Shown: piece after piece, positions 1 to 9,039 of the stretch | How the letters are laid out: each line of letters begins with the position of its first letter | How positions within the stretch are numbered: the first letter of the stretch is position 1 | From: a virus | Taxonomy: Duplodnaviria > Heunggongvirae > Uroviricota > Caudoviricetes | Virus record (IMG/VR): IMGVR_UViG_2645727555_000009 | Span: 1-9,039 of that record | Length of the DNA: 9,039 nucleotides | Reading direction: 5' to 3' (one strand) | Notes under the pieces: generated by a model | Databases searched by the model: none | What the model was told of the DNA's origin: nothing | The model's input: the letters and a program-made list of their open reading frames with translations, nothing else | Program-made: the position numbers and the translations under genes

Positions 1-38
1 CGTGCGGGTGCGTTGAGGATGCCTGACACATCAGAGGT

Positions 39-60
39 GGCGAGGGATTTCTCCCTCGCC
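39..60 (-). other. Stable hairpin just downstream of the hok stop; possible mRNA 3'-end structure
   Basis: Perfect 9-bp stem GGCGAGGGA / TCCCTCGCC with a 4-nt loop, 7 nt beyond the hok stop on the transcribed strand. No U-run follows on either strand, so it is not a canonical intrinsic terminator. Confidence 0.3.
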
Positions 61-67
61 GGGTCTC

Positions 68-223
68 TTACTCCTCAGGTTCGTAAACTGTGAAGACAGC
101 GACCTCCGTCTGGCCGGTTCGGATTCGTACCTCGCAGAGGTCTTTCCTCGTTACCAGTGCCGTCACTATGACGGTTAAACAGATGACGATCAGGGCGATT
201 AACATCGCCTTTTGCTGCTTCAT
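68..223 (-). CDS. hokD: Hok/Gef family type I membrane toxin (HokD/RelF-like), 51 aa
   Basis: Translation from the internal ATG at 223 gives MKQQKAMLIALIVICLTVIVTALVTRKDLCEVRIRTGQTEVAVFTVYEPEE: a hydrophobic transmembrane helix followed by the conserved Hok periplasmic motif (RKxLCEVRIRTGQTEVA). It matches my recollection of E. coli HokD/RelF closely. AAGGAG lies 7 nt upstream of this ATG. The provided 70-aa ORF (68..280) is an in-frame upstream extension that may be a mok-like leader frame. Paralogue assignment is from memory, not a search. Confidence 0.85.
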   Translation of the reverse strand: MKQQKAMLIALIVICLTVIVTALVTRKDLCEVRIRTGQTEVAVFTVYEPEE

Positions 224-514
224 AGCCTGCTTCTCCTTGCCTTTCGGCACGTAAGAGGCTAACCTAGATTTGCCGTTCATAGATTGAGCCTCAGATTAAT
301 GTTAAGCGTCTTGCAGGACGCGTAATGTTAACTGGGGCTTTTCTCTATCTGCCTTTTGGTATTCATGCCTGAGACAGATAGCCTCAAGCACCCGCAGCAA
401 TTCTACTTAACTATCCTTTCCCCGCAAATCGTTTTTATCCCCAGCGACAAATCGAATACACCACCAGCGCCACCGCCATTGCGATCCCTACCGTTGTGAA
501 TGCCTCAGGCCAGG

Positions 515-859
515 TCATCGTAAAACATCCTCTGCGCTTATCAGTCCGTTTCGCTTCAGGTAGTCCATCGCCTTACCCGGCAATTTACAGTCCGGCTTCG
601 TTTTCCTCAGTTGCCAGGTTAACTGCTTTACCAGCATGGTTAACTCGTCGACCAGACGCTGATGTCCCACTGGTTTGTATTCATGCAATTTACCGGCTGG
701 CTCTGCTGCCAGCGATGCCAGTGCGATTTCCAGAACAGCAATATCCATCTTATATGTGCGGATGATGTCATGGTCGATTGTGCCCGGTATGCACAGTCTC
801 TGTGCTTCAATAGTCTCCTCTGCGTGAGCTATTAACTGCTCTCTGGTAAAAGTGGTCAT
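515..859 (-). CDS. Hypothetical small phage protein (114 aa), N-terminal paralogue of the 1373..1798 product
   Basis: ORF with a GAAGGAAG Shine-Dalgarno inside the upstream gene and an ATGA start/stop overlap with the 856..1371 gene. Its N-terminus ([20 protein letters not shown]...[10 protein letters not shown]) parallels MTELTKEQLIEEAKLKIAIAK...IALTSLEAEP of the 1373..1798 product, and the DNA around 690..730 resembles 1670..1710. Confidence 0.6.
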
Positions 860-1371
860 GCCGCGCTTCCTTCTTGCTTATTAACGATTACACCGTCATA
901 TATTTCATTAAGGTGTCCCCTCAACTCCATGCGCCTTAATGCAGACAACATGTAATCGCATTCAACCTGCTTATTTCCAGTAAATGGCTTATCGTCAGGA
1001 TCACCCCAACAGCAATTACCCTTGGGCCACCCATGTACTTTCCGTACTCTTCCGTTAACAACGTGAAGTAATCCCCAGCCAGGTGGTAAATCCTCAATTG
1101 AAATAATTCCCGGCTCACTAATAAAGAATCTCCAGTCGCCCATGCCAAGAGAGGGATTTTTACGGAAACGCTTTTTTCTATCTGCCAACAAGTCAGCACG
1201 AGAACACTTCGCCTCTATCAGGCATGATGCTGAATTTCTGAATCCCATAGCATCTGGTTGTTCTCCAGTACTGGTTACAGCAACAAAGCGGTCATGAAAG
1301 CAAACCTTGAACCCGTTGCGCTTAAGGAACCTGTACGCAATCTGACAGAGTTCGCGGTGTGTTAACGCCAT
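856..1371 (-). CDS. Putative PD-(D/E)xK nuclease-fold protein (Hjc / VRR-NUC-like N-terminal domain) with a Cys-rich C-terminal region, 171 aa
   Basis: The N-terminus has the layout helix ([19 protein letters not shown]), then GEQPD, then CLIEAK 11 residues after the PD, i.e. a PD...ExK motif as in Hjc/VRR-NUC resolvase-type nucleases. The C-terminal part carries several Cys (NCCWGD, ECD). Start is coupled to the upstream gene (GGAGAATGAGATG). Fold assignment is by motif recognition only. Confidence 0.5.
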
Positions 1372-1372
1372 C

Positions 1373-1798
1373 TCATTCTCCTTTGATGCGAATGTTTACA
1401 ACCTGACAAACCTCTTTGAGTACCCAGTCAACAGCGTCTTTCCACGCTCCAGTCTCAACTGGCGGATTCTCACGTTTTACTTGTTCATAGAAGTGCACAG
1501 CTTTAACCAGTCCTTCAGGTACTACAGGCACTGGCGGCATGCGATACAATGGAGTAACACAACGCGAAGCCTCATATTTATCTGACGGACGCTGAAATAT
1601 CTCACCGAACCCATATTTTTCAATATCTCGCAGTTCCTCGTCGTCAGTCCATGCCACCGGTTCTGCTTCCAGCGATGTCAGTGCAATTTTGAGTAACTCA
1701 CCCTCTACTCGTGCCACGCCTGAATTGGGATGGCATTTCGCAATCGCTATTTTTAATTTGGCTTCTTCGATTAATTGCTCTTTTGTTAATTCAGTCAT
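1373..1798 (-). CDS. Hypothetical small phage protein (141 aa), modular: N-terminus paralogous to the 515..859 product, C-terminus (…IRIKGE) shared with the 2228..2689 product
   Basis: ORF whose stop lies 1 nt before the next start. Shares an N-terminal ~50-aa module with the 114-aa protein and a C-terminal GxW…IRIKGE tail with the 153-aa protein. Confidence 0.55.
   Translation of the reverse strand: MTELTKEQLIEEAKLKIAIAKCHPNSGVARVEGELLKIALTSLEAEPVAWTDDEELRDIEKYGFGEIFQRPSDKYEASRCVTPLYRMPPVPVVPEGLVKAVHFYEQVKRENPPVETGAWKDAVDWVLKEVCQVVNIRIKGE
1377..1394. repeat. 18-bp exact direct repeat TCTCCTTTGATGCGAATG, copy 1, at the 141-aa/171-aa gene junction
   Basis: Identical 18-mer to 2256..2273. On the coding (minus) strand it reads CATTCGCATCAAAGGAGA, encoding the C-terminal RIKGE and supplying the AAGGAG ribosome-binding site for the next gene. 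Confidence 0.9.
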
Positions 1799-1893
1799 TT
1801 TTCATTACCGCTCTTTCTGGCGGCCTCCTGATGTTCTGAGGGTGCAGAAATCCCTCCGGCTAAGGATTAAATTTTTAACAGTTCTAAATTTAA

Positions 1894-2250
1894 CTATTCA
1901 GTTCTGGATTTTGTCGCCCTGCGTATCCGCGCTTTCGCGTTACGCTCAATCTGAATTAGCTTTTCTATATTTTTCCGTCTTTCCCGTTCCTCCTGACGCA
2001 ATAGCCTTACATCATCTGCCAGTCTGGTTTCTCTTTTCGCCACAGAGAGCATCCAGTCAAATGGCTCCACAACTGCGCCGCAGATTTTACAGCGGACCTG
2101 ACGCTCTTTTTCATCAACCCGGACAGAGGCGTGATGGCAGTATGGTCTTTCCGATGGCTCATAAAGAAAATTAACCTGATTACGCGGGTCATCCTCTTTT
2201 ACAGGAAATAAAACGATATTGCTTAACTCATCCTCTGGTTTTATTTCCAT
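1894..2250 (-). CDS. Hypothetical zinc-ribbon protein with a basic coiled-coil C-terminus (118 aa)
   Basis: Strong Shine-Dalgarno AGGAGAGGAG before the ATG at 2250. Contains CHH…(x16)…CKIC, a likely Zn-binding motif, and an Arg/Lys/Glu-rich C-terminal helix. No family recognised. Confidence 0.55.
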   Translation of the reverse strand: MEIKPEDELSNIVLFPVKEDDPRNQVNFLYEPSERPYCHHASVRVDEKERQVRCKICGAVVEPFDWMLSVAKRETRLADDVRLLRQEERERRKNIEKLIQIERNAKARIRRATKSRTE

Positions 2251-2689
2251 GCTCCTCTCCTTTGATGCGAATGCCAGCGACGCGTAATGCGTGTTCTAGG
2301 TCAATCAGGTAAAGCCAACTGCCATTTTCTTTAGGTATCATGACATGTCGCTCATCTGCATTTATCGGGTGTCCATATCGAAGGTCGTAGCGAGTCGGTA
2401 ATTGAACTTCCCGCGCTTCCAGTGCAGCAATACGCTTGCTCCCATCAGAGATAACGCCTTCGTAATACTCACGCTGCTCGTTGAGTTGTGATTTTGCTTC
2501 TTCCAGTCCATCCAGCAAATCAGCGATAATATCCGCTTCCCGATGACGGATGTGACGCTTAAACGCAGCAAGAGCCGCATCACAATCCCGTTCAGCATTT
2601 GGGCTGTCCGGGATAGCCTGATACCACGCCAGCGTCGACTGATAGTTTTGTGCTGCCTCACGAAGCGCCTCATAGTTAACCTCTCTCAT
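2228..2689 (-). CDS. Hypothetical phage protein (153 aa) sharing the IRIKGE C-terminal module
   Basis: GAGGTGG Shine-Dalgarno and ATG at 2689, with an ATGA overlap onto the upstream gene's stop. Its 3' end overlaps the next gene's start by 23 nt. Confidence 0.55.
   Translation of the reverse strand: MREVNYEALREAAQNYQSTLAWYQAIPDSPNAERDCDAALAAFKRHIRHREADIIADLLDGLEEAKSQLNEQREYYEGVISDGSKRIAALEAREVQLPTRYDLRYGHPINADERHVMIPKENGSWLYLIDLEHALRVAGIRIKGEEHGNKTRG
2256..2273. repeat. 18-bp exact direct repeat TCTCCTTTGATGCGAATG, copy 2, at the 153-aa/118-aa gene junction
   Basis: Exact match to 1377..1394; flanking DNA is not conserved. Confidence 0.9.
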
Positions 2690-2982
2690 TGAGCCACCTC
2701 CTGATAAATCACCGCATGCCCCAGTTTCTCCGCCAGTGCCAGCTCTGCCTTAGCGCCCGCTGACCGCTGCCAGCCATTCAGCATGTAAATCGCATCCACA
2801 CAACGAATCATTGCCATGCAAATATCCATGTAGTGCGGCTGTGTCAGCCCGTCCGGAAGTACTGCCGGGTTTAAGACGGTATGCCCTTCCCGTTTCAGTT
2901 CCTCTTCCGCCTTGTGAAACGCCTCACGGTTGAAATTTTCATATCCCGTCATTGGACCGGCAATATAAACTCTCACCCTCAC
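2686..2982 (-). CDS. DUF4406-like protein (nucleoside 2-deoxyribosyltransferase-like fold), about 98 aa
   Basis: Proposed GTG start at 2982, with AGGAGG 8 nt upstream and overlapping the upstream stop. The N-terminal motif VRVYIAGPMTGYENFN…VLNP is what I recall for DUF4406/NDT-like proteins. The provided ORF (to 3051) is probably over-extended at the 5' end. Confidence 0.55.
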   Translation of the reverse strand: MRVRVYIAGPMTGYENFNREAFHKAEEELKREGHTVLNPAVLPDGLTQPHYMDICMAMIRCVDAIYMLNGWQRSAGAKAELALAEKLGHAVIYQEVAQ

Positions 2983-3371
2983 TCCATCACCTCCTGAAAG
3001 TTTCCCCGATAGAACGCCAGCACACGCTGCATAACCTCGCTCTGGCGGCACTCACGACAAATTATGTTCTGCCATCTGTTGTAACGACGTATTTCTCCGT
3101 CAGGTAACTTTCGAATCAGTGTCGGGTCAGCAGCCTTCTCCGGTGTCTTACGCCATACGCGATACGCCTGCTCTGATGGAAATACCCCGCAATCAGAGAG
3201 CCAGACATCACCACAGGCCGCAAGCGCACCAGATAAACGACGAATAGCGGTCTTACTGACACCCGTTTTATCTGCCAGTTGTCGAAAAGTTTCTCGTCCG
3301 CTCAGGCGCACGAATTCCACAATGCGCGCCTTCACTTCTTCCCGCTCTTCCTGTGTAAATACTCTTGCCAT
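2979..3371 (-). CDS. Hypothetical helix-turn-helix protein (about 130 aa)
   Basis: ATG at 3371 preceded by GGAGGT; the longer ORF to 3386 begins with TTG and is less likely. HTH-like segment RETFRQLADKTGVSKTAIRRLSGAL, plus a CxxC near the C-terminus (ICRECRQ). Confidence 0.55.
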   Translation of the reverse strand: MARVFTQEEREEVKARIVEFVRLSGRETFRQLADKTGVSKTAIRRLSGALAACGDVWLSDCGVFPSEQAYRVWRKTPEKAADPTLIRKLPDGEIRRYNRWQNIICRECRQSEVMQRVLAFYRGNFQEVME

Positions 3372-3386
3372 AAGTACCTCCGGCAA

Positions 3387-4157
3387 TCACTTTTCCGACA
3401 CAATACGACTGGAGGAATCGACAATCTGTCGAACAATATCCTGGTGCTTGTTCAGCTCACGCAGCGCAGCACAGACTCGCTCCCACTTCTGAACCTGACC
3501 TTTTGCCCGGCGCAGTTCGCGGTTAGCCACATGCAGCGATGGTAAAATCAGACTATCCGGATGCTTTCTGGTGAACGACGGCTGTGACTGCACTGTGACC
3601 GCCACACTTTCAGTTTTAATTTCTTCCTGTGTTTCCGCTTCCCGGACTGGTAACGCAACACCTGCTGGCTGAGGAAAGGCTTTACCATCGGTTTCCGTTA
3701 CCGATGCAGCTTCCGGCTCTGCCGGTAAATCAGCGCCCGGTATGCAGTAACGAAATTTACCGTTCTGATTTACGCGTGCCAGGCGCCCCGTTGCTGTTAC
3801 GACCGCCAACGTGGAAGCAACCTTGCGAATGCTAACACCGAACTTATCCGCCACTTCCTCACACGTTTTAGCCCCATCCTGACAGATAAACTCAATCATC
3901 ATGTCCGCGGTAACTTTTTGTTCGACCTCCCCGGTCAGCACATCCGGTACTTCAGACTGTGCTGGCTGCTCTTCGGTTACCCCGGATTCACCTTCACCAG
4001 CCAGAAACCAGGTGTGACCCGTTTTATCAACAACGCCATTTTTTTTGAGTTCCCACAGTTCGTTGAGAACTTCTTCACGGCTGATATCAAGCCGCGCCGC
4101 CAGTTCAACAGAATTGGCTTTACCCATCGCTTTCAGTGCATGCAATACGGTTTCCAT
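3387..4157 (-). CDS. Hypothetical phage protein with two winged-helix-like modules separated by acidic linkers (256 aa)
   Basis: GGAGGAAG Shine-Dalgarno before the ATG at 4157. Residues 1-45 ([37 protein letters not shown]) and about 85-135 ([33 protein letters not shown]) both resemble wHTH DNA-binding modules, separated by E/Q/T-rich low-complexity linkers. Confidence 0.6.
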
Positions 4158-4186
4158 TAAAACTTCCTCCGGATAAAAATTACTTC

Positions 4187-4927
4187 TCAGTTCCTGTGCT
4201 GGCTGACGTTCGGACGCCAGCTCTCCCAGTTAAACGTCACCCAGCGACCACCGTTCATGACCATGCGGTCCATCACACGCTCGCCAAGAAGCGTACTCAT
4301 CGCTACGTGGTTCAGGTTCGTCAGCATTCCGACACTACGCATCGAAGCCGTTCTGCGGTCGACTATCTGGTTCAGTGTGACCTGCTCGTTGCGCGTATCC
4401 CGCTGCATTCCGATTTCATCCAGGACAAGCAGGTCAACATCACACAACCCCTGTAAAAATTTTTCGCCTGAGTTTTTGTTGTCGTAGCTGTTGTGTAACG
4501 CCAGCATCACATCAGCCACCGTTATCACAATCACGCTGCGACCTTTCGCCAGAAGATGATTGCCAATGGCGGCTGCAAGGTGGTTCTTTCCGGTACCCGG
4601 CTTACCGCTGAACACAAAATTCGTGCACCCTGTCATCAGTTCGTCAGCGATGGATTTTGCCTGGCTCAGCGCATGTTTTTGCCCGTCGTTCTGCACCTGA
4701 TAATTCGCAAACGAGCATTTGCTGTGCAGAGGCTGGATGCCCGAACGATTCAGGATTTTTTCCACCCGCAACTGGCGATTCTGGCGGTTGATCTCCTCGC
4801 TACGTTTTCGCCCTTCTGCCAGTTGCCACTCGCGCCACTCGTCCACTGTCCGGTACGGCGCGATTACATGCTGCGGGGTCAGCTTACGGATACGCTCAAG
4901 AACACCACCTGTCGCGATATTTTTCAT
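4187..4927 (-). CDS. DnaC-like AAA+ helicase loader (phage P-protein functional analogue; YdaV/IstB-like ATPase)
   Basis: Walker [16 protein letters not shown] and Walker [10 protein letters not shown], 246 aa, AGGGGGTAA Shine-Dalgarno, lying immediately downstream of the initiator gene. Confidence 0.85.
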
Positions 4928-4933
4928 GGCCCG

Positions 4934-5899
4934 TTACCCCCTGAACCCCGGCGGAATTTCGGTATCCGGCTCAGAAATATGATTCACGCAACGCTGTACA
5001 GACGAACGCCCCAGGCGGATAACCAGTTCATCCCATTTTTCGCGAAGCTTTGACGGACTCATGATATTTTTTACCCAGAATGGATCCCGCTGCGCCCGAC
5101 CAAACATTTCACAAATTTGTCTGTGAGTTCTGCCATCCAGCATCCGCATTGTGCGCACGTCGTTGGCCCATGCGGTCCAGTTGGGTTCTTTCGGTCGCGA
5201 AATCTCGCCATCATCGCTGGCGGCCTGCTCGTAAAGACTCACGATTCGTCCCCAGATCCACTGCGCACACGCCAAATCTTCCTGGTTGCCCCACTGGCGT
5301 TTTTTTGCACTGAACACAACCGCGTCAGGGTGTCGGGTTAAAAAATCCTGTTCAACCGTCTGCGGGTCCGGTTGCGAAGCTTCCGGACGAGAAGTGTTTT
5401 TATTCTCTGTAGTAATCTCTGTTGTATTCTCTGTAAGATCATCAGGCCATTTTGACCCGATGACATTGAGTCGTTTTGAACCAATGGAACGTGCCATTTT
5501 GGCCCCTTCCATCGTGTCATTCTGACCTGATGGAGCAGCGCATTTTGACCTGATGGATTCGCTCACTTTGCCACCATTTAAAAGCTCGCTCTCGTAATTA
5601 ATCGTGTAAAAATTAGTCATATCACGCTTTGATTTATTGAGCTTTTCGCAACGCAAAAGCCCCAGCGTTTTCAGACTTGCAAATGCGCGTTTTAACGTTG
5701 ACTCTGACCAGAACGGGAACTGCTCCAGCCATTGTTCTGTTGTGTTATAAATCCAGCGAACACCATCACATTCCATGCCGGAACCGGTATCTCTCAACCA
5801 GTAATGCAACTGCTGCAACACGATGGCTTCGTTCAGACCAATTTTCATCGCCAGCTGCGTGTTTATAACCAGCGGACGTTCAGCAAAAAGGAGCTTCAT
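4934..5899 (-). CDS. Phage replication initiation protein (lambda O-like / YdaU-like), with the origin iterons inside the coding sequence
   Basis: Long ORF upstream of the DnaC-like gene. ATG at 5899 (MKLLFAERP…); the provided ORF extends to a TTG at 5923 that overlaps the ydaT stop. Five iterons lie inside the coding sequence, encoding the repeated IGSK peptide. The C-terminus is the type typically fused to helicase-loader-recruiting initiators. Confidence 0.75.
   Translation of the reverse strand: MKLLFAERPLVINTQLAMKIGLNEAIVLQQLHYWLRDTGSGMECDGVRWIYNTTEQWLEQFPFWSESTLKRAFASLKTLGLLRCEKLNKSKRDMTNFYTINYESELLNGGKVSESIRSKCAAPSGQNDTMEGAKMARSIGSKRLNVIGSKWPDDLTENTTEITTENKNTSRPEASQPDPQTVEQDFLTRHPDAVVFSAKKRQWGNQEDLACAQWIWGRIVSLYEQAASDDGEISRPKEPNWTAWANDVRTMRMLDGRTHRQICEMFGRAQRDPFWVKNIMSPSKLREKWDELVIRLGRSSVQRCVNHISEPDTEIPPGFRG
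5448..5558. repeat. Putative phage replication origin: five iterons (consensus CATTTTGACCTGATGGA) with about 23-bp periodicity, followed by a moderately AT-rich segment (5560..5640)
   Basis: Iteron starts at 5448, 5472, 5495, 5518 and 5541 (spacing 24/23/23/23). The two best copies are CATTCTGACCTGATGGA (5518..5534) and CATTTTGACCTGATGGA (5541..5557). The layout matches a lambda-type origin embedded in the O gene. Confidence 0.7.
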
Positions 5900-5908
5900 C
5901 CCCCCCCC
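5900..5908. repeat. Homopolymeric tract (C9 on plus, G9 on the coding strand) directly abutting the initiator ATG
   Basis: Nine consecutive C at 5900..5908. On the minus strand this is GGGGGGGGG immediately 5' of the ATG at 5899, or inside the coding sequence if the TTG at 5923 is the start. Confidence 0.9.
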
Positions 5909-5919
5909 AGAACACGTTA

Positions 5920-6345
5920 TCAATGCGCCACCACGGCATTTCCCGCCGGACCACCACGATTCATCTGATCGAACAACACGATCGCTGCCGCAACAAACTC
6001 ATCGATATCTTTCACCAGGCGCTCCCGTCGCTCGACAAGCTCCCGGTGATATTCCGAACTGTGGCTGCGCATTCGGGCCACCAGTGGAGGCGGCATTGCT
6101 TTTTCGATCGCCGGTAACAACGCCTGAATTTTTTTAACCGCATCAGGGGTGTCTTTTTCTACCCAGCGGAAAATTTTCTGGGTATTACGAGACAGGGCTT
6201 CCGGATGGCTGTCGTCATACAGTTCAGGAAACGTCATACCCAACTCAAAATAAGCCTGGGTTATTCCAGCTACTGGAACTTTTTCGCCATCAGGACGCGC
6301 CCAGGCATTCATTGCCATGCGGATGTGTTCATGCTTGATTTTCAT
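5920..6345 (-). CDS. ydaT: YdaT-like protein (proposed cII functional analogue of Rac/CP-933P-type prophages), 141 aa
   Basis: Sits second in the rightward operon, directly after the Cro-like gene and before the replication genes. Its size and N-terminus (MKIKHEHIRMAMNAW…) fit my recollection of the YdaT family. Family assignment is from memory. Confidence 0.55.
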   Translation of the reverse strand: MKIKHEHIRMAMNAWARPDGEKVPVAGITQAYFELGMTFPELYDDSHPEALSRNTQKIFRWVEKDTPDAVKKIQALLPAIEKAMPPPLVARMRSHSSEYHRELVERRERLVKDIDEFVAAAIVLFDQMNRGGPAGNAVVAH

Positions 6346-6604
6346 GAATCACCCCCGCCTCTGGTTGTGTGTTAGCCTGATACTCGACAGGTAAGCCGTC
6401 GGTTGGGTTGGGATAAGTACTGCCATCAATCTCGTGCGGAGTTACTATCCAGCCTGTTGCTTCGCACCAGCGTAAAATTTTTTTCCCCGTAAGTTTCGCC
6501 CGTCCGGTAATGACATGGCTTACCATCCCTTGGGTTACCCCAACAATTTCAGCAAAATGCTTCTGAGTTATACCGGAATGATGCAAATATTCTCCAAGAT
6601 TCAT
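6329..6604 (-). CDS. ydaS: Cro-like HTH regulator (YdaS/DicC-type), 91 aa
   Basis: First gene of the rightward operon, divergent from the repressor gene. HTH segment ITQKHFAEIVGVTQGMVSHV; GAGGTGA Shine-Dalgarno 5 nt before the ATG at 6604. Confidence 0.65.
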   Translation of the reverse strand: MNLGEYLHHSGITQKHFAEIVGVTQGMVSHVITGRAKLTGKKILRWCEATGWIVTPHEIDGSTYPNPTDGLPVEYQANTQPEAGVIHENQA

Positions 6605-6615
6605 TGTTCACCTCA

Positions 6616-6628
6616 TGTGATGTCATCA
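6616..6628. promoter_or_regulatory. 13-bp perfect palindrome GTGATG-T-CATCAC in the ydaS leader / transcription start region
   Basis: Perfect dyad symmetry about 12 bp upstream of the ydaS start codon. A candidate operator, possibly for Cro-like or YdaT autoregulation, or a leader hairpin. Confidence 0.4.
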
Positions 6629-6634
6629 CGATCA

Positions 6635-6676
6635 TTAATAGCATTGTTATTTTTAAAAGTAAATAGCATCACTATT
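6635..6676. promoter_or_regulatory. Operator pair (OR-like) in the divergent promoter region: two 17-bp sites of type AATAG-N5-CTATT, centres 25 bp apart
   Basis: Site 1 TAATAGCATTGTTATTT (6635..6651) and site 2 AAATAGCATCACTATTT (6660..6676). Both are internally palindromic and match a third copy at 7759..7775. They overlap candidate minus-strand promoter hexamers: TTGAAA / TTTAAA and TTTACT / TATTAA. Confidence 0.6.
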
Positions 6677-6711
6677 TCAAAGAGATTAATAATCTTATTA
6701 GAATTGAAGGT

Positions 6712-7212
6712 ATGAAAAGAAAATCCCTGTCAGAGATCGACCTGCAAGCCGCCCAGAGACTGAAAGAAATCTGGACGGCGAAAAAAAATCAACTAGGGTT
6801 AACCCAAGAGCGTGCGGCAGAAATTCTGGGATTTTCGACACAGGGAGCTGTAAGCCATTATCTAAATGGTCAGACACCTTTAAATCTTGAGGCTGTTATC
6901 AAGTTCGCAGGGTTGCTGCAAGTTCCTCCCGAGTCAATCAGACCAGATATGGCCGAGTTGTTACAAATTGTAAGGATGTATCCCCAAGAATCTGGGGAGG
7001 ACAATGTTGTCACTATATCTGCAGATATGGAACAATCGGAAAACGAACTTCCGTTTAATATAGACCCCATGGAGCGGGATTTGCTCCAGACGTTCAGGGC
7101 TTTCCCCAAAGAAGATAAAGAGAAAATGCTTAAGGAAATGAAGGAGAAAAAAGAATCAATTGAAGAAATCGTTGCGCGATGGCTAGCTGCGCAAAAGGGT
7201 CGTCGCGCCTAA
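6712..7212 (+). CDS. paaR2: Prophage repressor at the cI position (PaaR2-like HTH_XRE regulator), 166 aa, lacking a LexA/S24 autocleavage domain
   Basis: N-terminal HTH (LGLTQERAAEILGFSTQGAVSHYLNG), divergent from the Cro-like gene. The C-terminus is E/K-rich with no Ser-Lys peptidase motif. It is followed by an antitoxin/toxin pair, as in the O157:H7 paaR2-paaA2-parE2 locus. The gene symbol is a recollection-based assignment. Confidence 0.6.
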   Translation: MKRKSLSEIDLQAAQRLKEIWTAKKNQLGLTQERAAEILGFSTQGAVSHYLNGQTPLNLEAVIKFAGLLQVPPESIRPDMAELLQIVRMYPQESGEDNVVTISADMEQSENELPFNIDPMERDLLQTFRAFPKEDKEKMLKEMKEKKESIEEIVARWLAAQKGRRA

Positions 7213-7229
7213 TCTGAGGAGGTAAAAAC

Positions 7230-7421
7230 ATGAGTACAGCCCTTTCCCCGATAATTTCTGAATTTGAAACAGTCGAACAAGAAAACAGCTATAACGAATG
7301 GTTGCGAACCAAAGTGGCAGCAAGCCTCTCAGATCCCCGTCCTGCAATTCCACATGACGAAGTAATGGCTGAAATGGAAAACCTTATTGCTCAATTAGCT
7401 GCAACGAACAGGAGTGAGTAA
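7230..7421 (+). CDS. paaA2: Small antitoxin of a ParE-type toxin-antitoxin module (PaaA2-like), 63 aa
   Basis: Strong GAGGAGG Shine-Dalgarno; 63 aa, acidic; its stop overlaps the toxin start (TAATG). Size, position and sequence (…SEFETVEQENSYNEWLR…PRPAIPHDEV…) fit my recollection of PaaA2. Confidence 0.6.
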   Translation: MSTALSPIISEFETVEQENSYNEWLRTKVAASLSDPRPAIPHDEVMAEMENLIAQLAATNRSE

Positions 7422-7711
7422 TGCTGCCCATTTTATGGCTACCTTCTGCACGTGATGATTTACGTCAGATCGTAGCCTATATTGCTAAGGAAAACCCTCC
7501 CGCTGCACGTAGACTAAAAATACGCATTGAAACATCAGTTTTGTCACTTACTGAACACCCTTATCTGTACCCACCGAGCGAAAGAGTTCCAAGTCTTCGT
7601 GAGATAGTGACTCATCCTAACTACATAATACTTTACCGAGTAACAGCATCTAACATCGAGATCGTAAATGTAGTTCACTCACGAAGACAGTATCCAAACA
7701 AAACCTGTTAA
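7421..7711 (+). CDS. parE2: ParE/RelE-superfamily toxin (ParE2-like), 96 aa
   Basis: Translationally coupled to the upstream antitoxin by a 1-nt overlap. The sequence has the ParE-family pattern (…LRQIVAYIAKENPPAARRL…YRVTASNIEIVNVVHSRR). Confidence 0.7.
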   Translation: MLPILWLPSARDDLRQIVAYIAKENPPAARRLKIRIETSVLSLTEHPYLYPPSERVPSLREIVTHPNYIILYRVTASNIEIVNVVHSRRQYPNKTC

Positions 7712-7725
7712 TCCTTCCTGTCAAC

Positions 7726-7748
7726 AACCACCTTCGGGTGGTTTTTTT
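7726..7748 (+). terminator. Rho-independent terminator after parE2
   Basis: Stem AACCACC / GGTGGTT with a TTCG loop, followed by a T7 run (7742..7748), 15 nt after the parE2 stop. Confidence 0.75.
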
Positions 7749-7758
7749 CTTGCCACGA

Positions 7759-7801
7759 TAATAGCACTACTATTTACATAATTAAATAGTAGTGGTATTG
7801 T
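7759..7801 (+). promoter_or_regulatory. Operator pair (OL-like) overlapping a candidate pL-like promoter for the ydfA-ydfB-ydfC-dicF operon
   Basis: Site 3 TAATAGCACTACTATTT (7759..7775) and site 4 AAATAGTAGTGGTATTG (7784..7800), centres 25 bp apart as in the OR pair. Candidate -35 TTTACA (7773..7778), 17-bp spacer, -10 TATTGT (7796..7801). Together the sites form a 30-bp palindrome (7765..7794). Confidence 0.55.
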
Positions 7802-7980
7802 TCATTCATCAACCCACCCCGCCCCACAGAACGCCAGGCAATACTTCGAGTTACCCGGCAGTGGTCAGGGGTTAAGTAGCCAGCCCGAGGCGTAAGAACA
7901 TGACGGCAGGGTTCAACTTTAATAACTATGCAGCAGTTTTTTGTTCCGCTACCCCGGCGTTAAGGGGAAATGAGGTCAGC

Positions 7981-8136
7981 ATGGATACTATCGATCTTGG
8001 CAACAACGAATCTCTGGTGTACGGCGTATTTCCAAACCAGGACGGCACGTTCACCGCAATGACGTATACCAAAAGCAAAACGTTTAAAACCGAAAATGGT
8101 GCCCGTCGCTGGCTGGAAAGAAACTCAGGTGAGTGA
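7981..8136 (+). CDS. ydfA: YdfA-like small protein (51 aa), first gene of a dicB-type operon
   Basis: ATG at 7981 with a GAGG Shine-Dalgarno. The 51-aa product (MDTIDLGNNESLVYGVFPNQDGTF…) matches the size and context of Qin-prophage YdfA. The longer ORF from 7900 is probably an artefactual extension. Confidence 0.65.
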   Translation: MDTIDLGNNESLVYGVFPNQDGTFTAMTYTKSKTFKTENGARRWLERNSGE

Positions 8137-8137
8137 T

Positions 8138-8266
8138 ATGGATTTCGACACAATCATGGAAAAGGCTTACGAAGAATACTTCGAAGGCCTTGCCGAAGGC
8201 GAAGAAGCTCTCAGCTTCAGTGAGTTTAAACAGGCGCTTTCCAGTTCGGCAAAATCTAACGGCTGA
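8138..8266 (+). CDS. ydfB: YdfB-like small protein (42 aa)
   Basis: ATG at 8138, 2 nt after the ydfA stop, with an AGGTGA Shine-Dalgarno. Encodes MDFDTIMEKAYEEYFEGLAEGEEALSFSEFKQALSSSAKSNG. It is not in the provided ORF track because it is too short; the size matches YdfB. Confidence 0.55.
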   Translation: MDFDTIMEKAYEEYFEGLAEGEEALSFSEFKQALSSSAKSNG

Positions 8267-8295
8267 TAAGCGAAACAGCACCGCGAGGAATCAGT

Positions 8296-8514
8296 ATGCA
8301 GAAACGAGAACCCGTCATCATCGCGCCAGACTATACCGATGATGAACTTTATGAGTGGATGCGCCAGAAAATTAATGCAGCGCAGGATCTGAAATGGGCT
8401 AATGAAGCCAGGGCTAAGCAGGCTGAAAATCTGTCCGCTCTGGAGCAGGATATCACCAGGCTGGAAAAAGCAGCGGCATTAAGCATTGCCAGAATGATTA
8501 CATACCCGCGTTAA
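8296..8514 (+). CDS. ydfC: YdfC-like protein (72 aa)
   Basis: GAGGA Shine-Dalgarno and ATG at 8296; 72 aa with a coiled-coil-like C-terminus. Position matches ydfC of the dicB operon. Confidence 0.6.
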   Translation: MQKREPVIIAPDYTDDELYEWMRQKINAAQDLKWANEARAKQAENLSALEQDITRLEKAAALSIARMITYPR

Positions 8515-8854
8515 TAGCTAACCAACGAAGCTAAGGTTGGTAATTAAGGAGTTCTCCACGGGTGAGGTGGAGTGCGTGCGCCGGACACGGGTGAGCATCC
8601 GGCACTGACAGTTTACTGAAAGGATATTTCCATGAAAAGTCAGACCATAACGCGAAAGCGCACGGCGAGGTAGCTGGTTCATAGATAACCTGTCGTTAAA
8701 TTTTCGTCGACCGTGCGCTTCCGGTTGTGGCACTCCGCGAAATGGCGCGGCGGTAAGTATGGCGGGGTTATTCCTTCCCCGTTGAGGACATCGGGTTGTC
8801 AGGTTGACCATACGCTTAAGTGACAACCCCGCTGCAACGCCCTCTGTTATCAAT

Positions 8855-8912
8855 TTTCTGGTGACGTTTGGCGGTATCAGTTTTACTCCGTGGCTGCTCT
8901 GCCGCCCTTTTT
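8855..8912 (+). ncRNA. dicF: DicF small RNA (prophage-encoded inhibitor of ftsZ translation) with its intrinsic terminator
   Basis: TTTCTGGTGACGTTTGGCGGTATCAGTTTTACTCCGTGGCTGCTCTGCCGCCCTTTTT matches my recollection of E. coli DicF with about one substitution. A GGCGG…CCGCC terminator stem is followed by a T5 run. It lies downstream of ydfC as in the Qin dicB operon. Confidence 0.8.
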
Positions 8913-9039
8913 AAAGTGAATTTTGTGATGCGGTGAATGCGGCTCAGCGCACGCGGAACAGTTAAAACCAAAAACAGTGTTATGGGTGGATTCTCTGTAT
9001 CCGGCGTTAATTGTTAACTGGTTAACGTCACCTGGAGGC

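Follow-up and report, generated by a model that had tools for sequence, protein, structure and literature searches.

A probably complete hokD/hokW-clade hok/mok/sok cassette in the early-right region of a lambdoid prophage

The closest described systems and the locus in the window

The hok/mok/sok (parB) locus of plasmid R1 is the reference system of its family, a plasmid-borne module with a proven role in post-segregational killing. In R1 the mok AUG lies at 116-118, the hok AUG at 174-176, and Mok is a product of 70 aa (Le Rhun 2022). The chromosome of E. coli K-12 carries hokC (gef)/mokC/sokC, in which mokC starts 57 nt upstream of hokC and has its stop in common with it, and sokC, read from the opposite strand, has its start 8 nt into mokC. 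A further K-12 gene, hokD (relF), is the third gene of relB-relE-hokD in Qin. Closest to the locus described here are hokW/mokW/sokW of the Stx2 phages 933W and Sp5, and in 933W all three genes are annotated (Plunkett 1999, AF125520).

The Sp5 copy has been characterized experimentally (Takada 2021, PMC8621323). HokW is toxic and sokW neutralises it, in a manner that depends partly on RNase III and Hfq. Mutation of the -10 element abolishes neutralisation; primers YO-421/422 change the sokW -10 from TAACCT to GAGCCG, and antitoxin activity is lost. After mitomycin C treatment SokW disappears, and HokW is made in a RecA-dependent fashion on induction. The hokW-sokW locus aids lysis, brings a two-fold gain in phage release on induction and has no effect on growth of the lysogen. 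The same study puts the identity between HokW and R1 Hok at only ~44%.

The DNA analysed here, referred to as the window, is a stretch of 9,039 nucleotides from a virus (IMGVR_UViG_2645727555_000009:1-9039). Positions 1..~430 of its minus strand very probably hold a complete and ordinary hok/mok/sok type I toxin-antitoxin cassette of the hokD/hokW clade, a reading that is drawn from the sequence. The cassette is an already known element; hok/sok modules of this hokD/hokW type are common to many E. coli prophages. Four complete E. coli genomes match positions 1..514 at 100% identity, and 2844 of 5426 genomes contain 80% or more of this 514-base query, where PGAP annotates hokD only; automatic annotation thus names the toxin gene and omits mok and sok.

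Over positions 4..419 the window shares 93% DNA identity with hokW/mokW/sokW of 933W and Sp5 and has the same layout as 933W, with an in-frame mok 57 nt upstream of hok and a sok that overlaps the mok start. The Mok products are 89% identical; the Hok C-termini differ, reading FTVYEPEE in the window and FVDYESEK in HokW (933W/Sp5). K-12 hokC has the same architecture, its 5′ leader aligns well with that of the window and its Rfam match is similarly strong. Identity to hokC/mokC/sokC is ~80% at the DNA level and 68% for Mok; the K-12 locus differs in having a Sok hairpin that is 18 nt shorter and in being interrupted by IS186 after the 3′ hairpin.

The toxin gene itself, hok (68..223, minus strand), encodes a 51-aa protein, MKQQKAMLIALIVICLTVIVTALVTRKDLCEVRIRTGQTEVAVFTVYEPEE, within the size range of these small hydrophobic toxins (~50 aa). 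A preceding interpretation of the window, made from the sequence alone and called here the sequence-only reading, had described it as a near-canonical Hok/Gef type I toxin, and the profile matches bear this out. Pfam PF01848 (HOK_GEF) is matched over its full model length at 2.6e-22, with 78.6 bits against a cut-off of 22, PHROG 251 ('MokW-like host killing') at 2.8e-32, and Rfam RF01794 at 112 bits. The NCBIfam Hok subfamily model gives 45 bits, below its cut-off of 73, and PGAP labels the identical CDS hokD (WP_000813256.1). The K-12 hokD gene is one nucleotide and one residue apart from the window hok (V46 in the window, A46 in K-12; 98% identity). The hok Shine-Dalgarno (SD) sequence, AAGGAGAAG (230..238, minus strand), lies inside mok, and both this SD and the hok AUG are invariant in an alignment of 115 distinct clade sequences.

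Near the end of hok, the tetranucleotide UACG at 82..85 (minus strand) includes the Tyr47 codon (UAC, 85..83) and is a candidate A-to-I editing site. It is invariant in the 115 sequences, and the bases adjacent to it vary. We take UACG to be the motif of TadA A-to-I editing, by which Tyr is recoded to Cys. The flanking bases can pair as a short stem in both the window and the 933W versions. For hokD, a preprint describes A-to-I editing at the same position with recoding to Cys (bioRxiv 10.1101/2025.08.07.668861).

Alignment of positions 1..514 to the Rfam models, which the sequence-only reading had proposed, returns RF01794 at 393..218 on the minus strand (112 bits, E 1.3e-25). The 393-nt RNA that begins there has a predicted folding energy of -155.5 kcal/mol (z = -8.8), and 0 of 100 shuffled sequences are as stable; together with the Rfam match this argues that the observed features are not due to chance.

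RF01794 carries the name 'sok antitoxin', and it matches the toxin strand, covering the hok mRNA leader from +1 to the hok AUG. The orientation is the same in K-12 hokC, 933W hokW and R1-type loci, and the annotated sok genes of K-12 and 933W lie on the strand opposite to the match. The model therefore describes the hok mRNA leader, and the antitoxin is its complement. RF01794 hits give the wrong antitoxin strand and need to be flipped to place Sok.

The predicted mRNA switch, the putative antisense RNA and their proposed action

The promoter of the hok/mok mRNA is placed at 400..428 (minus strand), with a probable -10 TAGAAT (405..400, positions -12..-7) and a weak -35 TTTGCG (428..423). K-12 hokC reads TATAAT at the place aligned with this -10, and in R1 a T-12C change stops hok transcription (Le Rhun 2022). 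A scan of positions 1..600 for consensus promoters and terminators found none: the hok and Sok promoters are both sub-threshold, the former because its -35 is weak, and promoters were therefore placed by homology to mapped or annotated relatives. The hok mRNA (1..393, minus strand) would start at 393 with GGGUGC..., where position 1 of RF01794 aligns and which corresponds to the mRNA start in K-12 hokC, 933W and R1-type loci, and it runs to the edge of the window.

Judging from relatives, the terminator should lie ~5-30 nt beyond position 1, outside the window. In L001, an E. coli genome identical over 1..514, the intrinsic terminator CCCGCTTCGGCGGGTTTTGTTTTTT is found directly left of position 1; the window thus appears to cut the transcript a few bases after fbi, its last regulatory element. 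Since L001 is identical to the window only over 1..514 and ~94% identical beyond, what is said about the sequence left of position 1 is drawn from relatives. A terminator after fbi is present in most clade copies and missing in 933W-type copies. What is conserved stops at fbi, and termination is provided in different ways depending on the context.

Four short elements on the minus strand, together with the mok SD, make up the predicted switch. The translational activator element tac (GGGUGCUUGAGG, 382..393) forms the 5′ end of the transcript, and the fold-back inhibitory element fbi (CCUCAACGCACCC, 6..18) lies close to its 3′ end. Between them lie ucb, an anti-SD box (AAAAGCCCCAG, 332..342) of the kind defined in Le Rhun 2022, the mok SD region (CUGAGGCU, 287..294), with GAGG at 292..289, 8 nt upstream of the mok AUG, and the downstream complementary box dcb (AGCCUC, 255..260). 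As in R1, dcb sits at the Sok promoter; in the window it lies just upstream of the -10 on the plus strand and overlaps its first base. R1 has the same elements: its mok SD is likewise GAGG, with a spacing to hok that is within one nucleotide of that in the window, its 3′ stem-loop lies just past the stop, and its fbi is near the 3′ end.

The predicted folds of this RNA depend on its 3′ end. In the full-length minimum free energy (MFE) fold, tac pairs with fbi over 12 bp with one bulged C (393..382 with 18..6), closing the molecule from 5′ to 3′ end, and ucb pairs with the mok SD. When the last 19 nt, and with them fbi, are removed, the MFE fold changes: tac pairs with ucb, and the mok SD, as GAGGCU, pairs with dcb. 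In these models ucb binds the mok SD while the RNA is closed and tac once it is open, and the mok SD is sequestered by ucb when closed and paired with dcb when open. A transcript cut at the 3′ hairpin forms a 5′ metastable hairpin between tac and the sequence that immediately follows it. The predicted folds thus describe an alternative-pairing switch and appear to reproduce the closed, open and metastable states, the same three conformations published for R1 (Le Rhun 2022).

Comparison within the clade is consistent with this picture. In the 115 distinct sequences tac does not vary at all, and little or no variation is seen in ucb, the two SDs and the two Sok promoter hexamers; 933W shares its Sok promoter hexamers, tac, ucb and fbi with the window letter for letter. 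The tac/fbi helix is 99.9% paired, its changes being confined to GC to GU and to variation of the bulge. The helices overall are 97% paired, with some compensatory changes, in counts that take their structure from one member of a close set (91% mean column identity) and lean towards that member. The 5′ hairpin contains one AU-to-GC double change. Changes on both sides of a pair amount to 27 per cell, above all 500 shuffles; pairs with a double change number 6, where shuffles give 4.0 +/- 1.4, and there is little true covariation. The pairing data are supportive and do not constitute independent proof.

A perfect 9-bp inverted repeat begins 7 nt past the hok stop and forms a stem-loop at 39..60 (minus strand; arms 39..47 and 52..60, loop of 4 nt). 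The sequence-only reading had pointed it out, and its relatives add that it is kept by compensatory changes: it is 98.8% paired among the 115 sequences, with one pair found as GU, AU or GC and another as GC, GU or AU. By its position, this hairpin is probably the last stem-loop of the processed, translatable mRNA, whose end it is predicted to form. In R1, disrupting the last stem-loop exposed the truncated hok mRNA to 3′ exonucleases (Le Rhun 2022), and the window hairpin is at the same position as this protective structure. A role of the hairpin as a terminator was considered and rejected, as no U tract follows it.

On the plus strand an antisense RNA had been expected at around 230..340, and homology to the annotated sokC (K-12) and sokW (933W) places one there. 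The putative Sok promoter (237..265) consists of a -35 TTGCCT (237..242), a 17-nt spacer and a -10 TAACCT (260..265); from -35 through -10 it is identical to sokW of 933W/Sp5, and its columns are invariant or nearly so in the clade alignment. The putative Sok RNA (272..342, plus strand), with coordinates transferred from the same two annotated genes, would be ~71 nt long with a 3′ end between 342 and 348. It would cover the mok start in cis from its own promoter. Its predicted fold is a long terminal hairpin with a U-rich tail (-33.3 kcal/mol, z = -6.3).

The sequence elements are those present in the window; the activity attributed to them in the following mechanism is carried over from the hok/sok family. 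A weak constitutive promoter would yield a stable mRNA of ~420 nt, in which pairing of the 5′ tac with the 3′ fbi lets ucb lock the mok ribosome-binding site, and this full-length RNA would be neither translated nor bound by Sok. Slow trimming of the 3′ end to the 9-bp hairpin (60..39) would remove fbi; tac would then turn to ucb, and the mok SD would join dcb in a hairpin that exposes the mok start region in its loop. The short, unstable Sok (272..~342) would pair at this region and block mok translation, leading to RNase III cleavage. Once Sok is exhausted, mok would be translated, ribosomes passing through the 19 upstream codons would open the hok start, and Hok would depolarise the inner membrane. 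Toxicity of Hok and its neutralisation by Sok are known for the 93%-identical hokW-sokW and, by analogy, predicted for the window copy.

In a prophage the likely cause of Sok loss would be induction, by analogy with the hokW-sokW locus of Sp5; alternatively, Sok might run out when the element is lost or another phage infects the cell. It is conceivable, if on the doubtful side, that the cassette serves mainly to stabilise the prophage, by killing cells that lose it, or as an abortive-infection defence against other phages, rather than to help lysis. The sole experiment on a prophage copy of the clade speaks against this, with no growth effect in the lysogen and the two-fold gain in release on induction, and no enrichment of the cassette near defence systems was found. 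It is important to point out that lysis help, prophage stabilisation and defence are not mutually exclusive.

An intact-looking locus may be only weakly active in practice, and for chromosomal hok loci of E. coli it has been proposed that they are inactive. That the window copy, too, is a relic, complete in appearance but unable to kill or to be switched on, is improbable. Such a view could draw on the poor match of both window promoters to consensus and on the visible damage to the K-12 copies, where hokC is cut at its 3′ end by IS186 and hokD is truncated at its 5′ end. In the window, however, every regulatory element is intact and visibly constrained across the 115 relatives, the excess of both-sides pair changes over all 500 shuffles included, and the Hok ORF is intact and a single residue from that of K-12 HokD. 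The 93%-identical hokW-sokW, which has the same Sok promoter, is moreover experimentally active (Takada 2021, PMC8621323). An intact hok/mok/sok cassette of the ordinary type remains the preferred reading.

The reading frame of mok, relBE and the genomic setting

Two properties of the locus might seem unusual, the frame of its leader ORF and the lack of a neighbouring relBE. The hok frame stays open for 19 codons further upstream, as the sequence-only reading had noticed, up to an ATG at 280..278, which gives an ORF of 70 codons (mok, 68..280, minus strand) in frame with hok and with a common stop. By its sequence, this in-frame extension is mok: it has an SD of its own, it starts 57 nt upstream of hok, where leader ORFs of the family start 57-58 nt upstream, and it extends over the hok start. 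In each of the 115 distinct clade sequences of the alignment mok is in frame, with no indel between the two ATGs, and an in-frame mok at 57 nt is the annotated layout of both K-12 mokC/hokC and 933W mokW/hokW.

The R1 mok begins 58 nt ahead of hok and out of frame, and its 70-aa product has a sequence unrelated to that of Hok. The sequence-only reading had placed mok of classic hok/sok loci in a different frame, which for R1 is correct according to the coordinates in Le Rhun 2022. Among 80 R1-clade loci from different species, 38 have an SD and ATG 58 nt upstream, out of frame, including all four with a Hok 100% identical to that of R1 (L166-L169), and 19 have them 57 nt upstream, in frame. 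The frame of mok with respect to hok is, on these sequences, not a constant of the hok/sok family; the in-frame extension does set the window locus apart from R1, as a variant already known and annotated. This agrees with the published view that what counts is translation of mok and not the Mok product; in R1, stop codons in mok past the hok start are without effect on hok (Le Rhun 2022).

One IncFII plasmid copy (L005) had suggested that mok of R1 itself is in frame, an idea refuted by the Le Rhun 2022 coordinates and by L166-L169, all with a 58-nt, 70-codon, out-of-frame mok. As an observation in its own right, loci for the identical R1 Hok come in two forms, with mok out of frame in L166-L169 (58 nt, 70 codons) and in frame in L005 (57 nt, 71 codons), a difference of 1 nt. 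Comparison of L005 with L166-L169 amounts to a natural experiment on whether the Mok product matters.

As had been pointed out from the sequence, the window hok does not adjoin relBE: it has its own leader and promoter, with unrelated ORFs upstream, and the relB-relE-hokD arrangement of K-12 Qin is absent from the window. In K-12, hokD starts 71 nt after relE, and homology to the window locus begins only at the hok SD, from where it extends through a 3′ UTR that, hairpin and fbi included, is almost identical. K-12 hokD has therefore lost its promoter, tac, ucb, mok start and sok, all of which the window locus possesses. As far as the sequences tell, the K-12 relBE-hokD arrangement is derived and 5′-truncated and that of the window is the intact form, and canonical regulation is to be expected here rather than a deviation. 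K-12 hokD, the usual reference, is a poor guide to the intact locus.

The earlier suspicion that an in-frame mok and the missing relBE signal an unusual kind of control is not supported. Regulation different from that of known hok loci, such as a 70-aa Mok-Hok fusion toxin or Sok-independent control, is most unlikely: translation of an in-frame mok does yield an N-terminally extended Hok, unlike the unrelated 70-aa Mok of R1, but this frame is the rule in the clade, has been annotated since the 933W genome and is shared by 19 of the 80 R1-clade loci, mok contains an invariant hok SD and AUG, in R1 it is mok translation up to the hok start that matters and not its product (Le Rhun 2022), and adjacency to relBE is a K-12 rearrangement that removed the native controls.

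In all likelihood the ordinary hok/mok/sok cassette is a compact, self-contained insert of the 'moron' kind within the early-right part of a lambdoid prophage. On the minus strand the gene order is a Cro-like helix-turn-helix (HTH) gene, a YdaT-like gene, an O-like initiator, a DnaC-like loader, several unknown nin-like ORFs and hok; in a relative, DUF968, rusA and Q come after hok. The placement of hok at the end of a nin-like region, as first proposed, is broadly right by this gene order and by Q in the relative. The cassette thus stands between replication/nin-like genes and Q here, and near the right genome end in 933W. In 933W/Sp5-type copies homology ends right after fbi.

The window as a whole was not found intact in any complete E. 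coli genome, the best match being 96% over 91%, and by sequence it is a mosaic. At 5923..6604 (minus strand) the HTH Cro-like ORF (91 aa) overlaps an ORF with a YdaT_toxin domain (141 aa, Pfam 3.2e-10), and this pair heads the early-right operon, followed by the O-like initiator (4934..5923) and the DnaC-like loader (4187..4927). A 171-aa ORF at 856..1371 (minus strand) matches only residues 62-230 of PHROG 9263, and in L001 the corresponding gene carries a frameshift annotation; the ORF may have lost its N-terminal part. Right next to the hok promoter, on its upstream side at 435..518 (minus strand), lies an unannotated hydrophobic ORF of 27 aa whose ATG overlaps the stop of a 114-aa ORF (ATGA). 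Of 155 cassette copies ~45 keep it, 933W included, with changes that are for the most part conservative, and it has no match in Pfam, PHROGs or NCBIfam.

The plus strand carries a three-gene block at 6712..7711, consisting of an HTH repressor-like gene (166 aa, with a weak DicA-like C-terminus), a PaaA2-type antitoxin and a ParE-type toxin; presumably it resembles the paaR2-paaA2-parE2 arrangement of O157:H7. The antitoxin/toxin pair (7230..7711) is the only RelB/ParE-like pair in the window. Its antitoxin (63 aa) matches Pfam at 1e-21 and its toxin (96 aa) at 6.6e-18. NCBIfam and PGAP label the pair RelB family and RelE/ParE (relB in relatives), and comparison of the pair with K-12 RelB and RelE gave no detectable similarity. 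A full-length Rfam match to the DicF small RNA lies at 8856..8907 (plus strand; 75 bits, E 1.4e-15). In relatives DicF is preceded by ydfA/B/C and followed by dicB, and the region is therefore of the Qin/dicB type, on the immunity side.

A hypervariable patch and the meaning of the locus

A stretch of ~20 nt (266..287) covers mok codons 1-5 and at the same time forms both the apical part of the Sok-target hairpin and the 5′ tail of Sok; it shows the highest diversity within the locus in the clade comparison. It falls into at least six discrete sequence classes between invariant flanks. All of these classes fold into the same target hairpin and differ from each other at 6-9 of 16 positions; the window belongs to the MNGKS class and 933W/Sp5 to the MLNTC class, 6 of 16 nt apart. 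Prophage cassettes that are otherwise 93-99% identical carry different classes. One O157:H7 genome has three copies of the cassette with three different patch classes. Among extra copies in multi-copy genomes, identified with class-specific probes on the 5426 genomes, there is no sign of class avoidance, as 524 of 1909 (27%) share a class, against 26-35% at random.

For discovery the value of the locus is small: it is a textbook module, and the near-identical hokW-sokW has been annotated since 1999 and was tested in 2021. Its in-frame leader ORF and its post-stop hairpin, odd-looking as they are, are standard parts of the hok/sok family. Beyond this, the patch classes might be orthogonal in specificity, and, because the cassette is co-directional with the antiterminated early operon, readthrough on induction would collide with the Sok promoter and might serve as the RecA-dependent trigger. 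Taken together these two proposals are speculative and rather unlikely. If they were true, the patch classes would let co-resident prophages each keep a private hok/sok timer that the Sok RNAs of their neighbours do not neutralise.

Follow-up and report, generated by a model that had tools for sequence, protein, structure and literature searches.

Genomic Context of the Locus

We analyzed a stretch of viral DNA of 9,039 nt (hereafter the window), which is part of a lambdoid prophage of E. coli whose early-right operon runs on the minus strand (Table 1). Three coupled minus-strand ORFs coding for proteins of 141, 171, and 114 aa (orf141, orf171, and orf114) are placed between the replication genes and a hok/mok-type toxin gene, in agreement with the first-pass annotation of this DNA, which had reported a three-ORF cluster before Hok. 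The same annotation had located the cluster at the distal end of the operon, and this part was not borne out: in a prophage of E. coli 23CRST047 that is 100% identical over window positions 1-2700, the operon runs on beyond hok with genes for DUF968, RusA, and DUF1133.

Table 1. Features of the prophage window, with plus-strand genes first and minus-strand features in the order in which they are read.
Feature	Position	Strand	Remarks
HTH repressor gene	6712-7212	+	
PaaA2-ParE toxin-antitoxin pair	7230-7711	+	
DUF1391 gene		+	
Cro-like HTH gene	6329-6604	-	first in minus-strand order
YdaT	5920-6345	-	after the Cro-like gene
Putative replication initiator, 329 aa		-	after YdaT
DnaC/IstB-like loader	4187-4927	-	after the initiator
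DUF1627, then DUF977, then DUF4406 genes		-	between the loader and the Ead/Ea22-like gene
Ead/Ea22-like gene	2228-2689	-	after DUF4406
Zinc-ribbon protein gene	1894-2250	-	directly before orf141-orf171-orf114 in this order
orf141, 141 aa	1373-1798	-	Eaa/Ea22-type mosaic protein: common N-terminal segment, variable middle, C-terminal ...IRIKGE
Cassette junction CATTCGCATCAAAGGAGAATGAG	1372-1394	-	encodes orf141 ...IRIKGE-stop; holds the orf171 Shine-Dalgarno sequence
orf171, 171 aa	856-1371	-	stand-alone PD-(D/E)xK endonuclease-fold protein; unnamed phage family, sister to MmcB-like (PF06319)
Predicted catalytic core E37-x-P39-D40 ... E53-x-K55 (GEQPD ... LIEAK)	1207-1263	-	from conservation and alignment
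Family signature S57-R-x-D60-F-x-x-D64-x-x-K67	1171-1203	-	directly after ExK; common to MmcB-like proteins
orf114, 114 aa	515-859	-	small mosaic protein: common N-terminal segment plus a C-terminal domain known from N15 gp45-region and ST64B proteins
hok/mok-type toxin gene	68-280	-	PF01848, E=6.4e-22; hokD in the identical prophage; context, forms no unit with orf171

Coding Status and Expression of orf171

orf171 is a real gene under purifying selection. Its dN/dS was 0.095 against the common E. coli/P7 allele, and comparison with orthologues of other genera gave saturated dS and dN values of 0.07-0.25. The end of orf141, AAAGGAGAATGA, is followed by a single G and then by the ATG of orf171; as the final codons of orf141 read ATC AAA GGA GAA TGA and stop 1 nt before that ATG, they constitute the Shine-Dalgarno sequence of orf171. 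At the other end, the stop codon of orf171 and the start codon of orf114 overlap in ATGA. The AAAGGAGAATGAGATG junction upstream together with this overlap downstream demonstrates that orf171, which comes after the replication genes, is translated as part of the early-right operon, being coupled to the preceding gene by a Shine-Dalgarno sequence inside the last codons of the latter, and confirms that the 171-aa ORF is coupled on both sides, as had been suggested earlier. No promoter of its own was found for orf171, with one weak promoter-like site within orf141, fewer than in shuffled sequence, and the search for its own terminator on the coding strand was negative as well.

PGAP calls the first 179 nt of orf171 a 'frameshifted' pseudogene in each of the five RefSeq records of E. 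coli that were inspected, and the record identical to the window is among those mislabelled. Translation revealed an intact 171-codon ORF in four of these copies, and the fifth was interrupted by an IS3 insertion. P7, the single RefSeq phage record inspected, has the full orf171 CDS annotated. In addition to the IS3 insertion, several E. coli genomes, O157:H7 strains among them, carry 514-nt alleles; because some copies are disrupted, the gene is dispensable for lysogens.

Nuclease Fold and Family Assignment of orf171

The orf171 protein carries the two motifs that had been noticed before, GEQPD (residues 36-40) and CLIEAK (residues 50-55). Among 40 diverse representatives of the family, L8, D40, D60, G78, and R81 were invariant, and conservation of at least 90% was observed for H5, E37, P39, G43, E53, K55, F61, D64, K67, and R70, as well as for G76, P96, W99, G100, L101, E137, R146, and R147. 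In 30 Enterobacterales sequences, D40, E53, and K55 were all invariant. HMM alignment placed the catalytic positions on the PD and E-x-K of 3DNX and Sulfolobus Hjc, and the segment S57-K67 on 'SSRADFQADAKW' of 3DNX. The signature E-x-K-x-S-R-x-D-F-x-x-D is present after strand 3, where the HMM alignments to 3DNX show 'IECKSSRADFQAD'. Searched with the single orf171 protein, the PDB sequences returned noise only; a family profile was needed, and it matched 3DNX with E=1.2e-4, exactly over PD...ExK-SRxDFxxD.

The AlphaFold2 model (pLDDT 80.4, pTM 0.76) has an alpha-beta-beta-beta-alpha-beta core. When this model was compared by Foldseek with the BFVD viral models, 'MmcB-like DNA repair' proteins were retrieved at E-values from 6e-7 to 1e-4. 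Against the PDB, Foldseek gave no significant match; full-length structural similarity to 3DNX was found, although 3DNX was not listed by that search. The PD-(D/E)xK fold and the D40/E53/K55 constellation, corresponding to the D ... (D/E)-x-K motif of strands 2 and 3, are conserved in the orf171 family. The earlier proposal of a PD-(D/E)xK, Hjc-like nuclease fold is therefore well founded, as these residues are invariant or nearly so and relatives touch both the Hjc and the MmcB-like family of Pfam.

For the window protein, no Pfam family was matched even at E<=1. Among the 40 relatives, sub-threshold matches to Hjc and MmcB-like were obtained for 25 and 13 sequences, respectively. The best relative reached 21.0 bits against MmcB-like (PF06319; gathering threshold 22 bits), and the best of ten relatives scanned individually reached 17.4 bits against Hjc (PF01870; gathering threshold 21.1 bits), the lowest Hjc E-value among all 40 being 1.3e-4. 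Since all Pfam scores lie under threshold and the PDB gave no Foldseek match, orf171 represents an unnamed sister family of MmcB-like rather than a part of PF06319, and extends the MmcB/Hjc branch of PD-(D/E)xK nucleases by a new, so far unnamed member. It has family-specific motifs (GMGDWRF, PxGWGLL, and SALRR) and matches no NCBIfam or PADLOC model, only PHROGs of unknown function; no NCBIfam model matched any of the five window ORFs tested.

The Cys-rich C-terminal extension, which had been regarded as a feature of the protein, did not prove to be conserved. Variation at C120 and C121 is seen already among Enterobacterales, the family as a whole keeps none of the C-terminal cysteines, and the Cys-containing stretch has the lowest confidence in the AlphaFold2 model. 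A zinc-binding Cys tail was rejected because the cysteines are not conserved.

Mosaic Nature of the Flanking Genes

orf141 and orf114 share 36% identity over their first 56 aa (E=3e-5), and at the DNA level a repeat of 31 nt with 87% identity; both match phrog_660, 5117, 60, and 3323. The N-terminal similarity of the two flanking proteins, previously described as paralogy, is thus real, but it is not specific to this pair: full-length orf141 was found in 24 E. coli genomes and its first ~150 nt in 455, where this segment is elsewhere fused to DUF551 and other C-terminal parts. As the N-terminal ~150 nt are widespread without the rest of the gene, the 'paralogy' comes from an N-terminal segment that is promiscuous within the Eaa/Ea22 set of mosaic genes. 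Relatives of orf141 are named 'protein Eaa', ead/Ea22-like, or DUF551 fusions in the source annotation. A copy of orf114 with 92-93% amino acid identity follows an HNH endonuclease gene in phage ArgO145 and an EaA gene in vB_EcoS-689R5, and in an Stx2a phage orf171 lies between a different pair of proteins with a longer version of the common N-terminal segment. orf141 and orf114 are Eaa/Ea22-type mosaic genes, which became neighbors of orf171 via cassette shuffling at conserved junctions and are not its functional partners.

Positions 3-143 of phrog_660 match orf141 and positions 146-193 match the C-terminus of orf114, which hinted at a single 193-aa gene into which orf171 had been inserted. 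We rejected this split gene as unproven, because orf114 is intact behind other genes, orf141 is itself mosaic, and phrog_660 seems to be a heterogeneous mosaic cluster.

Similarity to other phages is limited to window positions 838-1394 (~557 nt) and stops sharply at ~1394, the outer end of the junction that closes orf141. An exact repeat of 18 nt is present at 1377-1394 and 2256-2273. The cassette junction likewise stands ahead of orf171 in P7, O157:H7, a P1-like plasmid, and further contexts, as well as ahead of other genes.

Distribution and Contexts of the orf171 Family

A profile search over 1.84 billion representatives gave 3,359 clusters at 50% identity (2,428 at E<=1e-10), mostly of ~160-aa proteins. 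orf171 was present in 931 of 5,426 complete E. coli genomes (17%), and tblastn detected the family in 644 phage records, including strictly lytic Ackermannviridae. The homologue abuts the DNA primase gene in Vi01 and Erwinia phage Bue1, is one gene away from the primase in Vibrio phage K364, lies between two helicases and the pol III beta gene in SSP002, and directly precedes an SSB-family gene in Leptospira LE1. In P7, orf171 shares an operon with a 'DNA primase' gene; in Dolphis and 431E48.2, the homologue follows a DNA methyltransferase gene; and in the window, it is downstream of the genes for the initiator and the DnaC-like helicase loader. Homologues of both lytic and temperate phages therefore sit among replication, recombination, and DNA-modification genes.

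We also surveyed the immediate neighbors of orf171 homologues in 31 GTDB species representatives of other genera (n=57). They were heterogeneous, comprising Ead/Ea22-like genes (7), DNA methyltransferases (5), NinB (2), NinG, DUF968, DUF551, and even TraV/TraC. No recurrent partner gene emerged from these 31 loci: two of the 57 neighbors were orf141-like and none was orf114-like.

At the level of the cassette, orf171 was found at ~95-97% identity in the exo-xis (pL) region of O157:H7 and Stx phages, in the pR region here, and in P7 and P1-like plasmids, where it belongs to the C1-controlled 'hea' operon. These pL, pR, and P7/P1-like contexts differ in the genes up- and downstream. The orf171 protein is not mentioned in the papers that model the exo-xis region.

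Discussion

The structure 3DNX (Silicibacter pomeroyi SPO1766) belongs to PF06319/DUF1052/COG5321, a PD-(D/E)xK family related to archaeal Holliday-junction resolvases (PMC3424549; PMC1189080). MmcB is an SOS-induced PD-(D/E)xK endonuclease that protects Caulobacter from mitomycin C (PMC9578287), and MmcB-like proteins are encoded by chromosomal genes, mostly of Alphaproteobacteria (PMC3424549). The orf171 family is nearest to PF06319, with Hjc more distant, but it differs from MmcB-like proteins in scoring below the Pfam cut-off, in having motifs of its own, and in being carried by early or replication operons of phages and prophages, most of them from Gammaproteobacteria, instead of by the chromosome. 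SOS (LexA) regulation and protection from mitomycin C or cisplatin are known only for Caulobacter MmcB; the orf171 gene lies in a phage early operon. With archaeal Hjc (PF01870; 1HH1, 1OB8), orf171 has the PD-(D/E)xK core in common, its PD and E-x-K aligning with the Hjc catalytic residues, and many family members give weak Pfam matches to Hjc; this is the resemblance behind the call made in the first-pass annotation. RusA and Rap/NinG occupy the same neighborhood, the early-right operon of lambdoid prophages, and a common link to recombination intermediates is plausible; however, their folds and families are unrelated, and orf171 gave no match to PF05866 or PF05766. The identical prophage has a RusA gene of its own downstream of hok, and in another species NinG is encoded by a distinct neighboring gene. 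The fallback reading of orf171 as a RusA/Rap-type enzyme was consequently abandoned. As regards the flanking proteins, orf141 ends in the K/RGE motif of Ea22 (PMC7093339), and both orf141 and orf114 are modular in the same manner as Ea22/Ead/EaA of lambda, P22, and Stx phages (PF13935 and relatives), with a common N-terminal segment and a variable C-terminal part. Neither of them reaches any Pfam threshold, and here they are in the pR operon, not in the exo-xis region.

The replication-module contexts, together with the lack of a promoter and terminator of its own, lead us to infer that orf171 is likely to function as an early-expressed, metal-dependent endonuclease on intermediates of phage replication, recombination, or repair. 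Such an enzyme would bind Mg2+, in a two-metal or one-metal arrangement, at E37/D40/E53/K55 and cut DNA; by analogy with MmcB and Hjc, its putative substrate might be a branched, stalled-fork, or lesion-containing phage DNA intermediate. The explanation that best joins all observations, and which we hold to be probable with moderate confidence, is that orf171 is a PD-(D/E)xK endonuclease of an MmcB-sister phage family acting on phage DNA intermediates, with flanking genes that are no partners. Counting against it are several contexts that adjoin DNA methyltransferases instead of replication genes, the lack of any Pfam match for the window protein, the redundancy of a resolvase role beside RusA, and the disrupted E. 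coli copies. A more specific form of this explanation, which we put forward only tentatively, is that the family may be the phage counterpart of MmcB, an early endonuclease incising crosslinked, damaged, or stalled-fork DNA for genome replication. Such a role would account for the company that the gene keeps, namely primase, helicase, and SSB genes in lytic phages and the replication operon in lambdoid prophages; if it is true, the prophage would represent the case of a genome induced by the same DNA damage that injured it.

Several other roles were weighed against action on phage DNA intermediates in general. A canonical dimeric Hjc-type resolvase, resolving four-way junctions in concatemers before packaging, would make orf171 functionally analogous to RusA, Rap, or T7 endonuclease I. 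As the prophage already encodes RusA, this strict role would be possible but redundant, and we consider it rather improbable. Unlikely, too, is a host-takeover or counter-defence nuclease that would degrade host DNA or host defence nucleic acid rather than process phage DNA. Its placement in an early operon would suit such a function, as would the adjacent methyltransferases (the five in the 31 loci and those of Dolphis and 431E48.2), which could protect phage DNA, and the presence of the family in Vi01-like phages, which carry hypermodified DNA. Nevertheless, a methyltransferase neighbor is lacking for most homologues, the window copy among them, the closest characterized relative is a repair enzyme, and nothing points to toxicity, the gene being stably carried in 17% of E. 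coli genomes. The sharp boundaries and many contexts of the cassette would be accounted for by a selfish, homing-type free-standing endonuclease, which would cut genomes lacking the cassette at the empty junction GGCATTCGCATCAAAGGAGAGTGA and be copied in by repair. The ~557-nt cassette (838-1394) does recur with ~95-97% identity in contexts as unrelated as the pL region of Stx phages, the pR region here, and P7/P1-like plasmids, always between the same two junction sequences; moreover, in ArgO145 the place immediately before orf114 is taken by an HNH endonuclease gene, and lambda holds the upstream junction with no gene after it. However, the same junctions also flank non-nuclease genes in the region and are therefore general mosaic joints. 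Unlike decaying homing genes, the family is deeply conserved under purifying selection, and its catalytic residues have stayed intact in many bacterial phyla as well as in lytic phages with syntenic replication modules. Selfish spread of the E. coli cassette with the conserved Ea22 junction as target is thus quite unlikely, and less likely than the role of a phage counterpart of MmcB.

The least probable of the alternatives, and a very unlikely one, is the three-gene accessory or defence module that had been proposed at first, in which anti-phage defence or superinfection exclusion would be exerted by the nuclease as effector and the two small paralogues as sensors or regulators. None of the 5,027 models of PADLOC-DB v2 matched orf114, orf171, or orf141 at E<=0.1. 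The partners are not kept across the 31 species, and conserved co-occurrence of orf141, orf171, and orf114 was dismissed, since each gene is found elsewhere without the other two; orf114 and the N-terminal segment of orf141 are widespread without orf171. Furthermore, the family adjoins primase in strictly lytic Ackermannviridae and lies inside the replication modules of lytic phages, orf171 is coupled within the lytic early operon without a promoter or terminator of its own, the neighbors are heterogeneous, and the Cys tail is not conserved. The defence-module reading is largely refuted by this distribution, and a false lead is thereby removed.

With its occurrence in 17% of complete E. coli genomes, in Stx-converting phages, and on P1/P7-like plasmids, orf171 is among the commoner unnamed genes of enterobacterial prophages, and its family extends to the replication modules of Vi01-like lytic phages, yet it has no Pfam or NCBIfam model. 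The main interest of the family is that it is so common and so poorly annotated. Its assignment to the MmcB/Hjc branch leads to a testable function, that of a DNA-processing enzyme of phage replication or repair. The advance is incremental, a further uncharacterized phage nuclease and no new kind of system.

In addition, the locus bears on the terminal 'K/RGE' motif of Ea22, which has been described as having unknown significance (PMC7093339). At the DNA level this motif reads (GGC)ATTCGCATCAAAGGAGA(G/A)TGA, a conserved inter-cassette junction that gives the following gene its Shine-Dalgarno sequence, whichever gene that is. Lambda retains the junction after ea22 although no coupled gene comes next.

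The Ea22-type junction and the slot beside orf114

Ea22-type proteins carry a C-terminal K/RGE motif that has been termed "of unknown significance" (PMC7093339). Our analysis showed that this motif is coded by a conserved junction, GGCATTCGCATCAAAGGAGA(G/A)TGA, within which AAGGAG is the Shine-Dalgarno sequence for the next, translationally coupled gene. Across many phages the junction stands before differing downstream genes; in lambda it is kept after ea22, with no coupled gene behind it. An exact 18-nt repeat of the junction occurs in the window, where the gene for a 118-aa zinc-ribbon protein is coupled to the Ead/Ea22-like gene through this junction. In phage ArgO145, an HNH endonuclease gene lies directly upstream of the orf114 homologue, is ATGA-coupled to it and fills the slot held in the window by orf171. 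One and the same position thus alternates between two nuclease genes that are unrelated to each other.

Annotation and integrity of orf171

Five E. coli records were inspected, and in each of them RefSeq/PGAP places a "frameshifted" hypothetical pseudogene over just the first 179 nt of orf171. Translation showed that the 171-codon frame is intact in four of them, the fifth being interrupted by an IS3-family element. The orf171 family is thus systematically absent from these E. coli protein sets. Several E. coli genomes, O157:H7 strains among them (matches H63-H67 and H69 of the genome search), carry orf171 at 514 nt rather than 516 nt, a difference that is likely a real frameshift. Given these alleles and the IS3-interrupted copy, orf171 is dispensable in lysogens.

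Genomic neighbours

DNA methyltransferase genes were the immediate neighbours of orf171 homologues at about one-sixth of loci. The homologue in Pseudomonas phage Dolphis is wrongly annotated as "adenylosuccinate synthase". Within the window, the repressor gene of the prophage is followed directly downstream by a PaaA2-type antitoxin/ParE toxin pair, which together with hok brings the toxin loci in the 9 kb to two. For the 329-aa protein in the replication-initiator position, a Pfam search returned no match at E ≤ 0.001.

Features of the window and of the extracted comparison loci (L)
Feature	Location	Strand	Evidence
PaaA2-type antitoxin and ParE toxin	window 7230-7711	+	PF21217, E=1e-21; PF05016, E=7e-18
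118-aa protein, C-x2-C...C-x2-C zinc ribbon	window 1894-2250	-	weak TFIIB zinc-ribbon match, E=1.6e-4; phrog_1621
329-aa protein, replication-initiator (lambda O) position	window 4934-5923	-	
18-nt junction repeat	window 1377-1394 and 2256-2273		
Junction after lambda ea22	L051 340-375		
HNH endonuclease gene coupled to orf114 homologue, ArgO145	L006 2139-2845		
orf171 5' part, equivalent of the 179-nt pseudogene calls	window 1193-1371		RefSeq/PGAP
179-nt pseudogene calls	L002 9193-9371; L003, L004, L005 4001-4179; L043 2928-3106		RefSeq/PGAP
IS3-family element in orf171	L043 3261-4474		
orf171 homologue adjoining methyltransferase gene, Dolphis	L049 2254-4133		
Same, Vibrio phage 431E48.2	L055 1891-3082		
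Same, further homologues	several of L009-L041

Follow-up and report, generated by a model that had tools for sequence, protein, structure and literature searches.

Genes and repeats at the locus

The window analyzed here is a stretch of 9,039 nt (positions 1 to 9,039 of the IMG/VR virus record IMGVR_UViG_2645727555_000009, from a member of Caudoviricetes), and the part of it that concerns us contains five small genes and two copies of a short linker (Table 1). All genes in the repeat region are encoded on the minus strand. The sequence TCTCCTTTGATGCGAATG is present as two exact direct repeats located 879 bp apart; on the coding (minus) strand it reads CATTCGCATCAAAGGAGA, encodes the peptide IRIKGE and contains the ribosome-binding site AAGGAG. 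The first-pass annotation had reported an exact 18-bp repeat at two gene junctions, far beyond chance expectation, and both parts of this claim are borne out: the two copies have the same orientation, and two matches to the 18-mer did not occur in any of 200 dinucleotide-preserving shuffles. A search for a third copy in the window found none, even with three mismatches permitted.

Table 1. Coordinates of the linker copies and neighboring genes in the window
Feature	Position	Strand	Basis or remark
Linker copy 1, 18-mer core	1377..1394	-	full junction 1369-1394, then TGA, 1 nt, ATG
Linker copy 2, 18-mer core	2256..2273	-	conserved patch about 2248-2279
153-aa Ead/Ea22-like gene	2228..2689	-	Pfam Ead_Ea22 match and ORF list
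118-aa zinc-ribbon-like gene (downstream class D0)	1894..2250	-	phrog_1621
141-aa gene (upstream class U4)	1373..1798	-	ORF list, BLASTP, PHROG matches, breakpoints
171-aa gene (downstream class D1)	856..1371	-	phrog_9263/631
114-aa gene, start MTTFTREQL	515..859	-	N-terminal module paralogous to that of the 141-aa protein

On the minus strand copy 1 reads CATTCGCATCAAAGGAGAATGAGATG; here the 141-aa ORF ends with NIRIKGE, and its TGA is separated by 1 nt from the ATG of the 171-aa ORF. Copy 2 reads CATTCGCATCAAAGGAGAGGAGCATG, with GCTGG (2274-2278) before the 18-mer on the coding strand and GGAGC after it, followed by the ATG (2248-2250) of the 118-aa ORF, at the same distance of 5 nt from the 18-mer as in copy 1. 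In both copies AAGGAG precedes the next ATG by 6 nt, inside the 5-9 nt range, and the Shine-Dalgarno sequence lies within the upstream ORF, as expected for translational coupling, which confirms the proposal that each copy supplies the ribosome-binding site for the following gene. The accompanying proposal that RIKGE forms the C-terminus of both upstream proteins holds for the 141-aa protein only. In the 153-aa protein GIRIKGE is internal (residues 139-145), because this ORF overlaps the next gene by 23 nt and is thereby extended by eight residues (EHGNKTRG). The upstream stop codon is thus close to the next start codon at copy 1 and overlaps the next gene at copy 2.

Proteins encoded around the two copies

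The 153-aa protein is a member of the Pfam family Ead_Ea22 (PF13935; 44.2 bits against a cut-off of 27, E=3.5e-11). Its N-terminal half corresponds to the coiled-coil of the lambda Ea22 type, while its C-terminal module is different; a sequence search of the PDB gave no significant match for this protein. Three parts make up the 141-aa protein: the N-terminal module MTELTKEQL, a middle segment and a short C-terminal module that closes with NIRIKGE. Its gene is itself a mosaic, in which internal breakpoints lie near 1516 and 1459. As the first-pass annotation had noticed, the N-terminal module of this protein is shared with the 114-aa protein (36% identity over 56 residues, E=3e-5); both proteins match the N-terminal parts of phrog_660, phrog_5117, phrog_60 and phrog_3323. 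Neither of them matched any Pfam or NCBIfam profile, and hence by the profile test they are not members of Ead_Ea22; NCBIfam returned no match for any of the five proteins.

A BLASTP comparison of the 141-aa and 153-aa proteins aligned 29 residues with 45% identity (E=7e-5), but with the last seven residues removed no alignment was left (best E=5.6), in agreement with the earlier observation that these two proteins have only the tail in common.

The 118-aa gene, together with the 95-nt spacer at 1799-1893, behaves as a single-gene cassette: the block shared with other loci extends from about 1806 to 2279, with breakpoints at both of these positions. The gene has 453 relatives in IMG/VR and was seen behind at least five different upstream tails. 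The 171-aa gene is likewise a cassette consisting of one gene, with the linker at one end and, at the other, an ATGA overlap with the gene that follows. Its shared block spans 838-1394, a segment that shows 95.5-95.9% identity in Stx2a phages and P7, and it has 397 relatives in IMG/VR. In all 80 loci examined the gene that follows the homolog of the 171-aa gene begins with an N-terminus of the MTTFTREQL type.

Extent and conservation of the junction element

Comparison of the junctions delineated an element of ~31-37 bp with the consensus (CGCGCC)GCTGG-CATTCGCATCAAAGGAGA-GTGA(T/G)ATG. In temperate phages of E. coli, Shigella and Salmonella, accessory genes of the lambda ea22 type have this element as their 3' end. 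Within it lie the final codons of one gene, the ribosome-binding site, the stop codon and the start codon of the next gene. The conserved block extends from about -11 to +8 around the 18-mer, with similarity at the background level beyond it; between classes of flanking genes the similarity stops ~0-11 nt on either side of the 18-mer, and the DNA on both sides of the patch is unrelated. The start codon 5 nt after the 18-mer and a stop codon that begins 4 nt before this start (TGA, 1 nt, ATG) are found in 95 of 167 distinct junctions; in another 47 the upstream ORF runs on into the downstream gene, with an overlap of 23 nt.

The IRIKGE tail is carried by Ead_Ea22 proteins, a DUF977 fusion, a Mom-like protein, the phrog_660 family and proteins without any assigned family. 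Among 114 distinct contexts that encode IRIKGE, 113 have identical codons apart from the last position, at which GAG occurs 108 times and GAA five times. Variants within the 18-mer comprise nine types of non-synonymous substitutions, three types of synonymous ones and one frameshift. A large class of loci with the 171-aa gene has a diverged tail, HLRTKGE (CTTGCGCACTAAAGGAGAGTGA), and has in common with the element only the half with the ribosome-binding site and the stop and start codons.

RNA structure predictions for both copies and for the lambda copy yielded fold energies no better than those of shuffled sequences (z +0.3 to +0.6). No promoter or terminator was found at the two copies, and an Rfam scan of the window detected only sok (218-393) and DicF (8856-8907), with no match at the copies. 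Two further candidates were considered and rejected. The GCTGG that precedes the 18-mer resembles the beginning of a Chi site (GCTGGTGG), but by inspection it does not continue as Chi; and a programmed frameshift of the prfB type at GAG-TGA after the ribosome-binding site is not expected on general grounds, as the P-site codon does not allow re-pairing.

Occurrence in phages and bacterial genomes

The search of related phages for the 18-mer at other junctions, suggested in the first-pass annotation, was strongly positive. The exact 18-mer was found in at least 119 viral contigs of IMG/VR and in 385 phage records; it forms the end of lambda ea22, it is present at the upf88.3/upf89.0 junction of P7, and it also occurs in HK022 and Stx phages. 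Among complete E. coli genomes it is present in 1617 of 5426, at up to five places per genome. In a scan of a whole-genome collection, the matches listed were mostly an unrelated conserved locus of Microcoleus, chance matches and short contigs; the short contigs among them are identical to the end of lambda ea22, in unrelated species. Junction-type matches among those listed came from Escherichia, Shigella and Shimwellia, with one more on a short contig binned to a metagenome-assembled genome of Segatella copri.

A separate set of loci was selected by the downstream gene alone, independently of the 18-mer (80 for the 171-aa gene and 79 for the 118-aa gene). The exact 18-mer is located just upstream of the gene in 31 of the former and in 77 of the latter.

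Reassortment of the flanking genes and position of breakpoints

The 167 distinct junctions group into 17 unrelated upstream classes and 25 unrelated downstream classes, which occur in 66 combinations, and they include 88 quartets in which all four combinations of two upstream and two downstream partners are present. The 100 nt adjoining the core have a median identity of 97% within a class, irrespective of whether the partner is the same or different, and 26-29% between classes, which is the random level. The Mom-like 163-aa gene was seen both as a downstream partner and as an upstream partner.

In the loci selected by the downstream gene, the ends of HSPs against the window are clustered at the edges of the linker: for the 171-aa gene 40 ends fall at 1384 and 27 at 1394, and for the 118-aa gene 58 fall at 2279. 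Nearly every gene boundary in this 3.4-kb stretch is, on the other hand, a breakpoint (e.g. 838-849, 1806, 2990 and 3107), whether the 18-mer is present there or not, and the 18-mer is therefore not required for mosaicism in this region. Two loci, L173 and L186, contain the C-terminal module of the 153-aa protein, a single linker and the 171-aa gene, i.e. the arrangement of the window minus the 879 bp that separate the copies, and each aligns to the window in two blocks that share the linker. Such a structure would be expected from recombination between the two copies.

Interpretation of the element

We regard it as probable that the element is a boundary sequence in the sense of Susskind and Botstein and of Clark et al., which at the same time serves as a translational-coupling junction. 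It is best read, from comparison of the loci, as marking sites at which accessory genes have been repeatedly swapped between unrelated gene pairs of E. coli phages. The clustering of breakpoints together with L173 and L186 points to recombination within the patch itself. The first-pass annotation had offered a linker for module exchange and a selected coupling element as alternatives; the reassortment and the breakpoints are consistent with the former, and the geometry of the right half of the element with the latter.

Exchange would proceed by homologous recombination inside the patch, via annealing by phage proteins of the Red/RecT/Erf type or via host RecA. Upstream, the unit swapped could be a gene body or a C-terminal module, and downstream a single-gene cassette, and a functional junction would be restored at each exchange. 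The right half (AAGGAG, stop, 1 nt, ATG) would act as a ribosome-binding and stop-start coupling signal, so that a newly joined downstream gene could be expressed from the operon. The left half with the peptide tail (A)GIRIKGE would be carried as a homology patch and not for the sake of protein function. In the window, the direct copies bracket a unit of 879 bp (the 118-aa and 141-aa genes), which may be lost or gained by recombination between them. The peptide tail appears to be a secondary consequence of an element at the DNA level, as it is attached to unrelated families, shows almost no synonymous variation and has mostly non-synonymous variants. Two points require caution. With its 31-37 bp, the patch comes close to the minimum length for efficient homologous recombination, which counts against the exchange model. 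The diverged HLRTKGE class, with only the right half in common, implies that some of the conservation may belong to the downstream translation signals alone. Moreover, homologous recombination would not account for the first attachment of the tail to unrelated upstream sequences, which would need in-frame deletion or fusion, e.g. as in the DUF977 fusion.

The alternative that comes closest to this reading, although we consider it unlikely, is that the common sequence is a translation signal only: illegitimate recombination would have created the joints, of which selection kept those that work (the Hendrix model), and the sequence would be a survivor of selection and not the site of crossover. 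It agrees with the position of AAGGAG and the TGA-1 nt-ATG arrangement at most junctions, with the retention of the ribosome-binding and stop-start half even next to a different tail allele, with the mosaic boundaries elsewhere in the region that lack the 18-mer, and with the length conserved to the left of the 18-mer, which is 0, 2, 5 or 11 nt depending on the upstream class. However, no role in initiation is known for the left 10-15 nt (GCTGGCATTCGCATC), and yet these are identical across 17 unrelated upstream classes, and independent illegitimate events would not be expected to yield 88 quartets with an identical joint. Lambda, too, retains the whole element even though it has ATC in the position of the downstream start and no gene behind it.

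It is quite improbable that the peptide (A)GIRIKGE is a functional C-terminal motif of a protein superfamily (for partner binding, oligomerization or degradation), to which the DNA identity would be secondary. The tail is in frame in all classes, the diverged allele preserves a similar peptide, and several upstream classes share a longer ending, R-A-A-G-I-R-I-K-G-E; but its carriers are unrelated, the tail is followed by eight further residues at the 47 overlapping junctions, copy 2 of the window included, and the codon usage is almost invariant although 864 encodings are possible, with variants that mainly change the peptide. In the NMR study of the C-terminal domain of lambda Ea22, 64 of 81 residues are counted as structured and a helix modeled by AlphaFold past the domain is called implausible (PMC10834534), from which we infer that the tail is probably unstructured, a further argument against a peptide motif. 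A site-specific cassette site with a dedicated recombinase, comparable to integron attC or the PeSL of T4-type phages, has a very small probability: the cassette-like layout, with single genes such as that of the Mom-like protein bracketed by the linker, is what it predicts, but the copies have no inverted repeat or stable structure and no promoter, terminator or Rfam match, and no recombinase gene adjoins the arrays within the window. A chance match or a private duplication in one genome would fit a window with just two copies, but it is refuted by the shuffling result and by hundreds of independent occurrences at different junctions.

If the boundary-sequence reading is taken further, one may speculate, with considerable reserve, that the ea22-type accessory region is a standardized, recombinase-independent system of cassette exchange, in which the linker is maintained by second-order selection for exchangeability. 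Single genes and C-terminal protein modules would then be bracketed by the 3' linker and, at their other side, by the 5' end that genes of the MTT(I/F)TKE(R/Q)L family have in common. Were this true, lambda-like early-left operons, early-right operons (as in the window) and P1-like plasmids (P7) would trade ready-to-express accessory genes, and the conserved peptide tail would be a protein feature owed solely to a DNA-level function.

Most junctions have no recognizable conserved boundary sequence (PMC3029335), and a patch of this size with 66 combinations of flanks would represent an unusually clear natural case of the linker model; owing to its presence in lambda, it is directly testable with standard lambda genetics. 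The element would also explain the odd C-terminal tail common to unrelated small phage proteins. This matters for annotation, as many proteins are named Ead/Ea22-like largely by association. Finally, it offers a way to locate accessory-gene cassettes in the prophages of pathogenic E. coli.

Comparison with known systems

None of the papers covered by our full-text searches describes the IRIKGE tail or the ea22 junction element. As cited in PMC3029335 and PMC2839356, the boundary sequences of lambdoid phages go back to the modular theory of Susskind and Botstein (1978) and to what Clark et al. (2001, J Mol Biol 311:657) called "short conserved boundary sequences". Like these, the present element is a short conserved boundary between modules in the early (metabolic) region, with unrelated flanks in many combinations, and the lambdoid sequences have likewise been proposed as foci of homologous recombination. 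The set of Clark and colleagues reportedly comprises seven sequences, and the present one may be among them. The linker described here stands apart from this system in that it lies inside a coding sequence and therefore adds a peptide tail to unrelated proteins, that it separates single-gene cassettes instead of functional modules, and that it is also present in a P1-like phage (P7).

Genes 67 and 68 of mycobacteriophage Island3 have only their C-terminal 18 residues and ~50 bp of DNA in common, which was interpreted by the authors as a recombination site for gene insertion or deletion (PMC3029335). That case is a single event in one pair of phages, whereas the patch described here occurs in 66 flank combinations and in hundreds of phages and prophages. 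The PeSL elements of T4-type phages are intergenic, about 100 bp long, and consist of a promoter and a stem-loop (PMC2839356). Both they and the present element are short repeats between small accessory genes of hyperplastic regions, which offer homology for insertion, deletion or replacement of single ORFs along with expression signals; but the present element is shorter (31-37 bp), partly coding, and carries only a ribosome-binding and stop-start signal, with no promoter or stem-loop.

With translationally coupled junctions the element shares the ribosome-binding site inside the upstream ORF and a stop codon 1 nt before the start or overlapping the next gene. Ordinary coupling junctions, however, are not known to show identity between unrelated gene pairs beyond the ribosome-binding site, whereas here there are 10-15 additional identical bases upstream. 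The ea22 genes of lambda and Stx phages are described, in the passages of PMC10834534 compared here, as mosaics with a common N-terminal coiled-coil and unrelated C-terminal domains. The present element belongs with this same gene family, and to the mosaicism described in those passages, which do not mention the 3' junction, carriers other than Ea22 or reassortment with downstream genes, it adds all three.

The repeat and its genomic setting

An exact search found TCTCCTTTGATGCGAATG in the window at 1377-1394 (copy 1) and 2256-2273 (copy 2), as direct repeats with a spacing of 879 bp, in agreement with the first-pass annotation; no third copy was found in the window with up to three mismatches allowed, and two matches occurred in 0 of 200 dinucleotide-preserving shuffles of the window. 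On the minus strand, which is the coding strand for every gene in this section (see table), the 18-mer reads CATTCGCATCAAAGGAGA and is followed by AATGAGATG at copy 1 and by GGAGCATG at copy 2. At copy 1 the 141-aa ORF ends with NIRIKGE, after which come TGA, one nucleotide, and the ATG of the 171-aa ORF. The distance from the 18-mer to the next ATG, 5 nt, is the same at copy 2, where this ATG belongs to the 118-aa ORF. AAGGAG, which had been proposed as the ribosome-binding site of the next gene, indeed lies 6 nt 5' of the ATG at both copies. The claim that both upstream proteins terminate in RIKGE holds for the 141-aa protein only: the 153-aa ORF has no stop after RIKGE; eight further residues (EHGNKTRG) follow, and the ORF has a 23-nt overlap with the next gene.

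Features of the window in and around the Ea22-like array
Feature	Position	Strand	Remark
hok/gef-family toxin ORF	68-280	-	end of accessory array
sok antitoxin RNA	218-393	-	full-length match, 112 bits
114-aa ORF	515-859	-	after 171-aa ORF
171-aa ORF	856-1371	-	downstream of copy 1
141-aa ORF	1373-1798	-	upstream of copy 1
118-aa ORF	1894-2250	-	downstream of copy 2
153-aa ORF	2228-2689	-	upstream of copy 2
DUF977 gene	2979-3386	-	in minus-strand series, between DUF1627 and DUF4406
HTH repressor	6712-7212	+	
PaaA2/ParE toxin-antitoxin pair	7230-7711	+	directly downstream of repressor gene
DUF1391		+	
DicF sRNA	8856-8907	+	75 bits; same strand as PaaA2/ParE, further along
HTH Cro-like gene		-	minus-strand series
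YdaT-family gene		-	minus-strand series
O-like gene		-	minus-strand series
IstB/DnaC-like ATPase		-	minus-strand series; followed by DUF1627
DUF1627		-	followed by DUF977
DUF4406		-	followed by Ea22-like array, then hok/sok

The window comes from a Rac/Qin-like lambdoid prophage (E. coli type), of which it is the region of immunity, replication and accessory genes; its arrangement of PaaA2/ParE and DicF indicates a Qin/dic-like early-left operon. No intact window was found in complete E. coli genomes (best match 91% coverage, 96% identity), and no phage record reached even 80% coverage of positions 400-3100; the region is highly mosaic. Mosaic breakpoints were also seen at 262-288 and 436, around hok/sok (68-393).

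The 153-aa protein is a true member of the Ead/Ea22 family (Pfam Ead_Ea22, E=3.5e-11, above the cut-off). Searches of Pfam and NCBIfam gave no match for the 141-aa and 114-aa proteins, both of which have matches in the N-terminal part of phrog_660, phrog_5117, phrog_60 and phrog_3323. The modular relationships claimed for these three proteins were borne out: the alignment of the 141-aa and 153-aa proteins is confined to the last 29 residues (E=7e-5) and no similarity remains once the last seven are cut off (E=5.6), and the 141-aa and 114-aa proteins are 36% identical across their first 56 residues (E=3e-5).

Distribution of the junction

The 18-mer, which the first-pass annotation had proposed to look for at other junctions in related phages, recurs there, with exact matches in at least 119 IMG/VR contigs. 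Matches to a 38-nt junction consensus were found in 385 phage records, among them P7, HK022, BP-4795, VT2-Sakai, the EDL933 Stx phage and Salmonella phages, and in 1617 of 5426 complete E. coli genomes, at up to 5 places per genome, 194 of the places being on plasmids. In the P1-like phage P7 the junction lies between upf88.3 (Ead/Ea22-like) and upf89.0, the homolog of the 171-aa gene; window positions 856-1394 (the 171-aa gene and the linker, i.e. the 18-mer with its conserved surroundings) are 95.9% identical to P7 (NC_050152.1, 88993-89549) over 557 bp. An earlier survey found recent exchanges solely among lambda-like phages or inside the P1-P2-Mu group and none between groups (PMC3945230); the presence of this gene and linker in both a lambdoid prophage and P7 looks like a between-group exchange.

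A lambda Ea22 sequence, used as a query, gave matches of 99.5% along its full 182 residues in lambda-derived records. The end of the gene annotated as ea22 in Lambda imm21 is GCTGGCATTCGCATCAAAGGAGAGTGAGATCGG, which includes the exact 18-mer. Lambda keeps the entire element and has no gene directly after it; ATC occupies the position of the downstream start, and ea8.5 starts ~190 nt further on. Between ea22 and ea8.5 (L280, the lambda locus, 3046-3240) the linker is followed by GTGAGATCGG, with ATC where other phages have the downstream ATG, and then by a sequence resembling the beginning of a 7-codon remnant ORF of other phages (downstream flank class D10). This spacer has the appearance of a cassette that has decayed or been deleted.

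Among the genome-contig matches listed there are also many short contigs (0.3-4 kb) from assemblies of unrelated species, such as Streptococcus equinus, Prevotella pallens, Streptomyces, Bradyrhizobium and Vibrio, in which the 18-mer has exactly the flanks of lambda ea22 (e.g. L287, L296, L316, L320, L324, L329 and L335); contamination of assemblies with lambda DNA is the most likely source. An identical 18-mer occurs at a conserved Microcoleus locus (L282, L289, L290 and ~35 other Microcoleus/Oscillatoriales loci among the matches listed), with flanks quite different from those in phages (AGAGTCAA...TGGGCCGCTGGG); in these cyanobacteria it seems to be a coincidence that became fixed in one lineage, with no relation to the phage element.

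Reassortment of flanks and single-gene cassettes

From the fetched loci, all occurrences of the 18-mer that had at most 2 mismatches and complete flanks of 150 nt were collected; this yielded 167 distinct junction sequences, whose flanks were classified after leaving out the bases adjoining the core. The resulting 17 upstream and 25 downstream classes occur in 66 combinations, and there are 88 sets of two upstream plus two downstream classes with all four pairings present. Within a class, the 100 nt adjoining the core have a median identity of 97%, the same whether the other side differs or not; between classes the identity is 26-29%, i.e. random. Similarity between classes stops ~0-11 nt from the 18-mer on either side, and with one representative per combination the conserved block is roughly CGCGCCGCTGG, the 18-mer and GTGATATG, with background level beyond it on both sides.

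The first set of loci had been ascertained through the 18-mer itself, and therefore control loci were selected by the downstream genes alone. The exact 18-mer lies upstream of the 118-aa gene in 77 of 79 loci, behind at least five unrelated upstream sequences, and immediately 5' of the 171-aa gene in 31 of 80, with one- or two-base variants in several more. About 40 of the 80 carry a diverged allele, CTTGCGCACTAAAGGAGAGTGATATG, with the tail HLRTKGE, in which only the ribosome-binding and stop-start half is common. Alignment ends on the window cluster at 1384 (40 ends), 1394 (27) and 838-849 (64) in the 171-aa set and at 2279 (58), 1806 (54), 1516 (48) and 1459 (32) in the 118-aa set. By these ends, each of two units, the 171-aa gene (838-1394) and the 118-aa gene together with the spacer downstream of it (1806-2279), behaves as a single-gene cassette with the linker at its upstream edge. 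The 141-aa gene is internally mosaic. At almost every gene boundary of the region there is a breakpoint, whether the 18-mer is present or not.

In two loci (L173 and L186) a single linker connects the 153-aa gene's C-terminal module (window 2422-2255) with the 171-aa gene (window 1394-838), and the two alignments to the window overlap on it by ~17-19 nt. The joined structure is what remains of the window when the 879 bp separating the copies are removed; seen the other way, the window is this structure with a cassette added that consists of two genes and one linker.

The gene following the 171-aa homolog (L120-L199; window 515-859) overlaps it by ATGA in each of the 80 loci and starts with M(T/I)T(I/F/L)T(K/R/D/N), with products of 44 to 468 residues. 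This family is hypervariable and modular (phrog_660, phrog_60 and DUF551-type endings), and its conserved 5' end may be a second homology patch.

Putative function of the linker and proposed mechanism of exchange

The right half of the linker has the classic geometry of translational coupling. At 95 of the 167 junctions, 5 nt separate the 18-mer from the start, and the first base of the stop is 4 nt ahead of that start. AAGGAG-A-GUGAU is presumably complementary to the 3' end of E. coli 16S rRNA, one bulged base aside, according to the predicted pairing; to our knowledge the left half, GCTGGCATTCGCATC, has no role in initiation. Searches for a stable RNA structure or an Rfam family at the linker, and for a promoter or terminator at the copies, found none.

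If the (A)GIRIKGE peptide tail were the selected feature, the conservation would be at the protein level, and four lines argue against this. Its carriers are unrelated: Ead_Ea22 proteins with different C-terminal modules, DUF977 with a short extension, a weakly Mom-like 163-aa protein, phrog_660-type proteins and several without a family. The tail is internal, with eight more residues after it, in 47 of 167 junctions. Although IRIKGE has 864 possible encodings, 113 of its 114 distinct contexts use identical codons up to the last position (there GAG in 108 and GAA in 5). Lastly, most variant types are non-synonymous: nine non-synonymous versus three synonymous substitutions, and one frameshift. 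By NMR, 64 of 81 residues were structured in the C-terminal domain of lambda Ea22, and the authors of that study judge a helix reaching past the domain implausible (PMC10834534); this hints, though they do not state it, that the tail is unstructured.

Unrelated, freely reassorting flanks meet at a common patch of ~31-37 bp, homology breaks at the patch edges, and the structure expected from recombination between the window's two copies is present in other loci. We propose that exchange occurs by homologous recombination inside the patch, via phage single-strand-annealing recombinases or RecA. These are known to join homologies that are short and diverged when lambdoid phages recombine with one another or with prophages (PMC3945230). 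The ribosome-binding and stop-start half would let any incoming gene be translated, and the peptide tail would be a by-product.

Recombination within the patch accounts neither for the first arrival of the tail on unrelated upstream sequences nor for breakpoints at those boundaries of the region that lack the 18-mer. In upstream flank class U0 (e.g. upstream of the 118-aa gene, in at least 43 loci), DUF977 is fused in frame to a ~25-residue extension, GGGTVSEISYQASITAGIRIKGE, in many phages (L001-L281), and the DUF977 gene of the window ends without it; in a 47-aa ORF an MTTITKER start is joined straight to the same extension. Both resemble in-frame fusions made by deletion on the upstream side of the linker and suggest illegitimate events there.

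Comparison with known systems

Conserved linkers as sites of module exchange are an idea of Susskind and Botstein, and for the early regions of lambdoid phages short conserved boundary sequences were put forward by Clark et al. 2001, both as cited in PMC3029335 and PMC2839356. The junction may itself be among the latter; our literature search, which covered Clark et al. 2001 through citing papers, found no published description of it. Mosaicism of ea22 is already reported (PMC10834534). The junction, present in lambda itself, is a natural case on which the long-running debate on homologous versus illegitimate origin of phage mosaicism can be put to a direct test. A single analogous case is that of mycobacteriophage Island3, where two genes have only 18 C-terminal residues and ~50 bp in common (PMC3029335), and the PeSL elements of T4-type phages are functional analogs of the linker with a different anatomy (PMC2839356).

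Follow-up and report, generated by a model that had tools for sequence, protein, structure and literature searches.

Phage lambda ren lies downstream of P and lets lambda escape Rex exclusion. The best solved relatives of DUF4406 proteins detectable by sequence are the nucleoside 2-deoxyribosyltransferases (NDTs; Pfam: PF05014), among them the enzymes of T. brucei (PDB: 2a0k) and L. leichmannii (PDB: 1f8x), which share with DUF4406 the YIAGP start, the G-x3-E nucleophile helix, the Pfam clan and the fold. A further set of comparable enzymes comprises DNPH1/Rcl, a 2'-deoxynucleoside 5'-phosphate N-hydrolase, and the CMP N-glycosidases MilB, BcmB and BlsM. DNPH1 uses a catalytic triad of Y24, D80 and E104, with S98 binding the phosphate (PMC10603095). 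The Ea22 family is mosaic and has variable C-terminal domains (CTDs; PMC10834534). For DUF4406 itself, the literature search found no experimental study; the domain is listed in papers, and work on phage NDTs treats PF05014 instead.

The locus and its operon

We analysed a stretch of 9,039 nucleotides of a Caudoviricetes virus (IMG/VR: IMGVR_UViG_2645727555_000009), in the following called the window. Positions 1894-3371 hold four minus-strand ORFs which coincide with RefSeq/PGAP calls in an E. coli chromosome, and 1800-3450 shares 99.9% identity with chromosomes of E. coli. RefSeq names had already been given to them: DUF977 (=LygF), DUF4406, Ead/Ea22-like and, for the zinc-ribbon protein, hypothetical protein. 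The PGAP gene order is cI-like, cro-like, YdaT, O, ATP-binding, DUF1627, DUF977 and DUF4406, followed by Ead-Ea22, a hypothetical gene and, further on, hokD and then RusA and Q. Rfam matches in the window were sok and DicF. The window belongs to an E. coli lambdoid prophage of the Rac/Qin kind and represents its rightward early (PR-type) operon; this agrees with the phage setting assumed in the initial annotation. Within it, 1894-3371 lies in a variable accessory zone with the replication genes (together 4187 to 5923, minus strand) on one side and the nin/hok region on the other. The genes of this part are, in operon order:

4934-5923, minus strand: O-like initiator gene (PGAP: phage replication protein O)
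4187-4927, minus strand: DnaC/IstB-like loader gene (Pfam: IstB_IS21, E=4e-18; PGAP: ATP-binding protein)
3387-4157, minus strand: DUF1627 gene, double winged-HTH, immediately upstream of the four genes in the same operon (Pfam: PF07789, E=3e-85; PGAP)
2979-3371, minus strand: DUF977/LygF gene, 130 aa, ATG start (Pfam: PF06163, E=3.5e-42; phrog_142 'Ren-like exclusion protein', E=6e-42)
2686-2982, minus strand: DUF4406 gene, 98 aa, GTG start, predicted minimal NDT/DNPH1/MilB-like alpha/beta domain with conserved Y6, S74 and E80
2228-2689, minus strand: Ead/Ea22-like gene, 153 aa (Pfam: PF13935, 44.2 bits against a cut-off of 27, residues 3-65; phrog_250)
1894-2250, minus strand: zinc-ribbon protein gene, 118 aa (phrog_1621, E=1.8e-56; sub-threshold TFIIB Zn-ribbon match)

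All four are ordinary accessory genes, previously annotated, of a lambda-like prophage in E. coli. Three of them had been left unassigned in the initial annotation; they are here identified as one Ren homologue (by sequence and position), one Ead/Ea22-like protein and one phrog_1621 member. Taken together, the four genes are very probably swappable modules of a PR-type operon and not a functional system, with DUF4406 as a putative N-glycosidase. The modules would be the Ren homologue, a stand-alone DUF4406 enzyme, a mosaic Ead/Ea22-like protein and a protein of a zinc ribbon and a long helix.

Proteins encoded beside DUF4406

The product of the DUF977/LygF gene has an N-terminal winged HTH and is, judged by homology and gene position, a longer homologue of lambda Ren. 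BLASTP aligned the two with 28% identity over 90 aa (E=7e-8; CRECRQSEVMQRVLAFY aligned to FKECRQSAAMKRVLAVY). The alignment covers the C-terminal 90 residues of DUF977/LygF and includes a common CRQS..M.RVLA.Y motif. Both proteins belong to phrog_142 and both genes lie downstream of replication genes; however, DUF977/LygF is separated from these by the DUF1627 gene, unlike lambda ren. Whereas lambda Ren has 96 aa, the 130 aa of DUF977/LygF include an additional N-terminal segment and an insertion. LygF or Ren-like is the name given to DUF977 in 25 phage records. A search of solved structures by sequence revealed no match for DUF977.

The Ead/Ea22-like protein combines the common Ea22 N-terminal/coiled-coil module, which carries the Ead_Ea22 signature also found in lambda Ea22, with a CTD of its own that ends in IRIKGE. 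This CTD is unrelated to the solved CTD of lambda Ea22, and a search of solved structures including the latter detected no PDB chain at E<=1 except one spurious match. The gene location also differs, as lambda Ea22 is encoded between exo and xis and the gene analysed here lies in the PR operon.

In the zinc-ribbon protein, a C38-x-H40...C54-x2-C57 ribbon is followed by a highly conserved basic helix of 55 residues. The family is confined to Enterobacterales, and C38, H40, C54 and C57 are invariant in it, together with the C-terminal helix. The AF2 model (pLDDT 76) predicts a hairpin at residues 43-54 and a helix at 63-117. A fold search with this model gave no significant match, returning generic TFIIB-type ribbons at E>0.3, and the sequence matched no solved structure. 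A DksA/TraR-like or Lar-like identity of the protein was considered and received no support from Pfam or the fold search.

DUF4406 as a candidate N-glycosidase

The DUF4406 protein (WP_001266130.1) matched PF14359 along profile positions 2-91 of 91 with 128.9 bits against a cut-off of 22 (E=1e-37), and PGAP labels an identical protein 'DUF4406 domain-containing protein'. The YIAGPMTG signature, on which the initial annotation had based its DUF4406/NDT-like assignment, is present. The AF2 model, built on a shallow alignment of 28 sequences, predicts a flavodoxin-like alpha/beta fold with a parallel sheet, characteristic of the clan of PF05014, PF14359 and PF09152 and superposable on solved NDT, DNPH1 and MilB structures. 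The broad DUF4406 profile aligned in full length with the T. brucei NDT (2a0k; E=1.2e-4), and the assignment is upheld by the Pfam match, the predicted fold and this alignment. Searches of the PDB with phmmer and a narrow DUF4406 profile detected nothing relevant, and the broader profile was needed. A narrow alignment compared with the single human DNPH1 sequence by hhalign produced a meaningless match of 24 columns. DUF1937 (PDB: 1t1j), a structural-genomics protein, belongs to a Pfam family separate from DUF4406.

In the alignment to 2a0k, Y6 falls on the Tyr of YIAGP and S74-x5-E80 on D-x5-E; E80 is also aligned with E104 of DNPH1. S74 is invariant among 64 diverse DUF4406 members, and Y6 and E80 are each at least 90% conserved in the family. 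The S-x-G-x3-E motif that contains S74 and E80 recurs in BcmB, BlsM and DNPH1 (SLGVGYE). DUF4406 shares with the DNPH1/MilB type the Tyr in beta1, the Glu opening the helix after beta3 and, six residues before this Glu, the Ser (S74) that would bind the phosphate. A candidate for the catalytic Asp, the general acid D80 in DNPH1, is D53, which is about 60-85% conserved and offset by three residues from the NDT Asp in the 2a0k alignment. The overall similarity of DUF4406 to DNPH1, MilB, BcmB and BlsM (E 0.17-1.8) is not significant alone, and DUF4406 differs from these enzymes by a family-specific LNPAxLPxGL loop and conserved N18, R19 and F22.

The protein stops after beta4 and spans approximately half of the 150-160-aa NDTs (TMt about 0.5). 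About 50-60 residues shorter than these, it lacks the C-terminal beta-alpha extension which in DNPH1 and NDT reaches into the partner subunit and completes its active site, in DNPH1 by supplying S128' as a second phosphate Ser.

Our best guess, drawn from sequence and the structural model, is that DUF4406 acts as a (d)NMP N-glycosidase, because the Tyr, the nucleophile Glu and the DNPH1-type phosphate-binding Ser are retained in it. It would release the base of a 5'-phosphorylated (deoxy)nucleotide by hydrolysing the N-glycosidic bond, in a retaining mechanism of the DNPH1/MilB type. Glu80 would attack C1' and give rise to a covalent (deoxy)ribosyl-5-phosphate-enzyme intermediate, while Tyr6 would support the reaction and Ser74 hold the phosphate. 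Such an activity may serve to shape or sanitise the phage nucleotide pool during early replication. The idea put forward in the initial annotation, that nucleotide pools are manipulated or a host nucleotide signal is degraded, might hold for DUF4406 alone among the four genes.

Alternatively, DUF4406 could be no nucleotide-pool enzyme of this kind but either a true NDT, swapping nucleoside bases, or a TIR/NDT-like glycosidase or binder of NAD+ or an immune signal in phage-host conflict. We consider this unlikely. The position of the Asp that binds the nucleoside 5'-OH in NDTs is taken by the invariant Ser of DUF4406, as in the 5'-phosphate-binding DNPH1, BcmB and BlsM, and the profile of NDT proper (PF05014) stayed below threshold (13.5 against 28.8 bits). 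Matches to TIR were obtained as well but were weaker than those to NDT and MilB. PADLOC gave no match for DUF4406, and the names given to it in phage records are inconsistent and non-experimental.

A variant that retains the N-glycosidase chemistry appears still less probable: DUF4406 as a minimal stand-alone phage enzyme acting on a conflict-related nucleotide, which might be a host immune signal, an NAD+-derived messenger or, from host defence, a (d)NMP that is toxic or modified. In that case, the Ren homologue next to it would point to a small anti-exclusion islet. If this were true, phage counter-defence enzymes would gain a new and widespread class in DUF4406.

The family is abundant, with 12,253 clusters at 50% identity under inconsistent database names. 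It occurs in 344 phage records across Proteobacteria and Actinobacteria (Vibrio, Arthrobacter, Mycobacterium and others). A scan of long DUF4406 'fusion' proteins (235-358 aa) revealed no informative partner domain, and these proteins are probably due to mis-called starts or extensions. Actinophage proteins named 'deoxycytidylate deaminase' or 'MazG-like pyrophosphatase', considered as DUF4406 fusions, were found to be stand-alone genes of 95-117 aa with inconsistent names and were not taken as evidence.

Gene packing and gene neighbourhoods

The sequence confirmed the overlaps between the four genes that had been described for 1894-3371: GTGA between DUF977 and DUF4406 (2979-2982), ATGA between DUF4406 and the Ea22-like gene (2686-2689) and 23 nt between the latter and the zinc-ribbon gene (2228-2250). 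Each start is accompanied by a Shine-Dalgarno (SD) sequence in the gene before it:

2990-2995, minus strand: SD AGGAGG within the last DUF977 codons, 7 nt upstream of the DUF4406 GTG (from sequence)
2697-2702, minus strand: SD AGGAGG within the last DUF4406 codons (tail YQEV), 7 nt upstream of the Ea22-like ATG
2256-2273, minus strand: 18-nt junction motif CATTCGCATCAAAGGAGA, encoding IRIKGE, with the SD AAGGAG 6 nt upstream of the zinc-ribbon ATG
1377-1394, minus strand: IRIKGE/SD motif again (second copy), closing gene 1373-1798, with the ATG of gene 856-1371 following 6 nt downstream

Translational coupling of the four genes is physically plausible, since the stop/start overlaps and an SD 6-7 nt upstream of each start allow translation to be coupled or re-initiated. 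The four genes would be co-transcribed, with the strong SD of each located within the 3' end of its upstream neighbour; start codons overlapping the preceding stop or tail would be the usual compact layout of operons of this kind. From the cro-like gene (6329-6604) through gene 515-859, all junctions are overlaps or gaps of 0-30 nt, the sole larger gap being one of 95 nt (1799-1893). No terminator-like site was found on the minus strand from 515 to 6600, nor an internal terminator or promoter on that strand that divides the four genes. The limits of the four-gene 'cluster' are therefore arbitrary, as the whole operon is equally tight and no such site was detected.

The two copies of the junction motif (2256-2273 and 1377-1394) form an exact direct repeat. 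Across 80 related loci the IRIKGE motif links three different upstream C-termini to three different downstream genes; the IRIKGE tail is a portable ribosome-binding junction. Gene tails such as IRIKGE and [FY]QEV may be seen as the protein-level shadow of ribosome-binding junctions, which would double as joints where modules get exchanged. Overlaps of 4 nt are also common beside DUF4406 in 80 loci of other species, whichever gene adjoins.

The 23-nt overlap raises the possibility that the Ead/Ea22-like and zinc-ribbon proteins alone are a functional pair. Of the 79 IRIKGE junction motifs in the set of 80 IMG/VR loci, 71 are followed by the zinc-ribbon gene, Enterobacter phage Tyrion has an Ea22-like gene and then a zinc-ribbon homologue, and the exo-xis region of Stx phage ArgO145 shows the same junction with the 23-nt overlap behind a much longer Ea22-like protein (344 aa). 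Nevertheless, phages 813R8 (order O-LygF-zinc-ribbon) and 640R1 carry LygF directly followed by the zinc-ribbon gene without Ea22, and divergent zinc-ribbon homologues come after NinG or unrelated small genes in phages of Klebsiella, Serratia, Hafnia and Providencia. Ea22 alleles precede other genes in three loci of the IMG/VR set (L030, L035 and L066), and mis-joined 'fusion' gene calls place the zinc-ribbon gene downstream of DUF977, DUF1133, DUF1627 and DUF4406 too. A dedicated pair is therefore improbable.

A broader proposal is that all four genes form one co-translated system, for example for counter-defence or nucleotide-signal degradation, in which the HTH and zinc-ribbon proteins regulate or target DUF4406. 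Stop/start overlaps occur at all three junctions of the block. Scored at >=80% coverage, the whole block is intact in 461 of 5426 complete E. coli genomes, and most of the 80 IMG/VR loci with a near-identical DUF4406 (96-99%) keep the four genes together. Yet every single gene is 1.2 to 3.6 times as frequent as the block in these genomes (1202 genomes for DUF4406, 1679 for zinc-ribbon, 837 for the Ea22 allele and 538 for the DUF977 allele). Where the DUF4406 allele of E. coli is about 90% identical, the neighbours are different, and the order in O157:H7 is DUF1627-hyp-DUF4406-DUF4752-hyp-Ea22. Partners differ even within the close IMG/VR set, where DUF977 jumps between 55% and 99% identity and is absent in 5 loci, an additional gene follows DUF4406 in about 8 loci and Ea22 stands without the zinc-ribbon gene in 3.

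In the 80 loci of other species, whose DUF4406 is 43-94% identical, the partners are nearly absent. tblastn detected DUF977 in 3/80, the zinc-ribbon gene in 2/80 and Ea22 in 1/80, and Pfam searches of same-strand flanking ORFs revealed DUF977 in 2/76 and Ead_Ea22 in 1/78, counts that very divergent analogues of the partners could escape. DUF4406 is instead found beside DnaB, GPA, Rep, methylases, Lar, dUTPase, HNH, SNF2, DUF968 and holins, with similar overlaps to these unrelated neighbours; in phage N15, gp57 (DUF4406) is flanked by gp56 and a Dcm methylase. Phage records are likewise unequal, with 344 for DUF4406 against 25 for DUF977 and 21 for the zinc-ribbon gene. None of the four proteins matched PADLOC defence models at E<=0.01 or an NCBIfam system.

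The four neighbours are thus not kept together in distantly related genomes, and a single four-gene system is largely refuted by this poor co-occurrence and seems to us extremely unlikely. In the initial annotation the genes had been taken as a cluster translated as one unit, with lack of co-occurrence in other genomes named as evidence against it. The neighbourhood search returned this result beyond near-identical E. coli prophage DNA; because of it, the functional unit is unsupported, while the coupling itself remains plausible from the overlaps and SDs. A weak functional linkage may exist, given that the genes travel jointly in closely related E. coli prophages.

Seen as a cluster, 1894-3371 is routine: hundreds to thousands of sequenced genomes carry this part of the mosaic early operon found in lambdoid prophages of E. 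coli. For functional linkage in phage operons, overlapping genes and short motifs at the C-terminus are poor evidence, because ribosome-binding junctions that double as recombination joints could account for the conserved tails. The Tyr / Ser-x5-Glu pattern of DUF4406, on the other hand, provides a concrete and cheaply testable biochemical hypothesis for a very widespread phage protein, namely that it may be a (d)NMP N-glycosidase.

Identity and setting of the four genes

The window, 9 kb long, is the immunity/early region of an E. coli lambdoid prophage resembling Rac and Qin, and E. coli chromosomes carry 99.9% identical DNA (megablast, window 1800-3450). In strain SHP24, the minus-strand operon annotated by PGAP comprises, in this order, a transcriptional regulator (cro-like), a YdaT-family protein, replication protein O, an ATP-binding protein (DnaC/IstB-like) and DUF1627, followed by DUF977, DUF4406, ead/Ea22-like, a hypothetical, further hypotheticals, hokD, DUF968, RusA and Q. 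The four genes make up the variable accessory zone that lambdoid prophages usually have between the nin/hok region and the replication genes.

Features of the window
2979-3371, minus: DUF977 gene (ORF and PGAP call)
2686-2982, minus: DUF4406 gene, GTG start, 98 aa (ORF and PGAP call)
2228-2689, minus: Ead/Ea22-like gene (ORF and PGAP call)
1894-2250, minus: Zn-ribbon hypothetical gene (ORF and PGAP call)
68-280, minus: hokD-like ORF (PGAP calls a shorter 51-aa HokD)
218-393: sok antitoxin RNA (Rfam RF01794, 112 bits)
8856-8907, plus: DicF antisense sRNA (Rfam RF00039, 75 bits)
7230-7421 and 7421-7711, plus: RelB/RelE-type pair genes (named by PGAP at the corresponding E. coli locus, L001)

The initial annotation described these four genes accurately: the ORFs match the PGAP calls exactly, and the GTGA, ATGA and 23-nt overlaps between them can be read directly in the sequence. 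All four proteins are from described families, and RefSeq already annotates identical or near-identical proteins. The HTH protein is DUF977 (Pfam E=3.5e-42), named LygF in Rac-type and Stx phage records, and belongs to phrog_142, 'Ren-like exclusion protein'. Aligned directly by BLASTP, it is 28% identical to lambda Ren (NC_001416) over 90 residues (E=7e-8), and the two have a CRQS..M.RVLA.Y motif in common; DUF977 is a longer homologue of Ren and lies, in synteny with ren, after the replication genes. The DUF4406 protein scored 128.9 bits in Pfam (threshold 22) and also matched phrog_355. The protein with the C-terminal IRIKGE tail is above the Pfam threshold for Ead_Ea22 in its N-terminal 65 residues; members of this family have the N-terminus and a coiled coil in common and unrelated C-terminal domains (PMC10834534). 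The zinc-ribbon protein falls into phrog_1621, a function-unknown group, and its family is confined to Enterobacterales, with C38, H40, C54 and C57 invariant and a basic C-terminal helix almost invariant. In its AF2 model (pLDDT 76) a helix of 55 residues comes after a small ribbon, and the model returned no significant structural neighbour. PADLOC and NCBIfam models matched none of the four proteins.

Several other loci lie in the window. A hok/sok type I toxin-antitoxin locus occupies 68-393 (minus), with sok beside hok, and DicF on the other arm marks the leftward arm as a Qin/Rac-type ydfA-ydfB-ydfC-DicF-dicB region. The RelB/RelE-type toxin-antitoxin pair (7230-7711, plus) is inserted directly after the cI-like repressor gene. 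The DUF1627 protein (3387-4157, minus) has a winged-HTH unit at residues about 3-50 and a second one at about 85-135; a defence role is not indicated, as weak PADLOC matches to Csa3/CARF3 models span the HTH part only. The 171-aa protein at 856-1371 (minus; phrog_631/9263, no Pfam match) carries a PD...(E)xK-like motif (PDAMGF...IEAKC), which hints at a nuclease of the restriction-endonuclease fold; its gene is intact in the window and annotated as frameshifted in strain SHP24. Genes 515-859 and 1373-1798 (minus), both phrog_660, have a common N-terminal module and contain a 31-nt 87% repeat (699-729 and 1659-1689), a further sign of domain-level mosaicism in this zone.

Co-occurrence of the four genes

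On four lines of evidence, from E. coli, IMG/VR, other-species and phage sets, the four genes are not a unit. The initial annotation had proposed a coupled four-gene functional cluster and named failure to co-occur in other genomes as refuting it; such failure is what we found, and the proposal is not supported. Among 5426 complete E. coli genomes (megablast-level matches), the whole 1651-bp block was present at at least 80% coverage in 461, the DUF4406 gene in 1202, the Zn-ribbon gene in 1679, and the window's DUF977 and Ea22 alleles in 538 and 837, respectively. DUF4406 alleles of about 90-95% identity, in a spread sample, are flanked instead by 'DNA-binding protein' or 'hypothetical protein', and one O157:H7 prophage has the order DUF1627, hypothetical, DUF4406, DUF4752, hypothetical, Ea22-like.

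Across 80 IMG/VR loci with 96-99% identical DUF4406, the identity of DUF977 jumps between about 55-60% and 95-99%, and the gene is absent in five; an extra gene lies between DUF4406 and an Ea22 C-terminus in about eight, and three have Ea22 without the Zn-ribbon gene. In 80 loci of a one-genome-per-species collection (DUF4406 43-94% identical), tblastn detected DUF977 around DUF4406 in 3/80, the Zn-ribbon gene in 2/80 and Ea22 in 1/80, and a Pfam scan of adjacent same-strand ORFs found DUF977 upstream in 2/76 and Ead_Ea22 downstream in 1/78. The neighbours there are mixed (replication, methylase, Lar, dUTPase, HNH, SNF2, DUF968 and holin genes).

Relatives of DUF4406 were detected in 344 phage records (Vibrio, Arthrobacter, Mycobacterium, Aeromonas and Pseudomonas phages and coliphage N15), DUF977 in 25 and the Zn-ribbon gene in 21, the latter two all enterobacterial. 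N15 gp57 (DUF4406) lies between gp56 and a cytosine methylase. In the exo-xis region of Stx phage ArgO145 the Zn-ribbon gene comes after an Ea22-like gene of 344 aa, phage vB_EcoS-813R8 has the order O, LygF, Zn-ribbon, and divergent Zn-ribbon homologues in phage genomes come after NinG or unrelated genes. A pairing of the Ea22-like gene with the Zn-ribbon gene is an unlikely residual possibility, with weak and inconsistent evidence in its favour.

Gene junctions and the IRIKGE repeat

At every junction of the four genes, the upstream gene contains a strong Shine-Dalgarno sequence in its final codons: AGGAGG precedes both the DUF4406 GTG and the Ea22-like ATG by 7 nt, and AAGGAG precedes the Zn-ribbon ATG by 6 nt. 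Translational coupling, as initially suggested, is plausible; it is generic and not special to these genes. The operon is just as compact elsewhere, and its strand carries no terminator-like site. Overlaps of 4 nt between DUF4406 and any preceding or following gene are common in the 80 loci of the one-genome-per-species collection and also occur in annotated phages.

The IRIKGE-coding 18 nt at 2256-2273, with the Shine-Dalgarno inside, are repeated exactly at 1377-1394 (minus), where they form the end of gene 1373-1798 and put AAGGAG 6 nt upstream of the start codon (ATG) of gene 856-1371. In the 80 IMG/VR loci, the motif comes after any of three C-terminal sequences and before any of three genes, and so behaves like a portable junction between genes. 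We infer that the tail may be kept because it serves as a ribosome-binding junction, and that modules would be exchanged at such junctions as at a joint. Lambdoid genomes have long been seen as mosaics whose boundaries coincide with gene borders, and this reading agrees with that picture.

Fold and predicted activity of DUF4406

The assignment to a nucleoside 2-deoxyribosyltransferase (NDT)-like fold was right. AF2 modelled the protein with confidence (pLDDT 91.6; topology b1-a1-b2-a2-b3-a3-b4), and Foldseek against PDB retrieved nucleoside 2-deoxyribosyltransferases, MilB and DNPH1 (probability 1.00, TMq 0.73-0.79). A broad family profile, A5, built from 64 diverse members, found T. brucei NDT 2a0k over its full length (E=1.2e-4) and, below significance, L. 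mexicana NDT, BcmB, BlsM, 1t1j and MilB. In the alignment with 2a0k, Y6 aligns with the YIAGP-motif Tyr and S74-x-G-A-x2-E80 with D-x-G-T-x-F-E, which predicts E80 as the nucleophile Glu; BcmB and BlsM have S-P-G-T-H-x-E at this position. S74 is invariant in the family, and conservation is 90% or more at both E80 and Y6. Against human DNPH1 (query sequence confirmed against PDB), the family HMM gave a single local match, SAGAKAELALA to SLGVGYELGRA.

DNPH1 has a catalytic triad of Y24/D80/E104, forms a covalent deoxyribose-5-phosphate intermediate through E104 and binds the phosphate by S98 and the partner's S128' (PMC10603095); the DUF4406 protein, in contrast, ends after beta4, without the extension that completes the partner's site, and D53 is at most a tentative counterpart of the catalytic Asp. 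From alignment and model, DUF4406 resembles DNPH1 or MilB more closely than it does a true nucleoside transferase, and it most likely cuts the N-glycosidic bond of a 5'-phosphorylated nucleotide; cleavage would proceed through a Glu80-linked intermediate.

A literature search found no paper on the function of DUF4406. In phage records the protein goes by conflicting names (NDT, CMP N-glycosidase, dCMP deaminase, MazG-like, hydrolase), and the genes are nonetheless stand-alone. Such genes in Arthrobacter/Mycobacterium phage records (L166 1492-1821, L167 1504-1857, L168 1510-1797) have deposited names of deoxycytidylate deaminase, MazG-like pyrophosphatase, CMP N-glycosidase, nucleoside deoxyribosyltransferase or hydrolase; these actinophage annotations are unreliable. 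The N15 gp57 gene overlaps the downstream cytosine-5 DNA methyltransferase gene gp58 by 20 nt (N15 locus L164, 2501-3809), and DNA methylases appear a few times among the neighbours in other species; a link of this adjacency to modified-nucleotide handling is possible. A counter-defence role of DUF4406 is improbable, and none of the results points to one specifically. With 12,253 representative clusters at E<=1e-3, DUF4406 is a very widespread phage protein.

What the first reader, a model, noticed from the sequence alone, without database searches (positions are those of the whole stretch)
4187..6604. Complete cro / cII-analogue / O-like / DnaC-like early-right module with the origin iterons inside the initiator gene
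The gene order YdaS (Cro-like), YdaT, initiator and DnaC-like loader is tightly coupled, with ATGA/TTGA overlaps and 6-nt gaps. The initiator gene contains five 17-18-bp iterons at a period of about 23 bp (5448..5558) next to a more AT-rich stretch, the hallmark of a lambda-type origin. The replication module therefore looks intact rather than decayed, unlike the Qin remnant I recall from E. coli K-12, so the prophage may be replication-competent.
Basis: partly seen in the sequence, partly recalled or inferred. Interest (0 to 1): 0.5.

Follow-up and report, generated by a model that had tools for sequence, protein, structure and literature searches.

The report
Prophage replication origin inside initiator gene
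This is an intact lambda-style prophage replication module whose origin (six abutting 23-bp binding sites plus a conserved 12-bp repeat) lies inside the initiator gene; the layout is ordinary, but the 12-bp repeat is shared by related phage initiators across bacterial phyla and I found no description of it.

Summary
On the minus strand lie a Cro-like HTH gene (6604..6329), a YdaT/CII-like gene (6345..5920), an initiator (5899..4934) and a DnaC-like loader (4927..4187, 82% identical to Rac YdaV). Five clear repeats and one weak one, period 23 nt, occupy 5586..5448. This is the strongest periodicity in the window (0 of 2000 codon shuffles reach it).

The repeats act at DNA level. The period is not a multiple of three. 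Each unit is an imperfect palindrome. Third-codon variability falls to 23% there, against 54% elsewhere. Homologues from Klebsiella to Staphylococcus keep the same layout, and the repeat sequence co-varies with the N-terminal winged-helix domain.

Corrections:
- The initiator is a chimera. Its C-domain is homologous to lambda O, but its N-domain is neither lambda O nor YdaU type.
- The claimed ATGA and TTGA overlaps are not real.
- The unwinding candidate lies downstream, at 5434..5399: three 12-mers, ACAGAGANTACW.
- About half of the closest relatives lack the DnaC-like gene.

The regulatory half is the known CP-933P/Rac type. The module is a new member of a known kind. The 12-mer array is constrained as DNA across phyla and accompanies many different iteron types. 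That is the one possibly new point.

The parts
6712..7212 (+). cI-like repressor (HTH_3 plus a DicA-like C-terminus), transcribed divergently. It is followed by a RelB/ParE-type toxin-antitoxin pair, as in paaR2-paaA2-parE2 of CP-933P.
   Evidence: Pfam HTH_3 E 1e-9. NCBIfam DicA C-terminal match. Annotation of 96-97% identical E. coli loci. Gene layout as described in PMC8630535.
6605..6711 (.). Divergent promoter/operator region (GC 0.22-0.29) holding a 23-nt direct repeat, AATAGCAT..., at 25-nt spacing.
   Evidence: Composition. Repeats. One promoter-like match on the + strand at 6676-6704, which is no more than chance gives. Not analysed further.
6329..6604 (-).
   Evidence: Pfam HTH_3 E 9e-6, with no other family but HTH_31 at E <= 0.01. 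phrog_35 E 4e-20. No BLASTP similarity to K-12 YdaS.
5920..6345 (-). YdaT family protein, the CII analogue (141 aa).
   Evidence: PF06254 E 3e-10. phrog_163 'CII-like' E 3.5e-47. 31% identical to Rac YdaT. Function known from PMC9986795 and PMC8630535.
6335..6352 (.). YdaT operator-like inverted repeat, TTGATTTTCATGAATCAC, at the end of the cro-like gene and the start of ydaT.
   Evidence: One mismatch to the published OM site 5'-TTGATTN6AATCAA-3', which lies at the end of ydaS in CP-933P. The match count alone is not above chance; the agreement in position is what counts.
5900..5908 (-). G9 homopolymer immediately upstream of the initiator ATG. It is probably part of the ribosome-binding site.
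   Evidence: Sequence. Its length varies among relatives (G9, G10, G14, interrupted forms).
4934..5899 (-). Initiator gene (321 aa; ATG at 5899, stop codon at 4936..4934).
   Evidence: ORF. An identical CDS is annotated 'phage replication protein O' in RefSeq. phrog_391 E 9e-96. No Pfam family at E <= 0.01.
5570..5899 (-). N-terminal winged-helix domain (residues 1-110), the presumed iteron-binding domain.
   Evidence: AlphaFold2 pLDDT 72-93, helix/strand pattern of a winged helix. Best Foldseek matches are the plasmid RepA N-terminal domain 4pql and the Rep-DNA complex 5kbj (E 0.03-0.08, probability 1.0, TM 0.5). At least 1831 clusters of homologues, none with a Pfam domain.
5448..5586 (-). 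Iteron array: six abutting 23-nt units. Each is an imperfect palindrome, CCATCAGGTCA-AAA-TGACCTGATGG. Cores: R0 5579..5564 (weak), R1 5557..5541, R2 5534..5518, R3 5511..5495, R4 5488..5472, R5 5465..5448. The right arm of R5 runs on to 5437.
   Evidence: sequence; significance; constraint independent of codon position; conserved in distant homologues; co-variation with the N-domain.
5399..5434 (-). Three tandem 12-mers, ACAGAGAATACA / ACAGAGATTACT / ACAGAGAATAAA (family consensus ACAGAGANTACW). This is the candidate DNA-unwinding and helicase-loading element.
   Evidence: TRF. 4 matches in the window against 0.21 expected, three of them here and a fourth, unrelated one-mismatch match at 8988-8998. 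Least stable 40-mer of the gene. DNA-level codon bias. Consensus from 385 units. Found next to many iteron types.
5009..5356 (-). C-terminal domain (residues 182-297), homologous to the lambda O C-domain and to DnaD-like phage proteins.
   Evidence: BLASTP against lambda O: 35% identity, E 9e-28. tblastn to lambda-type O genes and to Bacillus and Lactobacillus 'DnaD-like' genes. PHROGs 2514, 1701 and 4880.
4937..4975 (-). C-terminal tail ...SEPDTEIPPGFRG, also found at the C-terminus of E. coli DnaT and of Rac YdaU.
   Evidence: PDB sequence search: DnaT chains 2ru8, 6aep and 9zbt (E 0.008-0.03). NCBIfam DnaT residues 158-179. YdaU tail 59% identical.
4187..4927 (-). DnaC-like AAA+ helicase loader (246 aa), orthologue of Rac YdaV. 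It starts 6 nt after the initiator stop codon.
   Evidence: NCBIfam PRK12377, 496 bits (cut-off 389). The DnaC equivalog model scores 315 bits, below its cut-off of 357. phrog_50 E 2e-83. 82% identical to YdaV, with Walker A GKPGTGKN and Walker B LLVLDEIG intact.

Best explanation
The window holds the early-right operon of a lambdoid (CP-933P/Rac/Qin-like) prophage. A theta-type replication origin is embedded in the part of the initiator gene that encodes the disordered linker between its two domains.

Proposed sequence of events (inferred):
1. When the cI-like repressor is lost, rightward transcription produces the Cro analogue, the CII analogue YdaT, the initiator and the DnaC-like loader.
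2. Dimers of the initiator's N-terminal winged-helix domain bind the six abutting 23-bp palindromic iterons (5586..5448).
3. The resulting nucleoprotein complex destabilises the adjacent 12-mer array (5434..5399), the least stable DNA in the gene.
4. The lambda-O-like C-domain and its DnaT-like tail bring in host DnaB, either with the phage's YdaV-type DnaC paralogue or with host DnaC.

Shown here: the anatomy; the statistical reality of the repeats; DNA-level rather than protein-level constraint on both repeat classes; conservation and co-variation across homologues; domain homologies; the predicted fold and the disordered linker.

Inferred by analogy with lambda O/ori-lambda, SPP1 G38P/oriL, staphylococcal phage 80-alpha ORF20/21 and RepA_N plasmids: binding, melting, helicase loading and actual firing.
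For: - Repeats are real. Lag-23 autocorrelation is 0.565, the top value in the window, and 0 of 2000 codon shuffles reach it.
- Repeats are DNA-level. A 23-nt period rotates the reading frame, so the same DNA encodes ESIRSKC, APSGQND and so on. Variable third positions number 15 of 66 inside the repeats against 138 of 256 outside (p = 7e-6), and the usual excess of third-position change is lost.
- The layout is the same in Klebsiella, Pantoea, Pseudomonas and Staphylococcus phages and in most of 80 species-level genomes, where the best lag is 22-24.
- Iteron classes track residues of the helix and wing of the N-domain: GGTCAAAATG with ..STLKR..RDMT..; GGGCAAnTTGCCC with ..DTVKRAL..HDRT..; GGACAAnTTGTCC with ..GKTIQR..HDQT...
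- The N-domain is confidently modelled as a winged helix. Residues 110-181, encoded by the iterons and 12-mers, are disordered. The nearest solved folds are plasmid RepA N-domains.
- The C-domain is homologous to that of lambda O. Lambda's own iterons occupy the equivalent place at a 20-24-nt period.
- 12-mers. In T-E-x-T motifs Thr is ACA in 115 of 117 cases (background 22%) and Glu is GAG in 115 of 117 (background 46%). ACAGAGA is 146-fold enriched, and off-frame copies exist. The array is the least stable 36-mer of the surrounding 1 kb in 99 of 141 loci.
- The loader is intact and is a YdaV orthologue.
- Isolated phages carry the same initiator, for example PhiR42_1 at 93.5% identity. So does a 43.7-kb circular replicon for which PLSDB gives no replicon type.
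- In 80-alpha, an analogous organiser plus a DnaC-like gene suffice for autonomous replication, with the origin inside the organiser gene (PMC5499656; GenBank rep_origin feature).
Against: - No experiment on this element or on any close relative was found.
- The N-domain has no curated family. Its fold match to RepA N-domains is weak by E-value (0.03).
- The third and fourth iterons are degenerate.
- Co-variation was read by eye from sorted consensus sequences and was not tested against phylogeny.
- The promoter scan gives no support for any particular transcriptional-activation scheme.
- The 12-mers are only moderately AT-rich (about 67% A+T). Their strict sequence conservation is more than a purely thermodynamic unwinding element needs, so their role may differ from the one assigned here.
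- Half of the relatives lack the DnaC-like gene, so its part in the mechanism is uncertain.
Confidence: 0.8

Rival explanations
1. The repeats are ordinary coding repeats, a low-complexity protein linker that grew by slippage, and have no function as DNA.
For: They encode a region predicted to be disordered. The 12-mer copy number varies from 3 to 5 among close relatives, as slippage would produce. The 12-mers are read in the ACA-GAG phase in 117 of 120 loci.
Against: - A 23-nt period cannot be a peptide repeat, and the encoded peptides differ between units.
- Third-codon positions are as constrained as first and second positions.
- In the 12-mer, the invariant bases include all third positions of codons 1-3, while the variable base is a second codon position.
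- Thr and Glu codon choice is 98% fixed against backgrounds of 22% and 46%, in hosts from 31% to 63% GC.
- The iterons are palindromes.
Confidence: 0.03
2. The iterons are binding sites for the initiator but serve autoregulation, copy control or incompatibility (a roadblock or handcuffing role). The true origin lies elsewhere in the prophage.
For: Iterons serve such roles in plasmids (established knowledge). Only 9 kb of the prophage is visible.
Against: - The array is always followed at a fixed distance by the least stable DNA of the region.
- The arrangement matches ori-lambda within O and the putative origin annotated in the 80-alpha GenBank record.
- Initiators of this family occur without any other replication gene nearby.
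- The two roles are not mutually exclusive.
Confidence: 0.08
3. The conserved 12-mer array is above all a recombination junction: a stretch of shared DNA that allows N-terminal (origin-specific) and C-terminal (loader-specific) modules to be shuffled. It is not an unwinding element.
For: It sits exactly at the boundary between exchangeable modules. One N-domain type occurs with lambda-O-like, Phg_2220_C, DnaB_2/DnaD-like and other C-domains, and one C-domain type occurs with different N-domains, for example in SfIV.
Against: - 24-60 bp of homology would not by itself be kept invariant across Proteobacteria, Firmicutes, Campylobacterota and Chloroflexota while the flanks diverge below 50% amino-acid identity.
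- It coincides with the stability minimum.
- Shuffling could be a by-product of a conserved functional element.
Confidence: 0.1
4. The module is a cryptic, no longer firing remnant. It looks intact only because it was acquired recently, or because its products are kept for another use.
For: CP-933P, Rac and Qin relatives are defective prophages (PMC9986795). In some relatives an IS3-family element interrupts the initiator within the 12-mers (L048, L051).
Against: - Domain-coding parts show the pattern of purifying selection: third-position diversity of 0.1-0.3 against 0.00-0.07 at first and second positions in most 30-nt bins.
- All motifs are intact.
- Identical or near-identical copies occur in many genomes.
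- Isolated phages carry the same initiator.
Confidence: 0.25

Closest known systems
Bacteriophage lambda O protein, ori-lambda and the P loader
   Same: - The origin lies inside the initiator gene, in the linker-coding segment.
- The iterons are palindromic. Lambda has four at a 20-24-nt period; here there are six at 23 nt.
- A low-stability region lies directly downstream in the direction of the gene.
- The C-domain is homologous (35% identity, E 9e-28).
- The gene order is cro, cII analogue, initiator, loader.
   Different: - The N-terminal DNA-binding domain is unrelated by sequence. PF04492 does not match here, although it matches lambda O itself at 5.7e-36.
- The loader is a DnaC-type AAA+ protein, not lambda P.
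- The units abut without spacers.
- The downstream element is a strict 12-mer repeat rather than a plain AT-rich stretch.
- The protein ends in a DnaT-like tail.
Rac prophage ydaS-ydaT-ydaU-ydaV (E. coli K-12) and CP-933P paaR2-paaA2-parE2/ydaS/ydaT
   Same: - Same operon design.
- The loader is 82% identical to YdaV.
- YdaT family member (31% identical), with the published operator motif at the cro/ydaT junction.
- Repressor followed by a RelB/ParE-type toxin-antitoxin pair, as in CP-933P.
   Different: - The initiator is not YdaU. YdaU has a DUF1376 N-domain and different repeats, and only the last 22 residues match.
- The Cro analogue shows no similarity to K-12 YdaS.
Replisome organisers of Gram-positive phages (SPP1 G38P/oriL; 80-alpha ORF20 with the DnaC-like ORF21)
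   Same: - The organiser gene carries its own origin (iterons, then an AT-rich stretch) and is followed by a loader.
- In 80-alpha, ORF20 and ORF21 suffice for autonomous replication (PMC5499656; GenBank rep_origin).
- Staphylococcal phages of the StauST398-3 type share this window's N-domain (46% identity), the iteron core GGACAAAATGG and ACAGAGA motifs.
   Different: - 80-alpha ORF20 itself is not detectably similar by BLASTP.
- Its iterons and its AT-rich repeat (ACTAATAAT-like) differ.
RepA_N plasmid initiators (pSK41/pTZ2162 RepA; PDB 4pql, 5kbj)
   Same: These are the best structural matches to the N-domain. From my own knowledge of the family, they are winged-helix initiators whose iterons lie within the rep gene and whose C-domain is host-specific.
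   Different: The fold match is weak (E 0.03, TM 0.54, 14-16% identity). There is no sequence-level relationship, and the downstream partners differ.

Membership tests
Lambda-type origin (origin embedded in the initiator gene) | An array of at least four iterons inside the initiator ORF, in the segment that encodes the inter-domain linker | tested here: met
   Six units at gene positions 314-452 (residues 105-151). AlphaFold2 models residues 110-181 as disordered.
Lambda-type origin (origin embedded in the initiator gene) | Each iteron has dyad symmetry, as expected for binding by a dimer | tested here: met
   In R2 the right arm matches the reverse complement of the left arm at 9 of 11 positions, and in R5 at 7 of 9. 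R0, R1, R3 and R4 are weaker. In the Pantoea class the 23-mer GATGAGGGCAA-A-TTGCCCTCATC is a near-perfect palindrome.
Lambda-type origin (origin embedded in the initiator gene) | An easily melted region directly downstream of the iterons | tested here: met
   The least stable 40-mer of the gene is 5436..5397. The same holds in 99 of 141 related loci.
Lambda-type origin (origin embedded in the initiator gene) | The initiator binds the iterons and the fragment supports autonomous replication | not testable with these tools
   Only indirect support: co-variation of iteron class with N-domain residues, and family members on circular replicons of about 40 kb with no other replicon type given.
Lambda O protein family | N-terminal Phage_rep_O domain (PF04492) | tested here: not met
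   No match even at E <= 10, whereas lambda O scores 5.7e-36 in the same call.
Lambda O protein family | C-terminal (P-interacting) domain homologous to that of lambda O | tested here: met
   BLASTP: 35% identity over 148 residues, E 9e-28.
YdaU (DUF1376) initiators of Rac | DUF1376 N-terminal domain | tested here: not met
   YdaU matches PF07120 at 2.7e-26 and the window protein does not. Only the C-terminal 22 residues align.
DnaC/YdaV helicase loaders | AAA+ fold of the IstB/DnaC type, above the curated cut-off, with intact Walker motifs | tested here: met
   NCBIfam PRK12377, 496 bits (cut-off 389). The DnaC equivalog model scores 315 bits, below its cut-off of 357, so this is a paralogue and not DnaC itself. 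Walker A and B motifs are present and the protein is 82% identical to YdaV.
YdaT (CII-analogue) family | PF06254 domain, plus the TTGATTN6AATCAA operator at the cro/ydaT junction | tested here: met
   PF06254, 40.7 bits (cut-off 21). Operator-like site with one mismatch at 6335-6352.
   Only HTH_3 and HTH_31 match at E <= 0.01. There is no BLASTP alignment with K-12 YdaS. The protein is a positional Cro analogue only.
RepA_N-like winged-helix initiators | The N-domain fold superposes on the RepA N-terminal domain | tested here: inconclusive
   4pql and 5kbj are the top Foldseek hits with probability 1.0, but with E 0.03-0.08 and TM 0.47-0.54. The profile search of PDB sequences gave only non-significant PadR-like hits.

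The most novel reading that the evidence does not exclude
The tandem 12-mer ACAGAGANTACW (2-5 copies, usually 3) may be a so far undescribed, sequence-specific second component of the origins of a very large superfamily of phage, prophage and phage-plasmid initiators.

What supports this:
- It is kept almost base for base from Enterobacteria to Staphylococcus, Bacillus, Campylobacterota and Chloroflexota.
- Meanwhile the neighbouring iterons, the N-terminal DNA-binding domains and the C-terminal domains all change.
- Its conservation goes well beyond what AT-richness requires.

This points to recognition by something common to all these systems. Candidates are the single-stranded form of the element bound by the initiator, or a universal host replication factor such as the DnaB-family helicase, the primase or RNA polymerase (for an R-loop). 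It would then be the actual helicase-loading or priming site.
Probability: 0.4. Interest if true: 0.65.

Novelty: new member of a known kind. Interest (0 to 1): 0.42.

Why it matters
As stated, the finding is an ordinary intact lambdoid replication module. Its regulatory half (cI-like repressor with a toxin-antitoxin pair, Cro analogue, YdaT) has already been characterised in CP-933P and Rac.

Three things are useful beyond that:
1. **An uncurated initiator family.** The initiator belongs to a large family with no Pfam or NCBIfam model, and NCBI mostly labels its members 'hypothetical protein'. The origin can now be placed to the base pair (5586..5399). That helps prophage annotation, prediction of which prophages are replication-competent, and the design of phage-derived replicons.
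2. **Recognition rules.** The co-variation between iteron class and N-domain residues gives a ready data set for working out how these proteins recognise their sites.
3. **A testable candidate element.** The 12-mer array is conserved across phyla and is independent of iteron type. It is a concrete candidate for the least understood step of phage origin firing, namely where and how the duplex opens and the helicase is loaded.

Tried and rejected
- **Pfam and NCBIfam on the initiator.** No family matched. The only hit was the DnaT tail.
- **Sequence searches of the PDB.** A single-sequence search and a search with a 63-sequence N-domain profile gave only the DnaT tail and non-significant PadR-like hits.
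- **Orthology with Rac YdaU.** Rejected.
- **Homology with 80-alpha ORF20.** Rejected at BLASTP level.
- **Upstream AT-rich stretch (5640..5560) as the unwinding element.** Rejected. It encodes the conserved end of the N-domain and shows normal third-position variation.
- **The DnaT-like tail marks initiators paired with a phage DnaC-like gene.** Not supported. In the species-level set, 0 of 11 tailed initiators had a DnaC-like gene within 400 nt downstream. The window and Rac do have both.
- **The 12-mers are specific to this N-domain family.** Rejected. 41 of 120 IMG/VR loci holding the 12-mer pair lack the N-domain at E <= 1e-3. Five of these have too little upstream sequence to judge, one looks like an unrelated coding repeat in a giant-virus contig (L190), and most of the rest show other iteron arrays. 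Their N-parts fall in PHROG initiator families that the window protein also matches, so they are probably remote relatives.
- **Rfam, tRNA and promoter/terminator scans.** Nothing in 4187-6604.
- **Literature.** A full-text search for the 12-mer sequences returned only unrelated primers. Weigel and Seitz 2006, the main review of phage replication modules, is not held in the library, so prior description cannot be excluded.

Full report
**1. What is in the sequence**

The region 4187-6604 holds four intact minus-strand genes:
- a 91-aa HTH_3 protein (6604..6329);
- a 141-aa YdaT family protein (6345..5920; PF06254, phrog_163 'CII-like');
- a 321-aa initiator (ATG at 5899, stop codon at 4936..4934; phrog_391 'replication initiation O-like', E 9e-96, but no Pfam family);
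- a 246-aa DnaC-like ATPase (4927..4187; NCBIfam PRK12377, 496 bits).

A cI-like repressor gene (6712..7212) is transcribed divergently across an AT-rich intergenic region.

- The cro-like and ydaT ORFs overlap by 17 nt.
- The TTGA overlap needs a TTG start at 5923. RefSeq annotation of an identical gene and the N-termini of all homologues do not support that start. With the ATG at 5899 there is a 20-nt gap that ends in a G9 run.
- The 6-nt gap before the loader gene is correct.

**2. The repeats are real and act as DNA**

On the coding strand, five clear units of consensus tCCATCaGGTCAAAATG lie at 5557..5448 with a 23-nt period. A sixth, degenerate unit lies at 5579..5564. Lag-23 autocorrelation over 5450-5587 is 0.565. 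That is the highest value for any lag from 10 to 40 anywhere in the window, and no codon shuffle out of 2000 reaches it.

Because 23 is not a multiple of three, the same DNA is read in different frames in successive units. Each 23-mer is an imperfect palindrome, CCATCAGGTCA-AAA-TGACCTGATGG, and the units abut.

Among 52 distinct close relatives (90-100% DNA identity, IMG/VR and E. coli), third-codon sites are variable in 23% of positions within the repeats and in 54% elsewhere (p = 7e-6). The normal excess of third-position change disappears.

**3. A second repeat class downstream**

Directly after the right arm of the last iteron come three 12-mers at 5434..5399: ACAGAGAATACA, ACAGAGATTACT and ACAGAGAATAAA. 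This is the least stable 40-mer of the whole gene.

The AT-rich stretch on the other side (5640..5560) encodes the conserved end of the N-domain and varies normally at third positions. I therefore take the downstream array to be the counterpart of lambda's AT-rich region. In lambda that region also lies downstream of the iterons in the direction of O.

**4. What the initiator is**

It is a chimera.
- **C-domain.** Residues 147-294 align with lambda O residues 135-270 (35% identity, E 9e-28).
- **N-domain.** Residues 1-110 do not match the lambda O N-domain family, which lambda O itself matches at 5.7e-36. They do not match Rac YdaU (DUF1376) either.
- **Relatives of the N-domain.** It is 45-60% identical to the N-domains of initiators from Klebsiella, Pantoea, Pseudomonas and Staphylococcus phages, and to proteins in at least 1831 clusters, none with a Pfam domain.
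- **Structure.** AlphaFold2 models residues 1-110 confidently as a winged helix and residues 110-181 as disordered. The disordered stretch is exactly the part encoded by the iterons and 12-mers. The best solved-structure matches are plasmid RepA N-terminal domains and a Rep-DNA complex, with weak E-values.
- **Tail.** The last 13 residues, SEPDTEIPPGFRG, match the C-terminus of E. coli DnaT and of YdaU. The role of that tail is not established in the DnaT literature I could read.

**5. Comparative test of the origin reading**

In four phages whose N-domains are 46-60% identical, the same layout recurs:
- Klebsiella Kp4886-3 has six units of CATCAGGTCAAAATG at 23 nt, followed by ACAGAGAATACA x3.
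- Pantoea AH07 has five palindromes, GATGAGGGCAAATTGCCCTCATC, at 23 nt, followed by the same 12-mers.
- Pseudomonas 8P has GGGCAA-type units and ACAGAGACTACA x2.
- Staphylococcus StauST398-3 has GGACAAAATGG units at 22-23 nt, followed by ACAGAGA motifs.

In 79 species-level loci scanned, from Enterobacteria to Bacillus, Campylobacterales, Desulfuromonas and Thermomicrobiales, the best local periodicity is 22-24 nt in most, and ACAGAGA follows at 12-nt spacing. The iteron class changes together with residues of the predicted recognition helix and wing. That is the pattern expected if this domain reads the iterons. I did not test it against phylogeny.

**6. The 12-mers are constrained as DNA, not as peptide**

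- In 117 T-E-x-T motifs from 83 distinct loci, Thr is ACA in 115 (background 22%) and Glu is GAG in 115 (background 46%).
- ACAGAGA is 146-fold enriched over the rest of the loci.
- A few copies lie in another frame.
- The consensus from 385 units in 122 distinct arrays is ACAGAGANTACW. The variable bases are position 8, which is a second codon position, and position 12. All the other third positions are fixed. Part of this conservation reflects how the arrays were selected.
- The array is the stability minimum of the surrounding 1 kb in 99 of 141 loci, and in 51 of 56 loci with GC of 0.5 or more.

**7. The 12-mers are not tied to one iteron type**

In 79 of them the N-domain profile matches just upstream. 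In 41 it does not. Five of the 41 have too little upstream sequence to judge, and one (L190, a giant-virus contig) looks like an unrelated coding repeat. Most of the others show quite different iteron arrays ending right at the first 12-mer.

The N-parts of those ORFs are winged-helix proteins. They fall in PHROG 'replication initiation' families that the window protein also matches, so they are probably remote relatives.

The C-parts are diverse. Phg_2220_C matches in 35 of 93, DnaT-like in 2, DnaB_2 in 1, and the rest, including the lambda-O-like type, have no Pfam family.

So the 12-mer array is the most conserved feature of these origins. It is more conserved than the proteins or the iterons. 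A full-text search for its sequence found no phage paper. The main review of phage replication modules is not held, so I cannot exclude an earlier description.

**8. The loader and the regulatory half**

- The loader is 82% identical to Rac YdaV and has intact Walker motifs.
- It is optional in this lineage. Of the 80 closest relatives of the initiator, 37 have it directly downstream and 38 do not.
- The isolated phage PhiR42_1 has an initiator 93.5% identical and no loader gene.
- Among the diverse loci, initiators with the DnaT-like tail had no DnaC-like gene downstream. It is therefore possible that the tail lets the initiator use the host DnaB-DnaC complex. This is conjecture.
- The YdaT gene, the operator-like site TTGATTTTCATGAATCAC at 6335-6352, and the repressor followed by a RelB/ParE-type pair match the characterised CP-933P immunity region. 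This part is already known.

**9. Intactness**

- All four genes are full length.
- The domain-coding parts of the initiator show the pattern of purifying selection.
- Identical copies exist in other genomes.
- Family members occur on circular, non-mobilizable replicons of about 40 kb. For the one record examined, PLSDB gives no replicon type.
- Whether this prophage can replicate cannot be decided from a 9-kb window.

**10. Verdict**

The module is a new member of a known kind: an origin embedded in the initiator gene, as in lambda, SPP1, 80-alpha and RepA_N plasmids. The only part that may be new is the 12-mer array, which is conserved across phyla and independent of iteron type.

Noticed in passing
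window 5900-5908 (minus strand G9), and L004-L083: The homopolymeric G tract that abuts the initiator ATG varies in length among relatives that have ydaT upstream: G9, G10, G14, G10AGG, G8AGGGG. The protein database also holds 448-aa proteins that carry the YdaT Pfam domain and align over 99% of the initiator (P0004, P0005, P0008). Slippage in this tract could modulate or phase-vary initiator translation.
   Followed up: partly
L051 2979-4290 and L048 (IMG/VR relatives); equivalent to window about 5423: An IS3-family element (two-ORF transposase of 108 and 296 aa; inverted-repeat end TGTGAACCGCCCCGGG...) is inserted between the first and second 12-mers. It splits both the initiator gene and the origin.
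   Followed up: partly
window 5399-5434; L014, L038, L090: The 12-mer copy number varies among otherwise 94-98% identical genes (3, 4 or 5 copies). Across the family it ranges from 2 to 5.
   Followed up: yes
window 4937-4975 (minus strand): The initiator's C-terminal tail, SEPDTEIPPGFRG, is nearly the same as the C-terminus of E. coli DnaT and of Rac YdaU. Variants (PAGFRS, PHGFRG) end many related initiators. In the diverse set, tailed initiators had no phage DnaC-like gene downstream.
   Followed up: partly
window 68-393 (minus strand): A hok/sok-type toxin-antitoxin locus: Rfam sok at 218-393 (112 bits), overlapping a 70-aa ORF at 68-280 that I take to be the hok-like toxin by position. 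The ORF itself was not tested.
   Followed up: no
window 8856-8907 (+ strand): A DicF small RNA (Rfam RF00039, 75 bits) lies downstream of small ORFs in the positions that ydfA, ydfB and ydfC occupy in K-12 Qin and in the related locus L001. The leftward operon is therefore of the Qin dicB type.
   Followed up: no
window 7230-7711 (+ strand): Two small ORFs of 63 and 96 aa follow the repressor gene. In 96-97% identical E. coli loci they are annotated as a RelB antitoxin and a RelE/ParE toxin. This matches the paaR2-paaA2-parE2 three-gene arrangement of CP-933P.
   Followed up: partly
L088 2627-2790 (Shigella phage SfIV): SfIV's initiator shares this window's C-terminal part (46% identity over query residues 67-321). 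It has a different N-domain and a different array, six 15-nt units of GTCAAAATCTGAC type, and no ACAGAGA 12-mers. This is a clear case of module exchange at the linker.
   Followed up: partly
L293 4347-4637 (E. coli K-12 Qin, ydfX): ydfX of Qin is a truncated YdaT homologue, aligning with the first 83 of the 141 residues of the window's YdaT at 36% identity. Qin's early-right operon therefore ends inside the cII analogue.
   Followed up: yes
window 3387-4157 and 2979-3386 (minus strand): The genes downstream of the loader encode DUF1627 and DUF977 proteins with several weak HTH matches. They appear to belong to the same rightward transcription unit. Their function is unknown.
   Followed up: no

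Follow-up and report, generated by a model that had tools for sequence, protein, structure and literature searches.

Four 17-bp palindromic sites in the window (the whole 9,039-bp stretch of DNA analysed here) form two pairs about 1.1 kb apart and, judging from sequence comparison, are very likely operators bound by the HTH regulators of the prophage itself. The window is the immunity region of a lambdoid E. coli prophage and is built like that of CP-933P (Sp12) from E. coli O157:H7, which carries paaR2-paaA2-parE2 with ydaS-ydaT (Jurenas et al., mBio 2021, PMC8630535). It very probably represents a lambda-style immunity type, not characterised before, of the switch already studied in CP-933P. 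The analysis provides a concrete operator consensus, AAATAGCAnTGCTATTT, and a promoter map for this one immunity type. The genes concerned are the following:

5920–6345, minus strand: YdaT gene (CII analogue; Pfam PF06254; PHROG 'CII-like transcriptional activator', E 1.9e-46)
6329–6604, minus strand: Cro-like YdaS-type HTH gene, 91 aa, recognition helix TQGMVSH
6335–6352, no strand: YdaT box, TTGATTTTCATGAATCAC, at the ydaS/ydaT junction, TTGATT-N6-AATCAA with one mismatch
6712–7212, plus strand: repressor gene, 166 aa, lambda-CI-type N-terminal domain and PaaR-type C-terminal domain
7230–7421, plus strand: PaaA-family antitoxin gene, 63 aa (PF21217, E 1e-21; PaaA2 structure 3zbe, E 2e-22)
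7421–7711, plus strand: ParE toxin gene, 96 aa (PF05016; ParE2 structure 5cw7, E 5e-36)
7981–8136, plus strand: ydfA (DUF1391), first gene of the PL operon (PF07151, E 1.7e-28; so annotated in related genomes)

The repressor operon keeps the order regulator, PaaA antitoxin, ParE toxin of the PaaR-PaaA-ParE module, and the helix TQGMVSH of the YdaS-type protein resembles TQGAVSH in the repressor. The divergent cro and repressor genes are separated by a 107-bp intergenic region (6605–6711), which holds OR1, OR2 and a weak OR3. The OL pair lies between the parE terminator, which it follows closely, and ydfA. The sites, with their weight-matrix scores, are:

6636–6652, no strand: OR1, TAATAGCATTGTTATTT, covering part of the leftward PR -10; 22.6 bits
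6661–6677, no strand: OR2, AAATAGCATCACTATTT, perfect core; 21.0 bits
6684–6700, no strand: OR3 (weak, putative), GATTAATAATCTTATTA, overlapping the PRM -10; 5.9 bits
7759–7775, no strand: OL2, TAATAGCACTACTATTT, perfect core, overlapping the PL -35 by 3 bp; 20.4 bits
7784–7800, no strand: OL1, AAATAGTAGTGGTATTG, overlapping the PL -10 by 5 bp; 17.9 bits

An earlier interpretation of this DNA from its letters alone (the sequence-only reading) had proposed four operator-like 17-mers in two pairs. All four are present, the second pair exactly where it had been placed and the first 1 nt to the right of the proposed 6635–6651 and 6660–6676. The site centres (6644/6669 and 7767/7792) give the identical 25-bp spacing claimed for both pairs, and the first pair does fall within the divergent cro/repressor region. 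Two of the sites match AATAG-N5-CTATT perfectly and two with one mismatch. They are the only matches with at most one mismatch in the 9,039-bp window, where 0.21 would be expected, and none of 200 dinucleotide-preserving shuffles reached four such matches (largest count in any shuffle, two). A search allowing two mismatches adds three further matches, all in coding DNA and at chance level (3.21 expected in all). In a 41.7-kb stretch comprising host flank and a prophage with 99.9% identity to window positions 6300–8000, two stray matches with at most one mismatch were found besides the four operators, which is about the chance number. The objection, foreseen in the sequence-only reading, that the motif might be just as dense in the coding DNA of the prophage therefore fails.

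A weight matrix was trained only on sites from other loci and then run over the window; it scores the four sites at 17.9–22.6 bits and the next best position at 7.3, values that are partly circular at the fixed positions, because the training sites were chosen by the same core pattern, and not so at the inner GCA/TGC and flanks. The N5 segment is constrained rather than free, and the fuller consensus is the 17-bp palindrome AAATAGCAnTGCTATTT. The position and sequence of OR1 are kept in the related loci L003, L005–L008, L010 and L011. The centre of OR3 is 23 bp from that of OR2; its score is below 7.1 bits, the median best score in shuffled sequence, and it is proposed purely on positional homology, the corresponding position in L005, L007 and L008 being GATTAGTAAAACTATTA, one mismatch from the core. 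A third OL site was not recognisable in the window or in the relatives. A 13-bp palindrome in the ydaS leader, GTGATGTCATCAC (6617–6629), was considered as a further operator and dropped, since L003 and L011, close relatives that share the Cro and repressor of the window, do not conserve it. Similarly, a 'terminator-like' hairpin reported by a scan at 7765–7794 consists of the facing halves of OL2 and OL1, and the extended palindrome is not kept in L003 or L016.

The transcription signals of the region are the following:

6635–6640, minus strand: PR -10 candidate, TATTAA, read from the sequence; TATTAA(T) kept in relatives
6658–6663, minus strand: PR -35 candidate, TTTACT, 17-bp spacer; TTTACA or TTGACT in relatives
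6676–6704, plus strand: PRM-like promoter, TTCAAA, 17-bp spacer, TAGAAT, from the promoter scan
7726–7750, plus strand: intrinsic terminator ending the repressor-paaA-parE operon, conserved in relatives
7773–7801, plus strand: PL-like promoter, TTTACA, 17-bp spacer, TATTGT, with TG before the -10, from the promoter scan

The PR hexamers match eight of the 12 consensus positions, which is under the threshold of the promoter scan, so PR was not listed by it. The PL positions read (CTA)TTGAC and TATTGT in relatives, and the PL-like promoter is predicted to drive ydfA, ydfB, ydfC and DicF. The second pair had been described as lying just upstream of a leftward ydfA operon; its position holds, and the operon runs rightward in the window, being leftward only by the lambda map convention. 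The proposed overlap of the sites with candidate -35 and -10 hexamers is present, with the same geometry at PR and PL. OR2 shares 3 bp with the PR -35 and 2 bp with the PRM -35, and its centre is 43 bp upstream of the repressor ATG. Because the PRM -10 ends 7 nt before this ATG, the repressor mRNA is predicted to be leaderless. In all relatives TA(G/A)AAT is followed by 6–7 nt and then ATG, without a Shine-Dalgarno sequence, which is consistent with a leaderless transcript. The 175-nt PL leader (7806–7980) gave no sign of being a structured RNA, for instance a put-like antiterminator (fold z-score +1.4; nothing in Rfam at E up to 1). The same leader is conserved across heteroimmune loci.

The motif search in related prophages suggested by the sequence-only reading recovered the motif at both positions in eight further loci. 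Their regulators are 46–89% identical to that of the window, and the resulting nine loci together carry 38 sites with at most one mismatch. A pair 24–25 bp apart occurs between cro and repressor in eight of the nine (in L009, one site there passes the cut-off), and a pair 24–27 bp apart occurs downstream of the repressor operon in all nine. The recognition helix TQGAVSHYLN is kept in the eight relatives, and GAVSHY is invariant across the nine loci (46–100% identity). Conversely, the motif is absent from four heteroimmune loci (L001, L002, L004 and L015, the last being CP-933P, retrieved with a 61-mer assembled from published primers), which share the gene order and have other DNA-binding domains. 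Each of the four carries a distinct repeat of its own at the two positions. Between the window and L001, homology is interrupted only at 6420–7070 (Cro HTH, OR and repressor N-terminal domain) and 7670–7820 (OL/PL). Motif and DNA-binding domains are thus co-inherited. L001, from O157:H7, is not the CP-933P locus; the regulator there begins with MMSALE, ACAGTTTTT/AAAAACTGT occur in its repeats, and the locus is probably of paaR1 type.

A host transcription factor might be thought to recognise the sites, and the related racR-ydaS region of Rac is subject to host factors such as OxyR (PMC11879457), although nothing specific points to such a factor here. Since the motif is swapped along with prophage DNA-binding domains between otherwise homologous prophages of the same host species, this explanation is scarcely credible. 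Autoregulation by the PaaA-ParE complex, in the classical type II manner with conditional cooperativity, would fit the location of OR upstream of an operon containing paaA and parE. It is nevertheless extremely improbable: PaaA is without a DNA-binding domain and matches only the 'stability determinant' family of PaaA2; the second pair controls a separate operon, that of ydfA; and the cargo between the site pairs varies, the motif occupying both positions in loci with HigB-HigA, a HipA-like gene or no cargo as well as in those with PaaA-ParE. PaaA2 likewise lacks a DNA-binding domain (PMC8630535).

The repeats might instead lack any operator function and be a by-product of local duplication or of the AT-rich makeup of promoters. 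The half-site contains a -10-like TATT and a -35-like TTTAC, so promoter conservation alone would keep part of each site, and OL2 and OL1 are inverted copies with 94% complementarity. Yet the promoter-distal half-sites and the inner GCA/TGC are conserved although they lie outside the hexamers, and the sites persist while spacers and flanks diverge among relatives. Moreover, the corresponding places in the heteroimmune loci still have promoters that look functional, with wholly different repeats, and the shuffles of the window never produced four matches. An origin as a by-product is accordingly most improbable, and operators of the prophage's own regulators remain the preferred explanation.

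The proposal that the 166-aa protein is an HTH repressor is upheld by both sequence and structure matches to its DNA-binding domain. Residues ~2–90 form an N-terminal domain of lambda-CI type, residues 91–112 a disordered linker and residues 119–165 a two-helix, PaaR-type module. The N-terminal part matches lambda cI N-terminal-domain structures (phmmer E 9e-10 to 5e-9); the seven PDB matches at E ≤0.01 are all lambda cI chains, none a PaaR2 entry. In Foldseek comparisons, its AlphaFold model superimposes on lambda cI 1lli, 1lmb and 1rio with TM 0.81–0.93 and rmsd 1.1–2.8 Å. Over its last 44 residues the repressor shares 55% identity with CP-933P PaaR2 (E 3e-16); only these residues align, and the DNA-binding domains have no detectable similarity. 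By these homologies, the repressor is a mosaic of a lambda-CI-type N-terminal domain and a PaaR-type C-terminal domain. PF00717 gives no match to an S24 peptidase domain in the repressor, and RecA-mediated cleavage is therefore not expected. The S24/LexA C-terminal domain defines lambda CI itself and not all lambdoid repressors. Relatives of 244 aa have two different HTH domains in tandem (CI-type and PaaR1-type) on the same C-terminal domain. The RefSeq accessions of the regulator and of the Cro-like proteins match no paper, and a literature search for any crystallisation report on PaaR2 gave nothing relevant.

The repressor itself probably binds the four sites. Alternatively, the sites could be operators of the Cro-like YdaS only, with the 166-aa protein reading another sequence or mainly regulating the toxin-antitoxin pair. 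YdaS homologues with (T/S)QG(M/Y)(V/I)SH accompany the motif in every locus examined, and because the repressor and Cro types always co-occur in these loci, the comparison by itself fits either protein or both as the binder. Several points weigh against an exclusive role of YdaS. The repressor helix TQGAVSH, close to that of Cro, is invariant from 46% to 100% identity; no second repeated motif that could serve the repressor is found in OR or OL. Operators are common to repressor and Cro in lambda, 434 and P22. The same sharing is documented for CP-933P (PMC8630535). A YdaS-only role is thus improbable, and binding by the repressor is preferred, with YdaS almost certainly sharing its operators.

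The closest studied counterpart is CP-933P, whose architecture works experimentally as a CI/Cro/OR/OL switch. There, PaaR2 and YdaS bind OR in EMSA and DNase I footprints, both repress the PL promoter ~100-fold, paaR2 is experimentally leaderless, PaaR2 is reported to form octamers and the switch is bistable (PMC8630535). The structure of YdaT and the OM site of CP-933P are described in PMC9986795. CP-933P and the window have the same gene order, and PaaA and ParE of the window match the solved PaaA2 and ParE2 structures. Both encode a Cro-like YdaS and also YdaT, with the TTGATT-N6-AATCAA box conserved where ydaS meets ydaT; the box is at the same position in L015, which makes that of the window the positional equivalent of the OM site. 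The divergent operator region measures 97 bp in CP-933P and 107 bp here, both have a second operator/promoter cluster downstream of parE, and in both the repressor start looks leaderless and the repressor is without an S24 peptidase domain. The two differ in the HTH region at the N-terminus of the Cro-like protein and in the operators, which in CP-933P are 18-bp repeats with the half-site GTTTAGTAA, against AAATAGCAnTGCTATTT in the window. A search for GTTTAGTAA with at most one mismatch gave a single match in the window, inside parE (7548–7556) and at chance level, and none in OR or OL. The unlike N-terminal HTH and operators point to a different immunity specificity.

The lambda OR/OL logic invoked in the sequence-only reading is supported, as a layout, by the comparison across loci and by the CP-933P precedent; OR appears tripartite, not the simple pair described. 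The N-terminal domain of the repressor is homologous to that of lambda CI (~35–39% identical when aligned by structure). It retains the basic N-terminal arm, and its acidic residues E33 and E37 correspond to E34 and D38 of lambda. As in lambda, the operators are 17-bp pseudo-palindromes, OR2 touches the PRM -35 ~43 bp from the leaderless-looking start, a second operator set is found at PL, and cargo genes follow the repressor gene at the rexAB position. The centre-to-centre spacings are 24 and 23 bp in lambda OR, compared with 25 and 23 bp in the window. The lambda consensus half-site, TATCACCGC, is unlike the window operators, and lambda OL has three sites where two are recognisable here. Where lambda CI has an S24 LexA-like domain, the window repressor has the PaaR-type module of ~50 residues. 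The Cro of the window belongs to HTH_3 (XRE-type) and is related to the repressor HTH, as in 434 and P22, rather than having the lambda Cro fold, and lambda CII is replaced by YdaT.

The DNA-binding domain has further relatives in the CI repressors of Stx2a-converting phages (such as Escherichia phage Lyz12581Vzw, genus Oslovirus) and in the DicA-like regulator of phage Rac-SA53, whose N-terminal domains are 52–55% identical to that of the window. Their recognition helices, TQGAVSQLLN and SQGTVSQYLN, are related to that of the window repressor. The cI/cro intergenic region of Lyz12581Vzw holds a perfect AATAGTCTAGCTATT, and the Rac-SA53 sites are shifted towards ATTAG-N5-CTAAT. Unlike the window repressor, CI of the Stx phages ends in a normal LexA-type domain, and the cargo genes of both systems differ from those of the window. 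In the literature searched, no published operator mapping was found for the Lyz12581Vzw-type CI or the Rac-SA53 regulator. RacR of the K-12 Rac prophage was rejected as the closest system; its published operators differ, and the window regulator is not RacR.

We infer the following course of binding, occupancy, cooperativity, PRM activation and looping. A repressor dimer would bind each site through the lambda-CI-type HTH (helix TQGAVSHYLN, basic arm KRK). Each predicted promoter is formed on top of the operators, with the -35 beginning in the final bases of one site and most of the -10 supplied by the right half of the next; given this overlap, occupancy of O1 and O2 is proposed to exclude RNA polymerase from PR and PL. 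Blocking PR would silence ydaS, ydaT and the replication genes, and blocking PL the ydfA, DicF and dicB arm. At OR2, the repressor probably stimulates its own PRM, much as at lambda OR2, and at high repressor levels PRM would be switched off by occupancy of the weak OR3, which overlaps its -10. The two-helix C-terminal domain, which resembles that of PaaR2, may join dimers on neighbouring sites (spacings of 25 and 23 bp) and perhaps also OR to OL; its role in oligomerisation is carried over from PaaR2, to which it is 55% identical over 44 residues. That it mediates cooperative binding or OR-OL looping has about an even chance of being correct. YdaS, with a nearly identical recognition helix, very probably competes for the same sites, which would give bistability, and YdaT, the CII analogue, would act at its own box (6335–6352).

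A bolder and rather doubtful possibility is a natural domain swap, in which a lambda-CI-type DNA-binding domain and a small two-helix PaaR-type oligomerisation domain, a module not related to the C-terminal domain of lambda CI, recreate the full lambda logic without a RecA-cleavable domain. Such a protein would combine pairwise cooperativity at 25 and 23 bp, leaderless PRM activation from about -43 through the conserved acidic patch E33/E37, and OR-OL looping, with induction by another trigger. The 244-aa tandem-HTH relatives could then be dual-specificity repressors, giving immunity to two phage types at once.

The PaaR-type switch of CP-933P is modular, combining the same C-terminal domain and cargo slot with at least four different DNA-binding/operator sets; the slot is occupied by PaaA-ParE here and, in more distant relatives, by HigBA or a HipA-like gene, or is empty. 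The observation is genuine and fairly ordinary, and does not overturn current understanding. The immunity type is found in 72 of 5,426 complete E. coli genomes (~1.3%), including O104:H4 outbreak-lineage strains, and also occurs in relatives from Shigella, E. albertii and Salmonella.

The window comes from a lambdoid E. coli prophage, of which it forms the immunity and early region. Together with the Cro-like and YdaT genes, the minus strand (leftward) carries one O-like and one DnaC-like gene, and the other genes and RNAs are placed as follows:

68-393, minus strand: hok/sok type I toxin-antitoxin module, with sok RNA (218-393, minus; Rfam match, 112 bits) and a Hok-like 70-aa ORF (68-280, minus)
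5920-6345, minus strand (leftward): YdaT gene (PHROG "CII-like activator")
6329-6604, minus strand (leftward): Cro-like HTH protein gene (ydaS)
6335-6352: YdaT box TTGATTTTCATGAATCAC at the ydaS/ydaT junction, TTGATT-N6-AATCAA with one mismatch
6712-7212, plus strand (rightward): 166-aa HTH regulator gene
7230-7421, plus strand: PaaA-family antitoxin gene
7421-7711, plus strand: ParE toxin gene
7726-7750, plus strand: intrinsic terminator
7981-8136: ydfA, beyond the second operator pair and followed by ydfB and ydfC
8856-8907, plus strand: DicF small RNA (Rfam, 75 bits)

Because of its position downstream of ydfA, ydfB and ydfC, DicF would fall under the control of the predicted PL promoter and OL operators.

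This gene architecture is that of the paaR2-paaA2-parE2/ydaS-ydaT region of prophage CP-933P, which has been studied experimentally (Jurenas et al., mBio 2021; PMC8630535). In CP-933P, PaaR2 plays the part of CI and YdaS that of Cro, each giving a footprint on the 97-bp intergenic region; beyond parE2 there is a PL-type promoter, with similar operators, that either protein represses roughly 100-fold (PMC8630535). PaaR2 assembles as octamers and the locus is bistable (PMC8630535), while YdaT has its high-affinity OM site, TTGATT-N6-AATCAA, at the ydaS/ydaT junction (PMC9986795). At the equivalent position, the YdaT box is perfect in five related loci (L001, L003, L004, L010 and L015), with a single mismatch in a sixth (L002), and its retention suggests that a PRE-like, YdaT-controlled promoter has been kept. 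The PaaA and ParE of the window strongly match the solved structures of PaaA2 (E 2e-22) and ParE2 (E 5e-36), and are nearer to their counterparts in L001, another O157:H7 locus and probably of the paaR1 type. The true CP-933P locus (L015) was located with a 61-mer built from published primers (PMC8630535). Its operator half-site GTTTAGTAA is absent from both control regions of the window, which is of a different immunity type.

The predicted operators of the window are the following:

6636-6652: OR1 site TAATAGCATTGTTATTT
6661-6677: OR2 site AAATAGCATCACTATTT
6684-6700: candidate OR3 site GATTAATAATCTTATTA, 23 bp from OR2 and over the PRM -10
7759-7775: OL2 site TAATAGCACTACTATTT
7784-7800: OL1 site AAATAGTAGTGGTATTG

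All four 17-mers of the sequence-only reading are present, the second pair exactly where it had been placed and the first pair 1 nt further right, and the 25-bp centre-to-centre spacing claimed for both pairs holds (centres 6644/6669 and 7767/7792). With at most one mismatch to AATAG-N5-CTATT, these four sites are the sole matches in the 9039-bp window, where 0.21 would be expected; four matches were reached in 0 of 200 dinucleotide-preserving shuffles. Allowing two mismatches adds three matches, all in coding DNA, with 3.21 expected in all. In 41.7 kb of an O104:H4 chromosome that includes a prophage 99.9% identical across window positions 6300-8000, the four operators are accompanied by just two stray one-mismatch matches, about the chance rate; one is in an exonuclease gene, the other in a gene of the host. 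By the counts in both sequences, the motif does not occur at comparable density in coding regions, which the sequence-only reading had named as evidence against operators. These statistics, and the conservation of promoter-distal half-sites, lead us to reject the explanation that the sites are a by-product of promoter sequence or of chance.

OL2 and OL1 are inverted copies of each other (7760-7799; 94% complementary, central bases included), so that a scan calls a 12-bp "terminator-like" hairpin at 7765-7794, whereas OR1 and OR2 are direct copies. The inverted relation is lost in the related locus L003 and in the O104:H4 copy, whose OL2 is TAATAGCACTGCTATTT. A perfect 13-bp palindrome, GTGATGTCATCAC, is found at 6617-6629, at the predicted PR transcript start and immediately before the Shine-Dalgarno sequence of ydaS; a regulatory role is unlikely, as the palindrome is not conserved in L003 or L011 despite their near-identical regulators.

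A protein search with the window regulator returned 31 relatives. Down to 46% overall identity, their alignment shows no change in the recognition-helix segment G45-A46-V47-S48-H49-Y50, and little or none at T43, Q44, L51 and N52. A motif search in related prophages, as proposed from the sequence alone, recovered paired sites in the eight further loci scanned (L003 and L005-L011), whose regulators are 46-89% identical to that of the window. A pair 24-27 bp apart (at most one mismatch) lies downstream of the repressor operon in 8/8 loci, and a pair 24-25 bp apart occupies the cro/repressor intergenic region in 7/8, that of L009 having just one site within the cut-off. Among relatives, the sites are kept while spacers and flanks diverge. 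The consensus of 38 pooled sites is AAATAGCAnTGCTATTT, in which the AATAG and CTATT core stands but the nominal N5 is not free, being largely GCA-n-TGC. A weight matrix trained without the window and its close relative L003 scores the four window sites at 17.9-22.6 bits, and the next best position at 7.3. The candidate OR3 is degenerate (three core mismatches, 5.9 bits) and not significant alone; its equivalent in L005, L007 and L008, GATTAGTAAAACTATTA, has one mismatch. At OL, no third site can be recognised. This immunity region, counted where at least 80% of window 6300-8000 was covered, occurs in about 72 of 5,426 complete E. coli genomes.

The site pairs are present whatever the cargo between the repressor gene and OL, a slot (7230-7711 in the window) that corresponds to the rexAB position in lambda: PaaA-ParE (L003, L010, L011), HigB-HigA (L005), a HipA-like gene with DUF3037 (L007), another gene, or almost nothing (L006, L009). 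Autoregulation by a PaaA-ParE complex is therefore rejected as the role of the sites, since the motif is kept in loci without PaaA-ParE and PaaA has no DNA-binding domain.

No AATAG-type sites were found in four loci with like gene order and other DNA-binding domains (L001, L002, L004 and L015), each of which carries a distinct repeat of its own at OR as well as at OL:

L001 and L002: ACAATAAAAAACTGT / ACAGTTTTTTATTGT
L004: ACACTTTTAAAG-type
L015 (CP-933P): GTTTAGTG

These repeats are all bounded by the same conserved flanks, and the PaaR family thus comprises at least four immunity types. Aligned with L001, the window shows 62-100% homology except in two islands, one spanning the Cro HTH, OR and the repressor N-terminal domain (6420-7070) and the other OL/PL (7670-7820). 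Both operator clusters have thus been exchanged along with the DNA-binding domains, as expected of immunity determinants. Binding by a host factor is rejected, as the motif is swapped together with these prophage domains. The PL-ydfA leader (7806-7980, 175 nt) shares 94-98% identity with that of heteroimmune L001, and its conservation is also visible in L002, L004 and L015. Folding gave no indication of a stable structure for this RNA (z-score +1.4), and Rfam gave no match. The heptamer CATCAAC, right behind the PL -10, recurs even in distant relatives.

Three predicted promoters accompany the operators:

6663-6635, minus strand: PR candidate, -35 TTTACT (6663-6658), 17-bp spacer, -10 TATTAA (6640-6635), identified by eye
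6676-6704: PRM-like promoter, TTCAAA, 17-bp spacer, TAGAAT (promoter scan)
7773-7801: PL-like promoter, TTTACA, 17-bp spacer, TATTGT (promoter scan)

The PR hexamers match 8/12 consensus positions, under the promoter-scan threshold; relatives have TTGACT or TTTACA at this position, plus TATTAA(T). All three promoters follow a common plan, in which the final T residues of one operator begin the -35, and the right half-site of the next (CTATT-GT or CTATT-AA) supplies most of the -10. The geometry of PR and PL is identical (O2/-35 overlap 3 bp, O1/-10 overlap 5 bp), bearing out the earlier claim that the sites lie over candidate hexamers. OR2 shares 2 bp with the PRM -35, and its centre lies 43 bp upstream of the repressor ATG, compared with about -42 for lambda OR2, and the OR spacings are 25 and 23 bp, compared with 24 and 23 bp in lambda. 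Lambda cI touches sigma region 4 through acidic residues E34 and D38, with which E33 and E37 of the window repressor align; these are acidic in relatives too. Since the PRM -10 ends 7 nt from the repressor ATG without a Shine-Dalgarno sequence, as in all relatives, a leaderless repressor mRNA is predicted, as shown for CP-933P paaR2 and known for lambda cI (PMC8630535).

The regulator is a mosaic protein, combining a lambda-type DNA-binding domain with a PaaR-type C-terminal domain. Residues 2-90 match lambda cI N-terminal-domain structures (phmmer, E 9e-10 to 5e-9), while only the last 44 residues align with PaaR2 (123 aa, starting MQKKE; 55% identity, E 3e-16). In its AlphaFold model (mean pLDDT 76; 86-94 across residues 11-80), a disordered linker (91-112) joins five helices to a C-terminal domain made of two. 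The best PDB matches of the model are again lambda cI N-terminal-domain structures (TM 0.81-0.93, 35-39% identity), among them 1lmb, an operator complex, and 1rio, a complex with sigma region 4. A domain search found no S24 peptidase domain in the 166-aa protein, so SOS-dependent cleavage would not be expected, in line with what is reported for PaaR2 (PMC8630535).

The recognition helices of the repressor (S-T-Q-G-A-V-S-H-Y) and the Cro-like protein (V-T-Q-G-M-V-S-H-V) are almost alike, and (T/S)QG(M/Y)(V/I)SH is retained in the Cro-like proteins of all motif-bearing loci. By analogy, the two proteins probably use common operators. In 434 and P22, repressor and Cro use the same operators. The same is true of the repressor and Cro analogue of CP-933P (PMC8630535). 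As the two proteins always co-occur, comparison cannot separate the binders; that the operators serve Cro alone is nevertheless unlikely, given the helix common to both proteins and the lack of any other repeat. In two more distant phage repressors, the motif drifts together with the recognition helix: Stx2a phage Lyz12581Vzw, with an S24-type CI (helix TQGAVSQLLN), has a perfect AATAGTCTAGCTATT in its cI/cro intergenic region, and in Rac-SA53 (helix SQGTVSQYLN) the sites are shifted towards ATTAG-N5-CTAAT. At the level of sequence and comparison, the sites, their enrichment, their overlap with three predicted promoters, the homology of the repressor domains and the co-inheritance of sites with DNA-binding domains are established.

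Repressor dimers on O1 and O2 would block PR and PL, repressor on OR2 would stimulate PRM, and OR3 would mediate negative autoregulation. Because PaaR2 is reported to be octameric, the PaaR-type C-terminal domain may confer pairwise cooperativity, and possibly OR-OL looping across about 1.1 kb. Competition by YdaS for the repressor's sites would generate bistability, and YdaT would work at its own box. The logic of the switch is not new: lambda has it, and so does CP-933P, with this gene architecture; the immunity region of the window is a heteroimmune type of this known switch. A literature search turned up nothing published on this repressor, on the consensus of its operators or on its mosaic make-up.

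Further novelty could lie in the domain swap and in the tandem-HTH relatives of 244 aa. Some repressor relatives, 240-255 aa in length, have a tandem of two different HTH domains (alignment proteins P0013-P0022; L007 3001-3735 and L008 3001-3768). One HTH is the lambda-CI-type of the window, and both are followed by that same C-terminal domain of PaaR type. Their OR and OL regions contain AATAG-type sites only, with no match found to the L001-type repeat ACAGTTTTT. The called start of the 255-aa L008 regulator (MISKTIRMTT..., L008 3001-3030) falls within the predicted OR3 and PRM -10, and translation probably begins at the ATG further downstream (MKRKS...), which is the start used in the other loci.

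Follow-up and report, generated by a model that had tools for sequence, protein, structure and literature searches.

A probable heteroimmune allele of paaR-paaA-parE in the immunity region of a lambda-like Escherichia coli prophage

In phage lambda, the slot between the repressor gene and OL/PL is occupied by rexAB. In the window analyzed here, i.e., the whole stretch of 9,039 nucleotides, the same slot between repressor and OL/PL holds a toxin-antitoxin pair of the paaA-parE type, and the rex-like location recognized in the original prediction is thus confirmed. This raises the question of what the three-gene unit represents and whether the pair serves superinfection exclusion or prophage stabilization, the two roles proposed earlier. 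According to the present analysis, the region in question is the immunity region of an E. coli prophage of the lambda-like Qin/Rac/CP-933P type, and positions 6712-7750 probably constitute its leftward, "lysogenic" operon, namely a heteroimmune allele of paaR-paaA-parE.

Operon layout and gene products

The unit comprises three co-oriented open reading frames and a terminator:

6712..7212, plus strand: immunity repressor, 166 aa; cI-type N-domain, linker and PaaR/DicA-type C-domain
7230..7421, plus strand: paaA-type antitoxin, 63 aa, pI 4.4 (Pfam PaaA2, PDB 3zbe)
7421..7711, plus strand: parE-type toxin, 96 aa, pI 9.7 (Pfam ParE_toxin, PDB 5cw7_B)
7726..7750, plus strand: intrinsic terminator closing the repressor-paaA-parE operon; stem, UUCG loop, T run

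In E. coli O104:H4 2009EL-2071, whose DNA is 99.9% identical, the same three coding sequences are annotated by PGAP (NCBI). Several features expected of a paaR-paaA-parE locus are present, including a co-oriented HTH regulator gene (HTH_3) ending 17 nt upstream of paaA and a lambda-like immunity region with divergent ydaS-ydaT and common OR/OL operators. The 17-nt gap contains a GAGGAGG ribosome-binding site. The antitoxin stop codon (TAA, 7419-7421) and the toxin start codon (ATG, 7421-7423) overlap by 1 nt, and this TAATG junction suggests translational coupling of the toxin to paaA. The sole strong terminator of the unit is placed after parE. It consists of a stem of 7 bp capped by a UUCG loop (7726-7743), with seven T behind it, has a predicted free energy of -10.4 kcal/mol (z -2.1), and its hairpin also occurs in loci L001 and L014. 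By homology, co-transcription of repressor, paaA and parE is predicted.

For the comparison with relatives, the genuine CP-933P locus of O157:H7 is represented by L005; its PaaR2 starts with MQKKE, and both PaaA2 and ParE2 agree with the PDB chains at 100% identity. The second O157:H7 paralogue (L002) was equated with CP-933M paaR1-paaA1-parE1 by elimination, no sequence labelled paaR1 standing behind this name. The antitoxin belongs to Pfam family PaaA2 (PF21217; E 1e-21; 77 bits, cut-off 27) without a second domain and matches PaaA2 in PDB 3zbe with an E-value of 2e-22. It shares 70% identity with PaaA2 and 84% with the second paralogue and is acidic, with 11 acidic and 4 basic residues and a predicted pI of 4.4. 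Like PaaA, it lacks a DNA-binding domain and is encoded directly upstream of parE; in addition, it matches NCBIfam NF050103, named "RelB family antitoxin" by NCBI. The toxin is basic (predicted pI 9.7), falls into Pfam ParE_toxin (E 6.6e-18, 65.5 bits against a cut-off of 23) and aligns over its full length with the ParE2 chain 5cw7_B (E 5e-36; phmmer, PDB), the identities amounting to 65% with ParE2 (over 92 aa) and 88% with the second paralogue. Judged by sequence comparison, both family assignments are far above chance level. The acidic 63-aa antitoxin, the ParE-family toxin overlapping it by 1 nt and the closing intrinsic terminator described in the original prediction were thus all recovered by profile and sequence searches. 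By analogy with the homologues, toxicity of ParE and its neutralization by PaaA may be expected for the present allele as well.

The repressor is built from an N-terminal domain (residues ~1-92), a disordered linker (93-113) and a helical C-terminal domain (~115-166). Its AlphaFold2 model reaches pLDDT values of 85-94 at residues 11-80 and of 80-90 at residues 121-160, with two helices made by the C-terminal 50 residues. The N-terminal domain matches that of lambda cI with an E-value of 1e-9 (phmmer, PDB), and the top Foldseek match of the model is likewise the lambda cI N-terminal domain (3kz3_A; TM 0.93, rmsd 1.0 A), so that a lambda-type five-helix DNA-binding domain is found by both methods. 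Besides HTH_3/HTH_31 at residues 26-75, the Pfam scan of the repressor returned no domain and in particular no Peptidase_S24 (PF00717); an S24 peptidase C-domain with Ser-Lys dyad and cleavage site is absent. This bears out the claim that a repressor in the cI position lacks the autocleavage domain. Full-length relatives with the same N-domain are CI of Stx2 phage F039 (239 aa) and P0031, the latter with PF00717. No record of the full-length repressor was present in the INPHARED phage collection, in which the N-terminal domain alone found matches (≤52%).

The C-terminal part has other relatives. The C-domain is 65% identical to that of the UPEC locus L003 (over 52 aa) and 55% identical to that of PaaR2 from CP-933P (over 44 aa), and the C-region is 47% identical to that of the O157:H7 locus L002 in an 87-aa alignment. 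It also matches positions 75-130 of the NCBIfam DicA model with an E-value of 1.5e-7, although the score of 31 bits stays well short of the cut-off of 101. BLAST found 27% identity to K-12 DicA over 51 aa (E 2e-5), and the motif L-x3-F-x2-(F/L)-P is common to the C-domain and DicA. Homology to PaaR1 and PaaR2 does not extend over the whole length, as only residues ~115-123 to 166 align. Accordingly, the proposed likeness to paaR2-paaA2-parE2 was sustained for the gene order and the toxin-antitoxin pair (70%/65%) but not for the repressor as a whole, which is similar only in its last 45-50 residues. On the level of sequence, the repressor is a chimera of a lambda-cI-type DNA-binding domain and a C-domain common to PaaR1, PaaR2 and probably DicA. 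Since the PaaR-type C-domain is also found in loci without paaA-parE, including those of tandem-HTH repressors, its presence does not indicate that repressor and toxin-antitoxin pair are functionally coupled.

Control regions, divergent genes and induction

The genes and control elements flanking the operon are the following:

5920..6345, minus strand: ydaT-like gene, 141 aa, CII analogue (Pfam YdaT_toxin, E 3e-10)
6329..6604, minus strand: ydaS-like gene, 91 aa HTH protein, Cro analogue (Pfam HTH_3, E 9e-6)
6335..6352: probable operator OM for YdaT, TTGATTTTCATGAATCAC, extending across the ydaS stop and the ydaT start
6635..6704: OR-like control region with operators 6637-6651 and 6662-6676
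-35 6663-6658, -10 6640-6635, minus strand: putative PR-like promoter, hexamers read by eye
-35 TTCAAA 6676-6681, -10 TAGAAT 6699-6704, plus strand: PRM-like promoter
6687-6700: candidate weak third OR site, palindrome TAATAATCTTATTA, read from the sequence by eye
7759..7801, plus strand: OL/PL-like region with operators 7760-7774 and 7785-7799 and an overlapping promoter
-35 TTTACA 7773-7778, -10 TATTGT 7796-7801, plus strand: PL-like promoter reading into ydfA-ydfB-ydfC-dicF

Repeats do exist at the two flagged places, 6635-6676 and 7759-7800. They are 15-bp AATAG-N5-CTATT operators at 6637, 6662, 7760 and 7785, and although seven matches with at most two mismatches occur in the window against 3.2 expected, 0-1 mismatch is confined to these four. 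Binding of the repressor to the OR and OL sites is predicted. The centres of the OR sites, the candidate third one included, lie near -68, -43 and -18 relative to the repressor ATG at 6712, an arrangement resembling that of lambda OR1, OR2 and OR3. The OL/PL region and the PR region align in register, including operators and -35, and the OL patch differs in loci of another immunity type and is common with L014, which has the immunity type of the window. For CP-933P, a promoter PL933P with OL1-3 has been published (PMC8630535). The last base of the PRM-like -10 hexamer lies 8 nt upstream of the A in the repressor ATG, and the repressor mRNA is probably leaderless, as was demonstrated experimentally for paaR2 in CP-933P (PMC8630535). 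Downstream of PL, the conserved leader 7810-7970 folds no better than shuffled sequence (z -0.13) and matches no Rfam family at E <0.1; because of both results, it is not claimed as an RNA element.

On the divergent side, the ydaT product is 86% identical to YdaT of CP-933P, published as a PRE activator (PMC8630535), and 89% identical to the second O157 copy. The candidate OM matches 17/18 bases of the published 5'-TTGATTN6AATCAA-3' site, and CP-933P features a perfect YdaT site at the equivalent position (L005 2203-2220). Since chance alone would give one match of this quality per window, the argument for OM relies on its position. The ydaS product combines an immunity-type-specific N-terminal HTH part with a C-terminal tail common with other types. 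It shares 42% identity with YdaS of the second O157 copy and 27% with that of CP-933P, and the nucleotide similarity of ydaS to both loci ends at 6419. A reading of YdaS-YdaT as a second toxin-antitoxin pair, suggested by the Pfam name "YdaT_toxin", was ruled out by their published function as Cro and CII analogues (PMC8630535).

The induction of a non-cleavable repressor, noted as puzzling in the original prediction, is a genuine problem common to PaaR2, which was reported to be unresponsive to mitomycin C (PMC8630535). As the repressor is unable to cleave itself, induction must proceed via the Cro-like switch or via an antirepressor encoded beyond the window. No antirepressor gene is located within the window; it could sit elsewhere in the prophage. 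Moreover, LexA boxes (CTGT-N8-ACAG) gave three one-mismatch matches in the window against 2.7 expected, none of them near a promoter, and there is no sign of SOS control within the window.

Distribution, mosaicism and proposed function

The part of the locus specific to this immunity type can be delimited by comparison:

6420..7081: immunity-specific segment comprising the ydaS N-part, the operators and promoters at OR, and residues 1-123 of the repressor

This segment shows no nucleotide similarity to L002, L003, L004 and L005, whereas both flanks align at 71-85%. Among 5426 complete E. coli genomes, 72 carry it, at least 71 of them together with the toxin-antitoxin pair. The whole module is covered to at least 80% in 70 of the 72 genomes; of the remaining two, one was inspected and has the pair, too. 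In 41 genomes, the identity of the module is 99% or more, and about 30 others have a diverged version (80-95%). As a whole, the window is a mosaic, since no complete genome matches it end to end (best match with 91% coverage and 96% identity). Pathogenic lineages carry the allele, O104:H4 genomes among them, and there its current annotation is generic (HTH protein, RelB antitoxin, RelE/ParE toxin), and a full-text literature search on the RefSeq accessions of the three proteins found no mention of them.

The most likely role of the pair is that of an addiction module stabilizing the immunity region, and this reading draws on the CP-933P homologue, for which prophage stabilization is the one of the two earlier proposals with experimental support. 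In CP-933P, footprints on OR were obtained with PaaR2 and YdaS, both of which repress PR, PRM and PL; the locus is bistable and stabilizes an unstable mini-F plasmid, and ClpAP and ClpXP degrade PaaA2 (PMC8630535). Neither transcriptional state showed ParE2 activity, with transcripts of the pair occurring in both (PMC8630535). By analogy, the present repressor would bind OR and OL as an oligomer, shut off PR and PL and autoregulate the PRM-like promoter, with a transcript that would begin at the ATG of the repressor or directly beside it. YdaS would compete for the sites of the repressor and thereby create a bistable switch, and YdaT would switch on a PRE-like promoter via the site at 6335-6352. 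Unstable PaaA would neutralize the nucleoid-directed, SOS-inducing ParE by direct binding. Because of this instability, cells losing the operon by deletion or by recombinational replacement of the immunity region would keep ParE and be killed or arrested, and paaA-parE would thereby serve the immunity region or the prophage as an addiction module. As the repressor's DNA-binding domain is not homologous to that of PaaR2, the order of site occupation, PRM activation and octamer formation may differ.

Many toxin-antitoxin systems function in phage defence. It is conceivable, yet quite unlikely, that paaA-parE mainly mediates abortive infection or superinfection exclusion as a stand-in for RexAB. 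Attack by a second phage would then deplete PaaA, which is unstable, or inactivate it, and the ParE set free would abort the infection. The exact rex position within an operon expressed in the lysogen would suit such a function, as would the other accessory cargo that relatives carry behind the repressor, which is HigB-HigA in a locus from Salmonella and consists of unknown genes in other cases. Nevertheless, no PADLOC model matches the repressor, antitoxin or toxin (a scan that also covered YdaS and YdaT yielded a weak HTH noise match for YdaS only), so that homology lends no support to a defence system. Furthermore, literature searches did not turn up a publication with an exclusion phenotype for paaA-parE, and the only phenotype measured for the CP-933P homologue is post-segregational killing (PMC8630535).

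It is very improbable that the genes form a self-contained tripartite toxin-antitoxin system in which the HTH protein is a dedicated regulator of the pair ("split antitoxin") and not an immunity repressor. This corresponds to the original description of paaR-paaA-parE from 2010 (Hallez 2010) as recounted in a review (PMC4803016), and it is in line with the occurrence of the pair alongside this immunity type in at least 71 of the 72 genomes. Still, the same operators occur at a second, PL-like promoter of ydfABC-dicF beyond the toxin-antitoxin operon, the repressor gene diverges from a Cro-like gene that is followed by a CII-like one, its N-domain is that of lambda cI, and its C-domain is common to tandem-HTH repressors of loci without the pair and probably to DicA. 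For PaaR2, a 2021 study likewise arrived at an immunity repressor (Jurenas 2021, PMC8630535). The possibility of an inactive remnant without present function appears extremely remote, even though prophages of the CP-933P type are cryptic (PMC8630535) and the window is a mosaic. It is opposed by three intact reading frames of full length relative to the solved homologues, by intact ribosome-binding sites, TAATG junction, terminator and operators, and by the presence of the module at the identities given above.

With the addiction module as the preferred reading, the architecture of the repressors deserves attention. At least three non-homologous DNA-binding domains (lambda-cI type, PaaR1 type and PaaR2 type) are joined to the block of C-domain, paaA and parE, and strain 99-3311 carries a 64%-identical variant of the PaaR1 type. 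Each type brings its own OR/OL operators and its own Cro-like N-terminal part, and the conserved block has its left junction at 7082, within the repressor gene. Repressors with two HTH domains in tandem (P0013-P0022) resemble intermediates of such domain swaps. A farther-reaching explanation, regarded as unlikely, is that the C-domain, paaA and parE form a fixed addictive core around which lambda-like prophages swap immunity specificities. If true, the pair would be more than the stabilizer of a single prophage, and if it selects recombinants that keep it or kills heteroimmune-superinfected cells, it would steer the evolution of immunity.

The kind of module is published, as the original prediction had supposed (PMC9986795; PMC8630535), and the locus is largely ordinary overall; what is new is the heteroimmune allele. 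It shows that paaA-parE as cargo is not tied to the DNA-binding domains of PaaR1 and PaaR2, being combined here with one of the lambda-cI type. The resulting natural heteroimmune series, with a constant toxin-antitoxin core and varying operator specificities, could be used to probe the published idea that the pair guards the immunity region against recombinational replacement. Besides, correct naming of the allele improves the annotation in pathogenic lineages. Its importance is modest, and no new biological question arises beyond those posed for CP-933P.

Comparison with known systems

The paaR2-paaA2-parE2 locus of CP-933P/Sp12 (O157:H7), in which paaA2-parE2 replaces rexAB and PaaR2 replaces CI (PMC9986795; PMC8630535), resembles the present locus in gene order, orientation and the divergent ydaS-ydaT genes. 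Further common features are the OM position, the terminator followed by OL/PL, the use of the rexAB-equivalent slot, the ydfA/dicB side following the three genes and a repressor without an S24 peptidase domain. In contrast, the repressor comprises 166 aa here and 123 aa in CP-933P, its lambda-cI-like N-domain is not homologous to that of PaaR2, the operators are of the AATAG-N5-CTATT type instead of GTTTAGTAA-type repeats, and the intergenic region measures 107 bp instead of 97 bp. The closest toxin-antitoxin relatives are found in the second O157:H7 paralogue L002 (PaaA 84%, ParE 88%, YdaT 89%), which shows 81% nucleotide similarity to the window from 7082 onward and has a near-identical homologue in the UPEC locus L003. 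Nevertheless, the repressor N-domain, ydaS N-part and OR/OL operators of L002 (AAACTGT..ACAGTTT type) are unrelated to those described here.

Lambda cI-rexA-rexB provides the second point of reference. The N-domain of lambda cI is homologous to that of the present repressor (~37% identical, TM 0.93) and likewise has a basic N-terminal arm, and its residues E34 and D38 align with the acidic patch E33, E37. In both operons, the repressor gene comes first behind a PRM-like promoter and is probably leaderless, accessory genes lie between repressor and OL/PL, and sites repeat every ~25 bp. Lambda differs by the S24 autocleavage domain and the RexAB cargo, whereas a type II toxin-antitoxin pair and no such domain are found here; YdaS and YdaT show no sequence relationship to Cro and CII of lambda. 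With RexAB-type exclusion systems, the pair has the genomic position alone in common, its products showing no RexA/RexB homology and falling into the PaaA2 and ParE Pfam families.

As a short, non-cleavable HTH repressor, the present protein resembles DicA (Qin, K-12), RacR and Gifsy GfoR/GtgR, a class for which control by antirepressors instead of self-cleavage was proposed (PMC3121763). The DicA locus of Qin is followed by the same ydfA-ydfB-ydfC-dicF operon, but there ydfA is located directly after dicA without a toxin-antitoxin pair, and the N-domain of DicA is a different HTH. Finally, canonical parDE systems (RK2, Vibrio cholerae parDE2) likewise combine a ParE-fold toxin with a small, acidic, wrapping antitoxin. 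Unlike canonical ParD, which autoregulates by its ribbon-helix-helix DNA-binding domain, the PaaA protein described here matches PaaA2 and NF050103 only and carries no such domain, regulation being assigned to a separate repressor.

Repressor, operators and reading frames of the module

The three reading frames of the immunity region, the one-base overlap of the last two and the terminator all lie where the original prediction had placed them (ORF list, sequence reading and RNA folding). The signals around them are listed together with the genes.

Genes and signals of the immunity region
6335-6352: putative YdaT operator, TTGATTN6AATCAA with one mismatch
6637 and 6662: 15-bp quasi-palindromes AATAG-N5-CTATT, intergenic region between ydaS and the repressor gene
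6676-6704: PRM-like promoter, TTCAAA-17-TAGAAT, 8 nt from its end to the A of the repressor ATG
6712-7212, plus strand: repressor, 166 aa
7230-7421, plus strand: antitoxin, 63 aa
7421-7711, plus strand: toxin, 96 aa
7726-7750, plus strand: terminator, 7-bp G+C-rich stem, UUCG loop, seven T
7760 and 7785: 15-bp quasi-palindromes AATAG-N5-CTATT, just beyond the terminator
Past the terminator, reading rightwards in the window: PL-like promoter, -35 TTTACA, -10 TATTGT, TG upstream

The 17-nt gap between repressor and antitoxin genes carries a GAGGAGG ribosome-binding site (sequence reading), antitoxin stop and toxin ATG share one base in a TAATG junction, and the terminator hairpin folds with -10.4 kcal/mol (z -2.1). 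The 63-aa protein belongs to Pfam PaaA2 (PF21217, E 1e-21) and matches the solved structure of PaaA2 (3zbe, E 2e-22) over its full length. Likewise, the 96-aa protein is assigned to Pfam ParE_toxin (E 6.6e-18) and matches ParE2 (5cw7_B, E 5e-36) over its full length. With predicted pI values of 4.4 and 9.7, respectively, these matches bear out the acidic antitoxin and ParE-family toxin that had been proposed.

The presumed non-cleavable HTH repressor in the cI position also stands, as Pfam detects HTH_3 as the sole domain of the 166-aa protein and no S24 peptidase domain. Residues 1 to about 90 match the N-terminal domain of lambda cI (E 1e-9). In an AlphaFold2 model computed from 25 homologues, a five-helix N-terminal domain (pLDDT 85-94, 10-residue block means, residues 11-80) is joined by a disordered linker (residues 93-113) to a C-terminal part with a short (119-129) and a long helix (133-165). 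Its best fold matches in the PDB are all lambda cI N-terminal domains (top 3kz3_A, TM 0.93, rmsd 1.0 A). The C-terminal motif is also found in DicA of Qin: positions 75-130 of the NCBIfam DicA model match the repressor (E 1.5e-7, with a score well under the family cut-off), and BLAST aligns it to K-12 DicA at 27% identity (E 2e-5). Because its N-terminus matches lambda cI while its C-terminus matches PaaR repressors and DicA, the repressor is a chimera of a lambda-cI-type DNA-binding domain and a PaaR/DicA-type C-terminal domain. Nucleotide similarity to four loci of other immunity types stops at 6419 (inside ydaS) and restarts at 7082 (inside the repressor gene), which delimits an immunity-specific segment of 662 bp comprising the HTH part of ydaS, operators, promoters and repressor residues 1-123.

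The PL-like region can be aligned in register with the PR-like region of the minus strand; it is wholly different in loci with PaaR1-type repressors and common to the window and L014, a locus of the same immunity type. The region past the terminator is the equivalent of OL/PL, which have been published for CP-933P (PMC8630535). The YdaT site straddles the ydaS stop and the ydaT start exactly as in CP-933P, and its consensus is the published YdaT operator. Clear operators are centred at about -68 and -43 from the putative leaderless start, and a third candidate, a perfect 14-bp palindrome at 6687-6700 read by eye, at about -18. Taking the positions of lambda OR1, OR2 and OR3 as reference, this geometry resembles lambda OR. 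The lambda cI mRNA is leaderless, and the spacing of the PRM-like promoter fits a leaderless repressor mRNA. For paaR2, a leaderless mRNA was demonstrated experimentally (PMC8630535). Repressor residues E33 and E37 align with E34 and D38 of lambda cI. These lambda residues contact sigma, which makes activation of PRM by the repressor plausible.

Two further sequences were observed. Between the PR-like -10 and the ribosome-binding site of ydaS, the leader of this gene contains a perfect 13-bp palindrome (6617-6629, GTGATGTCATCAC) that bears no relation to the AATAG-N5-CTATT operators; it may be bound by some other regulator or have arisen by chance. Within the repressor gene, a promoter-like sequence (7007-7036, plus strand, TTGTCA-18-AACAAT, TG upstream, 9/12 matches) is weak, the scan having returned 4 such sites with 3 expected. 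If active, it could drive paaA-parE separately from PRM, which would fit the published transcription of the CP-933P pair in both switch states (PMC8630535).

The slot behind the repressor

The gene order is ydaT - ydaS - OR - repressor - paaA - parE - terminator - OL/PL - ydfA/B/C - DicF. Thus, the pair occupies the position of lambda rexAB, as originally predicted and as described for CP-933P (PMC9986795). A function as a Rex-like exclusion system finds no support, since PADLOC gives no match and literature searches revealed no published phenotype. An inactive remnant is unlikely in view of the intact reading frames and signals and the wide conservation of the module. Copies of the 1.2-kb module with at least 99% identity occur in 41 complete E. 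coli genomes, among them O104:H4 strains, and the identical repressor protein occurs in at least 1000 contigs. The immunity-specific segment was found in 72 of 5426 genomes, 70 of which carry the whole module (at least 80% coverage); inspection of one of the two copies that have diverged most revealed paaA-parE there as well.

A self-contained tripartite toxin-antitoxin system is contradicted by the operators also present at OL/PL, by the lambda-cI domain of the repressor and by loci that lack the pair. A C-terminal domain of the PaaR type is found, too, in repressors of 244-255 aa with two tandem HTH domains, in whose loci no toxin-antitoxin pair was found. In a Salmonella enterica diarizonae locus (L011) and a Logan contig (L012), region 4001-5339, the slot behind a repressor relative of 154 aa holds the HigB toxin and an antitoxin with an HTH (HigA). 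This relative is 50% identical to the window repressor and has a different short helical C-terminal domain. The post-repressor position therefore seems to be a recurrent, general site for toxin-antitoxin cargo, and the repressor is not simply a 'split antitoxin'.

Tandem-HTH repressors of 240-255 aa (P0013-P0022) are encoded, e.g., on three Logan contigs (L008-L010, gene 4001-4768). They combine a domain 63-75% identical to the lambda-cI-like N-terminus of the window repressor with an entire PaaR1-like protein (HTH and C-terminal domain) behind it, and may be fusion intermediates in immunity-domain exchange. In the three P0019 loci examined, paaA-parE is absent and ydaS/ydaT-like neighbours are present.

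Further features of the window

Other genes and RNAs
68-280, minus strand: Hok, Pfam HOK_GEF, E 6e-22
218-393: sok antisense RNA, Rfam RF01794, 112 bits (gathering score 59)
515-859, 856-1371 and 1373-1798, minus strand: several reading frames without Pfam family
2228-2689, minus strand: Ead/Ea22-like
2686-3051, minus strand: DUF4406
2979-3386, minus strand: DUF977
3387-4157, minus strand: DUF1627
4187-4927, minus strand: DnaC/IstB-like ATPase
4934-5923, minus strand: O-like replication gene
About 7984-8136: ydfA-like (DUF1391), upstream of DicF
8096-8266: ydfB-like, upstream of DicF
8296-8514: ydfC-like, upstream of DicF
8856-8907, plus strand: DicF small RNA, Rfam RF00039, 75 bits (gathering score 48)

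A complete hok/sok type I locus (68-393, minus strand) accompanies paaA-parE, so that the 9-kb window holds two unrelated addiction-type modules. The ydfA/B/C-like reading frames and DicF thus form a PL-side operon of the Qin 'dic' type (compare the K-12 locus L007). The ydfA leader that follows the PL-like promoter (7810-7970, plus strand) is 97.5% identical to CP-933P (L005), whereas the adjoining toxin and antitoxin proteins are just 65-70% identical to those of L005. This leader is near-invariant among loci of differing immunity types and yielded neither a significant RNA fold (z -0.13) nor an Rfam match. The rightward early operon behind ydaT (515-5923, minus strand) is mosaic. Among complete E. 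coli genomes, no end-to-end match of the window was found, the best reaching 91% coverage at 96% identity.

Proposed function and comparison with CP-933P

The mechanism described for CP-933P (PMC8630535), carried over by homology, is the best-supported reading; what the DNA of the window allele shows is the homology, the anatomy and the shared operators. At OR and OL, the repressor would compete with the Cro-like YdaS in a bistable switch, with YdaT activating a PRE-like promoter. PaaA would directly neutralize a nucleoid-associated, SOS-inducing ParE and would itself be degraded by ClpAP and ClpXP, so that loss of the locus would release ParE and, by post-segregational killing, stabilize the immunity region. 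Binding, toxicity, co-transcription and addiction phenotype of the window allele are, by this analogy, inferred. The authors detected ParE2 activity in neither CP-933P switch state (PMC8630535). Any physiological role proposed for the pair is tentative family-wide. With regard to induction, the window repressor cannot self-cleave; PaaR2, likewise without a peptidase motif, is reported not to respond to mitomycin C (PMC8630535). For short repressors of the DicA/RacR/Gifsy class, control by LexA-regulated antirepressors was proposed (PMC3121763). Within the 9-kb window, neither a LexA box above chance nor an antirepressor gene was found.

L005 is the genuine CP-933P locus, as its antitoxin and toxin match the PDB chains of PaaA2 and ParE2 at 100% identity, and its regulator, beginning MQKKE, and its 97-bp intergenic region agree with PMC8630535. 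A second copy in the same O157:H7 genomes (L002) is, by elimination, the CP-933M paralogue paaR1-paaA1-parE1.

Identity of window proteins to L005 and L002
PaaA: 70% and 84%
ParE: 65% and 88%
YdaT: 86% and 89%
Repressor: 55% (C-terminal 44 aa) and 47% (87-aa alignment)

The last 52 residues of the repressor are 65% identical to L003, a near-identical UPEC homologue of L002. The N-terminal domains of the L005, L002 and L003 repressors are unrelated to that of the window repressor. By these identities, the window pair is nearer to paralogue 1, the less-studied one. Since, in a review's account of work from 2010, PaaA1 does not neutralize ParE2, nor PaaA2 ParE1, the pair probably belongs to a 'type 1' specificity group. 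The proposed likeness to paaR2-paaA2-parE2 and the guess that such a module had already been described thus essentially hold, with the repressor alike only in its last 44 aa; what is new is limited to a heteroimmune allele with a chimeric repressor and its own operators.

Follow-up and report, generated by a model that had tools for sequence, protein, structure and literature searches.

The region at positions 7759-9039 of the window (the whole 9,039-nucleotide stretch analyzed here) is very probably the PL (early-left) operon in a lambdoid prophage of the Qin/CP-933 type, under the control of that prophage's own repressor. Among prophage products that inhibit Escherichia coli cell division, DicF and DicB are the classic examples. 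They also influence metabolism, phage resistance and EHEC virulence, and many strains carry several dicBF copies per genome. The identity of the repressor that governs each copy sets the timing of its expression and the cross-talk between copies. The window appears to add one immunity specificity to this cassette; it combines a CI-like DNA-binding domain with AATAG-N5-CTATT operators and has a ParE-type addiction module embedded in it. The architecture of the operon and the immunity block, like the sequence identities and motif statistics given below, was read directly from the DNA and comprises the following features.

6329-6604, minus strand: 91-aa Cro-like regulator with HTH_3; corresponds in position to lambda Cro, CP-933P YdaS and K-12 DicC
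6635-6663, minus strand: PR-like promoter of the Cro-like gene; TTTACT at 6658-6663, 17-nt spacer, TATTAA at 6635-6640
6637-6651, unstranded: candidate OR operator over the PR -10; AATAGCATTGTTATT, one mismatch
6662-6676, unstranded: candidate OR operator over the PR -35, abutting the PRM -35; AATAGCATCACTATT, perfect
6676-6704, plus strand: PRM-like promoter from the promoter scan; TTCAAA-17-TAGAAT
6712-7212, plus strand: immunity repressor, 166 aa; HTH N-terminal domain and DicA/PaaR2-type C-terminal helical domain
7230-7421, plus strand: PaaA2-family antitoxin, 63 aa (Pfam, PDB and CP-933P comparison)
7421-7711, plus strand: ParE2-family toxin, 96 aa (Pfam, PDB and CP-933P comparison)
7726-7750, plus strand: intrinsic terminator ending the repressor-TA operon; AACCACC-UUCG-GGUGGUU followed by U7
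7760-7774, unstranded: candidate OL operator 1 over the PL -35; AATAGCACTACTATT, perfect
7773-7801, plus strand: PL-like promoter serving ydfABC-dicF-dicB; TTTACA-17-TATTGT, extended -10 (TG)
7785-7799, unstranded: candidate OL operator 2 over the PL -10; AATAGTAGTGGTATT, one mismatch, 25 bp centre-to-centre from operator 1
7810-7942, plus strand: conserved 133-nt 5' operon leader, unannotated and missing from K-12 Qin
7981-8136, plus strand: ydfA (51 aa, DUF1391)
8138-8266, plus strand: ydfB (42 aa)
8296-8514, plus strand: ydfC (72 aa)
8515-8854, plus strand: ydfC-dicF spacer
8855-8912, plus strand: DicF sRNA, 53 nt at 8855-8907, plus terminator hairpin and U-tail (Rfam, K-12 match and fold)
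8913-9039, plus strand: DicF-dicB spacer; in relatives dicB starts about 43 nt beyond the window end

The initial annotation of this DNA had proposed a ydfA-ydfB-ydfC layout like that of K-12 Qin, followed by DicF, and both proposals hold. The encoded proteins are 100%, 100% and 98.6% identical to K-12 YdfA, YdfB and YdfC, respectively, and the genes are collinear. YdfA matches Pfam DUF1391 with E = 1.7e-28. An alternative ydfA start at the ATG at 7900 (78 aa), as in the annotation of phage Tritos, was rejected in favor of 7981 because the latter has a GAGG Shine-Dalgarno sequence and agrees with K-12 and RefSeq. The alignment to the K-12 dicB operon that the annotation had called for is ungapped, with 98.3% DNA identity over 7943-9039 (19 differences in 1097 nt). 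This homology begins 38 nt 5' of ydfA and reaches the window end. The spacer between ydfC and dicF is 98% identical to K-12, where it is part of the precursor processed by RNase III and by RNase E, and it is probably processed by the two enzymes here as in K-12 (PMC10448788).

Rfam model RF00039 was used to identify DicF. Its full length (1-52) matches 8856-8907 on the plus strand with 75 bits (gathering score, 48) and E = 1.4e-15. The 53-nt K-12 dicF matches 8855-8907 at 52 positions, including the 3' region that pairs with ftsZ. The sole difference is a G at 8893 in place of the K-12 A, which converts a U-A stem pair to U-G and leaves the fold unchanged. An effect of this A39G substitution on ftsZ pairing was considered and dropped; the crude duplex energy is unchanged at -38.5 kcal/mol. 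A permissive Rfam search of 7700-9039 found DicF alone, and matches to RalA and isrK at 17 bits are noise. The GGAGG at 9034-9038 had been read as the ribosome-binding site of dicB, a reading that fails: in the nearest genome the dicB ATG falls at window-equivalent position 9082, 44 nt 3' of GGAGG, with a separate GAGGA lying 7 nt upstream of the ATG. Both dicB and ydfD lie downstream of dicF in all four close relatives inspected, and the nearest genomes have dicB, ydfD, an exonuclease gene, xis and int after the DicF region.

The immunity-specific block spans 6346-7809 and has sharp edges, with flanks at least 95% identical. It contains the Cro-like gene with PR, OR and PRM, the 166-aa repressor gene, the PaaA2/ParE2-like genes, a strong terminator and the PL-like promoter. 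The regulator gene opens the repressor-TA operon in the cI position and is divergent from the ydaS/ydaT-like genes (ORF map and CP-933P comparison). Residues 2-90 of the repressor match the lambda CI structures PDB 1lmb and 7jvt with E values near 1e-9 (1.5e-9 for 1lmb) and are 52% identical to an Stx2-phage CI. Over its full length the protein is 36% identical to the Rac-SA53 'DicA' (alignment of 151 aa). The C-terminal 44 residues (123-166) share 54.5% identity with the C terminus of PaaR2, and the C-terminal domain matches positions 75-130 of the DicA model NF007257 (NCBIfam) with E = 1.5e-7. The N-terminal 120 residues, DNA-binding domain included, gave no alignment to CP-933P PaaR2. HTH_3 is the single Pfam match in the repressor, and Peptidase_S24 was not found in the Pfam search. 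The earlier label 'PaaR2-like' thus fits the C-terminal 44 residues and does not extend to the lambda/Stx-CI-like DNA-binding domain or to the operators, which are not of the CP-933P type. The earlier statement that the operon is driven from this region rather than from dicA is right in that dicA is absent and needs qualification in that the repressor has a C-terminal domain of the DicA family. It is conceivable that the repressor is a natural chimera, a CI-type DNA-binding domain joined to a DicA/PaaR2-type oligomerization domain, and that it defines a new heteroimmune group.

The Cro-like protein matches Pfam HTH_3 with E = 9.4e-6, is just 27% identical to CP-933P YdaS and has no match to K-12 DicC. 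The N-terminal part of its gene is immunity-specific, with 40-42% DNA identity to other immunity types. The window also encodes a YdaT that is 86% identical to CP-933P YdaT. The toxin-antitoxin pair noted earlier in the immunity region is of the PaaA2/ParE2 family by Pfam, PDB and CP-933P identity. The antitoxin matches PaaA2 (PF21217, E = 1e-21; PDB 3zbe, E = 2e-22) and is 70% identical to CP-933P PaaA2. The toxin matches ParE_toxin (PF05016, E = 6.6e-18) and ParE2 (PDB 5cw7_B, E = 5e-36) and is 65% identical to CP-933P ParE2. The pair may correspond to the PaaR1/PaaA1/ParE1 (or ParE3) paralogue of Hallez et al. 2010.

AATAG-N5-CTATT sites had been proposed as the operators, and their number and placement support this. 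Four sites, starting at 6637 (one mismatch), 6662 (none), 7760 (none) and 7785 (one mismatch), were found where 0.21 would be expected, a count that no shuffle out of 200 attained. The sites occur as pairs at OR and OL only, 25 bp apart, and are placed equally with respect to the PR and PL hexamers. A third operator at 6685-6699 was kept only as a weak candidate because it has three mismatches and many such sites arise by chance.

The promoter proposed at 7773-7801 is present, and this part of the window aligns with the PL region of CP-933P such that the promoter occupies the position of the validated PL933P. Its -10 hexamer, TATTGT, is weak. The promoter scan found five promoters compared to 4.0 expected in shuffles, an absence of enrichment that makes the scan alone no evidence; the case for PL is operator placement together with homology to PL933P. 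The putative PR promoter at 6635-6663 was read from the sequence; set beside PL, it shows the PL layout. The repressor ATG lies 8 nt past the PRM -10, so the repressor mRNA is probably leaderless, like those of cI and paaR2. A leaderless paaR2 mRNA is described in CP-933P (PMC8630535).

A canonical intrinsic terminator 3' of parE separates the TA operon from PL. It has a 7-bp GC-rich stem, a UUCG loop, a U7 tail and a folding energy of -10.4 kcal/mol, and 6 of 200 shuffles fold equally well. This terminator argues against expression of ydfABC-DicF mainly by read-through from PRM, which would be constitutive in the lysogen and would make the palindromes at 7760-7799 incidental. Such read-through would suit the common strand of all the genes, the parE-ydfA gap of just 269 nt and the build-up of DicF in stationary-phase K-12 despite a DicA-repressed dicBp (PMC10448788), but it is highly unlikely: the palindromes cover a -35/-10 pair exactly and copy the OR arrangement, PL933P, the homologous promoter, is repressible and works autonomously (PMC8630535), and constitutive dicBF expression is toxic (PMC5069750).

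We also give little credence to the palindromes being operators for the PaaA2-ParE2 complex or for the Cro-like protein alone instead of the 166-aa repressor. PaaA2 is without a DNA-binding domain, and the regulators of CP-933P are PaaR2, YdaS and YdaT (PMC8630535). Type II TA complexes usually autoregulate through palindromes, and Cro-type proteins use the operators of their repressors, but the motif tracks the clade of the repressor N-terminal domain, including an Stx2 phage and Rac-SA53 that have no TA pair. A decayed prophage with a dead switch, relic promoter and operators and a cassette that is silent or under host control only is barely credible: many dicBF-bearing prophages are cryptic (PMC10448788, PMC5069750) and related loci contain IS insertions and pseudogenes, but the ORFs of this immunity block are all intact in the window (ORF map), the module is 98.8-99.4% conserved between unrelated strains, the operators are perfect or one mismatch away, and the nearest genomes have an intact arm through xis and int.

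Control of PL by the 166-aa repressor is the preferred reading; repressor-operator binding, transcript start, RNA processing and induction mode in this prophage are inferred. In the lysogen, the repressor would occupy the two 15-bp palindromes over the -35 and -10 hexamers and turn PL off. It would also occupy the two like sites at OR, 1.1 kb away, where it would repress the Cro-like gene and probably activate its own leaderless transcript. By analogy, the Cro-like protein is presumably a competitor for the same sites, which would create a bistable switch. The K-12 dicBp is under bistable control that is relieved by an antirepressor (PMC10448788). The PaaA2/ParE2-type pair would be co-transcribed with the repressor gene from the slot of lambda rexAB, in an operon predicted to end just before OL/PL. 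Since the repressor is without a LexA-type cleavage domain, an antirepressor or stochastic switching would be expected rather than RecA-mediated self-cleavage. On loss of repression, the predicted sigma-70 promoter at 7773-7801 would give a polycistronic RNA, starting near 7808, that covers a leader of about 170 nt, ydfA, ydfB, ydfC, the long spacer and DicF, with read-through of the DicF terminator into dicB and ydfD past the window end. RNase III and RNase E would release the 53-nt DicF; in K-12, DicF arises solely from the dicBp transcript via processing by these two enzymes (PMC10448788). Released DicF would block translation of ftsZ, and DicB with MinC would block Z-ring assembly.

The leader of about 170 nt could be an added control layer on the operon. 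Its conserved 133-nt part at 7810-7942 shows 95-96% identity downstream of PL regions that are themselves unrelated and is found in 3,700 of 5,426 E. coli genomes, in none of which it is annotated. The start of this segment is C-rich (C/G 2.5). Folding of 7808-7985 gave a structure less stable than the shuffled controls (z = +1.3), and a structured put- or riboswitch-like element is therefore unsupported. We consider it unlikely that the leader is a cis-acting dicBF control element such as an antitermination signal or an attenuator that is C-rich and loads Rho. Such an element would stop leaky PL transcripts before the toxic DicF/DicB genes and would constitute a layer of control invisible to K-12 studies.

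The CI of Stx2 phage Lyz12581Vzw and the Rac-SA53 'DicA' are 52-54% identical to the window repressor in the N-terminal domain, and AATAG-N5-CTAT(T/C) lies between cro and cI in both. The Rac-SA53 protein shares the two-domain build of the window repressor, whereas the Stx2-phage CI, which is LexA-type, has a C-terminal peptidase domain. The TA pair is absent from both loci, as is dicBF directly downstream.

The topology of the window is that of the lambda immunity region, which runs cro-PR/OR/PRM-cI-rexA-rexB-timm-OL/PL-N. In its N-terminal domain the repressor has homology to CI residues 1-92, and two loci separated by about 1.1 kb each have paired operators, 25 bp apart, over promoter hexamers. 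The rexAB slot is filled by an accessory 'moron' pair, and the repressor mRNA is probably leaderless. Unlike lambda, the window repressor has no S24 self-cleavage domain, and RecA-dependent SOS induction would not be expected. Each site has two clear operators in place of the three in lambda, neither an N gene nor a nut site was recognized, and the PL operon encodes division inhibitors.

K-12 Qin likewise has a repressor gene that lies upstream in the orientation of the operon, a Cro-like gene that diverges from it, and operators both at OR and at the promoter of the operon, and the two repressors share a DicA-family C-terminal domain without a peptidase domain. In the window, dicA, dicC, dicBp and the TGTTAGTCATnnCTAA operators are replaced: upstream of 7943 there is no homology to the first three, and the TGTTAGTCATnnCTAA repeats are absent. 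A TA pair and a terminator separate the operon promoter from the repressor gene, and the 133-nt leader is present, in contrast to Qin. The replacement of dicA by a TA-carrying repressor module is ordinary module shuffling among lambda-like prophages.

The swapped-repressor arrangement is not new and is already documented for the sister prophage CP-933P (PMC8630535). The CP-933P locus (Sp12, E. coli O157:H7) was located via a primer from Table S3 of PMC8630535 and has the order paaR2-paaA2-parE2, PL933P, leader, ydfC, DicF, dicB. Both prophages share the gene order ydaT, cro-like, OR, repressor, paaA, parE, PL/OL, leader, ydfC, DicF and, as predicted from relatives for the prophage of the window, dicB. 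PL933P is repressed about 100-fold by PaaR2 and YdaS (Jurenas et al. 2021, PMC8630535), and the repeats footprinted in CP-933P belong to the GTTTAGTAA type (PMC8630535) as opposed to AATAG-N5-CTATT. The CP-933P repressor N-terminal domain is unrelated to that of the window, the Cro-like proteins have diverged to the 27% identity given above, and CP-933P has ECs_2282 in place of ydfA and ydfB.

Four immunity types, those of the window, SHP24, CP-933P and K-12 Qin, were compared. All precede the same dicBF cassette, and each has a private repeat at OR and OL: AATAG-N5-CTATT in the window, ACAATnAAAAACTGT... in SHP24, TTTAGTGnTTAnTAAA in CP-933P and TGTTAGTCATnnCTAA in K-12 Qin. Together with the motif match between OR and OL and the absence of dicA, dicC and dicBp, this comparison supports the earlier suggestion that the operon is under a different immunity specificity, as far as sequence can indicate. 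The variant in the window is present in 72 of 5,426 complete E. coli genomes and is itself new and uncharacterized, although of an already known sort. Comparison of immunity types helps annotation and the prediction of heteroimmunity and leaves current understanding unchanged. Across the four types, OR, OL and the repressor N-terminal domain swap jointly, and the division-inhibitor cassette is constant.

In the window, the ydfA-ydfB-ydfC-DicF division-inhibitor cassette known from the K-12 prophage Qin is preceded by a complete lambda-style immunity region in place of dicA. The features are as follows.

Immunity region, leader and cassette (window coordinates)
5920-6345, leftward: YdaT-family protein, 86% identical to YdaT of CP-933P (E. 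coli O157:H7)
6329-6604 (-), transcribed leftward: Cro-like HTH protein
6712-7212, rightward: repressor, 166 aa
7230-7421, rightward: PaaA2-family antitoxin (Pfam PF21217, E = 1e-21; PDB 3zbe)
7421-7711, rightward: ParE-family toxin (PF05016; PDB 5cw7_B, E = 5e-36)
7726-7750: canonical intrinsic terminator ending the repressor-toxin-antitoxin (TA) operon (7-bp stem, UUCG loop, U7, -10.4 kcal/mol)
7773-7801, rightward: promoter TTTACA-17-TATTGT with a TG extended -10, directly 3′ of the terminator (PL)
7810-7942 (+): 133-nt leader, CAACCCACCCCGCCCCACAG..., between PL and ydfA
7981-8136 (+): ydfA, product 100% identical to K-12 YdfA, Pfam DUF1391 match
8138-8266 (+): ydfB, product 100% identical to K-12 YdfB
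8296-8514 (+): ydfC, product 98.6% identical to K-12 YdfC

A BLAST comparison made directly with K-12 Qin aligned 7943-9039 without gaps at 98.3% identity (19 differences) and returned no similarity 5′ of 7943. DicF was detected at 8856-8907 (+) by Rfam with 75 bits against a gathering score of 48 (E = 1.4e-15). Positions 8855-8907 differ from the 53-nt K-12 dicF only at 8893, where A to G converts a U-A stem pair to U-G and leaves the fold and a crude ftsZ duplex prediction unaltered. These results confirm the Qin-like gene order and the DicF gene proposed in the initial annotation, which had also read GGAGG at 9034-9038 as a sign that dicB probably starts just beyond the window. The window does not contain dicB, and this GGAGG is not its ribosome-binding site, because the dicB ATG of the nearest genome lies 43 nt past the end of the window, with a separate GAGGA 7 nt before it. 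In every close relative inspected, dicB, ydfD, exonuclease, xis and int come next, and the segment is the early-left arm of a lambdoid prophage. The cassette is present in 4,746 of 5,426 complete E. coli genomes, frequently in multiple copies.

The sequence AATAG-N5-CTATT, previously put forward as the operator, occurs four times with at most one mismatch against 0.21 expected, a number attained in 0 of 200 shuffles. The occurrences fall into two pairs whose members are 25 bp apart, one in the cro-repressor intergenic region (OR; 6637/6662) and one at the downstream promoter (OL; 7760/7785). Side-by-side comparison of the leftward OR promoter (-35 TTTACT, -10 TATTAA) with the rightward 7773-7801 promoter shows the same build: one palindrome extends into the -35 (...CTATTTAC) and the other spans the -10. 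A candidate PRM, TTCAAA-17-TAGAAT (6676-6704), adjoins the 6662 site. Its 3′ end is 8 nt before the repressor ATG, which suggests a leaderless repressor mRNA, as demonstrated for lambda cI and, in PMC8630535, for paaR2. Between the putative PRM -35 and -10, at a distance of 23 bp from the 6662 site, there is a weak third operator candidate, ATTAATAATCTTATT (6685-6699; 3 mismatches), which is also part of the palindrome TAATAA-TC-TTATTA. This candidate may correspond to OR3 or may be a chance match. The inverted repeat TTGATTTTCATGAATCAC (6335-6352), where the cro-like gene and ydaT meet, is 1 base off the published YdaT site TTGATT-N6-AATCAA and is likely a PRE-type (CII-like) control site.

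The repressor was compared with PaaR2 using the CP-933P locus, retrieved from an O157:H7 genome via a primer in Table S3 of Jurenas et al. 2021. Only residues 123-166 align with PaaR2 (54.5% identity). The DicA family model NCBIfam NF007257 also matches this C-terminal segment (model positions 75-130, E = 1.5e-7), which is 27% identical to K-12 DicA. The N-terminal domain shares homology with the DNA-binding domain of lambda CI (PDB 1lmb, 7jvt; E about 1e-9) and is 52% identical to that of the LexA-type CI proteins of Stx2 phages. The "PaaR2-like" description of the repressor holds for its C terminus and fails for the DNA-binding domain. The alignment with Rac-SA53 "DicA" spans the whole protein at 36%, no peptidase S24 domain was found in the 166-aa protein, and no sequenced phage in the collection searched encodes the full-length protein. 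The Stx2 phage and Rac-SA53, whose repressors have this N-terminal domain, carry AATAG-N5-CTAT(T/C) between cro and cI, tying the motif to the clade of the CI-like DNA-binding domain.

The comparison was extended to four loci that share the downstream cassette. Each has a private repeat at OR and directly 5′ of the dicBF (division-inhibitor) leader: AATAG-N5-CTATT in the window, ACAATnAAAAACTGT-N-ACAGTTTTTnATTGT in E. coli strain SHP24, TTTAGTGnTTAnTAAA in CP-933P (equivalent to the footprinted GTTTAGTAA-type repeats) and TGTTAGTCATnnCTAA in K-12 Qin. This supports a different immunity specificity for the cassette here, as the initial annotation proposed.

Identity of the window to SHP24, by segment
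ydaT: 99.8%
Cro N-terminus, OR, repressor N-terminal domain and linker: 29-42%
Repressor C-terminal domain, paaA and parE: 72-84%
Terminator and OL/PL: 40-50%
7810 onward: 95-99%

From these identities, the exchangeable immunity block is 6346-7809, with the TA pair inside and the division-inhibitor cassette constant. Phage Tritos has yet another cI and enters the common sequence at 7812. The SHP24 locus carries a third immunity variant, in which the repressor has 133 aa and a palindrome of its own stands at both OR and OL (9131-9169 and 10166-10204 of that locus); elsewhere the locus is 96-99% identical to the window. It illustrates cleanly, in a natural case, how the repressor N-terminal domain is swapped as a set with OR and OL.

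The leader is 95-96% conserved behind the unrelated PL/immunity regions of the window, CP-933P, SHP24 and Tritos, and is absent from K-12 Qin. It occurs in 3,700 of 5,426 E. coli genomes and is annotated in none. Its start is the region's most C-rich, G-poor stretch (C/G 2.5, about the 95th percentile within the window), and the leader shows no excess structure. One possibility, weakly indicated, is a Rho-loading attenuator.

The 7773-7801 promoter aligns with the position of PL933P, the CP-933P promoter, which when cloned is repressed ~100-fold by PaaR2 and by YdaS (PMC8630535). In K-12, dicBp is the sole operon promoter and is repressed by DicA; derepression occurs through the antirepressor Rem or stochastic DicC-dependent switching, and RNase III (190-nt species) and RNase E (53 nt) cut DicF out of the polycistronic transcript (PMC10448788). 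By homology and architecture, the most likely sequence of events in a lysogen would begin with the 166-aa repressor holding the OL and OR pairs and keeping PL off, possibly looping the 1.1 kb between them because PaaR2 octamerises (PMC8630535). The repressor-TA operon would be transcribed from PRM and halt at the terminator. Cassette expression by read-through from PRM is unlikely because this terminator intervenes and the homologous promoter is autonomous. That the TA complex, in place of the repressor, binds the palindromes is also unlikely since PaaA2 has no DNA-binding domain (PMC8630535) and the motif is found in TA-less relatives. Every ORF is intact and conservation of the module between strains is 98.8-99.4%, which makes a decayed, non-functional switch unlikely. 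Under repressor control, loss of repression would activate PL and express ydfABC-DicF, with DicB made via read-through; DicF would stop ftsZ translation and DicB Z-ring assembly. RecA-mediated induction would not be expected because the repressor has no cleavage domain.

Elsewhere in the window, a hokD/sok type I toxin-antitoxin locus (68-393, -; sok 112 bits at 218-393 by Rfam, Hok ORF end 68) is 98.7% identical to K-12 Qin hokD and here has no adjacent relBE. Two ORFs, 515-859 and 1373-1798, are paralogues, since each matches phrog_660. A ~26-nt sequence (…CTCCTTTGATGCGAATG…) at 1369-1394 and 2256-2281 marks two leftward-operon gene junctions and is also in CP-933P; these repeats look like the short conserved junctions where lambdoid modules recombine. 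The replication arm carries two accessory genes (2686-2967 and 2979-3371, both -), one DUF4406/nucleoside 2-deoxyribosyltransferase-like (phrog_355) and the other a Ren-like exclusion protein (phrog_142, DUF977). A nine-C run (5900-5908; G9 on the coding strand) between ydaT and O, directly 5′ of the O-like replication gene ATG (5899), may be that gene's ribosome-binding site and could be prone to slippage.

Arrangements of this kind are already known. In CP-933P, paaR2-paaA2-parE2 is followed by PL933P, the leader seen in the window, ydfC, DicF, dicB and ydfD. That prophage keeps leader, ydfC, DicF and dicB but has an oppositely oriented ECs_2282-family zinc-binding gene (5426-5626 of that locus) instead of ydfA/ydfB, so PL933P transcripts would cross that gene antisense. 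Division inhibitors (kil and/or dicB) lie 3′ of cI or paaR2 according to Jurenas et al. (PMC8630535), and dicBF is recorded in CP-933O, CP-933M and CP-933P (Balasubramanian et al. 2016). The exact module (6605-8140) is full-length in 72 genomes, where the repressor has no annotation beyond "helix-turn-helix domain-containing protein". The window system is thus an uncharacterised example of a kind that is well understood, and its immunity specificity is new.

Follow-up and report, generated by a model that had tools for sequence, protein, structure and literature searches.

A covarying, pseudoknotted RNA module between ydfC and the DicF terminator of a lambdoid prophage, common to the ban leader of P1

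DicF is among the oldest known bacterial small RNAs, and the dicBF operon encodes toxic division inhibitors. To our knowledge, no explanation has been given so far of how transcripts extend beyond the DicF terminator into dicB and, in intact phages, into the genes for recombination and excision. The locus described here raises the question of what the 340 nt of untranslated RNA directly ahead of that terminator do. We examined them in a window of 9,039 nt, the whole stretch of viral DNA that was analysed; all features given below lie on its plus strand unless otherwise noted.

The spacer and its operon

On the basis of its ORFs and of Rfam, terminator and promoter scans, the window is the immunity and early region of a lambdoid prophage. 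A DicA/CI-type repressor gene (6712-7212) is followed by a toxin-antitoxin pair (7230-7711) with a terminator. A consensus scan found a promoter-like site, TTTACA-17-TATTGT (7773..7801), inside a palindrome with 12-bp arms (7765-7794). Since the site lies between the repressor gene and ydfA, in line with the K-12 layout, it is probably the repressor-controlled early-left promoter, equivalent to dicBp, and would probably drive transcription of ydfA-ydfB-ydfC, the spacer and DicF. The final coding gene ahead of the spacer is ydfC (8296..8514), as given by the ORF list, phrog_1744 and the K-12/RefSeq annotation; the untranslated spacer of 340 nt (8515-8854) comes next, and then the DicF sRNA with its own intrinsic terminator (8856..8908), identified by the terminator scan and by Rfam RF00039 (match 8856-8907, 75 bits, E = 1.4e-15).

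The order ydfA-ydfB-ydfC-spacer-DicF is the same in the Escherichia coli K-12 prophage Qin, with a ydfC-dicF gap of 340 nt in both, and the same layout was found in one further RefSeq genome. The identity to MG1655 was 96.9% across the 480 nt comprising the 3' end of ydfC, the spacer and DicF, and the whole spacer aligned to a K-12-sized genome with 100% coverage and 96.8% identity. Of 5426 complete E. coli genomes, 4326 matched the spacer, at up to 8 places per genome; matches were also found, for example, in the inducible phages Tritos, Evi, mEp460 and HannyBb. In identity, the spacer is the untranslated region between ydfC and dicF in a dicBF operon of the K-12 Qin type, from which it shows no material sequence difference, the ATG at 8632 in the window being CTG in K-12. 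In the window scan, DicF was the sole strong plus-strand terminator within the early-left operon, and no strong terminator was predicted in the rightward operon. The genes dicB/kil, exonuclease, xis and int are all located beyond the DicF-type terminator (tRNAs and ban in P1).

The scan found no plus-strand promoter-like site in the spacer, in agreement with the report that DicF derives from a polycistronic transcript beginning upstream of ydfA, with no internal promoter (PMC10448788). In K-12, a 190-nt DicF species owes its 5' end to RNase III, and the 53-nt DicF is made by RNase E (Ragunathan 2023, PMC10448788), and in its account of processing this study confirms the findings of Faubladier 1990. 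In stationary phase the 190-nt species proved to be stable, and Northern blots showed a main species of 1,146 nt ending at the DicF terminator, a longer one appearing only with RNase E inactivated (PMC10448788). Since the locus is the same, with identical order and ~97% identity, K-12 processing can be transferred to the window. The proposal of a sequence-only reading of this DNA, that the spacer is a processing platform for DicF release, is correct; it is not new, because processing by RNase III as well as by RNase E has been published for the same K-12 locus (PMC10448788). The papers examined term the ydfC-dicF region merely 'a long untranslated region', and its fold and relatives are undescribed there.

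That the spacer encodes a protein is exceedingly improbable. Open frames do exist in it, namely a 111-aa frame with a TTG start on the minus strand (8518..8853), a 13-codon frame MKSQTITRKRTAR beginning at the ATG at 8632 (8632..8673), with AAGGA 7 nt ahead of the start, and 36-aa plus-strand frames; the region also carries a 'hypothetical protein' annotation in some phage records. However, the minus-strand frame is interrupted by in-frame stops in 67 of 102 distinct homologues, net frameshifting indels occur across it in 46 of them, its variable sites are distributed evenly over the codon positions (35/37/32), and it matched no PHROG family; it had rightly been called spurious. The 13-codon peptide, offered in the same reading as a possible product, does not correspond to a conserved gene: the start ATG was found in 9 of 103 distinct homologues and missing in the other 94, the codon being CTG in 69, K-12 included, and GTT in 21. 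The region frequently shows indels of 1, 2 and 4 nt, the substitutions show no codon periodicity, and variation in the spacer tracks base pairing, not codons. As the frames are broken, the start is not kept, and neither periodicity nor a PHROG match was found, we regard the protein-coding reading as refuted.

A mosaic 5' part and an RNase III hairpin

The spacer had been described as GC-rich and highly structured. The first description is weak, with 52.9% GC in the spacer as compared with 48.9% in the entire window, whereas the second holds: the 340 nt fold at -129.8 kcal/mol, in comparison with -110.4 +/- 5.3 kcal/mol for shuffled sequences (z = -3.68), and none of 100 shuffles was equal. A sequence check located every motif listed in the earlier reading. 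These are a 10-nt direct repeat CACGGGTGAG (8557-8566 and 8586-8595, with 19 nt between the copies), a 9-bp stem GGGTTGTCA/TGACAACCC (8793-8801 with 8821-8829), and two short stems, GCCGGA at 8580 with TCCGGC at 8598 and CCGCG at 8735 with CGCGG at 8746. An exact direct repeat of at least 10 nt appeared in 3.4% of 500 dinucleotide shuffles and a perfect stem of at least 9 bp in 3.6%, so that either one alone is mildly unusual. In the comparative analysis, the 9-bp stem and the CCGCG/CGCGG stem proved to be genuine conserved helices; the direct repeat is present, but it lies within a variable, dispensable part, loci L085 and L103 lacking the stretch between the copies and keeping one copy.

For this comparison, 126 DicF loci were gathered from IMG/VR by a DicF pattern; a DicF search with one genome per species yielded 6 loci only and no added diversity. 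All 126 loci were homologous from ~8646 to DicF, and the upstream onset of homology varied by locus, at 8535, 8557, 8575, 8627 or 8635. Because the onset differs between loci, the 5' third of the spacer (8515-8644) is a mosaic and variable part. Two small hairpins are found in it (8554-8559 with 8567-8572, and 8580-8585 with 8598-8603), each of which displays in its loop one GGGUGAG, a part of the direct repeat, and a third hairpin is predicted at 8606-8644.

Downstream of this part, MFE folds and covariation defined a long irregular hairpin of ~22 bp (8646..8729), formed by the pairs 8646-8651/8724-8729, 8653-8654/8722-8723, 8656-8665/8711-8720 and 8666-8668/8707-8709. The conserved arms carry a hypervariable apical part (8669-8706). 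Among 47 sequences, 93.3% of the cells were paired, as compared with 25-40% when the partner strand was slid, and 5 pairs were altered on both sides, as compared with 1.6 in shuffles. Compensatory cases include GG/CC changed to UA/UA in loci L200 and L203, and CACGG/CCGUG changed to CAUUC/GAAUG in L268. Phages of the cdtI and F1055 types have a hairpin of differing sequence in the equivalent place. The 53 nt of K-12 dicF correspond to 8856-8908 of the window, and 8908 minus 189 places the 5' end of the 190-nt precursor, the RNase III cut, at about 8719 (+/- a few nt). This calculated end lies inside the 3' arm of the hairpin, 137 nt upstream of DicF. The hairpin would be the RNase III substrate, the action of the enzyme having been shown experimentally for the 97%-identical K-12 region. 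A long-range processing stem, in which the spacer would pair with sequence downstream of DicF, was also considered and was rejected, as 58 of 200 shuffles gave a duplex at least as good as the best one.

Module B, a widespread four-way junction

The last third of the spacer is occupied by a four-way-junction RNA with a loop-linker pseudoknot, here called module B (8724..8838), which was defined by covariation. It consists of a closing helix P0 (8724-8731 with 8831-8838), three hairpins, H1 (8735-8739 with 8746-8750), H2 (8763-8767 with 8777-8781) and H3 (8793-8801 with 8821-8829), and a pseudoknot between 8757-8762 (GUAUGG) and the H3 loop (8808-8813, CCAUAC). The stretches 8751-8756, 8802-8807 and 8814-8820 are unpaired and conserved, the invariance of the H3 loop being partly built into two of the search patterns; the loop was also conserved in the DicF-selected and the BLAST-selected sets. 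CGGUAA and GGUUGA are invariant stretches of the module. Module B is separated from DicF by a single-stranded linker of 17 nt, GCCCUCUGUUAUCAAUU (8839..8855), which ends at the RNase E site that forms the DicF 5' end according to the literature. The nucleotides 8724-8729 are common to the base of the RNase III hairpin, where they pair with 8646-8651, and to P0, where they pair with 8833-8838.

BLAST of 8635-8912 against phage genomes, together with two further pattern scans, gave 331 instances of module B with 125 distinct 140-mers. In the MAFFT alignment, 95.5% of the cells were paired, as compared with 30-54% in the slid controls, and 13 pairs were changed on both sides, as compared with 6.8 +/- 1.5 in shuffles; none of 500 shuffles attained any of the five observed measures. 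The model-fitted alignment gave 96.8% paired cells and 14 pairs with changes on both sides. H3 was found as GUUGUCA/UGACAAC, as GUUGCCA/UGGCAAC in P1, as GCUACCA/UGGUAGC in L257 and as AUCACCA/UGGUGAU in L275, and H2 has been swapped for at least 6 other self-complementary sequences. The pseudoknot changes from GUAUGG/CCAUAC to GCAUGG/CCAUGC in P1 and in one DicF locus, P1 thus providing compensatory changes in both H3 and the pseudoknot; the pair 8758:8812 was UA in 80 sequences, CG in 15 and UG in 5, and was unpaired in none. The single-sequence MFE of the 190-nt RNA was not significant (z = -1.6) and did not recover the comparative structure, and therefore the structural inference rests on covariation.

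The stretch 8724-8846 was also found by BLAST in phage genomes without DicF, namely in cdtI, Ayreon, Stx2c phages, 2H10, Salmonella phage F1055 and Actinobacillus phage pPE4, and module B is present in the ban-operon leader of P1 and P7 (P1 match of 96 bits with the covariance model). In the lambdoid phages it is positioned after the repressor gene in the leftward operon, sometimes past small uncharacterised ORFs. In P1, it starts ~29 nt downstream of the C1-controlled Pban start. Of 321 instances scanned automatically, 306 had an intrinsic terminator after module B, and in most of the others one can be seen by eye. At least 8 types of terminator hairpin follow it, DicF included, at 46-93 nt past H3, and each phage record or locus has a single copy, in the left arm only. 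Module B is an independent, mobile element. The three-module mosaic of the spacer, and the sharing of its 3' module with P1, P7 and phages without DicF, had been overlooked in the sequence-only reading. Some phage records place 'hypothetical protein' calls across module B.

The P1 record annotates a 'dicF-like region' (NC_005856 68791-68892), which overlaps both the terminator and H3 of module B. What P1 has in common is the leader module rather than the 53-nt DicF, and the P1 terminator is different; the annotation shows that a similarity had been noticed earlier. A literature search on the P1 ban operon found nothing relevant. As the P1 transcript begins ~29 nt upstream of P0, it does not include the RNase III hairpin. 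An Rfam 15 scan of 8480-8930 (E <= 10) returned only DicF and a chance-level match to mascRNA (14.3 bits, E = 4.6; gathering 42.5), and five related loci gave no Rfam family across module B. Module B is apparently an undescribed and very widespread family of structured RNA, an earlier account of the upstream similarity being possible. The CACAACA past H3 in cdtI-type loci suggested the anti-GcvB sRNA AgvB; this candidate was discarded, since the place of AgvB is the PR' moron site and the CACAACA forms the 3' strand of helix P0.

Possible roles of module B at the terminator

A variant without the core of the module was found in phage PhiR5_2, in which H1-H3 are missing; the pair of small hairpins, the hairpin for RNase III, a terminator resembling DicF and kil are all retained. 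Both P0 strands are joined in it as GGTTGTG-AATAA-CAAC, and the phage encodes the antitermination protein N. A scan for the PhiR5_2 junction gave 38 more loci. Because the variant was collected with one junction pattern, it represents a single deletion or insertion event. Where a locus had 3 kb or more of sequence upstream, and with detection covering two N families and an arginine-rich-motif screen, an N homologue was found upstream in 20 of 22 deletion-variant loci (three N types), in 0 of 186 lambdoid module-B loci and in 0 of 38 P1-type module-B loci, counts in which the loci are not independent and which are confounded by shared ancestry and immunity-region linkage. The screen for an arginine-rich N-terminal motif was positive in 19 of the 22 deletion-variant loci, and at module-B loci it returned only repressors and spurious frames. 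No N is listed in the annotated module-B phages. The mutual exclusion of module B and N in this sample is a strong hint, but no proof.

These data led us to favour, at somewhat less than even confidence, the hypothesis that module B acts in cis as an N-independent read-through element. The folded nascent module would act on the transcribing RNA polymerase, so that some transcripts get beyond the DicF-type terminator as far as dicB/kil, exo, xis and int (ban in P1), and transcripts stopping at the terminator would be processed into DicF. Module B would then perform the task done by protein N in N-bearing phages. This hypothesis is supported by the position in the early operon, the near-constant presence of a terminator, the essential genes past it and the exclusivity with N. 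The cis-regulatory RNA proposed from the sequence alone is still plausible in this form, and is now the favoured reading, for the 3' third of the spacer. In addition, module B may be toggled between open and closed states by RNase III cutting or by the order in which the RNA folds; because the hairpin base and P0 share 8724-8729, cleavage by RNase III could permit closure of the junction.

Several observations weigh against read-through. The K-12 blots are rich in terminated RNA, although steady-state bands are no measure of termination efficiency; since the 1,146-nt terminated transcript is the main one in K-12, termination is clearly not abolished. The exclusivity with N is subject to the confounding described above, and the pairing of module and terminator would suit a unit for sRNA biogenesis equally well. 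A known precedent is phage HK022, in which putL and putR are cis-acting antiterminator RNAs (PMC9378689). Like module B, put is a folded RNA in the repressor-controlled early operon of a temperate phage without N, is located upstream of terminators that have to be passed and has conserved unpaired nucleotides (PMC9378689). However, put is ~70 nt long with two stem-loops, whereas module B is ~115 nt and combines three hairpins with a closing helix and a pseudoknot, and put lies downstream of both early promoters, PL and PR, in contrast to the one copy per phage of module B on one arm. Suppression of termination by put is factor-independent and is affected by mutations in the beta' zinc-binding domain. 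The module-B covariance model gave no match in the HK022 genome at E <= 10, and the likeness to put is therefore an analogy only. The lambda early-left leader, with nutL and the RNase III site of the N leader, is similar in having an RNase III hairpin before the first terminator; unlike lambda, the left arm here has no N gene and no boxA-like motif.

Two known recognition sites were examined and rejected. A boxA/nut site is not supported, as no [CT]GCTCTT motif was found in the left arm and there is no N gene. As to an RfaH ops site, the heptamer GGCGGTA was located twice (8749 and 8870) without the complete GGCGGTAG, and the terminators that come after the module in P1 and F1055 do not contain this heptamer. 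A stronger form of the read-through hypothesis, namely that module B represents a new class of cis-acting RNA for read-through of intrinsic terminators by E. coli RNA polymerase with no need of a phage protein, coupled to the production of DicF-type sRNAs and possibly gated by RNase III, is one that we put forward only tentatively and regard as rather doubtful.

A compact pseudoknotted junction followed by an intrinsic terminator in a leader is also what would be expected of an aptamer sensing a ligand or condition, a riboswitch-like attenuator ahead of the toxic dicB/kil, and the exclusivity with N is compatible with any part in a termination decision. By inspection, which was non-exhaustive, no conserved alternative pairing between the 3' strand of the module and the terminator was seen across eight terminator types. 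The module is confined to temperate phages of enterobacteria and does not precede metabolic genes, and no known class was matched in Rfam; we consider such a sensing role very unlikely.

Another possibility, which we judge unlikely, is that module B is a scaffold for the biogenesis or stability of the next sRNA, without effect on RNA polymerase. Its fold would be tRNA-like, P0 stacking on H3 and the loop of H3 docking onto the linker between H1 and H2, and would mark the precursor for RNase E or RNase P and shield the 190-nt RNA. RNase E in E. coli cleaves just 3' of tRNAs, and tRNA-like modules fused to small RNAs are known from mascRNA of MALAT1 and from the tRNA-miRNA units of murine herpesvirus 68. 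By analogy with these units, module B places a cloverleaf-like fold directly upstream of a small regulatory hairpin RNA, and the cloverleaf topology and the weak mascRNA match are in line with such a scaffold. Unlike those units, it is not recognised as a tRNA: ARAGORN found no tRNA or tmRNA, the Rfam tRNA and C4 models were without match, and the likeness is limited to the four-way topology, the D-loop, T-loop and acceptor features of a tRNA not being recognisable. We know of no involvement of RNase P or RNase Z with module B.

A scaffold would agree with the sRNA-like terminator hairpin that is nearby in nearly all instances, and with the fact that module B forms the body of the 190-nt RNA accumulating in vivo (PMC10448788). 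The span from the Pban start to the terminator in P1 is ~195 nt, similar to the 190-nt lambdoid species, suggesting that the same RNA boundaries are obtained via the transcription start in P1 and via RNase III in the lambdoid phages. On the other hand, just 8 nt separate P0 from the terminator in P1, so that no seed would be available for release, and the variant of N-bearing phages keeps the RNase III stem and the sRNA yet has no module, which is hard to reconcile with a scaffold. The predicted accessibility of the linker and seed (8843-8869) was 0.43 with the native module and 0.41-0.43 with shuffled modules, 33-41% of the shuffles being at least equal. A structural insulator that keeps the DicF seed single-stranded was rejected, as the predicted accessibility was the same as with shuffled modules.

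Module B is better conserved than the sRNA 3' of it. DicF is the founding case of intra-operon termination with RNase E trimming, comparable to CpxQ, SroC and SdhX (PMC9438474); these conserve the released 3' part, whereas here the discarded 5' domain is better conserved and is common to different sRNAs. This pattern would fit a trans-acting phage RNA, either the 190-nt RNA or a 137-nt by-product (8719-8855), whose 5' domain would bind a protein of the host or of the phage, with DicF and the remaining 3' hairpins as add-ons or plain terminators. The invariant unpaired nucleotides and the pseudoknot are features typically found where a surface binds specifically, a seed region is missing from the P1 version, and the 190-nt species has the stationary-phase stability noted above. 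However, no protein gene is consistently linked to module B, a 137-nt species is unreported, the published probes having been aimed at DicF, and the exclusivity with N would be left unexplained. We therefore take a trans-acting role to be quite unlikely.

Returning to the read-through hypothesis, our account of the whole spacer, about which we are evenly divided, comprises a variable filler, an RNase III hairpin and module B, which would combine DicF processing with a role in read-through. In this account, 8515-8644 would be variable filler with small hairpins. Cleavage of the 8646-8729 hairpin by RNase III would yield the 190-nt RNA from ~8719, with module B as its 5' body, and cleavage by RNase E at the end of the 17-nt linker would free DicF. 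The observation from which the analysis started is real, but as first framed it is largely explained already; a second stable RNA and conserved structure, for which it had proposed to look, are at hand in the 190-nt species known from the literature and in the covarying folds found here.

A conserved pseudoknotted fold directly before the DicF terminator, common to the P1 ban leader, makes the read-through of this terminator an experimentally approachable question. If the fold governs read-through, it would be a novel antiterminator made of RNA and, for synthetic biology, a compact part, and would represent a second, structurally unrelated solution beside HK022 put, present in about four-fifths of sequenced E. 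coli and in P1-family plasmid prophages. If module B is instead a scaffold or a protein-binding RNA, it would still be a new, widespread RNA family that annotation has overlooked.

Variation in module B and at the position of DicF

In the homologous loci collected for comparison, the position occupied by DicF, 3' of module B (window 8724-8838; helix P0, hairpins H1-H3, linkers and a pseudoknot), is taken by several different sRNA-like hairpins (L129 3100-3200, L130 3100-3260, L172, L270 and L305), of which some retain UUUCUGGUGA, the 5' seed of DicF, and others do not. In phage pPE4, the linker and terminator are present in two tandem copies. The hairpins at this position resemble a set of sRNA "heads" that can replace one another.

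The module copies that diverge most (L257 5061-5546 and L275 4986-5137) carry four compensatory changes in H3, and their gene neighbourhood is non-lambdoid. The module of L257 is followed by approximately 310 nt of apparently non-coding sequence and then by a strong terminator (5518-5546), with no sRNA-like hairpin near the module. A rearranged copy was found in L325 (5539-5680, minus strand), where GCGCACGGCG, which forms the RNase III hairpin's 5' arm, is joined straight to the module linker GGTACGTATGG, removing the 3' arm of that hairpin, the 5' strand of P0 and H1. This fusion has the appearance of a deletion between similar GCGC(A)CGGCGG stretches.

We also found, in phage PhiR5_2 (L351 2500-2780) and in loci L352-L389, a spacer variant from which nothing but the module core, H1-H3, is missing. 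In these copies, AATAA joins both strands of helix P0, and a different DicF-like terminator, beginning GGCGGACATCGG, follows. The phages with the core-less variant encode protein N (20 of the 22 loci with at least 3 kb of upstream sequence).

Repeats shared by the spacer and the DicF region

The heptamer GGCGGTA occurs twice in the window, within the invariant linker of module B (8749-8755) and in the DicF terminator, where it forms the 5' arm (8870-8876). The 3' arm of that terminator (UGCCGCC) could also pair with the copy in the module. The RfaH ops element starts with these 7 nt, but the complete ops sequence is absent.

Downstream of DicF, CAGCGCACGCGGAAC (8944-8958) repeats AGCGCACG, which is found at 8657-8664 in the 5' arm of the hairpin cut by RNase III. 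Base pairing of the downstream stretch with 8712-8719 is possible, as is pairing with 8573-8580; the energy of the overall duplex was no better than that of shuffled sequences. This repeat may be connected with the published RNase III cut that produces the 72-nt DicF.

Other genes and regulatory RNAs

Two overlapping small plus-strand genes of 63 and 96 aa (window 7230-7711), in a RelE/ParE-like layout, separate the repressor gene from the early-left promoter and are followed by a strong terminator (7726-7743). A palindrome with 12-bp arms lies 3' of this terminator and overlaps a promoter-like site; together (7765-7801) they probably serve the dicBF-type operon as operator and promoter.

At the opposite end of the window, an Rfam match to the sok antitoxin RNA (218-393, minus strand; 112 bits) adjoins a 70-aa minus-strand ORF (68-280) with a Hok-like hydrophobic segment. 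This pair resembles a hok/sok-type toxin-antitoxin locus.

Rfam matches to C4 antisense RNA and isrK were found on the rightward side of the immunity regions of phages cdtI and F1055 (L129 540-728 and L131 29-105, both minus strand), and the region around the repressor gene of these phages therefore holds several structured regulatory RNAs.
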